DNA from: Okamejei kenojei
Taxonomy: Eukaryota
NCBI GenBank assembly: GCA_035221665.1
Contig: CM069155.1
Span: 19,344,001-19,408,000 of the forward strand
DNA: 64,000 bases
Direction: 5' to 3'
The translations under genes were made by a program, and so were the position numbers. Positions 1 to 64,000 of this stretch are shown piece after piece. The notes under the pieces are model-generated. The model saw nothing but the letters and a program-made list of their open reading frames with translations, was not told the DNA's origin and searched no databases. Each line of letters opens with the position of its first letter. The first letter of the stretch is position 1.

Positions 1-434
1 TCCTTGAGTGGCCCAGCCAGAGACCGGACTTGAACCCGATCGAACACCCCTGGAGGGCCCGGAAAATAGCTGTGCATCGACGATCCCCATCCAACCTGAC
101 AAAGCTTGAGAGGATCTGCAGGGAATAATGGGAGATATTACCCAAATACAAGTGCCAAGCTTGTAGCGTCATACCCAAGAAGGCTCGAGGCTGTAATCGC
201 TGCCAAAGGTGCCTCAACAAAGTACTGAGTAAAGGGTGTGAATACTTATGTAAATGTGATATTTCAGTTATTTATTTTTAACTATTTTGAAACCATTTCT
301 AAACACCTGTCTTTTGCTTCTTCATTCTGGGGTATTTTGTGTAGATTGATAATAAAATTAATTTAATCAATTTTAAAATAAGGCTGTAACGTAACAAAAG
401 GTGGAAAAAGTGAAGAATACTTTCTGAATGCACT
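1..434 (+). mobile_element. Tc1/mariner transposon 3' remnant (dead transposase C-terminus + right end)
   Basis: translates [15 protein letters not shown]...ERICRE*W...(frameshift)...YPRRLEAVIAAKGASTKY* (stop 226-228); ends in TIR-like AATACTTTCTGAATGCACT. Confidence 0.9.
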
Positions 435-967
435 ACCCTTAAGACCAAAGTCACTTGCTATATAATTAAGACAATGGTGGACATTCTCTTGAAAGATTCA
501 TAAATAAATACTTGCCCTTTGAATTTTTGGTATTGTAGAATGGGCATTTCACCTACGTGTTCAATAAGTTTTTGTCATTAATTTCCCAATAAATTAGGCC
601 CTAATAAGGACAGACATCTAAATCGGGGAAATGGTGCTGAACATCAGCTTTCACCAGTCACTTAAAACATCAATAATGTTATTTCAAATATATAAGTGCT
701 TGCATTGTATTCATTGATATTAACAGTATTTACTGTTGAATGTCCAATCCCTCTTTCTGTATTGTACATACCAATTTCAGGCAAAGTCAGGCTTTCAAGC
801 AGTTTCAATGAGGTGTCCGCAAAGTGCGATTGCCTCAATGATGGCATTTGGTAGAACTGCTCATGATCTAGCAAGGCAGTTGCCAAGTAAAATGTCCTTT
901 TTTTAAAAAAAACCCAAAAAGTGCTGTTTACTTCTGTTTTTAGTTTTATCACCCACTGCTAATAGGA

Positions 968-1066
968 GGAAGGTAGACAAAAATATTGGAGAAACTCAGT
1001 GGGTGAGGCAGCATTTATGGAGCAAAGCAATAGTTGACGTTTCGGGTCGAGACCCTTCTTCAGACC
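968..1066. mobile_element. Penelope-like terminal fragment
   Basis: same GTAGACAAAA..GGAGAAACTCAG..GCAGCAT..GACGTTTCGGGTCGAGACCCTTCTTCAGAC motif that adjoins the GIY-YIG fragment at 53430-53880. Confidence 0.75.
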
Positions 1067-1519
1067 TTCAATAGTAGGAAAATCATCCTAACACCCAATC
1101 CACCCGGCCCTGTTGCAAATAATGGATTCTGCAGAGTTGGATCATCAAACCATCGGTGGAACAAATATTACATCATCAAGCCTGGATTTAATCAACAATT
1201 TATAATATTAGGATTTATAATTTAGAAGACTGACAAGTATGGAATCATAAGCAGATTTTGCTCATCTCCTGGAAAGTTAACTTTTGGTCGCCTCTTCTCA
1301 AAAATAAAATTAAGATGAAAACATTATTTGAGCAATGAATGCTTAATTTCCAATCTCTTCACTCACCTTTATAAATCTTTAAAAGGAGAGAAAAAGAAAC
1401 AAAAGGATGTAGGTTTTACAAAGTGAACTCTTTTAAGGAGCCTTTAAATTATCTTTATAGTTTGTCTTCAATTCAATGTTATGTACCATTAAAGCAGTAG
1501 AAAAAGTTGCAATATCGTA

Positions 1520-2105
1520 GTCAGTTTTTAAAACTTTTTATTTTTTTGTTTTTTTATGTTTTTTTAATATTATCTACAAAGTAAAAGTTTTTAACTTAAA
1601 AGTTACACCACTGTCTGGTGACAGCACTTTTCTCCAGCAACCTCTATTCATAAATAATCCACCAGTTCACAACCGGATTTTGTTATAAGATGGAATTCAA
1701 GTTTGGTTAGAAGCAGAGGGTTCTGGTTTCCCAAATCAGGATGGCTTGCAGCAGGAACAAACAACTTTATTAGTTCTTTCACCATGAGAAGTTCATAACT
1801 TAGAAGAGTCAGGCAAAATAAATACATTCCAGTTATTGGAAAGCAGATTTTGGGCATTCTGTAGGTCTGTTGACAGGACACATTGATTCCAGAATTTCGG
1901 TAATTCTCATTTCTTTCTCTCCAGTCCACTTCCTCAGAGCAGCAGCCATTGAATCACTTGATAAAAACTGGAAGTTATGTGTGAGCACATTCGTTTAGCA
2001 TGAGAAGATAATTTTAATACGCTGTGCTTCTGGTTCCAGGTTTTAGGGTGGGGAAGGATAAGTGGCTTCAACTGGCCAGCCTGTTGCTTAGTGCAGAGAA
2101 CAGGA
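1520..2105 (-). other. ATXN2: ATXN2 3'UTR
   Basis: follows the stop; distal ~100 nt (AACTTTTAAGTTAA...ACTTTTACTTTGTAGATAAT...AATAAAAAGTTTTAAAAACTGA) resembles the human ATXN2 mRNA 3' end as I recall it. Confidence 0.8.
1537..1542 (-). terminator. polyadenylation signal AATAAA
   Basis: TTTATT on + strand at the end of the conserved UTR block; cleavage predicted near 1520. Confidence 0.8.
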
Positions 2106-2134
2106 CTACAACTGCTGCTGGTGGTGGGCTTGCA
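2106..2134 (-). CDS. ATXN2: ATXN2 last coding exon portion (V)QAHHQQQL*
   Basis: pyrimidine tract + TAG acceptor; TAG stop at 2106-2108; same C-terminus as human. Confidence 0.96.
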
Positions 2135-3089
2135 CTAGGGAGAGATGAAAAGAAAGTTGCAAGTTAATGATTCCTCCATAAACACTGTTAAACAGACATT
2201 TAATTCAAATTGTTGATTTGATTTGATTTGATTTTATTGCTTGTCATTCGAACCTCAGAGAGGCTCGAACGAAACTCCGTTTCTACAAGCCATACAAACA
2301 AACAAACAGAAAAATTCATAGAAAAACATGCAAACAATTAAATTCACACAAACATCCATCACAGTGGATCTCCTCCTCACTGTGATGGAAGGCAAAGTTC
2401 TTCTCTTTCCCCCGCACCATCTCTCACCATTGTTCATTCATTCCCTTCTTCGGTATTGTCAAGGTACAAAGAATACTTCCAATTTCTAAACATAGTTCAA
2501 GCCATGCACATAGAAGGGCTAGGTAAAACTTAAGGACATTGTATCATGCTATGAAAGACCATACAGTGTGATAAAATCAGGGTTCCACCCCAGAGAATTC
2601 AGAAGTTTAGTGACACTCGCTTCTCTCTCGTAGGTGTTACCTTAAAGCTCTTCCTCTACTATTTGATTTTTTCATCCTGGGAATTCCTCCCTATCTATGG
2701 CTCTCTATGCTAAACACCTCTATCATGTCTGCCCACAACCTCTGGCGTCCCTGAGAAAACAGTCCAAATCTGTAAAGGTTACTCTTATAGTCTTAAGCTC
2801 AAGGCATCATTGCAGCAGAATTAGCTAGAGGGGAACGTCTGCTTAACCCCAGTCGTTAAGTGGCGCGAGGAGTAAAATACATTTATAATGCTCAAATAAA
2901 ATCCAACCCTTTTATTTGCAATTAGCATTTTCACCCGCAGCAGTGTGAAGGTTTCAAAATTACTAAAGGTGCAGCAAATTTCCTCGTTTTAATTTGCTGA
3001 CACACCCCATGCTGCAAGTCTGCAGTCAAACCTTTGCTGCAACCTGCTAAAGAACATCAATTGCAACTCCCAGTTGCGTCAATACTCAC

Positions 3090-3261
3090 CTTGTGGGTGT
3101 GCCATGTAAGAGAAGTGTGTAGTTGAGGAAACTGGAATAGGTGGCAGTGCATTCTGAGGAATGGCACCTTGACCACCTGGTGGCTGTGCTGGCATCAGCA
3201 TCATGGGGGGATGGGTAGTGGCAGGGTGATGCGGAGGGCCCATCCCAGACTGTACATGGGT
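3090..3261 (-). CDS. ATXN2: ATXN2 penultimate exon THVQSGMGPP...THFSYMAHPQ (172 nt)
   Basis: CAG/GTGAGT, phase 0-1. Confidence 0.95.
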
Positions 3262-4519
3262 CTGCAGAGAAGAAACGTTCCTTCAATTAAATGATTTGCA
3301 TCAACTCTTGTGCACATCTCAAAACTATACAAAGTAATACAGGCAGTATCAGTTGCATGAAGAGGGAGCTTTCAGCAGAGCAAAACAAAAGTGCTGTGTT
3401 AAAAAGTACTACTGCCATTCATGCATTGCTATTATTTGGTTTTCAAAATGGTACTTTGGTACATCTCTGTGCGCCCTAGCATGAATCGCTTACAAATACC
3501 TGCCTACATTCATAGCTTGATGATAGAGCCATACCGCACGGAAGCAGGCTCATCGTCCCAACCTGTCAATGTCCACAAAGATGCCACATTTAATCTAGTC
3601 CCATTTGCCTGTGTTTGGTCCACATCCCTGTAAACCTTTCCTATTTGTGTACCTATCCAAGTGTCTTGTAAATTCTGTTATACTACCTGCCTCATCTACC
3701 TCCTCTGGCAGCACGATCCATATAGGCACTAAAGAATAAAGTCCTAGCCTGCCCAGCCTCTCCCTATATTATGTGCGAATAAGATAAGATGCTGCCTCAT
3801 CCAGCATCAGACGAGATGTGAATTGTTGTTTTATTTCAGAGAAAAATCTCAAGAACCATTCAGTAACACTGAGAAATACAAAATTCTAAGGCACAGTATT
3901 TTGAAGCTTAATGCAATGCTTGCTCCCAAGAAAACATAAAACAAAAACTTTCTCTGCAAGTATCCTGGGTTCAAATTCACTCAAGTTGCCATTGGAAGCT
4001 TTCCAAAGTAAGTAGAGCATCTCAAGCTTTTAAATTATCCAGAGAATTAGCCATACAGCACGGAAACAGGCCCCTCAACCCAACTCGTCCATGCCAAGCA
4101 AAATATTACAATGGATTTCATCCATGGACTTCTCACTGTACTCAAATTCTCAAGCTCATCCCATTATTATTCTTTTCCAAAATAGATCTTTTATTTGACT
4201 TTACAATCATTAACCTTGCAGCAAACATTGTATTTGGCTTAATCTCAAATTTGGCACATCTTATACAAACATGAAAATGATGAGCTATAAAGCAAGAACA
4301 CTGTCTCACTAACAATCCTCTGAATCCTCTGCCAGCTGATTAAAAATTGCTCTGCCAGTTATTAATAGTTGGAAATTTCTGTTTAAAAAGACAAGCTGGT
4401 TTAATTGTCATATGTACTGAAAATGGAACAATGAAATTCTTACTGGGCAGCAGCACAAAAGATAACAGCATACCCACACACTTTAAGGATAACATGAGCT
4501 CTTAGTTCAGTTCCCTTAC

Positions 4520-4747
4520 CTGAGGTACATGTGCCATATGTGGGGGATTTGAATATCCATGCTGAACCTGTTGAGGATGAAGGGCGTAGACCGTCTGCTG
4601 TGCCGATGGGAAGTTGGTCTGAGGAGACTGTGGATTGGGACCTTGTGCCATAGAGGGTGGAGTTGGTGTCAGAGTTGTGTGATAGATCGCTTGCTGCTGC
4701 TGAGGGTTGCCCAAATGAAGGGTTTGAGGAGCCTGGTGTTGAGGATG
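4520..4747 (-). CDS. ATXN2: ATXN2 exon HPQHQAPQTLHL...HMAHVPQ (228 nt)
   Basis: within ORF 4502..4753; CAG/GTAAGG, phase 0-0. Confidence 0.95.
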
Positions 4748-5846
4748 CTGCATTAAAAAAATCTAATGAAACATTTGATATTCATACAAATTGTTCTTGA
4801 CAATTGGATTACAAAATCAGCATGGCTCTAAAGGTCAGCTCTTATCATCAGTAATACAAAGTTCTGGAACATATAGTAATTACTAAACTGGGAAATGCTA
4901 GAGCAATAAATGCACATTTTATCAGGAACTTATTGCAAAAGACAGTTTTTTAATCTTAGTAATAACCAGTGTCCCTCTCTATCTCTCATTCATACATTTT
5001 TTTTCACAATGCATGGGGGGGGGGGGGGGGGGAGTGGACTTGGACTATTCTGTGGGAACAGATTGCTGAGTGATACAAATCTATTAACATCTCCCCTGCC
5101 CCTTAACCTGTGGGGAATAATCTGGATGATCTATGTTATGCTTCTCTGGACAAATAGGGGCAATGTAAAAAAGAAACAATGAAATAAATGATTTAATACA
5201 AAACCCACTCTCCTACAGTTCATGTAAAAATGCCCTGGTTGTGTGACAATCTTCACATTTGTCTTTCAAATGTTACTATTACACAGCAAAGAGGGAAAAG
5301 GGTTCCAACTCCAAAGCCTTATTGAAAACCCCCAAACTTACCTGATAGGAACAGTGGCAGAGTCATACAGCATGGAAACAGGACCATTGACCCACCGAGT
5401 TTGCATCAATCAACCACCCGTTCACAAAAACACTACTTTATTCCTATTTTTATTCTCCCCGCATTTTCAAAGCCCCACAAATGTTATCATTAACCAAGGA
5501 ACAATGTACAGAGCACAATTGACCTACCAACCCACGCATCGTCAGGATGTGGCAGAAGACGCGCATTGTCATGGAGCGAATATGACAACTCCACAGAGAC
5601 AGCATCTGAGATAACGCAAGTCTCTGGTGCTGAGGGAGCGGCTCTACAAGTTGCACCACCATATTTCTCTTGAACAAGCCATAAAAATAATACACAGCTC
5701 AATCCAATATTTATCAAAATTATTATCAATGCAAGAAATCTTTTAAATCTTCGTTATTTCAGGAATTAAAGTTGGAACAAATGATGACCATAACTTGGAT
5801 TTGGTATTTTATTGTCTACTATGATTGTATAAAACACACTCCTTAC

Positions 5847-5995
5847 CTGGACTGGGCTTTGTGCCGGATGACTGCCCGCATGCTGTCCTTGCTGCTGTCC
5901 AGTAGGAGTGGCAGATTGTTGTGGATGCGGAGGGTGTGGATGTAATGTAGCAGTGGGGTGGGGTGCATACTGCTGATGAATTGGGCCAGGGGAAA
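5847..5995 (-). CDS. ATXN2: ATXN2 exon VSPGPIHQQYAPHPTATLHPH...HPAQSPVQ (149 nt)
   Basis: TAG/GTAAGG, phase 1-0. Confidence 0.95.
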
Positions 5996-8003
5996 CTAGT
6001 GAAAAAGCAAAAAAACCTTACCCAGTTTTCTAATATAAATGTACCTCATTTGTTGGAAAATCAAAACAGCATGCAAAATAGTAATTTTTCCATATATTAA
6101 GAATTTTGTGACATTCACTTTTAATTTAAAAAATTGCTAAATACTTTGAAACTATCAAGCTGTCCAAAGTTTGAAAAGAACAAATTGTCATGATGATTAG
6201 AATATTACAAATAGGTGGGAGGCTAATCAATCCCTCGAGGCTGCTCCACCATTCAAAAGATCACAACCGATCGCTGCTTTATTTCTTTCACCACTCTTTT
6301 CAGTTCCCATGTTCAAATGTCTGTCATTCTCTGTCTTGTATCTATTCAACGACTCCTCATCCACAAATGTCTGGAGCATAGTGTTCCAAACGATTCACAA
6401 CCCTCTGGGAGGAATTCATTACTTCCACTTTAAGCAGAACATTCCTTATTCTGAAAGTGTATCTCCAGTTCTAAATTATCCCAGTGTCAGAAACACACAC
6501 TCAGCATCAACTCTGTCAATTGTCCTCAGAACCCTACACGTTTCGATAAGAGAAAAATTCTCAAATCCTATGAATCCCCAATGACCTTAGGTCTGATTTT
6601 TCTTCATTCTTCAGCAGCTTTGTGAAATGTAACTGCACTCCCTCCAGCTCAAAAATTGAGATTTGAGAGCATCTGCAGCATTCCAGAAGCTATTTCACCA
6701 ACACCCTGTGTAAAAATGCTGTCTAAACTTCCCAACTTTAATACTGCATTCTACTTCTAAATAAAGACCAACATTTTATTAGCCTTCCTACCAGCTTATT
6801 GTATCTGCATGCTAACGCGTTTCATGTACAGGCATCCCCAGATCCCTGTGAAGCTCAGCATTTTGTAGCCTCACTATTTAAACAATTTTCTTTTTCATTC
6901 TTCCTTTCAAAGTGGAGAACAGATTTTCCCACTACTCTGTACTTTCATCAAAAAAAAGGAACGTCTATTTAGTCTATTGAATTAATTCCAATACCAATCA
7001 AGGGTTCCACAAAAAAAGCTGAATTCCAGAGGTGAGATAAGAATGACTGCTTGACATTAAGACAGCATCCATGGTTATATTAAGGAGCCGAGTAAAATTG
7101 AGAGAATAGTGGATAATCTACTGGCCGCAATCACAATAGTGCCAAAGATAACGACCAATCTAGAGGTCATCACATCCTCAGGGTATCACAAAGGATCGAC
7201 GTGTGTTCCATTTGCAGCAATTGTTCATTTGTTCTTTTGTTCATCACCAAAACATTTAAATAAAAGGACATTCACAGCTTCTTGGAAGGCGCTCAATTTC
7301 ATTTAGAAATCTTTAGGAAATGAAACAACCAATGACTGCTTACAGCAAGGGTAGGAAAATAAAATGGCATGAGTTAATAAAAGGAAAGCAAAATGTGCCA
7401 GGCAATAAACATCAGCAACAAGCGCTTAATCAATATCATCCGCACGTGACATTTAATGGTGACATCCCACCACACCTCCATCATCAATTTCCTTTGCTGA
7501 CCAGAAACTTTACAGCATGTGGCTAAGAGAGCTGGTCACTCAAGCAGCATAACTACAGGCTGCAACGACAGAGGGGCTACCAGGGATTTGTCAATCCCAA
7601 TCAAAACAAAAATAAACAATCTCTGCCACACCAAGAACAAAGGCAGCACACACAAGGAGACGCTATGCTCCATAATTCATGCAAATCACCACCCAGGGAT
7701 AACGGTTTCCTGGCCATTATATTCTGGACTATTTGTGGTTGCAGCTAAGAGTTTCCTTTTTCATTCTCTTTGAGTACAAGGTTACTTTGCTCATAATACA
7801 AAGGTGGCAGTAAGATCAGTGGAAAAATGTAAGATTATCAATAATGTTAGAATAAAAGCATTTTATATTTTTTAAATGGTAACAGTCAGTGTATAGACAG
7901 ACCTGGATGTCACTTTACACAAATTAAGAATTAATATGCAGGCTCTGCAAGCAGCTAGAAGCCAAATGCTACGTTGAATACAAGAATCAAGAGGGAGGAC
8001 ATT

Positions 8004-8522
8004 AGAAACATAGAAAAATAGGTGCAGGAGTAGGCCATTCGGCCCTTCGAGCCTGCACCGCCATTCAATATGATCATGGCTGATCATCCAACTCAGTATC
8101 CTGTACCTGCCTTCTCTCCATACCCCCTGATCCCTTTAGCCACAAGAGCCACATCCAACTCCCTCTTGAATATAGCCAATGAACCGGCCTCAACGACCTT
8201 CTGTGGCAGAGAATTCCAGAGACTCACCACTCTCTGTGTAAAGAATGTTTTCCTCATCTCTGTCCTAAAGGAATTCCCCCTTATCCTTAGACTGTGTTCC
8301 CTTGTTCTGGACTCCCCCAACATCGGGAACAATCTTCCTGCATCTAGCTTGTCCAACCCCTTAAGAATTTTGTAAGTTTCTAATAAGATCCCCCCTCAAT
8401 CTTCTAAATTCCAGTGAGTACAAGCCGAGTCTATCCAGTCTTTCTTCATATGAAAGTCCCGACATCCCAGGAATCAGTCTGGTGAATCTTCTCTGAACCC
8501 CCTCTATGGCGAGAATGTCTTT
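8004..8522 (-). mobile_element. young 5'-truncated CR1-type LINE with 23-bp TSD
   Basis: ORF2 C-terminus (TREHSLRIRG..FFTQRVVSLWNSLP) still open; TSD CAAGAATCAAGAGGGAGGACATT at 7981-8003 and 8523-8545. Confidence 0.92.
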
Positions 8523-8655
8523 CAAGAATCAAGAGGGAGGACATTGTTCCATAAACCCACATCATTCTAGTGCCAAAGATCCCTGTGTCATGCAAATATT
8601 GTAGACAACCAATGGTTCCAACTCATTCTTTACAAAACCTGTTGCTTTAACTTAC

Positions 8656-8785
8656 CATACATAGCATGCGTTTGTTCAGCAGTGGGAAACTGAGCAGTGG
8701 ATGAAGGGACCATTCCTGGCTGTCCATGACCAGGTGGTGCCATCATTCGAGCGTTACTTTGCATTACTTGGCTGTACATTTGAGG
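8656..8785 (-). CDS. ATXN2: ATXN2 exon PQMYSQVMQSNARMMAPP...EQTHAMY (130 nt)
   Basis: CAG/GTAAGT, phase 0-1. Confidence 0.95.
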
Positions 8786-9102
8786 CTGCAGGATAAGAAT
8801 ACCATCAGTAGCAAAATAAACAGAGACAAGGTAACAGTTCTTTTACTTTGGGTTCTGCTAATGTCCCGCTTTAATAGTGGACTTCAAGTACTCTAAATCT
8901 CAATAATATACCAAAATACATGCCCTGAAGTAGTCACAACACTGATTTCAAACTGTGGATAAGGCATTCATTTAAGGCTTAAATGCAACAATGTATGCTA
9001 CTCAGTTTTGCCTGAATGCTCTTAAACTGTGTCACTCTCAGTTTAGGAAGAAAAATATTCAAACACTGTCAATTACTCTGAAGCGATAACTTGGCAACTT
9101 AC

Positions 9103-9290
9103 CTGTGACTGATAATGTGCTACTGACTGCACTAAGGGCTGGTTAGCAAACTGCTGCGGGTTGTAAGCGACATATTGCGAATAAGCTGGAGCAGTAGAAA
9201 CAATCTGGCCTGCTGCACTAACTGGATGCATCATTGTCGGCGTGCCTTGAGGGTGGTGCTGGTCTGGCCGCTGCTGCTGCATGGTTGGTA
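9103..9290 (-). CDS. ATXN2: ATXN2 exon VPTMQQQRPDQHH...AHYQSQ (188 nt)
   Basis: within ORF 9073..9318; CAG/GTAAGT, phase 1-0. Confidence 0.95.
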
Positions 9291-10074
9291 CTGAGAAAAG
9301 AGAAATAATAATTAGCAAGAATGCAGTCTTTCTACGACAGTATTAAACAAAACACAAATCACTTTATAGGGATAGGCCAAAGCATTTTAAATGTTCATAC
9401 AATCAAATAATTCTTCCAGCAGTACATTTCCAATAAAAGTACAACAGTAGGTATCTAAATGGAAAAAGGCTCTGAACAACCTGGATCAGAATGAATGGTC
9501 AGATCATTTACTTGCTCCATTTTCTTGCCTTCACTACTTACTCCCTGTGAACACATAGGAATGCTGGACAAATAACTTCAAACTATTTTTAAAGTAAAGG
9601 TAAGATGCTGACAAAGCCTTTTTAACATATCCCATACCAAACAAGTAATTTACAATGGTGCCCTTTATCATGGAAAAATATGTGAGCCATTTTAATCAAT
9701 TCAATAAATTAATCATGCCTTGTTACTTGCACCACTTACCGAGGTAGTAAACGTCTTTGCTGTTCTTTGCTAAATCACAAATTACTCAGCCTGCACTAAT
9801 GGATGTAAATGGTTTGTTTGGGCATCAATGAAAGTACTCTATTCACTTCCATACGTAATATTTCTGCACTTAGTTTAGTCAGCGAACGTTTCAGTTCAAA
9901 TTGAAGAGTTTAGCTGACATTTTCTAACCAACTAGAAGGTTAACTTTCAGAAAAAGGAACTGAAATCATAAGCTGTATTCAACGGATTGTGATGCGTTAG
10001 TACTATAACTTCTTAGAACACAGGATAGAGGTGTAGACCACATGGCACCTTGAGCCTGCTATGCAAATTCAATA

Positions 10075-10490
10075 AGATTCACAGACAGTTTCTTCCCAGC
10101 TGTTATCAGGTAACTGAATCATCCTACCACACCAGAGAGCAGTGCTGAACTACTATCTACCTCCTTGATCACACTTGGACTATCCTTGATTTGACCTTGC
10201 TGGCTTTACCTTGCACTGAATGTTATTCCCTTATCATGTATCTATACACTGTAAATGGATCGACAGACAGGTACATGGATAGGACAGGTTTGGAGGGATA
10301 TTGACCAAGCGCAGGCAGATGGGACTATTGTAGTTGGGATGAAGGGCCTGTTTCCTCACTATCACTATGAAACTCTATGACTCTATGTATTGTCTTTCTG
10401 CTGACTGGTTAGCATGCAACAAAAGCTATTCACTGTATCTCAGTACGCGTGACAATAAACTACACTGCACTGATGAACTAAACTGAACTG
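10075..10490 (+). mobile_element. Rex1/Babar-like LINE 3' end with nested CR1 tail fragment
   Basis: RFTDSFFPAVIR-like end, GACAATAAA + short repeat tail; CR1-type 3' piece at about 10262-10385. Confidence 0.6.
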
Positions 10491-11138
10491 ACAAGGTGCA
10501 GCTCTTTCACTTTAAATCCACATCCTGCCCATGTTGCATATCACTCAATTACTTTTTATGCACAGAAGTCTATTGTTCGTCTAACACCTTTTGGAGTAGC
10601 GATTGTTGAGATTCATAGTCTTCTGTATAAATATTTTTTTTCTGAATTGCAAATGGTCAACCCCTCACCTTGAAACTATCTTCTCTCCTGCCAGGGGAAG
10701 CAACCACTCCGCATATATCTAAACAAGCCCTTTTCAGAATGTTGAACCTTTCTATGAGAACACCTCCAATTCATAGAATATAGGTCCTAGTCTGTTTTCC
10801 CTCTTTGTAAGAGGCTCTCATCCAGGATCGCATACTTCAATATCCCTTTGGATGCATACATAAATAGACAAAAGCCATACTGGAAGACCACAATACTTAA
10901 TGCATTGTTTCACACAAGCATTACTGCAGTATTATTTACACCCAATGAAAACCCATTTTGTAACAAGGAGAATATGCACACAGCGCCCACGGTCAGCATT
11001 GAACCTCGGTTCCAGGTGCTCCGAGGCAGCAGCGGTCATCTTTTGACCAAGCTCTACACTTTAGCCATGATTGGACCACTTTTTCCATACAGAGAGTGTG
11101 CTTATAAAGGGACTGTGCATAATGAGATTTATAAATTA

Positions 11139-12027
11139 CTAGACTATGTGGGACCCGTTGGGTCCCAGTCACACGGGAGGTCTGGTCTTCAAGTCAACCC
11201 ATTCCCCAACACAATATTCCACCACTCACCCATAGCCCCTAACTACACAGGCGCTGCTCATTTCCCCTCATCGGCCAGCACTCCCTCCCCCTCCTCTTCA
11301 TGTGTGGGAGTGTGGGCAGGGGAGNNNNNNNNNNNNNNNNNNNNNNNNNNNNNNNNNNNNNNNNNNNNNNNNNNNNNNNNNNNNNNNNNNNNNNNNNNNN
11401 NNNNNNNNNNNNNNNNNNNNNNNNNNNNNNNNNNNNNNNNNNNNNNNNNNNNNNNNNNNNNNNNNNNNNNNNNNNNNNNNNNNNNNNNNNNGGGCGGGGG
11501 AGAGGGGGGGGTGTATGTGGGAGAGGGGTACCAGAGGGGAAGGGGCTGGAGCTGGCGGTGCGATGGGGACTCACAGCGGGCGCTAGTCGCTGGTCATTCT
11601 CCTCCGCCAGATCAGAGTCTCTGCTTTCCATTTGGCGACATCTCAGACTGGGCTGGGCCGCTCTGGTCCCTCCGAAAATTGTGTCTGGTTGGAGACCTCC
11701 GCCAGACACCAACAGCGTCCCTCAGCTCCAGTAAAGACACAATGGCGCAGGAAATGGCGGACCATCCGTGGGAGTGACAGGAGAAGAGACTAATCCGTGC
11801 GGTGCTGACTGGCAGGAGAGGAGAGCAATCTGTGCAAGTGCGTTTTTAAAAAAGATTTTTAAACCTCGCTAACTTTTACAATATGCCACCGATCGGAACG
11901 TAACTTGTTGCACTCGCAGCACAGAACGATGAGCGAGCTGTCAAAACATCGTAGCGCTATCGTTTTTGCACAAATAAAAAAACCGCGCAAACCGGAAGAT
12001 AAGATCAGAGTTTTTGTTATGTATAGA
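11139..12027 (-). mobile_element. non-autonomous Helitron
   Basis: minus strand starts TCTATAC after A and ends CTAG before T; subterminal hairpin TGGGACCC-AAC-GGGTCCCA; no TSD. Confidence 0.85.
11325..11491. other. assembly gap (167 N) within a G-rich tract
   Basis: N run. Confidence 1.
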
Positions 12028-12627
12028 TTAAAAAAAACTTACCATGTTTACCTTCACATCGTTTAACCAATAAACTTTATTCAATTTGCTCCAAAGACCT
12101 ACATAACTGCCTTAGTTCAAATATAATTCCAGTTTCAGAACTTAGCCACATCAATTTTGAACTCGTATGACATCAATTTAATAGTTATGCATAGACCCCA
12201 TGAAGTCTCTTCAATATAAAGTTACGTAATAATCTTGTCTACATGTGCAATATTTTAAATATCTTGTTCTCACTTGGTTCCAGGCTTTCTATTATTGCTT
12301 GAAATGGATTAATCTAATTAACACCAACAAGATGCTAATATAGACAGTGCGAATTACTAGTCTCCCAACTACAGGGAGAATCATTATGCAACAGTGGAAC
12401 AGCAACAAGGTTTGAGTGAGAAAACATGGGAAACACTCTTCAAATATTTAGTAACAATTGAGAGCTGCTCAAAACATAAATAGCTCACACCTGCTTTCAA
12501 AACATACAAGAAATAAAAGACAAGCACCGAGTAGGGTATGTTGAATACCACTTCAAAATTACCCTACACAAATCCATCAAAAGCAAAGCTTGCATTTGAC
12601 AAGACAAAACCACATTCTCACCTTTAC

Positions 12628-12694
12628 CTGCTCTATATGACTTGGCTTGGTTGATTGGCATAGGAGTCATTGGGACATGGTACATATGTGTAGG
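12628..12694 (-). CDS. ATXN2: ATXN2 exon PTHMYHVPMTPMPINQAKSYRA (67 nt; 73 nt with the alternative donor, ending at 12622)
   Basis: TAG acceptor; tandem donors GCAG|GTAAAG|GTGAGA. Confidence 0.93.
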
Positions 12695-12824
12695 CTAAAG
12701 TTAAAGGAAACAGTGAAAATAATCAGTCTAAACATTCAGAATTAAACAGTTACACAAGTAGGACATTTTAAACGAGGTTTAAAAATTGTTGATTAGCAAA
12801 GCAGCAAGATTTCAGACAGGTTAC

Positions 12825-12977
12825 CTGTACTCCTGGACTGACTGGAACTGGATACACCATGTTCTGTGTAAAACACATTGGCTGATTGTACACTGTAGGA
12901 GGATGTTGTTGTACCACAATAGATGGACTAGGCTGGGCCTGAGGACGTGGTGGTGTTGGCGTGGTTGTTGGCTTGGG
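12825..12977 (-). CDS. ATXN2: ATXN2 exon PKPTTTPTPPRPQAQPSPS...VPVSPGVQ (153 nt)
   Basis: TAG/GTAACC, phase 0-0. Confidence 0.95.
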
Positions 12978-13599
12978 CTATTAAATGTTAAGAAGAGCAA
13001 TTCAAGTCTCAATTTCTAGAAATTCACAAAATATTCCACTGAAAACTAAAATAAAATTGTGGCACATATTTTTGTTGTCACTACATAAACAGTAAACAGA
13101 AAATAGGTTGCACAGAGATTTAAGTTTTTAGTCTACCCTCAACCTTGTATTTTCTCAAACATTTGAGAAAAGCAACCAGGTGACAGAGAAAAAAGCTCAT
13201 CTGCGAGTTAAGAACCTTACTAAAACTTACTGGAACCCTTATATTCAGCTAGAAATTGTATATACCAAAGAGGAATTTAGTTTCACAAATCATATTAGTA
13301 TTTCAACTGCAAATCCTCAGAAGTACTCAAAAGCTACATACTAATAAAAACAAATTGTTATAATAACTAATCTAAACTAATTGAGATCTGCATAGAAATC
13401 CTAGACACAAATCACTAAATTACTAAACTTTACATGGCCTTATAACCTACAGAAAATAAACATGGATATTTTGACATTGGTTCTTGTACAATAAATCTTA
13501 AGAGGAATGAATGAAAATAATTTATTTTATTGCTAAAATCATGGCACAATTCCCCCCCTTTCTATGATCAAATAGATTGTCAGCAGTGATGATAGAAGA

Positions 13600-15330
13600 G
13601 CTCAAGTAGTTCCACAAAGAGGAGCTTCAAAGGGTAAGAGTTTCTCCAGATGAGTACAAAGCAAAGGACTAGTACTGGCAAATGAGTCAGACACAAACAA
13701 AAATGGAAGAATTTACAATGAGGAATAAAGATATAGCTGAGAAATTAAATGCTTTGTTTTCACAGAAGTAAACACAACAAACCTCTGAGTTAATCAAGAA
13801 CTAAGGGTCCACTGCAAACTAGGTAATACAAGAAAAATACGTATTGGTAAAGAGAAGCTGAAAACTGATACATCTCCAGGACCTGATCTGCAACACAGAG
13901 TTTTGAAAAAGATGGGTATACAAAAAGTGAATATTCTCTGGTTATCTTCTACCAAGATTCCACAGATTCTGGAATGATCCCTGTAAATTGGAGGGCCGTG
14001 AATAAGAGCCTACTATTTAAGGATTAGGAGCAAACAAGAAACTAGCAAATTGTTAGCCTGATATCAGCAGTTCAGAAAATGCTGGATTCTATAATAAAGG
14101 ACGACAAATCAAGACACAGAAAATACAATTGAGCAGAATTGAGCCGGATTTATGATAGGGGAATCATGTTGACAAATCTACTAGATTTTTTTGAGAATAT
14201 ATTTACTCGTGAATAAGGACTAGTGCATGTTGTGCATTTCTATTTCAGGCGGCTTTTAATATGATCACAGACAGGAGGCAAGTGAAGATTAAGCACATGA
14301 AATTTAGAGTAACATATTGGCATGATTGAGTTAACAGATAGAAAACAGTACAAGTAAATTGATCTATCAAGTTAACAAATAAGACTATTCACATTCAACT
14401 ACTTGGTTGAGGGAACTGAAAATAATATTTCAAAGTTTATTGATGAAGCCAAGTGGGAATGCGGATTGCAATAACAATGCAGTATCATGGGAAAAACCCC
14501 AGAAACACTGAGTATTTATTAAAATGGCGGGACACTGAGAAATAAGGACAAAGGACAATTATTGTCACATACATCAATTGGCGCAGTGAAATTTGAGTTA
14601 CCATGCAGCACACAAATAAGATAAACACATTTAACATAAAACATAAAAACATCCCCCCACAGCGAAATCAACGTTTCTCACTGTGAGGGAAGGCAACAAA
14701 GTTCAGTCGTCTTCCTCTTGTTCACCTGTGGTCGGGGCCTATTGACCACTGATATTTAAAGAAACCTATGTAGTGGCCTTGTTCACAAATCAATGAAAGC
14801 TAACAGGCAGCTCTAGCAGGCAGTTCAGAAGACAAGTGGTATGTCAGGCCTTATTTCAAGAAATGTAAATACAAGTGTAAGGATGTTTTACTACAATTAT
14901 ATTGTGTTTTAGTGAGATTATATCAGGAGCAGCGTGGAGCATAACAATCTGCAGCACAACTTTTGTCTCTTTTCCTAAGAATGAAAGATAATAATTGAAA
15001 CAGTCAAAGATTATTTACAGGCCCCAACACTGTAAAATTATGAGCCAGTATTCCATGCCATGGGTCTAGGATGAACAGTCTCAAGGGATAGGCCATTTAG
15101 GACTCCATTGAGAAGAAACACTAATTCAAAGAATGGTGATCTTTTCAATTCTCTACCTGAGGAAGCTTGGTTACCAATTGCATTCAAATAGAGATTAATA
15201 GATCTCTGGATATTAAAGGAATCAAAGGATATGAGGAGAAGACTGGAAAATAATGTTTGAGACAGAATACGATATGACCTCGTTGAATGGCAGAGCAGGC
15301 TCAAGAGGCGAAATGGCACTACTTTTGTTC
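13600..15330 (+). mobile_element. old, degenerate CR1 LINE ORF2 remnant
   Basis: degraded SPGPD, WR.AN...F, SCLTNLLDFFE-like segments and a CR1 3' tail; many stops. Confidence 0.7.
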
Positions 15331-15715
15331 TAATAACTTGCGAAATAAAATCACAACTGATTATACAAATGCTCCAGCCAATATCATGCACCTCATGAAT
15401 CTCTATAAGAGTAAACAGATATCAGTTTATAGGTAGTGGTTCTCACAATATAGTTAACAGGTAGATTCCTTTCATGACCCCTTGGTGTTTGTAAATGGTC
15501 AACTTTGAAAAGTAGGGGGGCATTTTTGAAATGGCCAAAGCTAGAAAGATTAATGATGAATAAATCCTGATCAACATTAAGGAGATGGTAATCGGGTTAA
15601 GACTATTCCATAAAAGGAAAATGTGCAGAGATTCTTCATTTAATTTGGGAGGTTGCAAAAGCTGCCCTTTAACACAAAGGTGGGACTGGGGTGAGAAACA
15701 AAAAATAGAACTTAC

Positions 15716-15782
15716 AGGAGTATAGAAAGCCTTGGGATTGAACTCTTTAGCATTGGGATTCAATGTAGATTTTCTAACTTGT
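15716..15782 (-). CDS. ATXN2: ATXN2 exon with PAM2 motif QVRKSTLNPNAKEFNPKAFYTP (67 nt)
   Basis: canonical PAM2 (PABP MLLE-binding) LNPNAKEFNP; CAG/GTAAGT. Confidence 0.97.
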
Positions 15783-16710
15783 CTGAAACAAAAAACACAT
15801 TTAAGGATATACAGATTCCCTGTAAATGCAATTAGTTGGAAATGCACAAAATATCTTCAACATTATTTTTTCCATCATTGCCATTCCATTTTTGATCACC
15901 TTGAAAAAAATTACCAACACAGCATTATGAAATTATAATATTTACAGGAGCACATGCCCAAGATTAATTTATATCACCTTGATAGGTAATCATTGTCAAA
16001 AATCAAAATAATGAAGCAGCATCCGTAAAAGTTCAGTTCTGGAGCAAAAAATTAACTAGTGGAGGAATTTGTGCAAAAAACAAACTGCTGGAGGAACTCA
16101 GCCGATCAGAATCTGTGGAGGGAATGTTTCAACCTTTTTCCAGACTGAACTCAGTAAGTCAAGCAAGCAGGTGAAGTACTTCTTGTCTCAATTAAGTAGA
16201 AAAGCATTTCTTGTCCAAGTTGTCACATTGGGAAAAAATCCATCAAAGAATCCCCTCATAACTCTAAAAAAACAGCGTTGCCATTCTAAATACAATAGGT
16301 GTACCCAAGACTGAACATCACGCTAAGTTACAAAATGTTTATGCTTCAAATCACCATAATTAAATGTAGTCTATACGAAAAAGTAAAAGTCCTTAAAATA
16401 CAAATCACAGATTTCCTCATTGGAATGTTTTGACTTCCCCAAGAAAATTTAAGATTAAGGTCATGCTCCAATTTATTTTATGTAAATCCAAGATTGATAT
16501 CAGGAACACCGTTTCTCGTCTTTCACTAATTTTATTGAAGTTGAGGATCAACAGATCAAAAGACAATAACAGAATCCAAAATTGAAAATCTGTGTTTGAA
16601 TTGAAAGGTTTAGAAATCAACTTTGTGGTTTGCAGATTTCCACAGTTTTCAACCAAATGGATGATGAGCGTAGAATCATTTTAGATGCTATTTCTGGTGT
16701 GCATACGTAC

Positions 16711-17033
16711 TCTGGTGTTCCTTCCTTTTTATCCTCCTTTTCCTCTTTCTCTGCCTTGGTATTTGGGCCAGTTGTCTGGACAGCTTGGGAGGTCACATCT
16801 GGTCCTCTCTTCTGCTCTGAGGTGATGATGTTCGGAGAGTTGCTGGGACTGCTCGGCTTGCTGCTACCATTGCTGGTGTTAGCATTAGAGCTACTGTCAC
16901 TGGTGGATTCCTTGCTGCCCGGCTCAATCACTGTTATTTTTTCTTTAATTGAATCCTTAGGCTGATTATCTACACCTTCTCTGGACTTATTGAACTGATC
17001 CACAACTGCATCAGGGGTTGGAGTAGTCTGTAA
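16711..17033 (-). CDS. ATXN2: ATXN2 exon LQTTPTPD...KRGPDVTSQAVQT...EGTP(E) (323 nt)
   Basis: within ORF 16617..17207; CAG/GTACGT, phase 0-2. Confidence 0.93.
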
Positions 17034-17435
17034 CTGGGAAGAAAAGTTAATTTTAAATACACCAAGTAGCTCATTAGCATTTGGCATAACAAGTAATCTA
17101 TATGAATGACATGTTATGGAATGTACCACCATGCAAAATATAGCAGAGATAAGTTTCCAAAAGTGCACTGCAACTAACAAATATACTACAAGGGTTAGAC
17201 TGTTCAAAATGTTGCAGGGTGAGGTACATGATGGGAAATTGAGTCAATGACAAGCATCCAAATTGTAATATTAAAAAAAACGCCCTCTCAATTCATTCAT
17301 AAAACAGAGTAATTTTAACCTCCGCAGACATGAGCAAATGAAACACGGTAGAGGAATTTACAAAATCCATCTTATGTCACAGATTACGCACACATGTAAC
17401 ATGGTTTAACTGGTCCTCACTAAAAATATACTCAC

Positions 17436-17506
17436 CCTAAAGTCTTCTCTAAATTTCTTTAAATCTGCTATTTGTTTTTTATGATCTGAAGCCATTGGAG
17501 ATGTAG
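17436..17506 (-). CDS. ATXN2: ATXN2 exon ATSPMASDHKKQIADLKKFREDFR (71 nt)
   Basis: CAG/GTGAGT, phase 1-0; matches human HRKQIDDLKKFKNDFR. Confidence 0.95.
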
Positions 17507-17671
17507 CTGGAAAAATAATGGAAATTCAAAAATCACATGACAATTCTTTGTGCACCCAATAATGGTACACAATACCAAGACCTGGACATAATTAAGACAA
17601 ATAATTTGCAAAAGATTTTTGTTAATTAATCTGAACACTAAGTTGAACACTAAGAAGAGTACAAAGATAGT

Positions 17672-17805
17672 GGGGTGGAAGATTGCAACCTTCACCTCGT
17701 CCGCCCTGTTTCGACTAATGCAATCAACTCGACGTGCACAAACGGAAGATCAAATAGAACAAGTTGTCCAACAACTTTAGGCCGTGCACGCCACACGAAA
17801 GAAGC
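17672..17805 (+). mobile_element. ~135-bp GAA-tailed SINE-like element, copy 1
   Basis: near-identical to 60357-60493; imperfect 14-bp TSD AGTACAAAGATAGT / AGCACAAAGATGGT. Confidence 0.8.
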
Positions 17806-17965
17806 AGCACAAAGATGGTGAATGAACTTCTGTTACTAATGAGATTACTAAATTTGATAAGTGAAATAATATCTGGCAACTCTAAGCTGCACAACTACAA
17901 GTATTAGCAGAAAGTGTTCATAGGATAAGGCTACAAGGCATGAATAACACATATGCAATACTAAC

Positions 17966-18082
17966 CCTTGATTCCTGGTTTGGTTAAGCTGGGGGAAGAA
18001 CCACAAGTTTCAACAGGCTTAGGAGTCTCTTTGTTTGCAGAGGGTGAACTCTGCTTTTGTTCTTGAAGCCTTGCATCTTTAG
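17966..18082 (-). CDS. ATXN2: ATXN2 exon AKDARLQEQKQSSP...KPGIK (117 nt)
   Basis: CAG/GTTAGT, phase 1-1. Confidence 0.93.
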
Positions 18083-19183
18083 CTGTAAATACAAAAATAA
18101 CAAAAAGGCTTACCAGCTAAAGCATATGGAGATTTAACAGCAAAAAGTCTTCCATGAAATATCCTGAGAATCCAGAAACCCATGCTGCCCTTCAGCACAT
18201 CAACTATTAGAATCCATAAGAAAACTAGTGGACAGAAGCAATATATAAGGGCTAGAACAGTAATGCAGTGCCAGCACCAAAACACATCTTAGAAACTGGC
18301 ACCGTGATGATTTTCAGCAGTAGGAAGCAGAGAGACAACATTAATTAAGTTTTGTGCTCCAGAAACATGTACATTTACATCAGATAGCAACAGATGAAAT
18401 TTGCAACTACAATGATGGGACAAAGGAAAAACCAAAGGGTGAAAATATACTGAAGGCATCTGATTGGAGAATATCAAGCTATTTTAGGCAAAAACATGGA
18501 AAGGTCAATGGCACGTTTTAAAATCCTTACACCTAATAAAAGTATCAATGAAAATGGACCACTGATCAGGACAGTCAGGGATTTGGATAACTTCCTCAAA
18601 TAAGGAAAAAAGGTCACCAAGAAATGCAGTTTAAAAGTCAATATTGGAAACAGGAATTTGCTGACAGTCGGCAGAGATGGGCTAGGTAGCATGCAAGTCT
18701 GCAGAGATGATGTAAGCAATGTTGCCAACTGAGGTTTATACCTCAGTTGGACAGCGATACGAAGGTCTTGCTCTCTTTTCAGTGAAATTATCTTTGCATG
18801 TTATTAAAGGTCATTCCTCGCCGCCCCCCCCCCCCCCCACCCCTCCCCAAAGGTGCCGGAACACCTTTTCAAATTGGTGTGTATACTAAGGCAAGCTCTG
18901 GTATCACCTGAAAATATTAGCTGAAGTACCAATTTTCATTATCAGATTAATATTTATAGCATTTAATACTGTGCAGATGTGACATATAGCTTTACAATGC
19001 ATTCAAAATGTAGAAACAAAGAACTGCAGATGCTGGTTTATACCAAAATAGACACAAAGGGCCCCTGAAACATCACCATCCTTTTTCTCCAGGGATGCTG
19101 CCTGATCCACTGAATTACTCCAGCATTTCGTGTCTATCTTTAGAATGCACCAAATCTATAGAAGGGGAACACAAATGGCTCAC

Positions 19184-19402
19184 CTTCAGCCGATGGAGTA
19201 ACAGCTCTGTTGGTAGCTGGGCTAGCTGGTGTTGGAGATGCATTTGTAGCAGGTGCAGCTATAGGTTCAGCTGGAACACTGCCAGGCTGAGAAGATAGGA
19301 TCATTCCACTTGGAGAACCTCCAGGAATATACTGAGTTGGCTGGTTACCATGTCTGGGAGACCGCGGTCTGTGTGTTTTGGGAGATAAACGGGTGCTTGA
19401 TC
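19184..19402 (-). CDS. ATXN2: ATXN2 exon GSSTRLSPKTHRPRSPR...NRAVTPSAE (219 nt)
   Basis: TAG/GTGAGC, phase 1-1; RLSPKTHRPRSPR conserved. Confidence 0.93.
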
Positions 19403-20019
19403 CTAAAATGTAAAAACAAGCGCAATTTAAAAGGAACAGTTAATGTGATGTAGCATAATTCTGCAGGATTGTTTCAGATGAGGTTTATGGATGATGAGTG
19501 ACAAACTTAAAAAAAACCAATCCAAGAGCTGAAGTTGCAAATCTGAAAATAGAAAATTCTGGAAATAACCAGCAGGGCAGGCAGAGGAGGAACAATACTT
19601 TATTAGAACATTCCCTTGTTCAATTCCCAGACACTCTGCCACCATCCCTCGCCGCTCTACTAGACACCCAGGGAAAAATATATTTGCTTCTACGCACAAC
19701 ATACATCAACAATGTTCTCCCCTAGCCAAATCAAACTAAAAATTGAGTAAGATGTAGCTCAAAAAATAAATAAAACCTCTTTGGACAATAATTGTAAACA
19801 TAAATAACCTCAATTGTACCGAGCACACTAAATTGTTTATTCAAGCCAAAACACTCAGTTTTGCCAATTTCTTGGAAACCTGCCCTCACTTGATTACAAC
19901 ACAACTATCAATGCGGCAGATAGACACAAGATGGTGGAATAACTCAGCGGATCAGGCAGCATCTCTGGAGAATAGGAGGTGACGTTTCGGAAAGGAAACC
20001 CTTCTTCCGACAGCATACC

Positions 20020-20225
20020 AATGTGGCACAGTGGCACAGCTGGTAGAGCTGCTGCCCTCATAGTGCCAGAGAACTGGGTTCGATCCTGACCTGGGTGCTG
20101 TCGGTGTGGAGTTTGCACTTGCTTCCTGTGACCACTTGGGCTTCCTTCAGATGCTCCGGTTTCCTCCCACATGCCAAAGATGTGTGGGTTTATAGATTAA
20201 TTAACTGGTCTCTGTAATTTGACTC
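20020..20225 (+). mobile_element. tRNA-derived SINE (HE1-like)
   Basis: A-box TGGCACAGCTGG, B-box GGTTCGATCC, core TCCGGTTTCCTCCCACA. Confidence 0.8.
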
Positions 20226-20829
20226 AATGAGCCTTAGATCCATGATCTAAGACTTTGACCATCACCAAAAATGACACTAACAATGGTCTCTTACTCAACC
20301 CCTCCATCCCCATACCTGCACAACCAATCTCTTCCAATCTTTTGCTCACATCCTGTTTAACCGATCCAAAATCTGCTATCCAAAATCACTCCCTCTGCCC
20401 AATCATCACATTAAAAATCACATTTGGAAATCGTCTATAACTTTTCCTGGTTCTCTACTTTTCCTGTTCAAAACACCCAAAGTCCCTCACTGGCCCAAAA
20501 GTAACATTTCCGAAACGTCAGCATTTCTCTCCAGAGATGTTGCCTATCTCGCTGAGTTACTCCAGCTTTTTGTGTCATCTTCCATTTTACCCAGTGTCTG
20601 AACTGTCTTTGATCCAAAGGAAAATGTTTCTCTGTATGCATTCAACCCTACTCACAAGGAAAGCATCATCGATCACTCATCATGCCTTGATGAGTACACA
20701 TTTGCCCGATTAACCTCCGAGATATTTGTCCATATTGAAAGAAGTTACGTAAACATAAATTGCTAATTTTAAAATATTTTTAAAGATATCAAATACCTGA
20801 TTTTATTTCAACATCTTAAAAAGACTTAC

Positions 20830-21006
20830 CCCCACTAACTACAGATGACCAAGTTCCTCCTGAAGAACTGTTTCGAGGTACAGGAGCAGAAATTTCTCCA
20901 GATACACTGTGGGGTATGTAATCCAAACTTGAAGACATCCCAACTCTACCAGAGGGGCCCCTATGGCGAGGATGACGTTGGGCCTTTGGAGACATTCGTG
21001 GAGGAC
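20830..21006 (-). CDS. ATXN2: ATXN2 exon GPPRMSPKAQRHPR...GTWSSVVSG (177 nt)
   Basis: within ORF 20816..21058; AAG acceptor, GTAAGT donor. Confidence 0.95.
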
Positions 21007-21398
21007 CTTGATGATAGAATGAAGTATAATGAATATAACTATTCACCGCAGCTGGCAAGTAAAATGGAGAGGCTGATACAATTAGGCAATACAGTTTCCA
21101 AATATCGTTCCATTCATATCCAACTGATTTTTCCTATGAATTTGGTCAGTAATGTTAGAAGACCAGCTTAACAAATTGCTGTAGAAACATAAGCTTTTAT
21201 TTAACCATTCTGTGCACTGAACCATACTCAGGTACCTCGTAGGAATTTACATTGTGGTATAAAATATGGCATGCTTTCCTTTGCACCAATATCCACAGAC
21301 CAATTGGGACAAATAGAAACTTTCTCCATTGAATGCTCACAGTTGAGCAATTTCATTTTGAGTAGAAAGAAACTGTAGATGTTAGAGTTTATAACCAA

Positions 21399-21606
21399 AG
21401 ATAGACACAAAAAGCTGGAGTAACTCAGCAGGTCAGACAGCATCTCTAGAGAAAAGGATTAGGCGACGTTTCGGTTCGGAACTCTTCTTCATACACTGAC
21501 GGTTCTGATTCTGAAGAAGGGTTCCGACCCGAAACGTCACCTTATTCCTTTTCTCCAGAAATGCTGCCCGATCTGCTGATTTATGTTTTGCATTTTGTGT
21601 ACATCT
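21399..21606. mobile_element. palindromic pair of Penelope terminal repeats
   Basis: two ~95-bp arms in inverted orientation, CTGAAGAAGGG..CCCGAAACGTC core. Confidence 0.8.
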
Positions 21607-24600
21607 TCTATTTCATTTTGAAAAGGTGTACAATTTTTTGAAAAGTCTTCTTTTAAGCACGGAAAAATGCTGTGTTTCACAACCAATGGTAAACCATTTA
21701 GCTTTCTAGAAAATGAGTTCTAGACTGTGGCTCTATAAGACTAAAGAACAAATTAAGAAAGCTTTTCTATCTTTCTATTGCAGAGAATAATGTGCCTATG
21801 ATGCGGAGCTAGGACTAAACAAGGGAAATTGATCTAAATAAGGAATTCATGGCATTTCAATATTTCTTATTTTGCTGCATATTAATCATCAAAAGTATTT
21901 AAAATAATCATTAAATGGTATACACAGTTCAAAAACTGGCCAATCATCTCAACTAGTCCACGTTGTTACACACAATTCCCTCTCTACACCGCAATGAAAG
22001 AAATGAAAGACAAAACTGGTATATTTGGATGTGGATCTAAACAACGAATATGTTCGACTGATTTTAAAAGGCCCACCATTCATATTATATTTTAAATATT
22101 TATGAACAATAACACCCATTTTGCCGATATGCAATTACTACTTGATAATACCCCTTAGAGTGTTTTAGAATGTGAAATATAATCGGGCATGCTGTGATTC
22201 AGAAATGACAATTTCCACAATATAAAAAGTTCCTAAACATTCTCTGATACACATCAACAGTAAATTTAATAATGAACAAGTTCTTAAATACCCAATAGTT
22301 AAATTACATTTTTCTCCCAACACTGACAGCACAAATACTTCACAAATATAAAATGAACTTGACCCATTAGCTAATGGGTTAAGTTAAATGTGCCTCATAG
22401 TTCACAACAAGGATTGAACCAGAGACCTTCCAAGACAGTATAGCTATAAAAATCTGGAAATAAGGTAAAGCAATATTTCATAAAATATCAAGATTTTCAC
22501 TTGTTAACTCGGTTGAAAACACATATGTAAATAATGAATGACAAAATGAACAAATCCAATTGTGCTGTTCTCCAGAAAGCCTGCTTATGCTCAACTCAAG
22601 AAATAAAATGCATGAACCACATCTCATGCAAGAATTAAAAGTAGAAGAGGATTCAGTCACACCATCACAAGTGGTCAATAAGCATGCCAGTATCTGATGG
22701 CAAATCTGGTAAACCTGTAAAATAAGTCAGTTGCATTCAGTGTTTCCTCATTTTTACTAACTTTAACAAATTTTATCCTGAGCAACTAATGCCTACTCAG
22801 GATATGATCTCAAGTAGAACAATTTGTAAAGTAATTCACTAATATACATGTTATGCCCTATCTCAGTTAGAGTGTATGTGGGCATGAAGATAAAGAATCG
22901 AGGGCACAAAAGGGTACACAGAATGTAGCCATCTGATGATTATTACATGTATTCAGCTCTAAAATTTGTATCAATGAATGTGCTTGTGTTAGTTACAATG
23001 AGATATTATGAGGGTAATGTACTATAAGGATATTTGTGAATGGGCATTAGATCCTGACCTCGACATCAATGTCCTTTTTGAAAAATAAATAAAATAAAAA
23101 TGAATAAAATCAGCGCAATAGTAAATAAACTGATCTGTAGGCAGCAGCATGTGCAATATCAACCATGTTTACTTTAAATCCAAACCTCTCCCCGTTGTAC
23201 TCTGACACTTAGCTTGTCCATACCCTGTTGTTTTCATATTTTTGTTCTCAAAAGTACTCCCACCTAGTTTCACATCAGAAAACAAAGACATTTCATCTGC
23301 TCAGCCAAATCATGGATGTAGATTGTGAATAGCTGGCACCATGCATCAATCACTACCGTACCCCACTAGTTGCCTGGGAACCCGATGGCCCTTTTTTTCC
23401 TGTTAACCAACACTCAATCCAAGGAAGTCCCTGGGTTCTGTGCCCAAGGGACATGCTCCATAAGATAATTGCTCCACAAGTCAGAAATGTCCACTTTCGA
23501 CAGTAACCCATATATCACTCTGCATACACATGTTCAAATTATTTCATACCATTGAATACACACCATATCACTACTCATAATTAAACTAATTGAATATTTA
23601 TCGCATCATCCAGTCATTAATGCCTACTATGAAACTTCTTTCTTAATTTGAAAATGCTTTTAAAAGGCATGGAAGAAATTACAGAAATCCTGTAATGCTT
23701 TAAAAGACTTAGAGAACCAAATTGTTACAGTTTACATACAATGCTTTTGATCTGGGAAATGGAATAAGCATAAACAGCTCTTTTATAGCTGTCATGGACC
23801 TAATTGACCAAATGCTTTCTGCATCAGAAAATATAATTTTATCCCAAGGGCAATAGTTCATACTTTCAGTTTTGCAAATGGCTGCAGCCGTTTGCCATCT
23901 CATTCTATTTTTCTGTGTGAATTAGCAGTGGCCGACTGTTGAAAGGAACATTACATTTTTACTTGTTCACTTACAGCGTGTGCTTTTAGTGCAGTAGAGA
24001 TCTAGACTAGAAAAGAGGTAATTAAGCCACATTTTGATCCATTGAAAGTACCCTTGACCAACTCTTGTGGGTTTAGATTTTCCTCCGCCACACATTCAAG
24101 GGAACATGAAACTTGTAAAAAATATTCAAGGGTATATTTTTATGATTTTATTTATTCTCAACAACCTGTTCAGCTCATAGTTTGACAAGTTCACATTTTT
24201 ATAACAATTGTCAGCTATGGTTTCAAATACCCGCAACTTTATATTCCACATGCTGCTCTTCTCCCAAACATTTGCAAATTAACCACTTTCAAATGTTCAC
24301 CATTCAGAATATAATACGCCCTTTAAGCACTATTTTCTGGACGGTGTTTGGTTCCACAAACATTTCCTACATTTACATGTGTCAACTTCAAATATCTAAA
24401 AACATGCAGTGAAATTGCCATATAAATAGTTTTGCCGAATGGAATTAAGCACACAGTTAGCTGTACACAAAAAGCAGCACGGGGAACACTGGAACGTTTT
24501 TGCTCCAAATCTAATAAGAGATCCTCAAAGAATTACCAAATGGCTAATCTAAGAAAAACTCTGTCATTTTTTTGTGCACAGCTCACAATGTTAGATGGGT

Positions 24601-24779
24601 TCACAAACCATCTCATGAACTGTTTCTCCAGTATTTTTCATCAGTCAACATCCTTAAGCCTGTTTAACAAAATAAATAATGCCTAGAGGAATTGAACAGG
24701 TTGCTCTTTCTAATTCTCTACACTGTAATAACAAACACGCACACATATGTGTATGTATATATACATACATAATATACAT

Positions 24780-25466
24780 ATACATACATAAAACATTGTT
24801 TGTTTTGATGTCTGTCTGTCTGTGATATACTGAAATTACGACAAAACGGTATACGATAACGCAACAATTTTTGGACCACCTTCCACACCATTGTCCTGTG
24901 GTGTATTGTGTCAAATTTTGTTCAGATTGATGTTATATTTTACAAGTTATTCACATTTTAAACTTTAGAAAATCTAGTTTGACAAAAATCATTTCAACTT
25001 GCACGGACAATTAGCAGCTTATAACGTCACAATGGTCTCATTTACATAAAATACTTGCCCTGCATGTTACAATGTTAACAAATGACAGGATTCCCAGTGC
25101 AATGAGAGATGTATTACATTGTTGTAAAGAGAGGGAGGGAGTGGGGGAGGGGATGAGCAGAAGGCGAGGATTGTTGTTTAATGTTATTTAAACATTGTGT
25201 TTAGTGGGGGAGTGCGATGGGGGGGGGGGGAGGTGAGGAGTGGGGGAGCAGGGAGATAGATGGAGAGGAGGGGTACAGAGGGGAGAGGGAGGGAGTGACT
25301 GAGGGTAGGGGAAAGGAGAGGGAGGGAGAGGTGAGGGAGTGCTGGGGATATGGGGAAATGAGCCACGCCCGTGCAGTTGGATGCTATGGGCGAGTGGTGG
25401 AATATTGCTTGGAGGGATTAGCTCTCTCCCATGTGACAGGGACCCAATCAGTCCCACTTGGTCTAA
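24780..25466 (+). mobile_element. non-autonomous Helitron, same family (5' end eroded)
   Basis: shares AAAACGGTA..CGATA.CGC and GCTATGGGCGAGTGGTGGAATATTG blocks; ends GGGACCCAATCAGTCCCACTTGGTCTAA|T. Confidence 0.75.
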
Positions 25467-25935
25467 TTTCATAATATAACTCTATTTGTAATAATTTCAT
25501 AATATAACTCTAGTTCATAATATAACTGTGTGTGTTTCAGTGCAGTTTATTTAAAAGTCCATAAATATCATCATTGTTTCATTCCTATTAATTGGATGAC
25601 ATTTAAGGTTTGTGTAGAAAGGAACTGTAGATGTTGGTTTATACCGCAGATAGACGCAAAGTGCTGGATTAACTCAGCGAGTCAGGCAACATCTCTGGAG
25701 AAAAAGGATGGTGACGTGAAGGGCCAGTTTATTTTTTGTGCAATCACGTATAATTAAGCATACACACAATCCACACAACTTTTTATTATTGAAAATAAAT
25801 ACAAGTAATGTTCAAAATTCTGAGATCATTGAGTTAGATGGATTAAATTTATAATAAATTTGGATAAAAATACAAACCAATCATATCACAAATAGAAATT
25901 AAACAAAGATGAAAAAACAAAACTAACTATGGTAC

Positions 25936-26133
25936 CTTCTGAAGAAATGCGTTTAGGCATAGTAGAAACAGGAGCTGGAGAACCATGAGTGGAGGGGTGA
26001 GATGGAGGCCTTGAAGGCCGCGATGGGGGCCTGGTAGGAGAGGCAGCCCGAGGTGGAAGAGAGGTGGAAGCTGATGGGTAGCGAGAAGGTGGGCGAGAGG
26101 AAGGAGATGGGCAAGGCGATGGCCAGGGAACAC
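25936..26133 (-). CDS. ATXN2: ATXN2 exon GVPWPSPCPSPSSRPPSRY...MPKRISSE (198 nt)
   Basis: CAG/GTACCA, phase 1-1. Confidence 0.95.
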
Positions 26134-28955
26134 CTGACAGGACAAATGATATGAAGGAAAGTAAAAACTAAGGAAAATGATAATACAAGCAACAGAAAAA
26201 GATAAATAGAATTTATAATAGTATATATGGACAAAAAGTTTGCATTATGAAAATATTTAGAACACAATTAAAGAAAAAAGTTTTTCAATATTCTGTGCTT
26301 GTTGACAAGTAATATGGAGCATTTTGTAAAACCCTGTACAATTTATCTTGGATTTTTTTTTAAAGCAAATTAGGATTAATTAAAAATGTAATTAAGATGC
26401 AAATTGAAATATCAATCCTGCTGTCCACCAAAATCTAACTATAATATGATATTGATCAAAATATGAACGCACAAATGCTATAATTTATTGCAATTTTATT
26501 TAAATATAGCAATAGAATAGCTAGTTCCTTTTTTTTCATTCATTTGGAAAGGTTTAAAAGTTGTAAATAAAGAGAAAGAAAATTCATTTTCAGGGCAGTT
26601 TTGGTATATGTGTGCGTTCAAGAAACTTAGTGAATCTAAAAAGAATAGAACACTATTCTGAACTGCTGCTGTTCAGCTGGTGAAAGTACTCCCAAACTGC
26701 TATTAGGATGGGAGTTCCAACATTTAAAAATTGCTACAAAGAAAAAGAAAAACTGTTTCACAATCAGGATTGTGCACTATTTGAATTTTAAAAAAAATGT
26801 AGATAGTGATGTTTCAATGTTTTTCTCAATATCGTGGAGATAGAGGTTAGGGTGAGGTCAATTATACCGATTGGGTTCGTTTTGTGGACAACTCGGATTG
26901 CATCCTCAATGAGATGCTAACAGAGGGAATAAGATATACAGATAGATTTTATAAATGTTTACGGTCATGGATGGAGAGTAAATAATGTAGCTGCAGTGTC
27001 CTGGGGTTGAAATGACTGAGGTTCATTCCTCCACTCAAATGTATTTGGGATGCCAGAAAGTGAATCATTCCTTCTGGGATACCAAACATCTGATCACACA
27101 TATCTTGTTGAAAATGTATGTCTAATTGAGTTTCTGGTCAATGATGACCATGGGGATGTTAATGAAAGGGAACTGGGCATTGATATTGTCTTACGATGCA
27201 GTGAAGATTTACCATAATAGAATTCTTGAAACAAAGCTAGGAGTTCCATATCTACACAAAGAAAGCCATGTGTGGATAAGAGAAGAGAGTTGGCAGTGAC
27301 AGATTAGATAGTTTCATCCAATTACATGGTATGTAGAGATAACGACTTAGATTTAAGAAACAAATGTACATTGTAACTATGTAACATATATACTAAGTGA
27401 ATAACAATTGCAATAGTTAATCACTACTGCTGGGTGTAAAAATATAAGAGAATGTTGCCCAGCCATGGCTAATAATCCTGATTCAGTATAACATGATTCA
27501 ATTGAGTCATACTAGATTTCCAGATAATAGTTGCAAACCTGAAAACTGAAAGCAGTTTAGATTTCAAAGGTCACAGAAATGTATAAGAGGGGAAATAGTA
27601 CGAATGCAAACGTGCAGGGAAAAAATATATATTGTACATAAAAGGGCAGAAAAGCCTATGCCTATTCTTTTTAATCCTTCTATCCCTTCAATGTGCCAAA
27701 CAAGATTAAATTCTCAGCCTGGTGTTTTTACAAACATGTAAACCTCCTGTGTTCATTTTCAAAAATCTTTTAACAAGAGGATTAAATTCATATTGCCTCG
27801 ATCTATGCGGCAGTTTTTTTTTTTTAAGTACACAGAGCAACTAGATGTTACAAATACCAAAAGAGAAGCATAACCAATTCACTGCCATTTCAAAAATCTT
27901 TAGTCGAACATTTAGAAGTCATATGTAAATATCCCGCATATCACTAATATTTGCCCAACGAATTCCTGAGAAATCCAAGTGTAATTGAAACCAAATTTTA
28001 CTCGAGAGAAAAATAACCTATACTTGTGATGCAGTTACACAAAATCACAACACGGTTGGCCGGGAAGAGCAAGCTTCTAACCGCCAAGTATGGTACCACC
28101 TGATCTATCAAGTCACACGCCATCTTGAAGCCCAACACTCCATGCAGAGGTGGAACATTAGAAGGGGCAGACGGGGAGCAAACCAAGACTCCAAATACCA
28201 CTCCCCAAAGAAACAACAAGCCTTTAATGACGAAGAAGCGTGCAGTCAGAAATCAGATTCCTCAGACAACCTTTTAAGCCTATTTGGTAGTACCCTCATT
28301 TTCAAGGCACTGCCACAGATTAAATGATTAATAATCCAAATAGTTATTAAGGAGACATATTGCCACAGAAGATCTTATGCCATAATTTATACCAAATCTA
28401 AAATTCCTTTGTGGTTTTATAATTAGAGATGAAGAAGATTTATAGACTAGCTTTATAGAAGGGAAAGAGGGGAAAGGGAAGCATCTACCTATTTCTAAAG
28501 TGTATAAAAATTAGGACCCAATTTTGCATAAAATGAATAAAAATATCTAATAAAAAACTGAACTCCAAATTGCAAACAAGCCCACAAATCTGCCTTTTAG
28601 GGGATGCTTGTCAATGTGCTGTATGTTAACCAATAAAAGGCATTGTTCTGAACCCATTAGTGAAAACAAATAAACATTTTCTATTGTGATAATCTACCTT
28701 TAAATGTGCACAATTGCCACAACCCAATGACCATGTACCACCAATGTGGTTTTAATGACATGATTTCAATAATACTACAGTATACAAAATAAGGGACCCA
28801 GATTGGTGAATTGGATGTTTAAGTGCCACTAGTGAACGTTGATACTTTCACTTCTGCAGACTGCCACGGAAATAAAACTTTAGATGGTATTGACTGTACA
28901 CACAATGATCATATTTATTACCTGCCTTGTTCTCACATTAAACATGAACACTTAC

Positions 28956-29134
28956 CACCATTCACTACTCTTTGGTCAGTTCCAGAATTAGGACTGTAAT
29001 CCGATGTATGTGATCCAGCCCGAGAAGGTGGTGGGCCTGAACCAGATTGTCCAATTCTTGGTGAATGTTGTCGCGCACTTCCCCATGACATTCCATCTCT
29101 GTTTCTTTGCCCAGGTGGAATGTATTTATTTTCT
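28956..29134 (-). CDS. ATXN2: ATXN2 exon ENKYIPPGQRNR...DQRVVNG (179 nt)
   Basis: TAG acceptor after long C-rich tract, GTAAGT donor; phase 2-1. Confidence 0.95.
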
Positions 29135-30318
29135 CTAGGAGGAGGAAGTGGGATGGGTGGAGGAGAGGGGGTAGGTGGAGGGCGGAGAGAAAATAATACA
29201 TTTTATTCTTGGATTAAATTAACAAATATAACAGCAGCACAAAGCAATCAATTTGACATTTGGGTTGCTATCAATGGGGAGCCAGCCATTCAGGGATCAA
29301 ATATTCCCAGTCACCAGTACGACAGATGTGAACGAGAACAATGGTTGGCACATCACAAGAGCAATGCATTCTAACCCCATGTTCACACATACATATTTAC
29401 AACAAGGATTAATAAAGAGCAATCAAGCTTCTGAATTCGGAGATTGAGAAGGTAAAATCGGACAACGTCACCTATTCCTTCGCTCCATAGATGCTGCCTC
29501 ACCCGCTGAGTTTCTCCAGCAACTTTGTCTACCTTCAAGTTTTGGAATGGTTACTCTTCTCAAACCTAACCAAATGAAACTTACAATATTGCACTAGCAA
29601 CAAAGGATGCACCAAACAGTGTGACGGAATTGCAAGATGTTTGCAACACTTGTGGTGTCGGTTATGTCCATGTCAAATGGCGCTGATAATTCATTAGTTA
29701 CAAACAATTGCTTTCTGTATAGAAAGAAGTAATAATAATATTTTTTACCCACTGATCCCCTAGTATTAAAGCAAATGGGGAAGTGAAATGATTTATAAAA
29801 GGTGGGTAGGTATTCAATGAAATAAATTATGAGTGGCAACCAGAAAGTACAAAACCATAGGAAGAGCATTTATCTTTAATAGCACTACCTCAAGTCTTTC
29901 CTTTTGGAGCTACCTCTCATTTTTCTAAACCCTGATATCCTAGATAATTCTTTTTTTCCCCAACACTAAATTTCCTAAAATTATATATTTTTTAATTTTG
30001 CCTGAAAATTCTCCCCGCAATTAATTTTGTATTAATGTGTCCAGAACTTCATTCGCCAAGTTCAGGAAAGAGGCTTTACATATGCATTCCATCAGGTGGT
30101 CTAAACTTAAAAAGCACCAAATCTTGAATGAGATAATAAACCAATCTCATACAATGGCTAAAGTGCTCATGACGCAGTCCTCAAGAATAGCACGGGACCG
30201 ATTCCCAGCCCAGGTCTACATCTTGCCCTCAATCAACAAAAAACAAATTGTTTTCCAAACCTTTACAACTTAGGTAGTTCAAATACATATAGGTATTTCA
30301 ATCCAAAACTGTTAATAC

Positions 30319-30516
30319 CTAGAGATAACACCATGGCTCTCGCGCTCATTGGGAGATCTTTGTACAGCTGTATATTTCTCCTCCTCTGTCCTTTCATCAT
30401 TTTCTAATGCAGCTCTTGCCTTATATTGGGCACTTGATTCAATTTCTTCAGCAAGTTGAGCTGCTCTTGCTTCCCGTCGTAAAAACTCTTCAGAATTATC
30501 CCTTTCCAAAGGTACC
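30319..30516 (-). CDS. ATXN2: ATXN2 exon, LsmAD, VPLERDNSEEFLRREARAAQLAEEIES... (198 nt)
   Basis: within ORF 30312..30686; phase 2-2. Confidence 0.97.
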
Positions 30517-31109
30517 CTGTAAGATATGATAGGAGGAATATTGAAGGAAATAAAGTCATGTATAATCAAAGACCAAATCAATGTGAATAAAACAAGGGGA
30601 AAAAAACATTCCTCAGATATAGTAGTTCGTAAGTGCTCGGAGCAGAATGAGGCCATTTGGCCCATCAAGTCTACTCCGCCATTCAATCATTGCTGATCTA
30701 TCTTCCCCTCTCAACCCAGTTCTCCAGCCTTCTCCCCATAACCACTAACACACGTACCAATCAGTAGTAATGTTTAAAAAAAATCTTAAAACAAAAAAAA
30801 AAAGGACAAACAATAATCACGTCGGCCTCATAACTCGGTATGATCATAACTCATCTATCCCAGACCTTAACTCCTTAGCACCAGTTCACCAGTCTTCAAT
30901 CCACAATCTCTCAAAAATGTATTGACCTCCATATTCAATACTTCTAATAGAGAATTCCAAAGATTCACTGCCGGAACATATTTTGCGGCAATGCCATGTT
31001 AAAAGACCGAGACCTTATCTTGAAAAATGTCTACTTATTTGAGTCTCTCTCACTAGTGGAAACATCTCAGCATCTACGCTGTCATACCTCCTCAGAATCT
31101 ACCATATTC

Positions 31110-31630
31110 ACAAGTTATAGAAGTAGAATTAGACCATTCGGCCCATCGAGCCTATTCAATCATGTCTGATCTCTGCCTTCTAATCCCATCTTCCGGCCTT
31201 CTCCCCATAACCCTTGACACCCTTTCTAATCAAGAAACTATCTCTGCCTTAAAAAATATCCACTGAGTTGGCCTCCACAGCCCCCTGAGGCAATGAGTTT
31301 CACAGATTAACCACCCTGACTAAAGTTCCTCCTCACCTCCTTTCTAAAAGAGCGACCTTTAATTCTGAGGCTATGACCTCCGGTCCTAGACTCTTCCACC
31401 AGTGGAAACATGCTTTCCACATCCACTCTATCTATGCATTTCATTATTCTGTAAGTTTCAATGAGATTCCCCCCTCAACCTTCTAAACTCCAGCGAGTAC
31501 AGGCCCAGAGCTGTCAAACGCTCATCAAATGCTAACCCATTCATTCCTGGAATAATTCTTGTAAATCTCCTCTGGACCCTCTCCAGAGCGAACACATCCT
31601 TCCTCAGATATGGGGCCCAAATTTGCTCAC
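31110..31630 (-). mobile_element. CR1 LINE 3' fragment
   Basis: QIWAPYLRKDVFALERVQRRFTRIIPGM...[11 protein letters not shown]. Confidence 0.88.
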
Positions 31631-32277
31631 ATATTTCACCCCTCATTCTTCTACACTCCAAACAATTCAAATCCAATTTATTTGGTCTGGAGAATCTACT
31701 TTAGACTGCTTCCAATGCCATATTTTTCTATGATAACAGGATTAAAACTGCTTCCAATGCTATATTTTTCTAAGTTAAGAGCATAGTATTCCAAATGTGG
31801 CCTCGCCAACGCTTTGTACAACTAACAAAACAACCTCATTTCTAAACTCCAACCATCTTGCCAATATGCTATCTTTCACTCGATGCCCCTGGCTGCTAAG
31901 TTTTTCCAGTTCATGCACGAACATGGATCTCTCTGTACTTCATACATTCAAATGTATAATTTCTTTATATTTAGATAATCTGCCTTTTGAAATAAATCCA
32001 TATTGAAGATTCAATTTATTATTCATTTTTAGTTGAAACATCCCTGTACTAGACAGAGCAGGTACCATATTTTGTGAAAACAAAAGTACTGAGTAAATAA
32101 GGACACAGCTTTTAAAAGGACTCCACAGTCATCAATAAACAATACAGATTTACGGTCAATTTTCACAACAGTATGAATCACGTTAAATTTTCAATTTAAT
32201 AATAAATAATTTGGCGACGAAGCCTTTAAGTACATTACCGCCTAGAAAAGTATTTGATTATTGAAATGTATACTTAC

Positions 32278-32369
32278 GTATACGAAGACAAACTACTGTC
32301 ATAGGTTGATCTTACTCCGTAGGTTTCTTCGTTAAATCTAAACATGTCATTGGGGTCCCAACCATTAGA
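32278..32369 (-). CDS. ATXN2: ATXN2 exon, LsmAD, SNGWDPNDMFRFNEETYGVRSTYDSSLSSY(T) (92 nt)
   Basis: CAG/GTAAGT, phase 0-2. Confidence 0.97.
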
Positions 32370-32869
32370 CTGAGGACACAAATGAAAGTATTTATATAAA
32401 ACCTCCAACACAGAGATCTTAAAAAGAAAAGTATTAACTGAATGTTAAATGATAATTAAATAATCTGCTCATTCATGAAGACAAAATAAACTGCAGTTGC
32501 TGAATCCTGTGCAAATTACAAAGTGCTGGAGAAGCTCAGCAGGTCAGGATGCATCTGGAGGGAATGGACAGATGACGATTCAGGTTGAGGACCTTCTGCA
32601 GACTGATGATAGTTGAACTTCTACGTTAATCTTTTGAGCATTTGATAATTCAGAGCAGTGCTCTTCTTCATATGTAGTCCTGCCCTTCAATTTGGAGCCA
32701 ATTCCCACAAGAGCACCCGATTCTGGCTAGAAGCTGCATTCTGATCTGCTACCCTTTCCACCACTTTCCAATCTAACTCCAGACACTAACTCCCAATCAT
32801 AACACACGACTCATCCTGACAACTTCACAATCTCCACCCTCCCAATCCCAGAAGACAGCCAAATTTTAG

Positions 32870-33080
32870 TTTAGTCCAGAGATATAGCATGGAAACAGGC
32901 CCGTTGGCCCATCGAGTCCATGCCGACTAGTAATCACCCATACACTAGTTCTATCCTGCACAGATGTAGATGTACAATTTTACAGGAGCCAATTAACCTA
33001 CAAGCCTGCACGTCTTTGGAACGTGGAAGGGAACTAAAGCACCCGGAGAAAACACACACAGACACAGGGGGAACCTACCG
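32870..33080 (-). mobile_element. HE1-like SINE fragment
   Basis: reverse complement of SINE core and CR1-type tail (GGAAACAGGCCC). Confidence 0.7.
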
Positions 33081-33479
33081 CCCAAGTCTGACTGCCAAAC
33101 ACATCCTTTCCTCCCAAACTCTATGCACTTTCTTTCATGTCCACTGCAATAGTGCAGCACATACAAGAAATGCATTAGAGCCATTCAACAACACCCCAAC
33201 GATGTATGATACCCACACTACACACAAGAGAATGAAGTCTTATCCATATAGAAAAGGCAGTAATTTCTGTGGATCCACCAGCAATATGGAATAATAAGAC
33301 TGAAAACCATAATGCAATAACCCATAGAAAGCAATTGTAAATTTTTTCCAGACATTTACACTATTTTCTCATTGTTTACCTATTTGTACATTTTTCCTCA
33401 GAGCTATAATCCCCTATCCTGATGGACTGCCTAGGAAGAAATGAGACAGCTAAGCTAACCACTGATAAAGATATGGGAA

Positions 33480-33695
33480 AAAAGGGACATAAATTGCTGG
33501 AGTAACTCATTGGGTCAGGCAACATCTCTGGAAAACGAGAAGTGACATTTCGGGTCGGGATTTCTTCAGCGTGAAGAAAGATTCCAAACGAAACGTCAAC
33601 TATCCACGTTCCCCAGGGATGCTGCCAGGCCCGCTGAGTTACTTTAGCACTGTGTCTTTTTTTGTTAATCAGCATCAGCAGTTCCTTGTTTCTAT
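33480..33695. mobile_element. second palindromic pair of Penelope terminal repeats
   Basis: GCTGGAGTAACTCA..GGCAACATC ... GATGCTGCC..TGAGTTACT inverted arms. Confidence 0.7.
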
Positions 33696-34367
33696 TAAAA
33701 TATATGAAAACATGTTTGGGGGGGGTGGGGGTGCTGTAACAATTGACAGTCGATCAACTTTCTATCTATTCACAGAACTACGATATTTCAATATAAATTA
33801 TACTGGAGACAATAAGGGGAGACATTTGATAACAGTGATATCTTGATTTGCCCAGGAAATAATATTTATGTGGCACCACAAATACTACTACATCAGAAAA
33901 TGTTTTGAATTCAAATGGCTAACATTCTGTTGGCCTAGACCGTTAAGAATTGGCTCAAATAAATCTTGTGAACAGGTCAATGGAATTTATTTTAATGGAA
34001 ATTATCCTGAAGAACCAAAATTCAGATATGCTACACTCTTTCGCACTACATTTCCGTATACAAAAAAAAATATCCGACTACTCTTCACTCCCTGTGGTAC
34101 CCTAAAACTGATCCAATACATTTTACATGGCTCTACGAAGTAAACCTTGTCATACTATGACGGTGGAGGAGATACAGGCATGGCTGCATACTCTCTGACT
34201 CTCACCACCTCCAGCAGAATAATGAAAATAAACTGGATTGCTTGATTTTTAGAATATATCTTAGAGAAAAAGTAGGTACAATGTGTACCCAATAGCATAA
34301 TTTTAATTTTATGCTGGCTACTTCTGTGTAGTCTTCATCTAAAAATGTTAAATAGATAAATATTTAC

Positions 34368-34489
34368 CACATCCGATTCCAGAGCCTCCAAATCTTCATT
34401 GGTACTATCACCACCATCCCATGGTTCTAGATCTTTATCTTTGTGCTCACCATTTAGTCTGGAGCCAATGGCAGCATCAGTAAATGCAT
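34368..34489 (-). CDS. ATXN2: ATXN2 exon DAFTDAAIGSRLNGEHKDKDLEPWDGG...ALESDV (122 nt)
   Basis: CAG/GTAAAT, phase 1-0; matches human DAFTDSAISAKVNGEHKEKDLEPWD. Confidence 0.96.
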
Positions 34490-35249
34490 CTGAAATCGCA
34501 ATTAAAGTACTTTAAAAAATAAAATACATGTTAAGCTATGGTATGAAATACTTTCAAGTGTTAATTGCAAATATTTATGGAATCATCCAAAGGCGAGCTT
34601 TAATATAATATATACAAAGGTAATTAAGTTGTATTACTATAAATCATTTTATGCATTATACATTCCATTGGGGCATAATGCGTACATAAAAATGCCAATT
34701 CTACAGAAATGACTGGATCAACTACAAATTTGCAGACAAATGTACAAACAAAGCATTTGTTACCAGATTTGCTCCATTTCAATAAAAATAGACATGTTAA
34801 GACAATATTATATTTAATTAAAATTATATAAAATTAAAGGCATGTTCAAACATTGTAAGACAAAAGCAAGTTTCTAATCCGTAATAAAATAAGCAGATGA
34901 TAATTGTCATTTACATTTTCTTCTATAAAGGCAAGACCATTTGAAAAGTGGATCAACAGATGTTGTGGAAACACCCCACAAAATAGTAATAATATTAATA
35001 TTTAAAAATGGAAAGATGCAGATTTGAACTTTCAAGTTCCCCATCTGAGCTGTGCCAAGAAAAGTTCTGGGTTGAAATCAAGGCAGCCCAAGAAGGAAAA
35101 AGTGGGAGCATTCATTGGTGTAATTATGTGCCTCTTAGATGTTACTCAAAAGATGGAAGAAAAGTGAAACCAGTTGACAACCATAAAAATCAGAAGCGCA
35201 CAACATGGAAACACCCTGGCACGTCCAAACCAATCATTGGGCTTCCTTC

Positions 35250-35900
35250 CATATTAATCCCATCATCCAGCACTTGATCCATTGCCCTTTATGCCTAAAC
35301 ACTTCAAATGCTCATCTGGAGAGGACTTAAATGCTGTTAGCAATCCAGCTTCAACTGTTTTCTCCGGCAGCACATACCAGTAAAGGTGATCGTCCTCATA
35401 TCCCCTCTAAACCTCTTCCTCCTTATCCCACACTTAAGTCCTCTAGAATCGTCTTGCCTCTGATACAGGGAAAAGTTTCCTACAGTCTACACTATCTGTA
35501 CTCAATTTTATATACCTCAATCATACCCCATGTTAACCTCCTCTACTTCAAGGAGATCCAACTTGGCTTGTCCATTCTCTCCTCTACTCCATGCAACATC
35601 CTGGTAAATCTCCTCTGCACCCTCCCCAACAATATCACGTTTCCTAAAACTTGGTGACCAGGGCTCCAGCTGAGGGCTTCCCAAGCTTTTATAAAATTGG
35701 AACATAACCTGTCAACTTCTGCATTCAAAGGCAGTATCCCAAATACTTTCATAATCACATTATCTACAAGCAATACCACTTTCTGCATCGCCAATTTAAA
35801 AAGATCTATGGACATATTCCAAGGACCCTCTGTTGCTCAATATTCCTCAAGACATTACCATTCTTGCAATATGTTCTACCCCCATTATGCTCCCCATTCT
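35250..35900 (-). mobile_element. degenerate CR1 LINE 3' fragment
   Basis: LLGRVQRRFTRML motif in ORF 35543..35815. Confidence 0.75.
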
Positions 35901-37239
35901 TCAATGCCAGAGTGGAACCTACAACCACATTGTGGGGGGGAAAAATAGAAGAAATACTCCCTCCATTGGATAATAAATGCTCTCATACAGAAGTAGTTAG
36001 ACAATCCCAAATTTCACCAAAGAGATGTGCACAATGAACAATTAGATCAGTGATCCAAAGGTCGTGCATGCAAACATTTACTAATCAGATATTGATACTG
36101 AACACATGAAAGCTTGTGTTGCAAGGACGTAAATGTACTAGATCATTTGGCTCCTTGCCTGCTATTCAATGCAAGTTTATAGTCATATACACGAGTATGG
36201 AGAAGTACAGGTACAGTGAAATATCAATAAAATCTAGGCTGATTTATTTTACCTCCATTACTTTCCTGTACCAAATTCATAACCAATGTACCACAATTCA
36301 CTTAATTGAGTAAAATATATATTTGTCCATTCTCAATATTCTAACCTTCACAGTCAGGTAGAGAAGGGGTAGAGAATTCCAAAGTTTCAGTACTCTAGAA
36401 GAAAAATCCCTAACCTCTGCCTTGAATGAGCACTCTTATTTTCAGATTGTAACTCCTTGTTCTCAAAACATCAGCCACAGGAAACATTATCCTTCAGCTC
36501 ATAATAATTTGTGAATCATGTTGCTGCTGACTCAATCCCTTCAGTTCTGAAGATCATACCACCTGTCATGTCCAGGAATAATCTTTTTCTGTACTGAATT
36601 AGTTTCACTAAATTTCTCTAGAATACAAAAATGCACACTCCCATTTCCTGATGGAATTCCATAACCTGATTCAGATGAAATGCAAGAGCAACCCTTGGTG
36701 GCCTTTATAAAAGCAGGAAAGCATTTGATCTGCATTTTAAAACTGCTGCGATGGAAACCATGAATGGAAAAATATAGGCAATGCTCAGTTTATCACAAGG
36801 AGAAGTGCAGAGCCGATTCAGTCAGTAATTAAAGTCCAAATATTGAGTATTGTAGGTCTGTTATGTGAGTACTGTTAGATCTGTTATAGTTGCTTTCCTA
36901 AGAAACATCGCATTATAGAAAATCACATGGTAAAACCAATTGTATCAAAGAGAAATGGGGTGGGGGGGGGGGGGGCTTGGGGCTTAAGAGTTTCAGATTC
37001 GTAATAAGTTATTTTCCTGTATGACTTTCAAAACTAAAGGTAGTTTTGTTAATGCAAGCTAAAAATATTAAAGGTATTGTTTAATGGGAGCATCATCGCA
37101 CAGCTATCAACAGAAACCATTTCTCATCAATTTCCAGTGTCCTTACCTGATGAAACTAGCAGCTGTGTTCTTAAGTGAAAATTGTGCATGATTACTGCTG
37201 TAAGTACACACACTTTCAAGTGATTCTCTAGTTCTTTGG

Positions 37240-37500
37240 GGGCAGCAGTGGCATAGCGATAGAGTTGCTGCCTTACAGCACCAATGAGCCTGGTTCGATC
37301 CCGACTATGGACGCTGTCTGGACGGGGTTTTACATTCCCCATGATCACGTGGGTCTTTTTCCTGGGTGCTCCAGTTTCCTCCCACATCCCGAAATCTATT
37401 GGCTTTAGTAAATAGTCCAAGTGTGTAGGGTAAAACTAGTGTATGGGTAACTGCTGTTCGCCGAAGACTTGTGTGCCGTGGGCCTGTTTCCATACAGAAC
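37240..37500 (+). mobile_element. tRNA-derived SINE (HE1-like)
   Basis: GGTTCGATCC B-box, GTTTCCTCCCACAT core, GGGCCTGTTTCC tail. Confidence 0.8.
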
Positions 37501-38466
37501 CTCTAAACTAAATCAAAACTATCTTGGATAGACTCAAAATGCTGGAGCAACTTAGCGGGACAGTCTGCATCTCTGGACAGAAGGAATGGGGGAGGCTTCG
37601 GGTCGAGACCCTTCCTCAGGCTAGAGTCAGGGGAAAGGGAAACGAGAGACAGAGACAGTGAAGTAGAGAGGTATAGAACAAATGAATGAAAGATATGCAA
37701 AAAAGTAAAGATAAAGGAAACAGGCCATTGTTTTTAGCTGTTTGCTAGGTGCGAACGAGAAGCTGGTGCGACCTGGGTGGGGAGGGATGGAGATAGAATG
37801 CAGGGGTTACTTGAAGTTAGAGAATTTGGCTCACATAATAGTGTTTCCTAATATCAACCTCAAAGGAAAAATAAAGGAAATCAGGTGTAATAGGTAGGAC
37901 AATTTGGATTGAGGCTTGTTTGGATTTATTCTGAACAAGGGAACTTGATATGTGTAATTCTGTAAACAAAGTAAATCCATTAACTATTCCAGAATAGTGC
38001 CATGAACCAGTACTGGAATGACTGCCTCAGTATTTAGAAGAGGCTTAAATTTCATTCAACTGAATATTTGACAATTCCAATTATCAGACGCTTTGGTTTT
38101 CAACACATGCTATCAGTAGGTCTCCTGACCATGCAAAGGGGAAAAACATAATTTCATGGTCATAGTCTAAAGACTCAATGTTGTAAACTTCCTGGGGAGG
38201 GCAATCCTGGCATGCAACTAGTCAACTAAACTGTTGACATTATGAAAATAACCACTGAAACAATGAAATCTAAACAATCTAAAACAATGAACAAGTTAAC
38301 AAAAACAAAATGTAAGATCCAAGGGGATCAGTCATGAAGATTTCAACAAAATATTATTAAATTATCCAATGGTGAGTGGCTGACCTGCTGAGTTACTGCA
38401 GCAGTGTATTTTGCTGTAGACAGTGCAAATTGCACCTTGTGTACATGGGTTTGACGGAGAATCAAG

Positions 38467-38612
38467 GTGGAGGAGAGGGTGGGGGGAGAGATAGAGGGAG
38501 ATAGAGGGAGATGGAGGGCGAGGGGGAGGGCGAGGGGCAGGGCGAGGGGCAGGGCGAGGGCAGGGCGAGGGGGGGCGAGGGCAGGGCGAGAGCGTGGGGG
38601 AGAGCGTGGGGG
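38467..38612 (+). repeat. purine-rich GGGCGAGGG(G)CA tandem repeat
   Basis: repeated 10-11-nt units with G-runs. Confidence 0.85.
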
Positions 38613-40631
38613 ACCAGTTAATAAGTGGGGTAGTGTGATAGTGGGGTTGTTCTAAGGCTAGAATGGACATAATGGCCAAATGTCGTGATAAATGTGGTAA
38701 CAATAAGGAAATTAAAACACCAGAATTTGCAGAGAACTCAAGCTATCGGGAGCTGTATAATTATAAAAGAAAGCAATGAGCTGCTTTTTAAATAAGAAAT
38801 CAGAATGTGTGCCATTTTGCAAAAGCAGCCAAACATCAATGAGCCGATAATTCACTGCCAATTCTGAGGGACTATTATTTCAGTTGTTTTCATGAATGAT
38901 TCCCTTCCACTGAATATATTCTACTAATGCACCAATTCAGATTCAAAATAGTACAGCAGCACATTGTCCTTATACAATAAGCACATAATACTTTACTAAA
39001 TCTGTTAGGGTTTGGTTTGGTTAATTTTCATTTGGCTTGGTTAATTTGTTTCCAATTTGCTAAATGGTGATCTTCAGGAAGTGTTATTTGTGCAATTAGT
39101 TTCATTACAACACCCTTTTCACAAAATGCAGAATATAATCAAAATACCATAGGGGATTTCCTTGCCTCAATATTTAGTATCCTTACAGCAAAGGTCGAGT
39201 CCTACAACAGCTTTTTGCAAGCAATCCTTGTGAACTTTCCCCCCCATAATATACAAATGCTTTCTCTCAAATATCAAAGTTTGCTCTGTCCATTAAAATT
39301 GTAAGTTAAAATGTGCACACATTAGAAAAATAAAAGCAAGCTCTGCAAATAATTCTCATACATGCAAATGCAATTAATTTATCAATACGCAGCAACAATG
39401 AACCCATGGTTCACCATGGACATGGAAATGGGAAACACAAGAAATTGTGTAAAGAACATGAGGTGACATCCACACTTCAATTTTATTCAATTTGGCTAAG
39501 TGGATTGACAGATTTTTGATTAGTAAGGGTGTCAGGGGTTGTGGGTCAAAGGCAGGAGAACGTGGTTGAGAGAGAAAGATAGATCAACAATGATTGAATG
39601 GCAGAGTAAACTTGAGGGCAGAATACCCTTAATTCTGCTCCAAAAACTTATGAAATTGTAAAAGTGCCACTAAGATTGTTTAGCGAGGTCATCGTAATGA
39701 AATTGTTGCAAGAATGCAACTTTAATGGAGCCTCATTTCCATGGAAATAAGCTGAAAATCAGTACTCGCAAACAAAATTAAAACAAAATATTGTACACAA
39801 TTTCCTATTAAAAAAAGCCCTTTAGAAACCCTGTGAAGTGAAATGTAGAACCAGTGAAGTCTTTTTAGTTGTATAAACCAGAAATTCTCCATTCATTTAC
39901 AGCAATTTATAGAGTGCTTGGTATTTGTAAGGCATAACCTACTCAAAAGTATAATTTTTAGATTACATACAATGCCACAAAGATACTAATTTAGAGATTT
40001 CTTAGAATGAAAATGATGCTTCTGTTCTCCTACCAAATTTAATGCTTACCAGGGAATGAAACAATCTTTCTTGAATTTAAACATAATTTGACAAAAGCCT
40101 GACTATGACTTATTCATCCTACTCTCATTTAAGAGGTACAATGTCAGTTCAAGATTTTTTTAAATATTGCTGAATCATTGGCTAGGAATAACTGAGTTTA
40201 TCGAGCTCACAAATTTAATCCAATCACAAAAAGCTTTTTAAAATACAAGCTACATAGCATGTTATCATCATCTAATTGTGCAAAGATTATTATCTTCATC
40301 TGCAAAATTGATTAAGACAATGCATACAAGTATTCATAGAAGACTGCTCTATTTTTCAGCTATATTCAGAGTTCAAGAAAGCTTTGCACCACTTGCTGAA
40401 GTAAAAGGCACATAAGTCAAGAGTAGAAGTGAATTTTTCATGGAGCAACTAATGATTTTTTTCCCCACTAGTTTAAGGATCACTTGGATTGAACATGCAA
40501 TATTTTCTAAGATTTACTGCCACTATAAAGCAGTTTATAAGCAGATGTTAAGCTCAGAATCAGTTTGATAACAAAAAAGGGAGAGCGTTAACATACGCAC
40601 ACATTATAAAACAAAAGTAAAACAGAATTAC

Positions 40632-40646
40632 CTGTTTCAGATGGAA
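40632..40646 (-). CDS. ATXN2: candidate 15-nt in-frame microexon adding VPSET
   Basis: long polypyrimidine tract + TAG, TTCCATCTGAAACAG, GTAATT donor; phase 1-1 fits flanking exons, no stop. Confidence 0.7.
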
Positions 40647-41439
40647 CTATAGAGATCAGAAAGAGAAGGTGGAAAAAAGAAACAATATCAGTAAACCAAA
40701 TATGTATTTAGGATCAAGATGATCAATCAGCTATCGGGTTTAAAAAACAGCAACATTTGCTTGTTAAAAAACACTCTGTGGTGTAATTACTGACTTATTG
40801 TGGGAAATTACCATGCATGGAACATATTTTAAATTATTATTTTACTATCACTTTTACAGCAGTTAACACAGCGCTAGAAAACAGAGCATCTACTTCTTGA
40901 TAGTCTTCTCAGTGCAGAAAATATCGGATGGGGAGGACGTTTCTGAGAAAGGAACAAAAAGTCTGTAGGTAGACGAATTCAGGAGCACATCGATTCCAAC
41001 ACATTGTCTGCATAAGTGACTGAGGATCATCCATTTTTGCATGAAATAAACCAAAGTCTATCATGTTAATTCACAATAGGTTTTATAGATTTTATTTTCG
41101 GTTGAAGCAGAAGAAAGCCCTCACTTTATGAAAACTATGAGCATGAGCCATCACCATATTGAATGGCGGTGCAGGCTCGAAGGGCCGAATGGCCTACTCC
41201 TGCACCTATTTTCTATGTTTCTATCTTCCATACTTGGTCTAACCAGTTTCAGGATGCAGTAGCATATTTCCACTCAGATCTAGGTGCTCACACAAACATT
41301 GGCCTGGATATTGTTGGCAAATTCCTAGAGTTCTGAACAGAACCACCAGCTTATGTGACAATCAAGTCTTCTGCAGAGAAATGTGGAAATTTCTAACTTA
41401 CTTTAGCAACAGGTGAAATTTCAGAAGACTTACAGCCAG

Positions 41440-42320
41440 GATAGCTAATGTTGTTTAAAGGGGCAGCAAGGAAAGAAAGCACAGAACGACAGGTCAGTGA
41501 GTCTTGGTGTGTAAATTACTGGAGGGGATTCTGTGGGACAGAATCTAACAGCATTAGGATAGACAAGGACAGGTTAGGGATAGTCACCATGGATTTGTGT
41601 ACAGGAAATTGTGCCACAAATCTGCCGACTTTGAAAAAAAAACGAGTTAATCAAGAGGATTGATTACATCCCACATGGTAAACTAGTCTGAAAGTTTAGC
41701 TTACATGGAATCTAGGGACTAGATAATTGGATACATAATTGGCTTGATGGTAGGAAGCAGATGACACTAAAGGCCAAGGAATGGCAAATGGCCTTCAATT
41801 TAGATGGGTGCGAAGTGTTGCATTTTGGAAAGTCAAATCAGGATAGGACTTTCACAGTGAACAGTAGGTCCCTGAGGAATGTTGTAGTAGAGAGGGACCT
41901 AGTACAAGTAGATATTTATCTGAAAAGATGCGTTCAACTGGAAAGAGTGCAAAGAGGTTTTATGGGAATGCTGCCAAGACTTGAAGGCCCAAGTTATAGA
42001 GAGTGGTTGGACAGACGAGGATCTTAGGATCGATAAGTGTAGGAGATGACATAGATAAGGTGAAAATAAACAGTCTTTTACCCAGGGAAGAGGAATCAAA
42101 AAAACGGTGGTGGGGGTAGGTTTATTGTGAGAGGGAAAAGATTTAAAAGGAATGCGAAGGGCGGTGGTGTGAGCTCAGAGAAAGTTGTTGAGGCAGGTAA
42201 AATAACAGCATTTATAAGGTACATCAACAGGAAAGTTTTACTGGCCCAATGTGGACCAATAAGACTAGTTGGGCATGTTGGTCTGCAAGGATGTTGAGCC
42301 AAAAGTGCCTGTTTCCGTAT
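41440..42320 (+). mobile_element. degenerate CR1 LINE
   Basis: WQMAFN..CEVLHFG, LERVQRGF..MLP motifs. Confidence 0.8.
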
Positions 42321-42649
42321 TGTATTACTACAAGTATAATAGACATGCCAGGGCACTGCCACAATAGGTCCAAGATTTAATTATACATTGCTTCTTCAAT
42401 CAATCATCTTCCTTCTATCATAAAATTATTCAGCCCAGTGTTCAGATAGATTAGTATTTCCACAGTTTATATCTGCTTAGTTTATGTCTGTGAGCACATC
42501 CAGGTTAATATCCAGGCTTGAGCTATTAACTAGAATTTATGCTGCACAAACACCAGATAATAACCACTTCCAAAGGGAGAGAAAATATGCACATTTGACC
42601 TCAACAGCACTTGTTCTGTCAAATTTCCACAATAAGCATCACAAAAAAA

Positions 42650-43920
42650 ATCAAAACATGGAAATAGGTCCTTCTGCCCAACTCTTCCATGCCAACCAAG
42701 ATGCCCCATCTATGGTAGTCCAATTTACCTGCATTTGACCCATATCCCTCTAACCATTCCTGTCCATATACCTTTCTAAATGTCTTTTAAATGCTGTTAT
42801 TGAACTTGCCTCAACGACTTCCTCTAACAACTTGTTCCATTTACCCACCATTCTCTTTGTGAAAACATTGCCTCTCAGGTTCCCATTTCCCCTCATCCTA
42901 TACCAATGCCCTTTAGATCTTGATTCTCCTGGGGGGAGAAAGACAGTGCATTTACTCAATCCCTTATAACAATCTCTTGTAACTTTCCTGCCACAGATAT
43001 TAAGTTTACTAGTCAATAATTCCCAGAATTTTCTTTGCAGCTCTTTTTAGATAGAGACACAACGTGAACTACTCTACAGTCTCCTGGCACCATACCATTC
43101 TAACAATGATATTTTGTAGCCAAAACTCCTGCAAATTCTTTTTGGCTTCAAGGACTTTGGATATATCTGATCAGGCCTAGAAAAGTTATCTACCTGCATA
43201 CGTCTCCGCACATGTAGCATCTCCTTGACTAATGTGGACTGTCCTCACAACATCTCCATGAATTCTCCCAAGTTCCCTTGTCTTCATTATTTTCTCCACA
43301 GCCAAAACAGAGTTGAGGACCATGCCCATCTCCTGTGGCTTTGTACATGGATGACCACTTTGGTTTCTGAAGGACCCTATTCTCTCTCTCTACTTACCCG
43401 CAAGAAACATAAAATCTCTTTGGATTCTCCTTAATCTGCCTTAGGTATCTCATGCCCCCTTTTTGCCCTTCTGATTTCCTTCTCTTCAAACCCCTATACT
43501 CCTCTGGGGATAGACTTGATTCTAGCCACCTATACCTGACCCAGCCTCCCTTTTCCTGATCAGAGCCACAGCTGTTCTCGTCATCCAAGGCTCCTTTCTT
43601 CCAGCTGCCTTGCCCTTCATTCTAACAGGACCATGCTTACCTTGAATTCTCACTTCACACTTTTAAAAGCCTCCCATTTTCTAGGCATCGCTTTGTTCGC
43701 GAACAACATACTCCAAACAATTTTGTAAGTTCCTGTCTAATACCCAAGTTGGCTTTTCCACAAGTTAGAACTTTAACTTATGGACCGGCCCGGTCCTTAT
43801 CCATAATTATTTTAAAGCTAATAGAACTGGGTCGCTGGTCCCAAAAGTCTTGCCCACTGATACTTCAGTCACTTGCATGTCCAATCCCATAAAAATAGGG
43901 AACAAGCTTTGCCCACTCCC
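42650..43920 (-). mobile_element. degenerate CR1 LINE
   Basis: IKENPKRFY, FTKRMVGKWNKL..VVEA motifs. Confidence 0.75.
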
Positions 43921-45310
43921 TTATAGGGCACCCTACGCATGTTGCTGCAATATTCAGATAGCTCAACGCCAAACAGAGCATGTATGTTGGAATGACACCA
44001 GGTCTTCCTAAACATACTGCAACTCCATCAATAGAGATTTGAGGTCGAGGTCCACCTAAAGATGCACTTCAGAAATTCATCAAGGTTTTATCAGCAACTC
44101 TACATAAGCTATATTGCATCCTTCCCCATCAAACCAATTTCAGCATGAATTTGTGGAATAAAATATTCCAAGTTTACAAAAATAAAAATTGCAAAACACG
44201 ATCATGATTGGCTTTAAAAAACACAATGGGAGGATATTAAAAAAATCATTTATATTATTTAATCTGTATTTATTTAACACCCAAACTCAAAATGCACTTT
44301 GCAAACCTGTTCCGAATACCAGATCAACAAATGAGACTTGATATATACACACTGTATTTGAATGCAGTTAAATAATCATATTTTTTGGCATAAGCATCAT
44401 CTTCTGATTAAGTTCCTCATGATCAAAACTAACCAAATTTAGTTTTGGTTAGTTTTGAAGGGTCTCGACCCGAAAAGTCGACAATTCCTTCTCTCCATAG
44501 ATGCTGCCTCACCCGCTGACTTTCCCTAGCATTTTCGATTTTACCAACATTCTACCTTCGATTTTATCAGCATCTGCAGTTCTTTCTTAAACTAATCAAA
44601 TTTATCATTTTTGCAATGCGGTAATTAAAAAAAATCCTGAATTTCAACTGCATAACTAACCACTACAAATCACAATTAATTAGATTTGCTGTTCACTGAC
44701 GAATAGAGAGTCTGTTGCTGTGGACCCATTCTCCCTAACCATAATTCATCCACGCATCCAATATCAAATTGTTTTTGAAATAAAAAAAGTGAAGCATACA
44801 AGTAAACTACTGTTTCAAAAAAGGTATTGTACAATCGAGTTTAAGAGCCAATATTTCCACAGAAAGAGCTTTGATGAAAATAAATAATTCACTCTGAGCT
44901 GTTCATTTTGCTTACCAATTAGGTTAATCTAAACCTCAAGAAAGCTTTAGCCTTACATGAGAATATCTGTACTATAAACATTTACAGGATATTAAATTTA
45001 TTTGTGCACTTTTATTAAAGTGTGGTCTTAATGGATTCAAACAATTTGGCAGCAGTCATATCTCTGAAGGCCAAACATTTATAAGCGTACCTATACTACA
45101 CTACATTCCACTCCAATGCATACTACAATGGATACCTAAATAATGTAAAATAGCAACTATTATTAAAAACACATTCCTGTAAAAACACCTTTAAAATGCT
45201 TTGTCACATACTGCGCGGCACTATATTGCAGATAGTCGAGTGGCTGTCACATCAAAATAGTGATAGCAAGATATAATACATACAAGCATTTCTATTTGAT
45301 AACTTGAAGC

Positions 45311-45423
45311 TGTGTGTGAGAGTGCGTGAAAGTGTGAGAGTGTGAGAGTGAGAGAATGTGAGTGAGAGTGAGAGTGTGTGTGTGTGAGAGTGTGAGTGTG
45401 AGTGTGAGTGTGTGTGTGTATGT
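45311..45423. repeat. (TG)/(GAGTGT) microsatellite
   Basis: visible simple repeat. Confidence 0.9.
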
Positions 45424-45821
45424 AAACACACAGGTAAAATCTGTGGTTTAATCATACATGTTTGAATTGATCTCTTTTCCCTTCCCCCCCTCCCCCCATT
45501 ATCCCCTCACCTACGATTAACATGGGCAATACTAATTGTCTTTTGGTTGCTACTAAAGGATAGCAAGGTTTGGAGATGATAAATGCACAAAAACAATGAA
45601 ACATGCCAAAAGAAATCTTATAGAATATGGAATAAATTAAGTTCAATTCCTACCATTTACCAGAGCTCAGATTACAAAATACCAATGCTCAATTTTGAGT
45701 TCCAGGAACCGTGTAACCCTTTAGAACCACAAATACTGAGATAAGTACAAAATATATCTGCCACAAGTTAGAATTGCCCTTGCATGCAACCATTTATCAA
45801 TTTCAGTGAAGGAACAAAGTA

Positions 45822-47452
45822 CATTGACAATAGACAATAGGTGCAGGAATAGGCCATTCGGCCCTTTGAGCCAGCACCATTCAATATGATTATGGTTGAT
45901 CATCCCCAAACAGTACCCCGTTCCTGCCTTCTCCCCATATCCCCTGACTCCGCTACCTTTAATAGCCCCATCTAGCTCTCTCTTGAAACTATCCAGAGAA
46001 CCAGCCTCCATCACCCTCTGAGGCAGAGAATTCCACAGACTCACAACTCTGTGTGAAAAAGTGTTTCCTCATCTCCGTTCTAAATGGCTTACCGCTTATT
46101 CTTAAACTGTGGCCCCTGGCTCTGCACTCCCCCAACATCAGGAACATGTTTCCTGCCTCTAGATTGTCCAAAACCGTAATAATCTTATGTTTCAATAAGA
46201 TTACCTCTCATCCTTCTAAACTTCAGAGTATACAAGCCCAGCCACTCCATTCTCTCAGCATATGACAGTCCCACCATCCCCGGAATTAACCTTGTAAACC
46301 ACTCCCTCAATAGCAAGAATGTCCTTCCTCAAATTAGGGGATCAAAACTGCATGCAATACTCCAGGTGTGGTCTCACTAGGGCCCTATACAACTGCAGAA
46401 GGACCCAATTTGCATACTCAACTCCTCTTGTTATGAAGGCCAACATGCCATGCGCTTTCTTCACTGCCTGCTGTACCTGCATGCTTACTTTCATTGATTG
46501 ATGTACAAGGACCCCCGATCCCGTTGTACTTCCCCTTTTCCAAACTTGACACAATTTAGATAATCTGCCTTCCTGTTTTTGCTACCAAAGTGGATAACCT
46601 CACATTTATCCACATTAAACTGCAACTGCCATGCATCTGCCCACTCACCCAACTTGTCCAAGTCACCCTGCATTCTCATAGCATCCTTTTCACAGTTCAC
46701 ACTGCCACTCTGCTTTGTGTCATCTGCAAGTTTGCTATGTTACTTTGAATCCCTTCATCTAAATCATTGATGTATATTGTAAATAGCTGCGGTCCCAGCA
46801 CCAAGCCTGGCTGTACCCCACCAGTCACTGCCTGCCATTCTGAAAGGAACCCGTTAATCCCTATTCCTGTCTGCCAACCAATTTTCTATCCATGTCAGCA
46901 CTCTACCCCCAATACCATGTGCCCTAATTTTGCCCACTAATCTCCTATGTGGGACCTTATCAAATGCTTTCTGAAAGTCCAGGTACACCACATCCACTGG
47001 CTCTCCCTTGTCCATTTTCCTAGTTACATCCTCAAAAAAATCCAGAAGATTAGTCAAGCATGATTTCCCCTTTGTAAATCCATGCTGACTCAGACCGATC
47101 CTGTTACTGCTATCCAAATGTGCCGCTGTACCCTGGGAGGCAGACCATCAGGCCCTGGGGATTTATCAGCCTTCAGTCCCATCAGTCCACCCAACACCAT
47201 TTTCTGCCTAATGTGGATTTCCTTCAGTTCCTCTGTCACCCCAGATCCTCTGGCCACGAGTACATCAGGAAGATTGTTTGTGTCCTGCTTAGTGAAGACG
47301 GATCCAAAGTACCTGTTCAACTCATCTGCCATGTCCTTGTTCCCCACGATAAATTCACCCTTTTCAGTCTTCAAAGGTCCAACTTTGGTCTTAACTAATT
47401 TTTTCCTCTTCACATACCTAAAGAAGCTTTTACTATCCTCCTTTATATTCTT
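45822..47452 (-). mobile_element. CR1 LINE ORF2 (RT) remnant with deletions and frameshifts
   Basis: KSPGPDG, QHGFTKGKSCLTNLLDFFE, VYLDFQKAFDKVPH, WQLQFNVDKCEVIHFG, RPHLEYC motifs. Confidence 0.95.
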
Positions 47453-50003
47453 ATAAATATCAATATTTAACTGCAATAGGCATGCCCCTGAAAACAATTT
47501 TGTTCGTTTTTGAATTTTACAATTCTTTGCCAGTTACTGTTGTTTCAAGACCAGGCAGAAGTCAGCTTGAGTTGAATAACCAGTACATTCATAGAATCAA
47601 TATGGAAACAATTGATGAGATTCATCAACGGACTACATATGGTCATACCACAAAACATAATGACCAGTGGGAGAAAATTTACTGGCTTCAGATGAAGCCA
47701 TATGGAAATCCAGGGAGTCCAGGGAGTCAGAAACAAATCAGAGTGTGCCAACTAGCATCTTAAGACTTTTTAATGTATCCCAATTCCAATGAAAGTCATC
47801 TGTTTTATCTCCAGAGATATTGCCCACGTATGTTAAGCATCGCTAACATTTTTGTGTTTCTTTAATCCCAGAAAAAGCTGCATCTTTTTCCAATTAAACC
47901 AACATGATCTTTCATGCAAATCAGCCTCAGCTTAATCATCCAAACACCAGCATCACCAATGATGAACCTATAACTCTTCAACTGAATGAGAGAACAGCAA
48001 CACTGAGTCAATAAACTAAGGGGGATAAACTTGAACTATTGAAAATAAAATGAGCAAGGACTAATATTTCATCCAGAAAATGGCCCTGAACCATCAAGAG
48101 ACTTAAATCTCTGATTAAAGCATCTGTCTGAATGACAAACCATTCTTCCTTTCCACATTCTGTACATAAGAGAATTCTCTCAATCTGTCACAAAATGTAA
48201 TTTCTAAGCATAACATTTCTGGAGATATCACATTCCAGCTGTACATCTAAAAGTGCATCTGGCAAGACCCTGTATGGAGGTTAGCAAGACGCAGTCCAGT
48301 AATTTGATAAAAGGAGAGAACACTAGAGGGGGGAAATAAAATGAGACCAACGACAACGTACAACTATACAGCATCTGTAACTTAAAAATCATTTCAAGCC
48401 AATACATAGGAGCAATATTTAAAAAAAAAAACAAAGTCACATAGGACTTGTTCAGAAGGGCAGGTTTTAAGGAACATCTTAAAAGGATGGGAAGGCAGAG
48501 AGATGGAGAACAATTCCAGAACTTTGGGTGCTCTTCAATGCTGGGACGAGAACAGGGCCAGAATCGGATGGTTCGAGGGGATGTGGAACTGAAGATAATG
48601 ATAAGAAAGACAAGAAAATGGAGGGATAGGAAAAGAAAGAAAAAAAATAGGTTAATGTTTGTCACTGAAGATGGGGCAATAAGTGTAGGGGAAATAATGC
48701 AGTGCTTTGGATGAACACATTTATAAATAGTAAAACAAATCAGACATTGTTTATTCAAAAGTATAAAAGCATGGACAACGGTTGTGATGCGACACAGGTC
48801 TTGGAAGGTGTTTTTATGAAGTGGCAGCAGAAAATTCAACTCAGGATTCAATTTGACACCAACACCCAAAATGATTGAATCAACTCCAGGTAGTCCACAG
48901 TAAGTCAATGGCCAAGAATCACAGCTTATGATAAGGACAGAAGACAATTGTTCAATAGTATAGTTGGAGGCTATTTTGGCACCGGTTATCGAGCAAAAAG
49001 CTCAACAATTTATTGGCAATTTGGAGTTCAAGACAGGTGTTAATTTGGTTTATGTTCACGTGTATCGAGGTAGTGAAAAGGTTTTGTTGTGTGCTAACCA
49101 GTCAGCAGAAAGATCATACATGTTTACAATCAAGCCGCCCACAGTGTACAGATACATGATAAAGGAAATAAACACATGGAGTGATTGCAAATCCACTTTT
49201 TGGACCAGCAAGCAGAGAATCACCTGGCTTGGACGCCACCTTGGGAAGGAGTCTGGAGACATGGCTGGTGGGTGAGAGGTAGAGATATTGGTTGGTGAGA
49301 TGAAACCGAGGGTCATCAGTATCTAAGAGAAAAATTACTACGCCTTTTTAGGTAAGATTATTAATGGGCAGTCTGCAGATGGGGGAAAAAAATCCAACAA
49401 GCAATCCTTGAGACACCAGAGGCACAAGCGCGAAACAATTCAAACCCATAGATAATGGCTGTCAATTAGATAGATGGGAATGGAACCAGAGTACATTGGA
49501 GGCACAATGAACTGCAGACGCTGGAACCTTGAGCAAAAAATTAAATGCTTGAGGAACTCAACAGACAAGCAGCATCTGTGGAAGGAAATGGACAGACAGT
49601 GTTTCAGGTCAAGACTGTTCTTCAGACTGATTGGGGTGGGGGAGAAGAGAAGGAAAGATGTGGGGTGGCTGTTTTTTTTGTCTCAAAATATTCCTACCCA
49701 GGTGGATTTGAATTTAAGCTTTATTAATTGTGTAACTACAACATGGATGTACTTCAACTATGCTTGAGTGGAACTTCTTTTAAATTTTTAGTGCTTAATG
49801 GGTTTTTTACAATTATTTGAGATCAGGGCGGATTACCAACAACACATTTCTTCACGATGGTAGGTCGTTTTGTAACCTAATCATAATGCACACTATTTCA
49901 ATTCTGACCCTCGTCCACAGCTATCCAGTTCAGCAAACATCAACAATCAATAATTATTAGATAACTTTCACATTGTTAAAAAGTAGTTTAAAAAAATCAA
50001 TAC

Positions 50004-50163
50004 CTCTTCTTGCATAATTTAAATCTACATCTTTAAAATGCAGCAATACAATATCTGCAGGTTTAAAAATGATACTTTCAACAATATCTTCACGTTTTGG
50101 GCCCACTTCTCGCGAGCTAGATTCTGATTTTTTTCGGTGAGCAGCGTCAAGCACCAAATCACA
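50004..50163 (-). CDS. ATXN2: ATXN2 exon, Lsm, CDLVLDAAHRK...KDVDLNYARR (160 nt)
   Basis: within ORF 49957..50202; CAG/GT boundaries, phase 0-1. Confidence 0.96.
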
Positions 50164-51188
50164 CTGGAAAAGAAATGCATTAGAAATAGTAACCAATAAC
50201 ACTAAGTTGTTTTCTGAACTAAGTTAAGTTTAGAAAATAAACAATTCAGAAATGAAAATCTACAAATGGAAACTATGCAGACCATGTACAAGTGTACTGT
50301 TACTTAAATGCAATTATCTAGAGTGATGCAAACAATTCCCAATGGTTCCTTAAATAATTCCAGAGCTTTTGCCTCCTCTACTCTCTTTGGGATCTTATGT
50401 TAAGCAAATAATTTGCTGATAGTTGCCATTCGTACAATTCAGGACAGAAATGCTGCTCGAGGTGAGATGCCCGTCCTTTAAACATGCAACTGGTCAGTAT
50501 TCAGTGGTCAGTCTGCTATTTAGATTGCCCACCATGATCATGAGGCCGTCACGTAATTAAAAATGGCAACAGCAGGAAGAGCTTCTTACGAATTACTATA
50601 TTTTTAGCGCTATTATATTTTCAGGCAGTTTCTATACTTAAGTGTTCATTTTTCAAATCAATTAACTTTATTTTTAAACCAAATACTTGTCGAGGTTGCA
50701 CAAAACTGTCAATTTAACTGACCATAAAATGTGATAAAATGCCACTAAAATATGTAGATTGTGATTTCTGTTGTTTTCAAAGTATTTGCAGTTTGATGGA
50801 AGTAAAAGATAAAACTATTTGTAATTGACATTGCAATGATCTACCACTTGCAGAATTTCAAACCAAGTATTAACAGAAAATTCATTTACAATTATTAGCC
50901 GTTTATAAAATGTTGTTACAAGTTTGACGTACACAATCTATTTAATAAGAATTTAGTTACAATAGTAAAACAAAACAATTGTAATAAATACAGCAATACT
51001 ATTTTGATGTTCAATTATTGACTGTGCAAATTCTGCAGTGGAATTAGGCTATTACTGGATACATTAAAAACTTTATTGGACACCACTGGTTAAATCCTCA
51101 CAATTCAATCATGTACTGGAAAACATTAAATATAGAATAGCTTAATTTAAAAGTTGTATTAAAACTATAATGTTAATTTTGTGCTTAC

Positions 51189-51260
51189 CTTAGGACTATA
51201 GGTTTTAAAAACTCCTTCATACATTCCACCATTTTTCACTTTTAATTCACATTTTGCACC
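51189..51260 (-). CDS. ATXN2: ATXN2 exon, Lsm, GAKCELKVKNGGMYEGVFKTYSPK (72 nt)
   Basis: CAG acceptor, GTAAGC donor, phase 0-0. Confidence 0.96.
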
Positions 51261-51969
51261 CTGCAAGTGCAAAGAGCAAGACTGGCATTAACTTAGGATC
51301 AAATAAGTAGCAAACCGTCCCATTGCCAATGCTAATCTCAATACATTACACTTTTCTAGTTCAAATTCTGCAGCTATTTGTGGATGAACTGGTTGTAGGA
51401 ATTAATAAAAAAAAGTTACCAATCACAAATTTTCGAAATTTATTTTTTAAGCAAGAATTAAAAAATCTCTTACAGGTAGCATAAGAAATGAGGCACATTT
51501 GCCATTTCAGGAGTACATTTCCCAAGATATTAAGTTCATGAACTGGTTAAATAAGAAATCAATTATTTCCCCCAAATTGTCTATGGTCTTCAAAGTAAAA
51601 CTCTAGTGTGAAATTTCCACAATGCCATAACAAGTACTGTAAAAAACACAATTTGGTGCCAATGTCACAGGTACAATTCACACACATCTCAGAATCAAAC
51701 GTTTAGTACCAGATCATTTTAAAGTGTCCAAAAAAGTAAAGAAAATTATGGTCTATGAGCTGCTACCTTCTAGATGAGATTGGATGAACCTTAACAATTT
51801 TCAAATTACTGTTTAAGACCACAGGAGTGCGTCCATTGTTGGTGCTAAAGTTCATCCATCAATCTATACCAAAAATAGATTAAATAATTTAATTGTTTCG
51901 TGTTTGAGATCTGTATGTGCAATTATCTTGGCTTTAAAATTTCAGTAGTATTTCTTTGGTTATAAATAA

Positions 51970-54216
51970 CAGGGCTCGAAATTAGCAGTTGCCCGGGTGC
52001 CAATGGCAACTTACGGTCCCGCTGGGCAACCTAAAAGCCATGCCATTTTGCTCGACTTGGCAAGCAACCGGGACACCCGCCCACCATCCATGTCCGGATC
52101 TCGGCTCCACACTCGCTCTCCGCTCGGCTCGGCCGGCCGCCGAGCACATCATCGGCCATGGTTGTGTGCATGTGCAGCTCTGCCATTGCTGTCCGGGCAC
52201 TGCCTCACCGTTACTGCTGAAAAACAACGCAGAATCGCTCCCTGGAGCTGGAGTAACTCCCTGGAGTAACTCTTGCTTCTTAGTTTCCTGGTGCTCCAAA
52301 AATATTCAAAATGGAATTTAAACTGGTGGACCCACCACCACCAAACTTCAAACTATGGAAAAATAAAAGCCTATTGCATTTTATCCATTTATTTATTGTG
52401 TATATATATGGTCTACAGTATATAGACATACTGAACTTTTATCTCCTGTTCTGTATTATGTTTGTGCTGCAGCAAGCAAGAATTTAATTGCCCTATCTGG
52501 GACACATGACAATAAAACTCTCTTGACTCTTGACTTGAAGCAAAAAAGGGTTCTTGGGAAAAATAAAGCAACCTTATATTTAGTTGCGTCTGGTTGGTAC
52601 CTATGGTAGGGTGAAGACTATTCCATGCTTTAATTGTGCGGGGGAACTCCATGGAGCAGCCAGCATCTCTGGATAGAAAACATTGGGTGACGTTTCGGGT
52701 AGAAACCCTGCTTTACATTTCCTCTGGTTTTAGTGTTTTTAGTTTAATTTAAAGATACAGCGCGGAAACAGGCCCTTCGGCCCACCCAGTCCATGCTGAC
52801 CACCGATCACCTGTACTCTAGTTCTATCCCACATATCAGCAACGTAAGTCAAGAGTGTTTTATTCTCTCACGTCGCAGTTAGAACAATGAAATCCTAACT
52901 TGCAGCAGCACAACAGAATATGTAAACATAGTACTCTGTAAACAATGTTATAAACAAGAAAACAAAACTCCATACAGATAGCACCCAGATTCAGGATCAA
53001 TTCCGGTTCTCTGGCAATTTTAGGCAGTAAATTTATGGCCAATGTACTGCCCAATAGCCTTGAACTGAATTAAAACATACAGTAGCTATAAAGGGGTGCA
53101 TAGCGTCACTTAGAGATTTAAGACTGAAAATGGATAGTTTCTTTTTTTTTTAAGTAACCAAAGTTATCAACGTATAATTTTTTGTGTGTTGGAAAATAAA
53201 ATATAGTGGCACAGCTGGTGGACTTGCTGCCTCACATGCCAGAGATCTGTGTTCGATCCTGTTCTCGGGCACCGTCAGTGTTGAATTTGCACATACTCCC
53301 TGCAAGCGTGTGGGTTTCCTCCCACATCCCAAAGACACATTGGCTTTGTAGGTTAACATGTCTCAGTAAAATTTCCCCCAATATGCAGGAAATGGGTGAG
53401 GAAAGTGGGATAACAGAACTTGGGTGAATGGGTAGACAAAAATGCTGGAGAAACTCAGCAGGTGAGGCAGCATCTGTGTAGCAAAGGAAATAGGCGACGT
53501 TTTGGGTCGAGACCCTTCTTCAGACTGATGTCGGGAGGGATGGGGGTGGAGACAGTAAGCTGTGGGAGAGCTGGGAATAGGAGAGGAAGGAGGGAGAAAG
53601 CAACGACTACCTGAAATTGGAGAAGCCAATGTTCATACCGCTGGGGTGTAAACTACCCAAGCAAAATATGAGGTGCTGTTCCTCCAATTTGCGGTGGACC
53701 TCACTCTGGCCATGGAGGAGGCCCAAGACAGAAAGGTTGTATTCGGAATGGGAGGGGGAGTTGAAATGCTGAGCCATCGGGAGATCAGGTTGGTTATTGC
53801 GAACTGAGTGGTGTTGTGCGAAGCAATCGCCAAGCCTGCGCTTGGTCTCACCGAGGTTGATCATACGCTGAATAACCATATTTTTGTTTGGAAGTGGAAA
53901 GAGATAATATAAATTGCATTCATTGCAATGTGTAAAAAGAGATGAGATACTGTATTGTAATGTTGCTGCATGTCATTGTGGTATATATTATGTCGTGATT
54001 GGTGAATATGTTTAGTTTGTGACTTTATTTGAAGCAGAAATAATATGTGAATGCTTCATTGACCATAATTCCGACTGGTAACTATGCACTTTGTCCAAGC
54101 ACATTATCGCACGCTTCATGCAAGCCGTCTTAAATGACCACCTAAACTGGCAACCTAAAAAGCTGCCGAGGTTGACCGGCTGGCAACAGGGGAAAAAAAG
54201 TTAAGCGAAAGCCCTG
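51970..54216. mobile_element. non-autonomous hAT-like DNA element with nested SINE/Penelope/Rex1 insertions
   Basis: ends CAGGGCT... / ...AGCCCTG, GGCAAC subterminal repeats at both ends, possible 5-bp TSD AATAA/AATAG. Confidence 0.7.
53430..53880 (-). mobile_element. Penelope-like element 3' fragment (GIY-YIG endonuclease end + terminal repeat)
   Basis: GETKRRLGDCFAQH...AQHFNSPSH...RKLEEQHLIFCLGSLHPSGMNI. Confidence 0.9.
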
Positions 54217-54980
54217 AATAGTTTTGAGACATCAAAGTCAAGAAAAGCTGTATAAATGTAATTTATTATTACAAAAATTGTAAATAACAAATCATCCTCT
54301 TGGCAAACAAAAACTTTTACCATGCTGTTGTGACAAACTGCATTCTTCTCACACATTGCAATATGCCTAATATTCTTTTTCTATAACCACATCCATTTAA
54401 GGTGTTACTACATGTTTCCAAAAATAAGAAACTGAAAATTTTAAGATGTAACTCGTTCCCTTAATTGATGCATGTTATTGGAAAATGCACCAAAAAACCT
54501 TGAAATAGAGGAATGAGAAAGGAAACTGCAAAACGTCAATATAAATGGAAATAACAAAAGGGTTTTATTTTCTATACACCACTAAACATACAAGCTTGAA
54601 ATATTGTATTTAAGAATGGCCAATATTTTAATTTTACCACATTATTTGACAAGATGAAAGTGGAAATGGTGTCACAAACCTCCAGACAAGAAAGCAACTA
54701 CCTCTGGAGACAAATTCAGATAATTATGTACAGTTAGAAACATAGCAACAAACTGAATTTTAGTCGTGGGGCAAAAACAAGGCACAAGGGGAAACCACCA
54801 AGTGATCAAAAGTTGTCAGCAACTGCTCCGCTGGGCCTTATCCTAACACAGGGCCCAGTGGAGCAATTGCAGACAACTTACAATTTGCAGTATTATGATC
54901 TGCCAAATTTATCCAAATTTGGATGCCATACAAGGCACAACATACAATTAAAAGCACCAAAAGACACTTGCATGAAATTA

Positions 54981-56244
54981 CTGTATTTCCCGGCAATGAA
55001 GACTATTTTCTACCCAAATATATGGCACGAAAATTTACCTGCGCCTTGAAAGCCAATGGTTAGGTTGTTAGCCAAGAAAGATAGACTTGGCTATCCCTCA
55101 GCACAACAACATCAAGAACGACGATGCTGTTGAGGGATAGCCAAGTCTATCCCTCATTGCTGGCAGCTGATAGGAAGCGGCTGTAAAAGGACAGTGCCAC
55201 TGGGGAGGGGGGTGAGAGTTCCTTTCACAGCGTGCAGGGAGTCTGGCCCAGGTCAGCACGGCCTGGGCTGCACAAATTGACTGGGCCGCCAGGGATAAAG
55301 TAGTGGGTAGGGCAGGAGCGTTGAGAAGGAGGGGGTCGGGGTTCATGCCAGCAACTGACTCACTCACCGCTGCCGCGGTGCTCCAAGCGCGGAGCCATCA
55401 CATTGTGGCCGGGGAGAGAAGTAGCTTGGGTGCCTGCGAGCGGCCGCTGGGACCGGAAAGCGTAAACCAGCCACTACCTCAGCGCCTTCTTCTGGCCCGC
55501 TCATCTCTGGCAGTGCTCCCCGGCCTCGCTCATGTCAGCCGCTTCACGCAGATCCTTAAATTCCGACTGCCGCCGGGAACAGGACATGGGCTCACTTGCT
55601 GCGCTGGGTGACACTGCATGGCATTCACTGCCCAGTCCGTGTCTTTCAATATAAATTTGCAGGGAGACATGCTTTGGAGGCGTGTGGCGATTGTCGGTCA
55701 AGTGAGAATAACAGAGAATAAGAATGCTGCTGCCTTGTCAACAGACGTGCACAAAAACAGTTGGTATTAGTTTGGAAATTCTCGTGATCCCTATTTTTGA
55801 CCTGGCCCGGAGACCGGACAGTGAGGGGACCAGCTCAAGAGCAAAGATCATAGAGCAGAGCTGGTCAGCGGGCGATGGATAACAGGACAGCAGGAGTGGA
55901 GCTTACTCCTGTGTCAGCGCCAGTAACCTCATCTGGTCCCTTGAACTAGTATTGTTATTCAATAAGATCACAACTGATTCAACTTGTCCTGCTGTGCTCC
56001 CATTTTCCCCCACCATCTCTCCACCTGCCGTCACTCTCCACCCCCACCCATTCAGTCATTCAGAATGAAGGAGATCTGGAAGCCTTGGGCAAATTGAATT
56101 GCTACTTTCTTTATTTTTAATTTTTTTGTTTTTATTTTTGAGCGTCAGAAATTCTACGTCCCACCAGCCATTTTTTAAAATTTAGCAACTCAAAATGGGG
56201 GTGCGTCTTCAACGCAGGTGCATCTTCATTGCCGGGAAATACGG
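54981..56244. mobile_element. non-autonomous pogo/Tigger-type (Tc1-mariner superfamily) element
   Basis: 22-bp TIR C(T/C)GTATTTCCCGGCAATGAAGA, TA on both flanks. Confidence 0.88.
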
Positions 56245-56559
56245 TATTAGGGATATTTCAAAGAATATTGGAAAGGAAAGAGCTTAGCAATGGAATTCAA
56301 TGTTAATACACATTGGATTAAAAAAAGGGAAGTTAGATAACCTAGAAGTGCAAATGAATTTTGGACTACCAGTTTACAATACTAAAAACTGCACTGGAAC
56401 AGGATAGGATATGATCATAAAAAACTTAAGATGTTTTGGCAATTAGCACATAATATAAAAGTTAAGGAACAATGATGAATCTACACAAAATTATACGATC
56501 ATTTTTAGTTATTGTTTACAGCACTGGTGTCTAATTTATGTCACGCCTACAAAGGCATG

Positions 56560-58395
56560 AACTAAATCAGATATATTCGATCAGATATATGAGGGCATTG
56601 TGGGAAACTAGAGAGGAAATTGCAGGAGCCCTGCTTGAAATTTGCGAGTCGTCCTTAATTACAGAAGAGGTGGCGGAAGACTGGAGGGTGGCAAATGTTG
56701 TGCCTCTATTCAAGAAGGGCGACAGGGCAAATGCTAGGAATAGGTTATACAGACATTTGGATGGGCAAGGACTGATTAGAGATATGATTAGAGATAGTCA
56801 GTATGGTTTTGTACGTGGGAGGTCATGTCCCACAAATCTGATTGAGTTTATTGAAGACGTGACCAAAAATATAGATGAGGGCAGAACTGTAGATGTTCGG
56901 TAAGGCATTCAACAAGATAGGCTGCTCTGGACGGTTAGATCACATGGGATCCAAGGAGAAATAGCTGAGTGGATAGCAAATTGGTTTCACTAGAAGGAAG
57001 CCGAGGGTGATCGTGGAAGGTTGGTTCTCAGATTGGAAGCTTGTGACTAGTGCAGAGATGCCAACCCTAAATTTAGTTCACAGTAACATTCAACCCATTT
57101 GTCCGTAACAAATGGGGGTAAATGCATTTCTCTCAGTAACATACTACTCACTTGGGGTTGTTGCCGGCGGCTATGCGCCTGCGCACTGGTGCAGATCAGC
57201 GGGCTGCCGGCGGGCGGGTGCGGCACATGCGCACTTGGCAAAGTTGCCGGCGGGTCTGCGCCTGCGCACTGGGTGGGGGTGGGGGTGGGGGGGAGGCCCG
57301 GTGATGGGGCTGCCGCGAGCGGCCGGCGGCAAAAAACGTCGCCGTGTCGCTGATCGCGCGGGCCGGCGCCGCCCGGGCTCTGGGCCGGGCGTGGCTGCGA
57401 GCTGCCGGGCTGGCAAACCGGGGGCACATGGCGCCGGCGTTCACCACGGGAGGAACACCGGCGCGGCGGTGTTCCGTAACAGCATGTTTGGCTGCCGGAA
57501 CACCGTAATATGGTTATTTCGCCGGGACAAAATACGGCGAATCCGGGACACTTGGCACCTCTGCTAGTGGTGTGCCTTCACGGTTCGGTGCTGCGCCTGT
57601 TACTGTTTGTCATCTACATTAATGATTTGGATGAGAACATACAGGGCAAGATTAGCAAGTTTGCTGATGACACAAAAGTGGGTGGTTTTGCAGATAGTTA
57701 CGATGGTTGTGAAAGTACAGCAGGATCTGGATCGATTGGCCAGGTGGGCTGAGGAATGGTTGATGGAATAGAATACATGGACATGTGAGGTGTTGTATTT
57801 TGGGACGTCTAACAAAGGCAGGACCTACACAATGAATGGTAGGCCTCAGGGAAGTGTTGTAGAGCAGAGGGATCTGGGGGTGCTGGTGCATGGTTCCTTG
57901 AAGGTCGAGTCGCAGGTAGATAAGGTGGTCAAAAAGGCTTTTGGCACATTGGCCTTCATCAGTCAGAGTATTGAGTATAGAGGTTGGGAGGTCATGTTGC
58001 AGTTGTATAAGACCTTGGTGAGCGCATTTGGAGTATCGTGTTCATTTCTGGGCACCATGTTATAGGAAATATATTGTCAAGCTTGAAAGGGTTCAGAGAA
58101 ATTTCCAAGGATTTTGCCAGGACTAGAGGGTCTGAGCTATAGGGACAGGTTGAGTAAGGCTCTATTCCTTGGAGCCTAGGAGGATGAAGGGTGATCTTAT
58201 AAAGGTATACAGGATCATGAGAGGAATAGATTGGGTAGACTTTTTCACACAAGAGTGTTGGGTGTATGGAACAAGCTGTCAGAAGAGGTAGTTGAGGCTG
58301 GGGCTATCCCCATCTTTAAGAAACAGCTGGACAGATACATGGATAGAACAAGTTGGGTTTGGAACAAGCGCAGTCAGGTGTGACTAGTGTAGCTG
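56560..58395 (+). mobile_element. CR1 LINE remnant interrupted by a MITE
   Basis: EDWRVANVVPLFKKG, SQYGFVRGRSC.TNLIEF, YINDLDE..KISKFADDTK motifs. Confidence 0.92.
57053..57563. mobile_element. 511-bp CpG-rich MITE (hAT-like ends)
   Basis: TIR CAGAGATGCCAA / TTGGCACCTCTG; CTAGTG duplicated at 57047-57052 and 57564-57569. Confidence 0.9.
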
Positions 58396-60154
58396 AGAAT
58401 AATTGGGCACAGAAACATGGGCCCTTTTGACAGCGGTTTATAGGTGAAAGAAACTGAAAACAATAATAAGCAGATGTTCAGAGGAATACGAGGTGGGAAA
58501 GGAGAAAGGAATCATAAACTCAGTTACCATTAATGAGATCAGTGCAGGCAGGATTGCAAGCTTAACAAGACCTTAAAAACACAACGGGGTACTTTGTTCA
58601 TGTAATCATTTACTTGATGAAAAAAATGAATTTGAATTCATATTAGGCATTGATTAGCTAACAAATAGAGTACCTATACAATTAATGCACCACTTATATT
58701 AAAAATTGTTAAATCTTTGTCTTTCCCTGTGGTTCCAATACAATTATACCAAAAATCTTTCAAACCGTCAAATGTATTTTGAGCAAAAAGCTTCCATTTA
58801 CATAGTGCCTTGCAACCCCACGGGATCATCAATTGTAATTAACCTCTGAAGGAGTTGGTGATATACATGTAAAATCATGCCAAATTTATGCACAGCATGG
58901 TTCTGTAAATTGAAAGTTAATTAAGGATTTTGATCTGCTTTTAAAATTGTTAGCTGAAGAGGAAAAAGATAGCTGGACTTCCTGCTTCCCTTTGAGGAGT
59001 TCCAAGGGATTGTTTACATCGACCCGAGCTGATGTACAGAACCTCAGATTAACATGTTAACTGAATGAAAACACTTCCAATAATTAAACTGTCCTTGCAT
59101 ATGCACTGCAGTGTCAATGTAGTTTTACACATTCAAGTCAGAAGCATGGCAATATCCCACAACATATCTAGGAAAAGAGTAGTCCCGACTATTCCAAGTC
59201 AACACTTACAAGCAGTATAATGGGTATATAGTACCAGTGTATGGCAAATAAATAAGGCAGAAACGATTCACAAGAACAATTCAGAGGAAGCATTTGTTCA
59301 CACTGAGTTAATAGATTATGGAGTATTTCACAATAAGACAAAGGCAAGGACATTTGAAACAGTTCATTGCAGTATTTAAAAAGAGATAAATAAGCCTAAT
59401 CCTACTTTGGCACTACAGACCACCTCTTGCACTCCCATGGACTTGTTTTCTAATTGTGTATTTTTGCGTGGATGAGGTGAAGTGTGAAAGACCGGCCAAA
59501 GCGGGAAGCGGCAGGGTCGGCGTAACTATCACGATGACTGACAGAAACTAGGGCAACAATCCTTTTGCACTGTGTTTGTTTTCATGATCTTATAGACATC
59601 TTTAATGTCACCCATTCCTTCTCTCCAGGGATGCTGCCTGTCCCGTTGAGTCACTCCAGCTTTGTCTTTCTTTATAGCTAATAGTCTCTAATACAGGCAA
59701 CATTCTGGTAGCCTCATCAAAGCCTCCACACAGCCTTCTGGTCATAAGGTGACTAGCACTGTAGATAATAGTCCAAACGCAGACTAACCAAAATTTCATA
59801 GAGCTGCAAATGATTTCCTGATTGTTAACTTAATGCCTTCAATCAATAAAAAGTAAACATACCACTCTCTCTACTTGCATTGCCACTTTCAGAGACTTAT
59901 GGATGTTGATCCCAAGGTCCCTCTGTGCATCAACACTGTTAAGGATGTTGCCATTAACTGTATACTTTCCCATTACATTCAACACTCTTAAGTCCAACAT
60001 TTTGCACTTGCATTGATTAAACTCAATTTACCATTTTTCTGCCCATTTCTGTAACTGCCCATAGTACCATTGGGCAGCCAGTTCTGAATCCAAATTACCA
60101 AACTATCATGGATCCCATGCACCTTATCAGCATATCATGAGGGTCTTTATCAAA

Positions 60155-60585
60155 TGGGCGGCAGTAGAATTGCTGTCTTACAGTGCCAGAGACCTGGGTT
60201 CGATCCTGACTACGGGTGAGTCTATACAGAGTTTGTACTTCTCCACAACCATGTGGGTTTTCTCTGGTTTCCTCCCACACTCCAAAGACGTACAGGTTTG
60301 TAGGCTAATTGGCTTTGGTAAAATTGTAAATTGTCCCTAGTGTTTAGGATAGTGCTGGGGTGGAAGATTGCAACCTTCACGTGGTCCGCCCTGTTTTGAC
60401 TAATGCAATCAACTCGATGCGCACAAATGGAAGATCAAATAGAACAAGTTGTCCAAAAACTTTAGGCTGTGCACGCCACACGAAAGAAGAAGAATAGTGC
60501 TAGTAACAGGTTGATCATGGTTGGCTCGGGCTCTGTGGGCCGAAGGGCCTGTTTCTGCACTGTATCTCTAAAGTCTAAAGTTTAA
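60155..60585 (+). mobile_element. HE1-like SINE containing the nested GAA-tailed element
   Basis: GGGTTCGATCC, GGTTTCCTCCCACACTCCAAAGAC, GGGCCGAAGGGCCTGTTTC tail. Confidence 0.85.
60357..60493 (+). mobile_element. ~135-bp GAA-tailed SINE-like element, copy 2
   Basis: 8-bp TSD ATAGTGCT (60349-60356, 60494-60501), GAAGAAGA tail. Confidence 0.85.
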
Positions 60586-62659
60586 ACGCCTTACTAAAAT
60601 TCAAGTAGATAACAACCACTGCCTTACCCTCATCAATCACGAACATCATCTTTAAAAAAACTCAATCAATTTAGCAGACAAAGCAATGCTGACTGTCCTT
60701 AACTAGCCCCATTCTATTCCAAAGAGAGTAAATCCTATCCTTAAGAATCCTCTCTAATGGCTTCTCTACCACTGACATAAGACTCACCAACCTAATATTC
60801 CCTGGATTCTCTCTACTAACCTTCTTAAATAACCAACATGCCTACTCTTCAGTCCTCACCAATGACGAGAGAGGATACAAAATTGTTTATCAAGGCCTCT
60901 ACAAACTCTTTTGCCTCTCTCAATAACCTGGGATCAATTCCTTCATGCCCTGGAGAGCTATCCACCTTAATGCCTCAAGAGACTCACCACCACCTTCTTA
61001 AACGGCCCTCCATCTTTGTCCCCTTATTGAATCCACATAGAAAGTACTCGTTTAGAACCTTACCTACAACCTGACTCCAAGCACAAATTCCCTCCTTTAT
61101 CCTTGAGTGCTCCTAGTTACCCTGATTTTTATTTTAATGTACATGTAAAAAGGCATGATTATCTTTAATCCAACATGCCAATGACTTTTCATGGCCCCTT
61201 TCATTCCTAATTCACTGCTTGAGTTTTTTTATTTCCTACTTGCTTTAGATTCCTTATAGGTCCTGTCTGATTTCATCTTCCTAAACTTTACATTTGCTAC
61301 ATTTTTCTTTTTAACCAAATTTACAACCTCTTGAGTCATCCAAAGTTCTCTTACTTTATCATCCTTATGCCTCTCCTTTGCTGGAACATGCTGGTCCTGA
61401 ACTCTGATCAGCTGGTCTTTAAATGACTCCCACATGTCTGATGTGGATTTACCCAATAACAGCTGCTCCCAATTTACTCTCTCTAGCTCCTGCCTAATAA
61501 CGCTGCAATCTTCCCCCATGTCCAGATTTATCCTGGCAATCCCGACTCATTCCTGGCAAATTTTATCCATATGTATAAGTGCTCTCATGTTTATATTGAA
61601 GTTGCTTTGCTATTTTTTATTCCACTCATTTCCTTTCAGTGGCCATTGTAACAATTAAATACTTTAAGTTTCTCCAATCATGTAATATCGGACAGATGTT
61701 TTTTGTAATAGGATTTGTGTTGCATGGAACTAACCATTGATAACGCTAGAATAACAATTTTAAAAGTAAAGCAATAAGATGCCTTGATGCAAGAAATTTC
61801 TTTTATCACTTCTCTCAGTTTCTTGCTATTCTGGTTTGAAGCAATTAATCGATAGTCTTTCCACAAATACCTCTTGCTATCAAACCAGAATGCAGTTACA
61901 ACAAACATGACCCATTTTCCCAACCCACATTCAACATGCATGTATGTACCAAAAACATATCCAAAGCAAACCTAACTGCCCCCGGTAAGGAGTAGGCACC
62001 ATTGTTCATTACTTGCACCAGGTGACCTTTTTAAAGATCAGTCTGAAGAAGGGTCTTGAACTGAAACATCACCCATTTCTTCTCTTCAGAGATGCTGCCT
62101 GTCCCACTGAGTTACTCCAGAATCTTGTGTCTAGCTTTGATTTAAACCGGCATCTGCAGTTCTTTCTGGACCTTTTTTAATTTACCTACTCAATGATGCT
62201 GACAAATGTGGAGGCTGAAAAAGGCAGATCTCTGTTCGTAGAACGCTTATTATTGAGACTACTGACTGCCTGATGTTTGTAGTCGTAGTTACAATTTGGG
62301 TCATATGTAACTAGTACATTCTAACCATGGTGCAACATGAAGGGGTGGAATAATTGAAATTAAAACGAATTATGGGGCTTAATTCATGTAACAACATGGT
62401 TATTCCTTCACGTTAAATTCCTAAAGACCAATGGAATCAGGATGTTCGATTTTTATGTAACAAAATGAAAGCTGCTATCTCTATTCTATTTAGCATGAAA
62501 TATTCAATATCTTCCAATTTGCTAGTTGTCAAAATTACAAATTACAAAAACTATTCCAGAGCTCATAAATTTCAAAACCAAATCTAATATACATTTTAGA
62601 ATTAAATATGGTGAAACTGATTTTTTTTAAAAAACAAATTATTCAAGATGTATACTTAC

Positions 62660-62719
62660 TACAACTGATGTAAGAATATGAACCATACGCATGTTTGCAT
62701 ATATTCCATCATACTGCAT
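62660..62719 (-). CDS. ATXN2: ATXN2 exon, start of Lsm domain, MQYDGIYANMRMVHILTSVV (60 nt)
   Basis: AG acceptor, GTAAGT donor; matches human ISFDGIYANMRMVHILTSVV. Confidence 0.96.
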
Positions 62720-62946
62720 CTGAGAAAACAATTTTAAGATATTAACTTATTTCAATACAACTTTTAAGTACACATGCTGAAAACAAGTATAATATTCACT
62801 GAATCTCATCTTTCTAACATTTAGTAAGACCTCTTATGTAGAGATGAACAGGTCAAGAGGTCAATAAATTTCAATTATCAATAAGCACACGTTATAATTA
62901 TAAATCTGTACCCACACATAATCTATATAGTATTATTATCATTTTA

Positions 62947-63309
62947 TTATATTACTAAAACTCTCATCTTGCTTGTTTTTTTGTTCCTGAAACTCGTCGA
63001 AAACGGTACACGATAGCGCGTCAATTTTAGGCCCACATTACTCACCATTGTCCTGCGATGTGCAGTTGCAAGATTTGTTCAGATTGATGTTATATTTTAA
63101 GTTGCTGACTGTTAAAACTTTAATAAACCTGCCAGTCGCGCTCCCACTTGCCGGCCGCGCCTGCGCAGTTGGGGGGGCGGTTGCCGTGCCCGGTATCCGC
63201 GCATTTTGGGATCGCCATTTTGACTCGTGTCACAACGGGAACCCGTCAGCCGCACTATGGGCGAGTGCTGGAATATTGCGTTCCCCCAACGGGTCCGCAC
63301 TTGGTCTAA
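62947..63309 (+). mobile_element. non-autonomous Helitron, short copy of the same family
   Basis: 5' TATATTACTAAAACTCTCATCTT matches the 5' end of the 11139-12027 copy; 3' CCCAACGGGTCCGCACTTGGTCTAA|T. Confidence 0.8.
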
Positions 63310-64000
63310 TATACATTAAAAGTGCCCGCATTAAACCTTTTTGAAATGGAATAAATTTCAAATATTACCTGAATTTCTCAATACCTTGAATTCCCTTGAA
63401 ATGTTGCTAATGCACTCAAAATATACCCAATTTTTCAATTCTGATTATTAGGGCAAACGGGTACTGCTGTGAAAAGTGCTCAACAACAGATTATTTTCCA
63501 GGTTTGGTATTATATAGTTCAAATCACCATAGAAAGTTCAAGTTTTCTACTTGGAACAAAATACCCAAGGCTCTTTTCTGTTACGTATCATGAAAGGAGC
63601 TTTATACAGATCTTGATTTAATTTAGTACTGCAGCACTTTCACGAACACAAGGATACAGTAAACTGATTAGGGCATTTAGCTCAATTAGCCTCGATAATT
63701 GCTTCAGATAACTAAGAACTGGCAATTCTCTTGTGTTTCATTGAGGTTTTTCCCTAAAAAATAGTACTGGATAATGCAATAACCATCAAATTGTCAAAAT
63801 TGCACAAGGGTTCAAAATAACTGTGGCTAACCTAACCTAGTAAATATAATTAGTAACAAGAGTGCATAGGCAAACAAGTAATGATGGAAGGAAGCTCCTT
63901 ATTTCCTCTGTTTAACCCAAGGTCAATGTCTAACCCCTATCTCTGCCTATTTATCGGCTAACATCGCACCAGACATGACCTTCTTGTCGCCTTTCCCCCA

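What the first reader, a model, noticed from the sequence alone, without database searches (positions are those of the whole stretch)
40494..40817. Hidden 15-nt in-frame microexon (VPSET) between the Lsm and LsmAD regions
Seen, deep in a 15.5-kb intron: branch-like TACTGAT, ~35-nt pyrimidine tract, TAG, TTCCATCTGAAACAG, GTAATT. Phase 1-1 gives YARR-VPSET-DAFTD. RBFOX motifs (UGCAUG) lie ~130 nt downstream (40494-40499, the activating side) and ~165 nt upstream (40812-40817). The surrounding ~1.4 kb lacks recognisable TEs. The canonical human protein reads YAKR-DAFTD with no insert; I recall teleost ataxin-2 having a similar VSSDT insert. Inference: an ancient tissue-regulated (neural/muscle) microexon that gene predictors would easily miss.
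Basis: partly seen in the sequence, partly recalled or inferred. Interest (0 to 1): 0.7.

Follow-up and report, generated by a model that had tools for sequence, protein, structure and literature searches.

The report
Ancient five-residue microexon in ataxin-2

Summary
The window is a skate ATXN2 gene (minus strand), and 40646-40632 is a 15-nt, phase 1-1 exon giving YARR-VPSET-DAFTD. Splice signals alone do not beat chance (33 of 100 shuffled introns score as well). Conservation settles it: ataxin-2 protein records carry the insert in 13 of 21 cartilaginous fish species, 9 of them with both forms, and in coelacanth, caecilian, reptiles, birds, platypus, marsupials and 10 placentals; teleosts have VSSEQ, VSSDA or VSTDT. 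So it is ancient and alternative, but not hidden: RefSeq models of three skates include it. The insert splits a motif whose spacing is fixed in 40 of 43 distant relatives. Tissue control is untested: no UGC before the acceptor (against SRRM3/4), one RBFOX site at +133, and the 708 zebrafish neural exons list only another, 18-nt atxn2 exon. No simian or murid record with the insert turned up, a weak hint of loss. I found no paper on it. This scan had not noted it before.

The parts
40632..40646 (-). 15-nt cassette microexon of ATXN2, phase 1-1, adds VPSET
   Evidence: same insert in orthologous proteins
50004..50163 (-). Upstream exon: second half of the LSm (SM-ATX) domain, ends NYARR plus one base
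   Evidence: Pfam PF14438 E 6.9e-06, below the curated cut-off for this part alone; 98% to Amblyraja ataxin-2
34368..34489 (-). Downstream exon, starts (D)AFTD, leads towards LsmAD
40687..40693 (-). Predicted branch point TACTGAT, branch A at 40688, 42 nt before the exon
   Evidence: consensus match only
40647..40686 (-). Pyrimidine tract (84% C/T, UCUC-rich, no UGC) and TAG acceptor
40626..40631 (-). Donor site CAG|GTAATT, score 8.9 within the range of this gene's other donors (3.4-12.3)
40494..40499 (-). RBFOX-type TGCATG 133 nt downstream (candidate enhancer)
   Evidence: binding untested
40812..40817 (-). RBFOX-type TGCATG 166 nt upstream
   Evidence: binding untested
40422..41138 (.). Low-divergence zone around the exon in contigs of related organisms
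   Evidence: run X6 has at most 13 differences in 717 nt here against 39 in the 762 nt beside it; boundary chosen after seeing the data; core 40422-40830 single-copy in the genome

Best explanation
This is a 15-nt, frame-preserving cassette exon of skate ATXN2 whose VPSET insert is present in protein records across jawed vertebrates, likely included in a tissue-biased way (probably brain and muscle, through RBFOX downstream and a PTB-type tract upstream rather than SRRM3/4), and it would act by lengthening a conserved motif right behind the LSm RNA-binding domain. Shown: sequence, frame, both forms in orthologous records, fixed spacing of the motif in distant relatives. Inferred: when included, five residues with a near-invariant Ser and a following acid push D-x-F-T-D away from the end of the LSm fold, which would change how the LSm and LsmAD parts pack or bind RNA and partners, and may add a phosphorylation site. 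Odds: real alternative exon 0.97; tissue-biased inclusion about 0.6; RBFOX as the main activator about 0.4; altered LSm-LsmAD behaviour about 0.5.
For: Of 508 protein records held, 248 skip the exon, 163 read VPSET, 60 carry five- or six-residue variants (VSSEQ, VPSES, VSSDA, VPSKT, VSTDT, VASET, VVPSET), 6 carry unrelated inserts and 31 have no readable junction; the set is enriched for the insert because searched with it. 13 of 21 cartilaginous species with a readable junction have VPSET, 9 of them both forms, including Callorhinchus. Also Latimeria (VPSES), Rhinatrema, lizards, turtles, birds, platypus, 3 marsupials, 10 placentals. Two unnamed Logan contigs of 3.9 kb encode whole 1027- and 1035-aa proteins with VSSEQ, so they are likely spliced transcripts. 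In 56 inclusion forms V140 is invariant, S142 stands in 55, E/D143 in 55. In 43 distant ataxin-2 family representatives with a readable motif, 40 keep exactly 4 residues between YA and F-x-TD. Flanks diverge less than the neighbouring intron in related organisms. Branch point at -42, near the neural microexon median of 45-47 nt against 34 (PMC12871342, passage). TGCATG is enriched downstream of alternative micro-exons (PMC4317164, passages). By the borders in PMC11898529 (LSm 94-185, LSmAD 193-315; passages) the junction falls in the short linker; mapping it rests on reading D184/S185 as the DS before YA.
Against: No junction read from this or any skate was seen: no listed holder is on record as RNA and the laid contigs show no joint. 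Most records are computed gene models; that they rest on RNA-seq junctions is my own knowledge of the RefSeq pipeline. The zebrafish list of 708 neural exons holds one atxn2 exon, of 18 nt, not 15 (PMC12626424 supplement rows), so the orthologue is not called neural there, or was not covered. All 6 Astyanax RefSeq models aligned include the insert, which fits broad inclusion. A single downstream TGCATG has P about 0.09 by chance, and its conservation in distant species could not be checked. Both structure models were uninformative (mean pLDDT 35).
Confidence: 0.7

Rival explanations
1. A conserved exon that is partly included in most tissues, with no strong tissue switch; both isoforms are made side by side.
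For: Absent from the zebrafish neural table; insert in all 6 Astyanax RefSeq models and in 6 of 9 Hemicordylus records; splice-site scores in the range of the gene's ordinary exons (7.8 and 8.9); no UGC.
Against: TGCATG on both sides, long branch-point distance and low-divergence flanks; 8 of 21 cartilaginous species show only the skip form in the records sampled, as expected if inclusion needs particular tissues.
Confidence: 0.25
2. A member of the SRRM3/4-dependent neural microexon programme.
For: Size, frame, conservation, branch point at -42 and UCUC-rich tract; a UGC is found in only 74-79% of SRRM3/4 targets and is not strictly needed (10.1101/2024.09.17.613571, passages).
Against: No TGC in the 93 nt before the exon; no 15-nt atxn2 exon among zebrafish neural exons; no atxn2 hit in the files searched of PMC12626420 (12 of 13), PMC9303857 (12 of 18) and PMC7821500.
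Confidence: 0.12
3. A chance pseudo-exon or annotation artefact.
For: 33 of 100 shuffled introns hold an equally strong candidate; no junction reads here.
Against: The encoded five residues equal the insert found at the same junction from chimaera to elephant; the stretch is single-copy.
Confidence: 0.02

Closest known systems
RefSeq ataxin-2 isoform models of skates (XP_032899191.1 Amblyraja radiata X4; XP_055511788.1 Leucoraja erinacea X1; XP_078277704.1 Rhinoraja longicauda X1)
   Same: Same gene, same junction, same VPSET, with sister models that skip it.
   Different: Automatic models only; no tissue pattern, regulator or function attached.
Conserved vertebrate alternative microexons (3-27 nt; PMC8187152, PMC4317164, passages)
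   Same: Short, frame-preserving, conserved peptide and flanks, downstream TGCATG.
   Different: Tissue pattern unknown; not seen in simian or murid records here, whereas the studied sets are built on human and mouse.
SRRM3/4-dependent neural microexons (PMC12626424; 10.1101/2024.09.17.613571)
   Same: Size, long branch-point distance, UCUC-rich tract.
   Different: No UGC before the acceptor; not in the zebrafish neural list.
Zebrafish atxn2 neural microexon DreEX0016233 (PMC12626424 supplement)
   Same: A microexon in the same gene.
   Different: 18 nt, no human orthologue listed; by length it likely is the teleost KSIIWK exon behind PAM2, not this one. The match is by length only.
Described ATXN2 splice variants lacking exons 10, 11, 12, 21 or 24 (PMC7650068, abstract and first quarter of the text)
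   Same: Alternative splicing of ATXN2.
   Different: All lie behind LsmAD; none at the LSm border.

Membership tests
ATXN2 (not ATXN2L) | Best matches are ataxin-2; LSm, LsmAD and PAM2 exons in order | tested here: met
   one match each for two exons in the own genome
Conserved alternative microexon | 3-27 nt with AG/GT borders | tested here: met
   15 nt, TAG / GTAATT
Conserved alternative microexon | Preserves the reading frame | tested here: met
   274 and 279 residues without stop
Conserved alternative microexon | Both included and skipped forms exist | tested here: met
   both forms in records of 9 cartilaginous species and of platypus, beaver, carp, pike; from protein models, not reads
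Conserved alternative microexon | Conserved intronic flanks | tested here: inconclusive
   lower divergence in close relatives only, table cut to 40 of 103 rows, boundary set after the fact
SRRM3/4-dependent neural microexon | UGC between branch point and AG | tested here: not met
   no TGC in 93 nt; present in 74-79% of targets
SRRM3/4-dependent neural microexon | Long branch point to AG distance with UC-rich tract | tested here: met
   42 nt, 84% pyrimidine; predicted branch point
SRRM3/4-dependent neural microexon | Neural-enriched inclusion | tested here: inconclusive
   no 15-nt atxn2 row among 708 zebrafish neural exons; coverage of that exon there unknown; no skate RNA
SRRM3/4-dependent neural microexon | Inclusion lost without SRRM3/4 | not testable with these tools
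   needs mutant RNA-seq
RBFOX-activated cassette exon | TGCATG in the downstream flank | tested here: met
   +133 nt; chance about 0.09
RBFOX-activated cassette exon | Site conserved in distant vertebrates | not testable with these tools
   no distant vertebrate genomes on hand; one search does not list every difference
RBFOX-activated cassette exon | RBFOX binding and dependence | not testable with these tools
   needs CLIP, knockdown or minigene

The most novel reading that the evidence does not exclude
An ATXN2-specific switch, born before cartilaginous and bony fishes split and kept almost letter for letter, breaks a motif whose spacing is fixed from invertebrates to ATXN2L, giving neurons or muscle an ataxin-2 with a rewired LSm-LsmAD junction; monkeys, apes and perhaps mice and rats have lost it, so human ataxin-2 lacks an isoform that fish, bird and marsupial models of SCA2 and ALS still make.
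Probability: 0.25. Interest if true: 0.6.

Novelty: new member of a known kind. Interest (0 to 1): 0.35.

Why it matters
Ataxin-2 is the SCA2 gene and an ALS modifier, and how its LSm and LsmAD parts cooperate is an open question (PMC11898529, abstract). A natural five-residue insert at their junction, held for the whole history of jawed vertebrates, is a ready-made probe of that junction. If simians lost it, zebrafish and bird work on ataxin-2 involves an isoform that people do not make. As a kind of element it is ordinary, and it is already in automatic annotations.

Tried and rejected
Sequencing runs: no RNA holder listed; contigs laid on 39660-41140 showed no joint, and the two X1 pieces are intronic and not shown to be RNA; a laying across the whole intron was not obtained, so the junctions remain unread. 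Structure: two full-length AlphaFold2 models with and without the insert had mean pLDDT 35 and did not fold the LSm domain, so no fold search was run; no solved ataxin-2 structure matched. ESM Atlas only repeated the LsmAD/SM-ATX families. RNA folding of 40480-40830 was not clearly better than shuffles (z -1.64). Literature: 9 searches; 'VPSET' with 'ataxin' gave 0 papers. Passages read in PMC12524157, PMC12730607, PMC12898128, PMC12871342, PMC8187152 did not mention this exon. Supplements: no atxn2 hit in PMC12626420 (12 of 13 files), PMC7821500 (8 files), PMC9303857 (12 of 18), PMC8187152 (one file unread); PMC4317164 lists only a 33-nt ATXN2 micro-exon among its human entries (one file not searched); those of PMC12898128 and PMC12871342 could not be read; Irimia 2014 and Torres-Mendez 2019 are not held. 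VastDB itself could not be queried and may well hold this exon. Ensembl gene ids used as search terms were recalled, so blanks on them are weak. I first took the zebrafish atxn2 neural microexon for this one and dropped that, as it is 18 nt. A caspase site (SETD/A) and kinase sites (RxxS, SxxD) made by the insert come from recalled consensus motifs; the caspase idea is weakened by pike (TDTE) and beaver (SKTD). Earlier scan notes returned by words concerned other genes.

Full report
Observation. On the minus strand the window reads TACTGAT, a pyrimidine tract, TAG, TTCCATCTGAAACAG (40646-40632), GTAATT. The flanking exons end at 50004 and begin at 34489, 15,514 nt apart. Six neighbouring exons spliced with and without the 15 nt give open frames of 279 and 274 residues, NYARR-VPSET-DAFTD and NYARR-DAFTD. 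TGCATG lies at +133 and -166.

Chance. With a matrix built from 21 acceptor and donor sites of this gene, the exon scores 7.8 and 8.9, inside the range of the ordinary exons, and ties for 2nd of 1050 candidates of 3-30 nt in the gene's introns. But 33 of 100 dinucleotide shuffles of its own intron hold a candidate as good. The signals alone therefore prove nothing; the evidence had to come from other species.

The gene. The upstream exon matches Pfam SM-ATX and ataxin-2 of skates at 94-98%. Amblyraja ataxin-2 maps exon by exon along the window from 62716 to 3091. Two exons each find one match in the own genome, and the core around the microexon is single-copy.

Other species. I read the junction in all ataxin-2 records fetched. 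Of 21 cartilaginous species with a readable junction, 13 have VPSET and 9 show both forms, among them three skates, white shark, catshark and the chimaera Callorhinchus; 8 show only the skip form in the 1-6 records sampled; whale shark records had no readable junction. Coelacanth and one lizard read VPSES; caecilian, other lizards, turtles and birds read VPSET. Teleosts read VSSEQ, VSSDA or VSTDT. A search aimed at the insert returned it in platypus, three marsupials and ten placentals: two shrews, two elephants, mouse lemur, ground squirrel, a leaf-nosed bat, beaver (VPSKT), pipistrelle (VASET) and hedgehog (VVPSET). Two unnamed 3.9-kb Logan contigs encode whole proteins with VSSEQ and so are likely spliced transcripts. 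Most other records are computed models; that these rest on RNA-seq junctions is my own knowledge. The exon is thus older than the split of cartilaginous and bony fishes (inference by parsimony), alternative, and already annotated automatically, so 'hidden' is too strong.

A possible loss. Among the best 120 of 924 hits, down to 90% identity, none came from a monkey, ape, mouse or rat, although such a record with the insert should have scored near the top. The two simian records held skip it. The human list in the supplement of PMC4317164 (novel micro-exons from brain, muscle and nerve) has only a 33-nt ATXN2 entry. Three of the ten placental inserts are altered. This is only a hint: the search shows one representative per 90% cluster, one cluster alone has 924 members of which 15 were listed, and dog, horse and alpaca were also seen only in the skip form.

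Where it lands in the protein. In 56 inclusion forms the Val is invariant, the Ser stands in 55 and an acid follows it in 55. Among 148 new distant representatives, 43 had a readable motif, and 40 of these keep exactly four residues between YA and F-x-TD, including ATXN2L-like and invertebrate-like sequences (these records are unnamed, the labels are my reading, and one representative per cluster can hide isoforms). The skip form is therefore likely ancestral, and inclusion stretches a conserved motif by five residues. By the borders given in PMC11898529 (passages) the site lies in the short linker between LSm and LsmAD, and that paper's abstract reports that LsmAD assists the RNA-binding LSm domain. 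That the insert changes this cooperation is inference; the two structure models gave no information.

Regulation. For an RBFOX type: TGCATG at +133, a motif enriched downstream of alternative micro-exons (PMC4317164), only 1 of the 21 other exons has one within 200 nt downstream, and contigs of related organisms diverge less around the exon (run X6: at most 13 of 717 against 39 of 762 places, Fisher P 0.0006, or 0.014 without one cluster of 8; boundary chosen afterwards). For a neural type: predicted branch point at -42, against medians of 45-47 for neural microexons and 34 for others (PMC12871342). Against SRRM3/4: no UGC in 93 nt, though 21-26% of targets lack it too. Against a neural switch: the 708 zebrafish neural exons include only an 18-nt atxn2 exon, which by length is likely the teleost KSIIWK exon, and all 6 Astyanax RefSeq models aligned include the insert. 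No RNA of this species was available. I commit to tissue-biased inclusion through RBFOX and a pyrimidine-tract repressor as the likeliest reading, at moderate odds.

In print. Nine searches and the passages and supplements named under Tried and rejected did not show this exon; described ATXN2 variants concern exons 10, 11, 12, 21 and 24 (PMC7650068). Several large tables could not be seen (unread files), and VastDB could not be queried; any of them may list it.

Verdict. A real, ancient alternative microexon of ataxin-2, a member of a well-known kind, present in automatic annotations and apparently unstudied. Interest 0.35; it would rise to about 0.6 if it proves a functional switch that simians lost.

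Noticed in passing
window 12628 and 12622 (minus strand): Two donors 6 nt apart give the optional GK seen in skate, teleost and platypus isoform records.
   Followed up: partly
window 4762 and 4747 (minus strand): Two acceptors 15 nt apart give an optional IFLMQ in Amblyraja isoforms.
   Followed up: partly
window 26133-25936, 21006-20830 (minus strand): The Rhinoraja X7 record jumps from the exon at 29134-28956 to that at 19402, skipping both Pro/Ser-rich exons, like the described variants lacking exons 10 and 11.
   Followed up: no
P0040, P0048, P0049, P0051, P0047: Stork and crane records carry unrelated inserts at the same junction (VKVLQNTEESSEVA, GISIV); these may be other exons in that intron or model errors.
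   Followed up: no
P0485, P0502, P0208 and related teleost records: A six-residue optional KSIIWK behind PAM2 in carp, cavefish and pike, likely the neural zebrafish exon DreEX0016233; in the window the matching intron is only 130 nt (12824-12695).
   Followed up: partly
window 41143-41223: Repeat fragment, 95% like 8003-8084 and 87% like 45830-45895; contigs of three related runs stop matching at 41138, so the flank beyond differs among relatives.
   Followed up: no
window 30784-30758 (minus strand): Top-scoring microexon-like candidate of the scan (27 nt); no matching insert was seen in the Amblyraja isoforms aligned, so probably chance or part of a repeat.
   Followed up: partly
cluster of P0356: The 924-member cluster mixes ataxin-2 with BRCA1-associated protein records, probably through a fused gene model of the two neighbours; its size overstates ataxin-2 members.
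   Followed up: no
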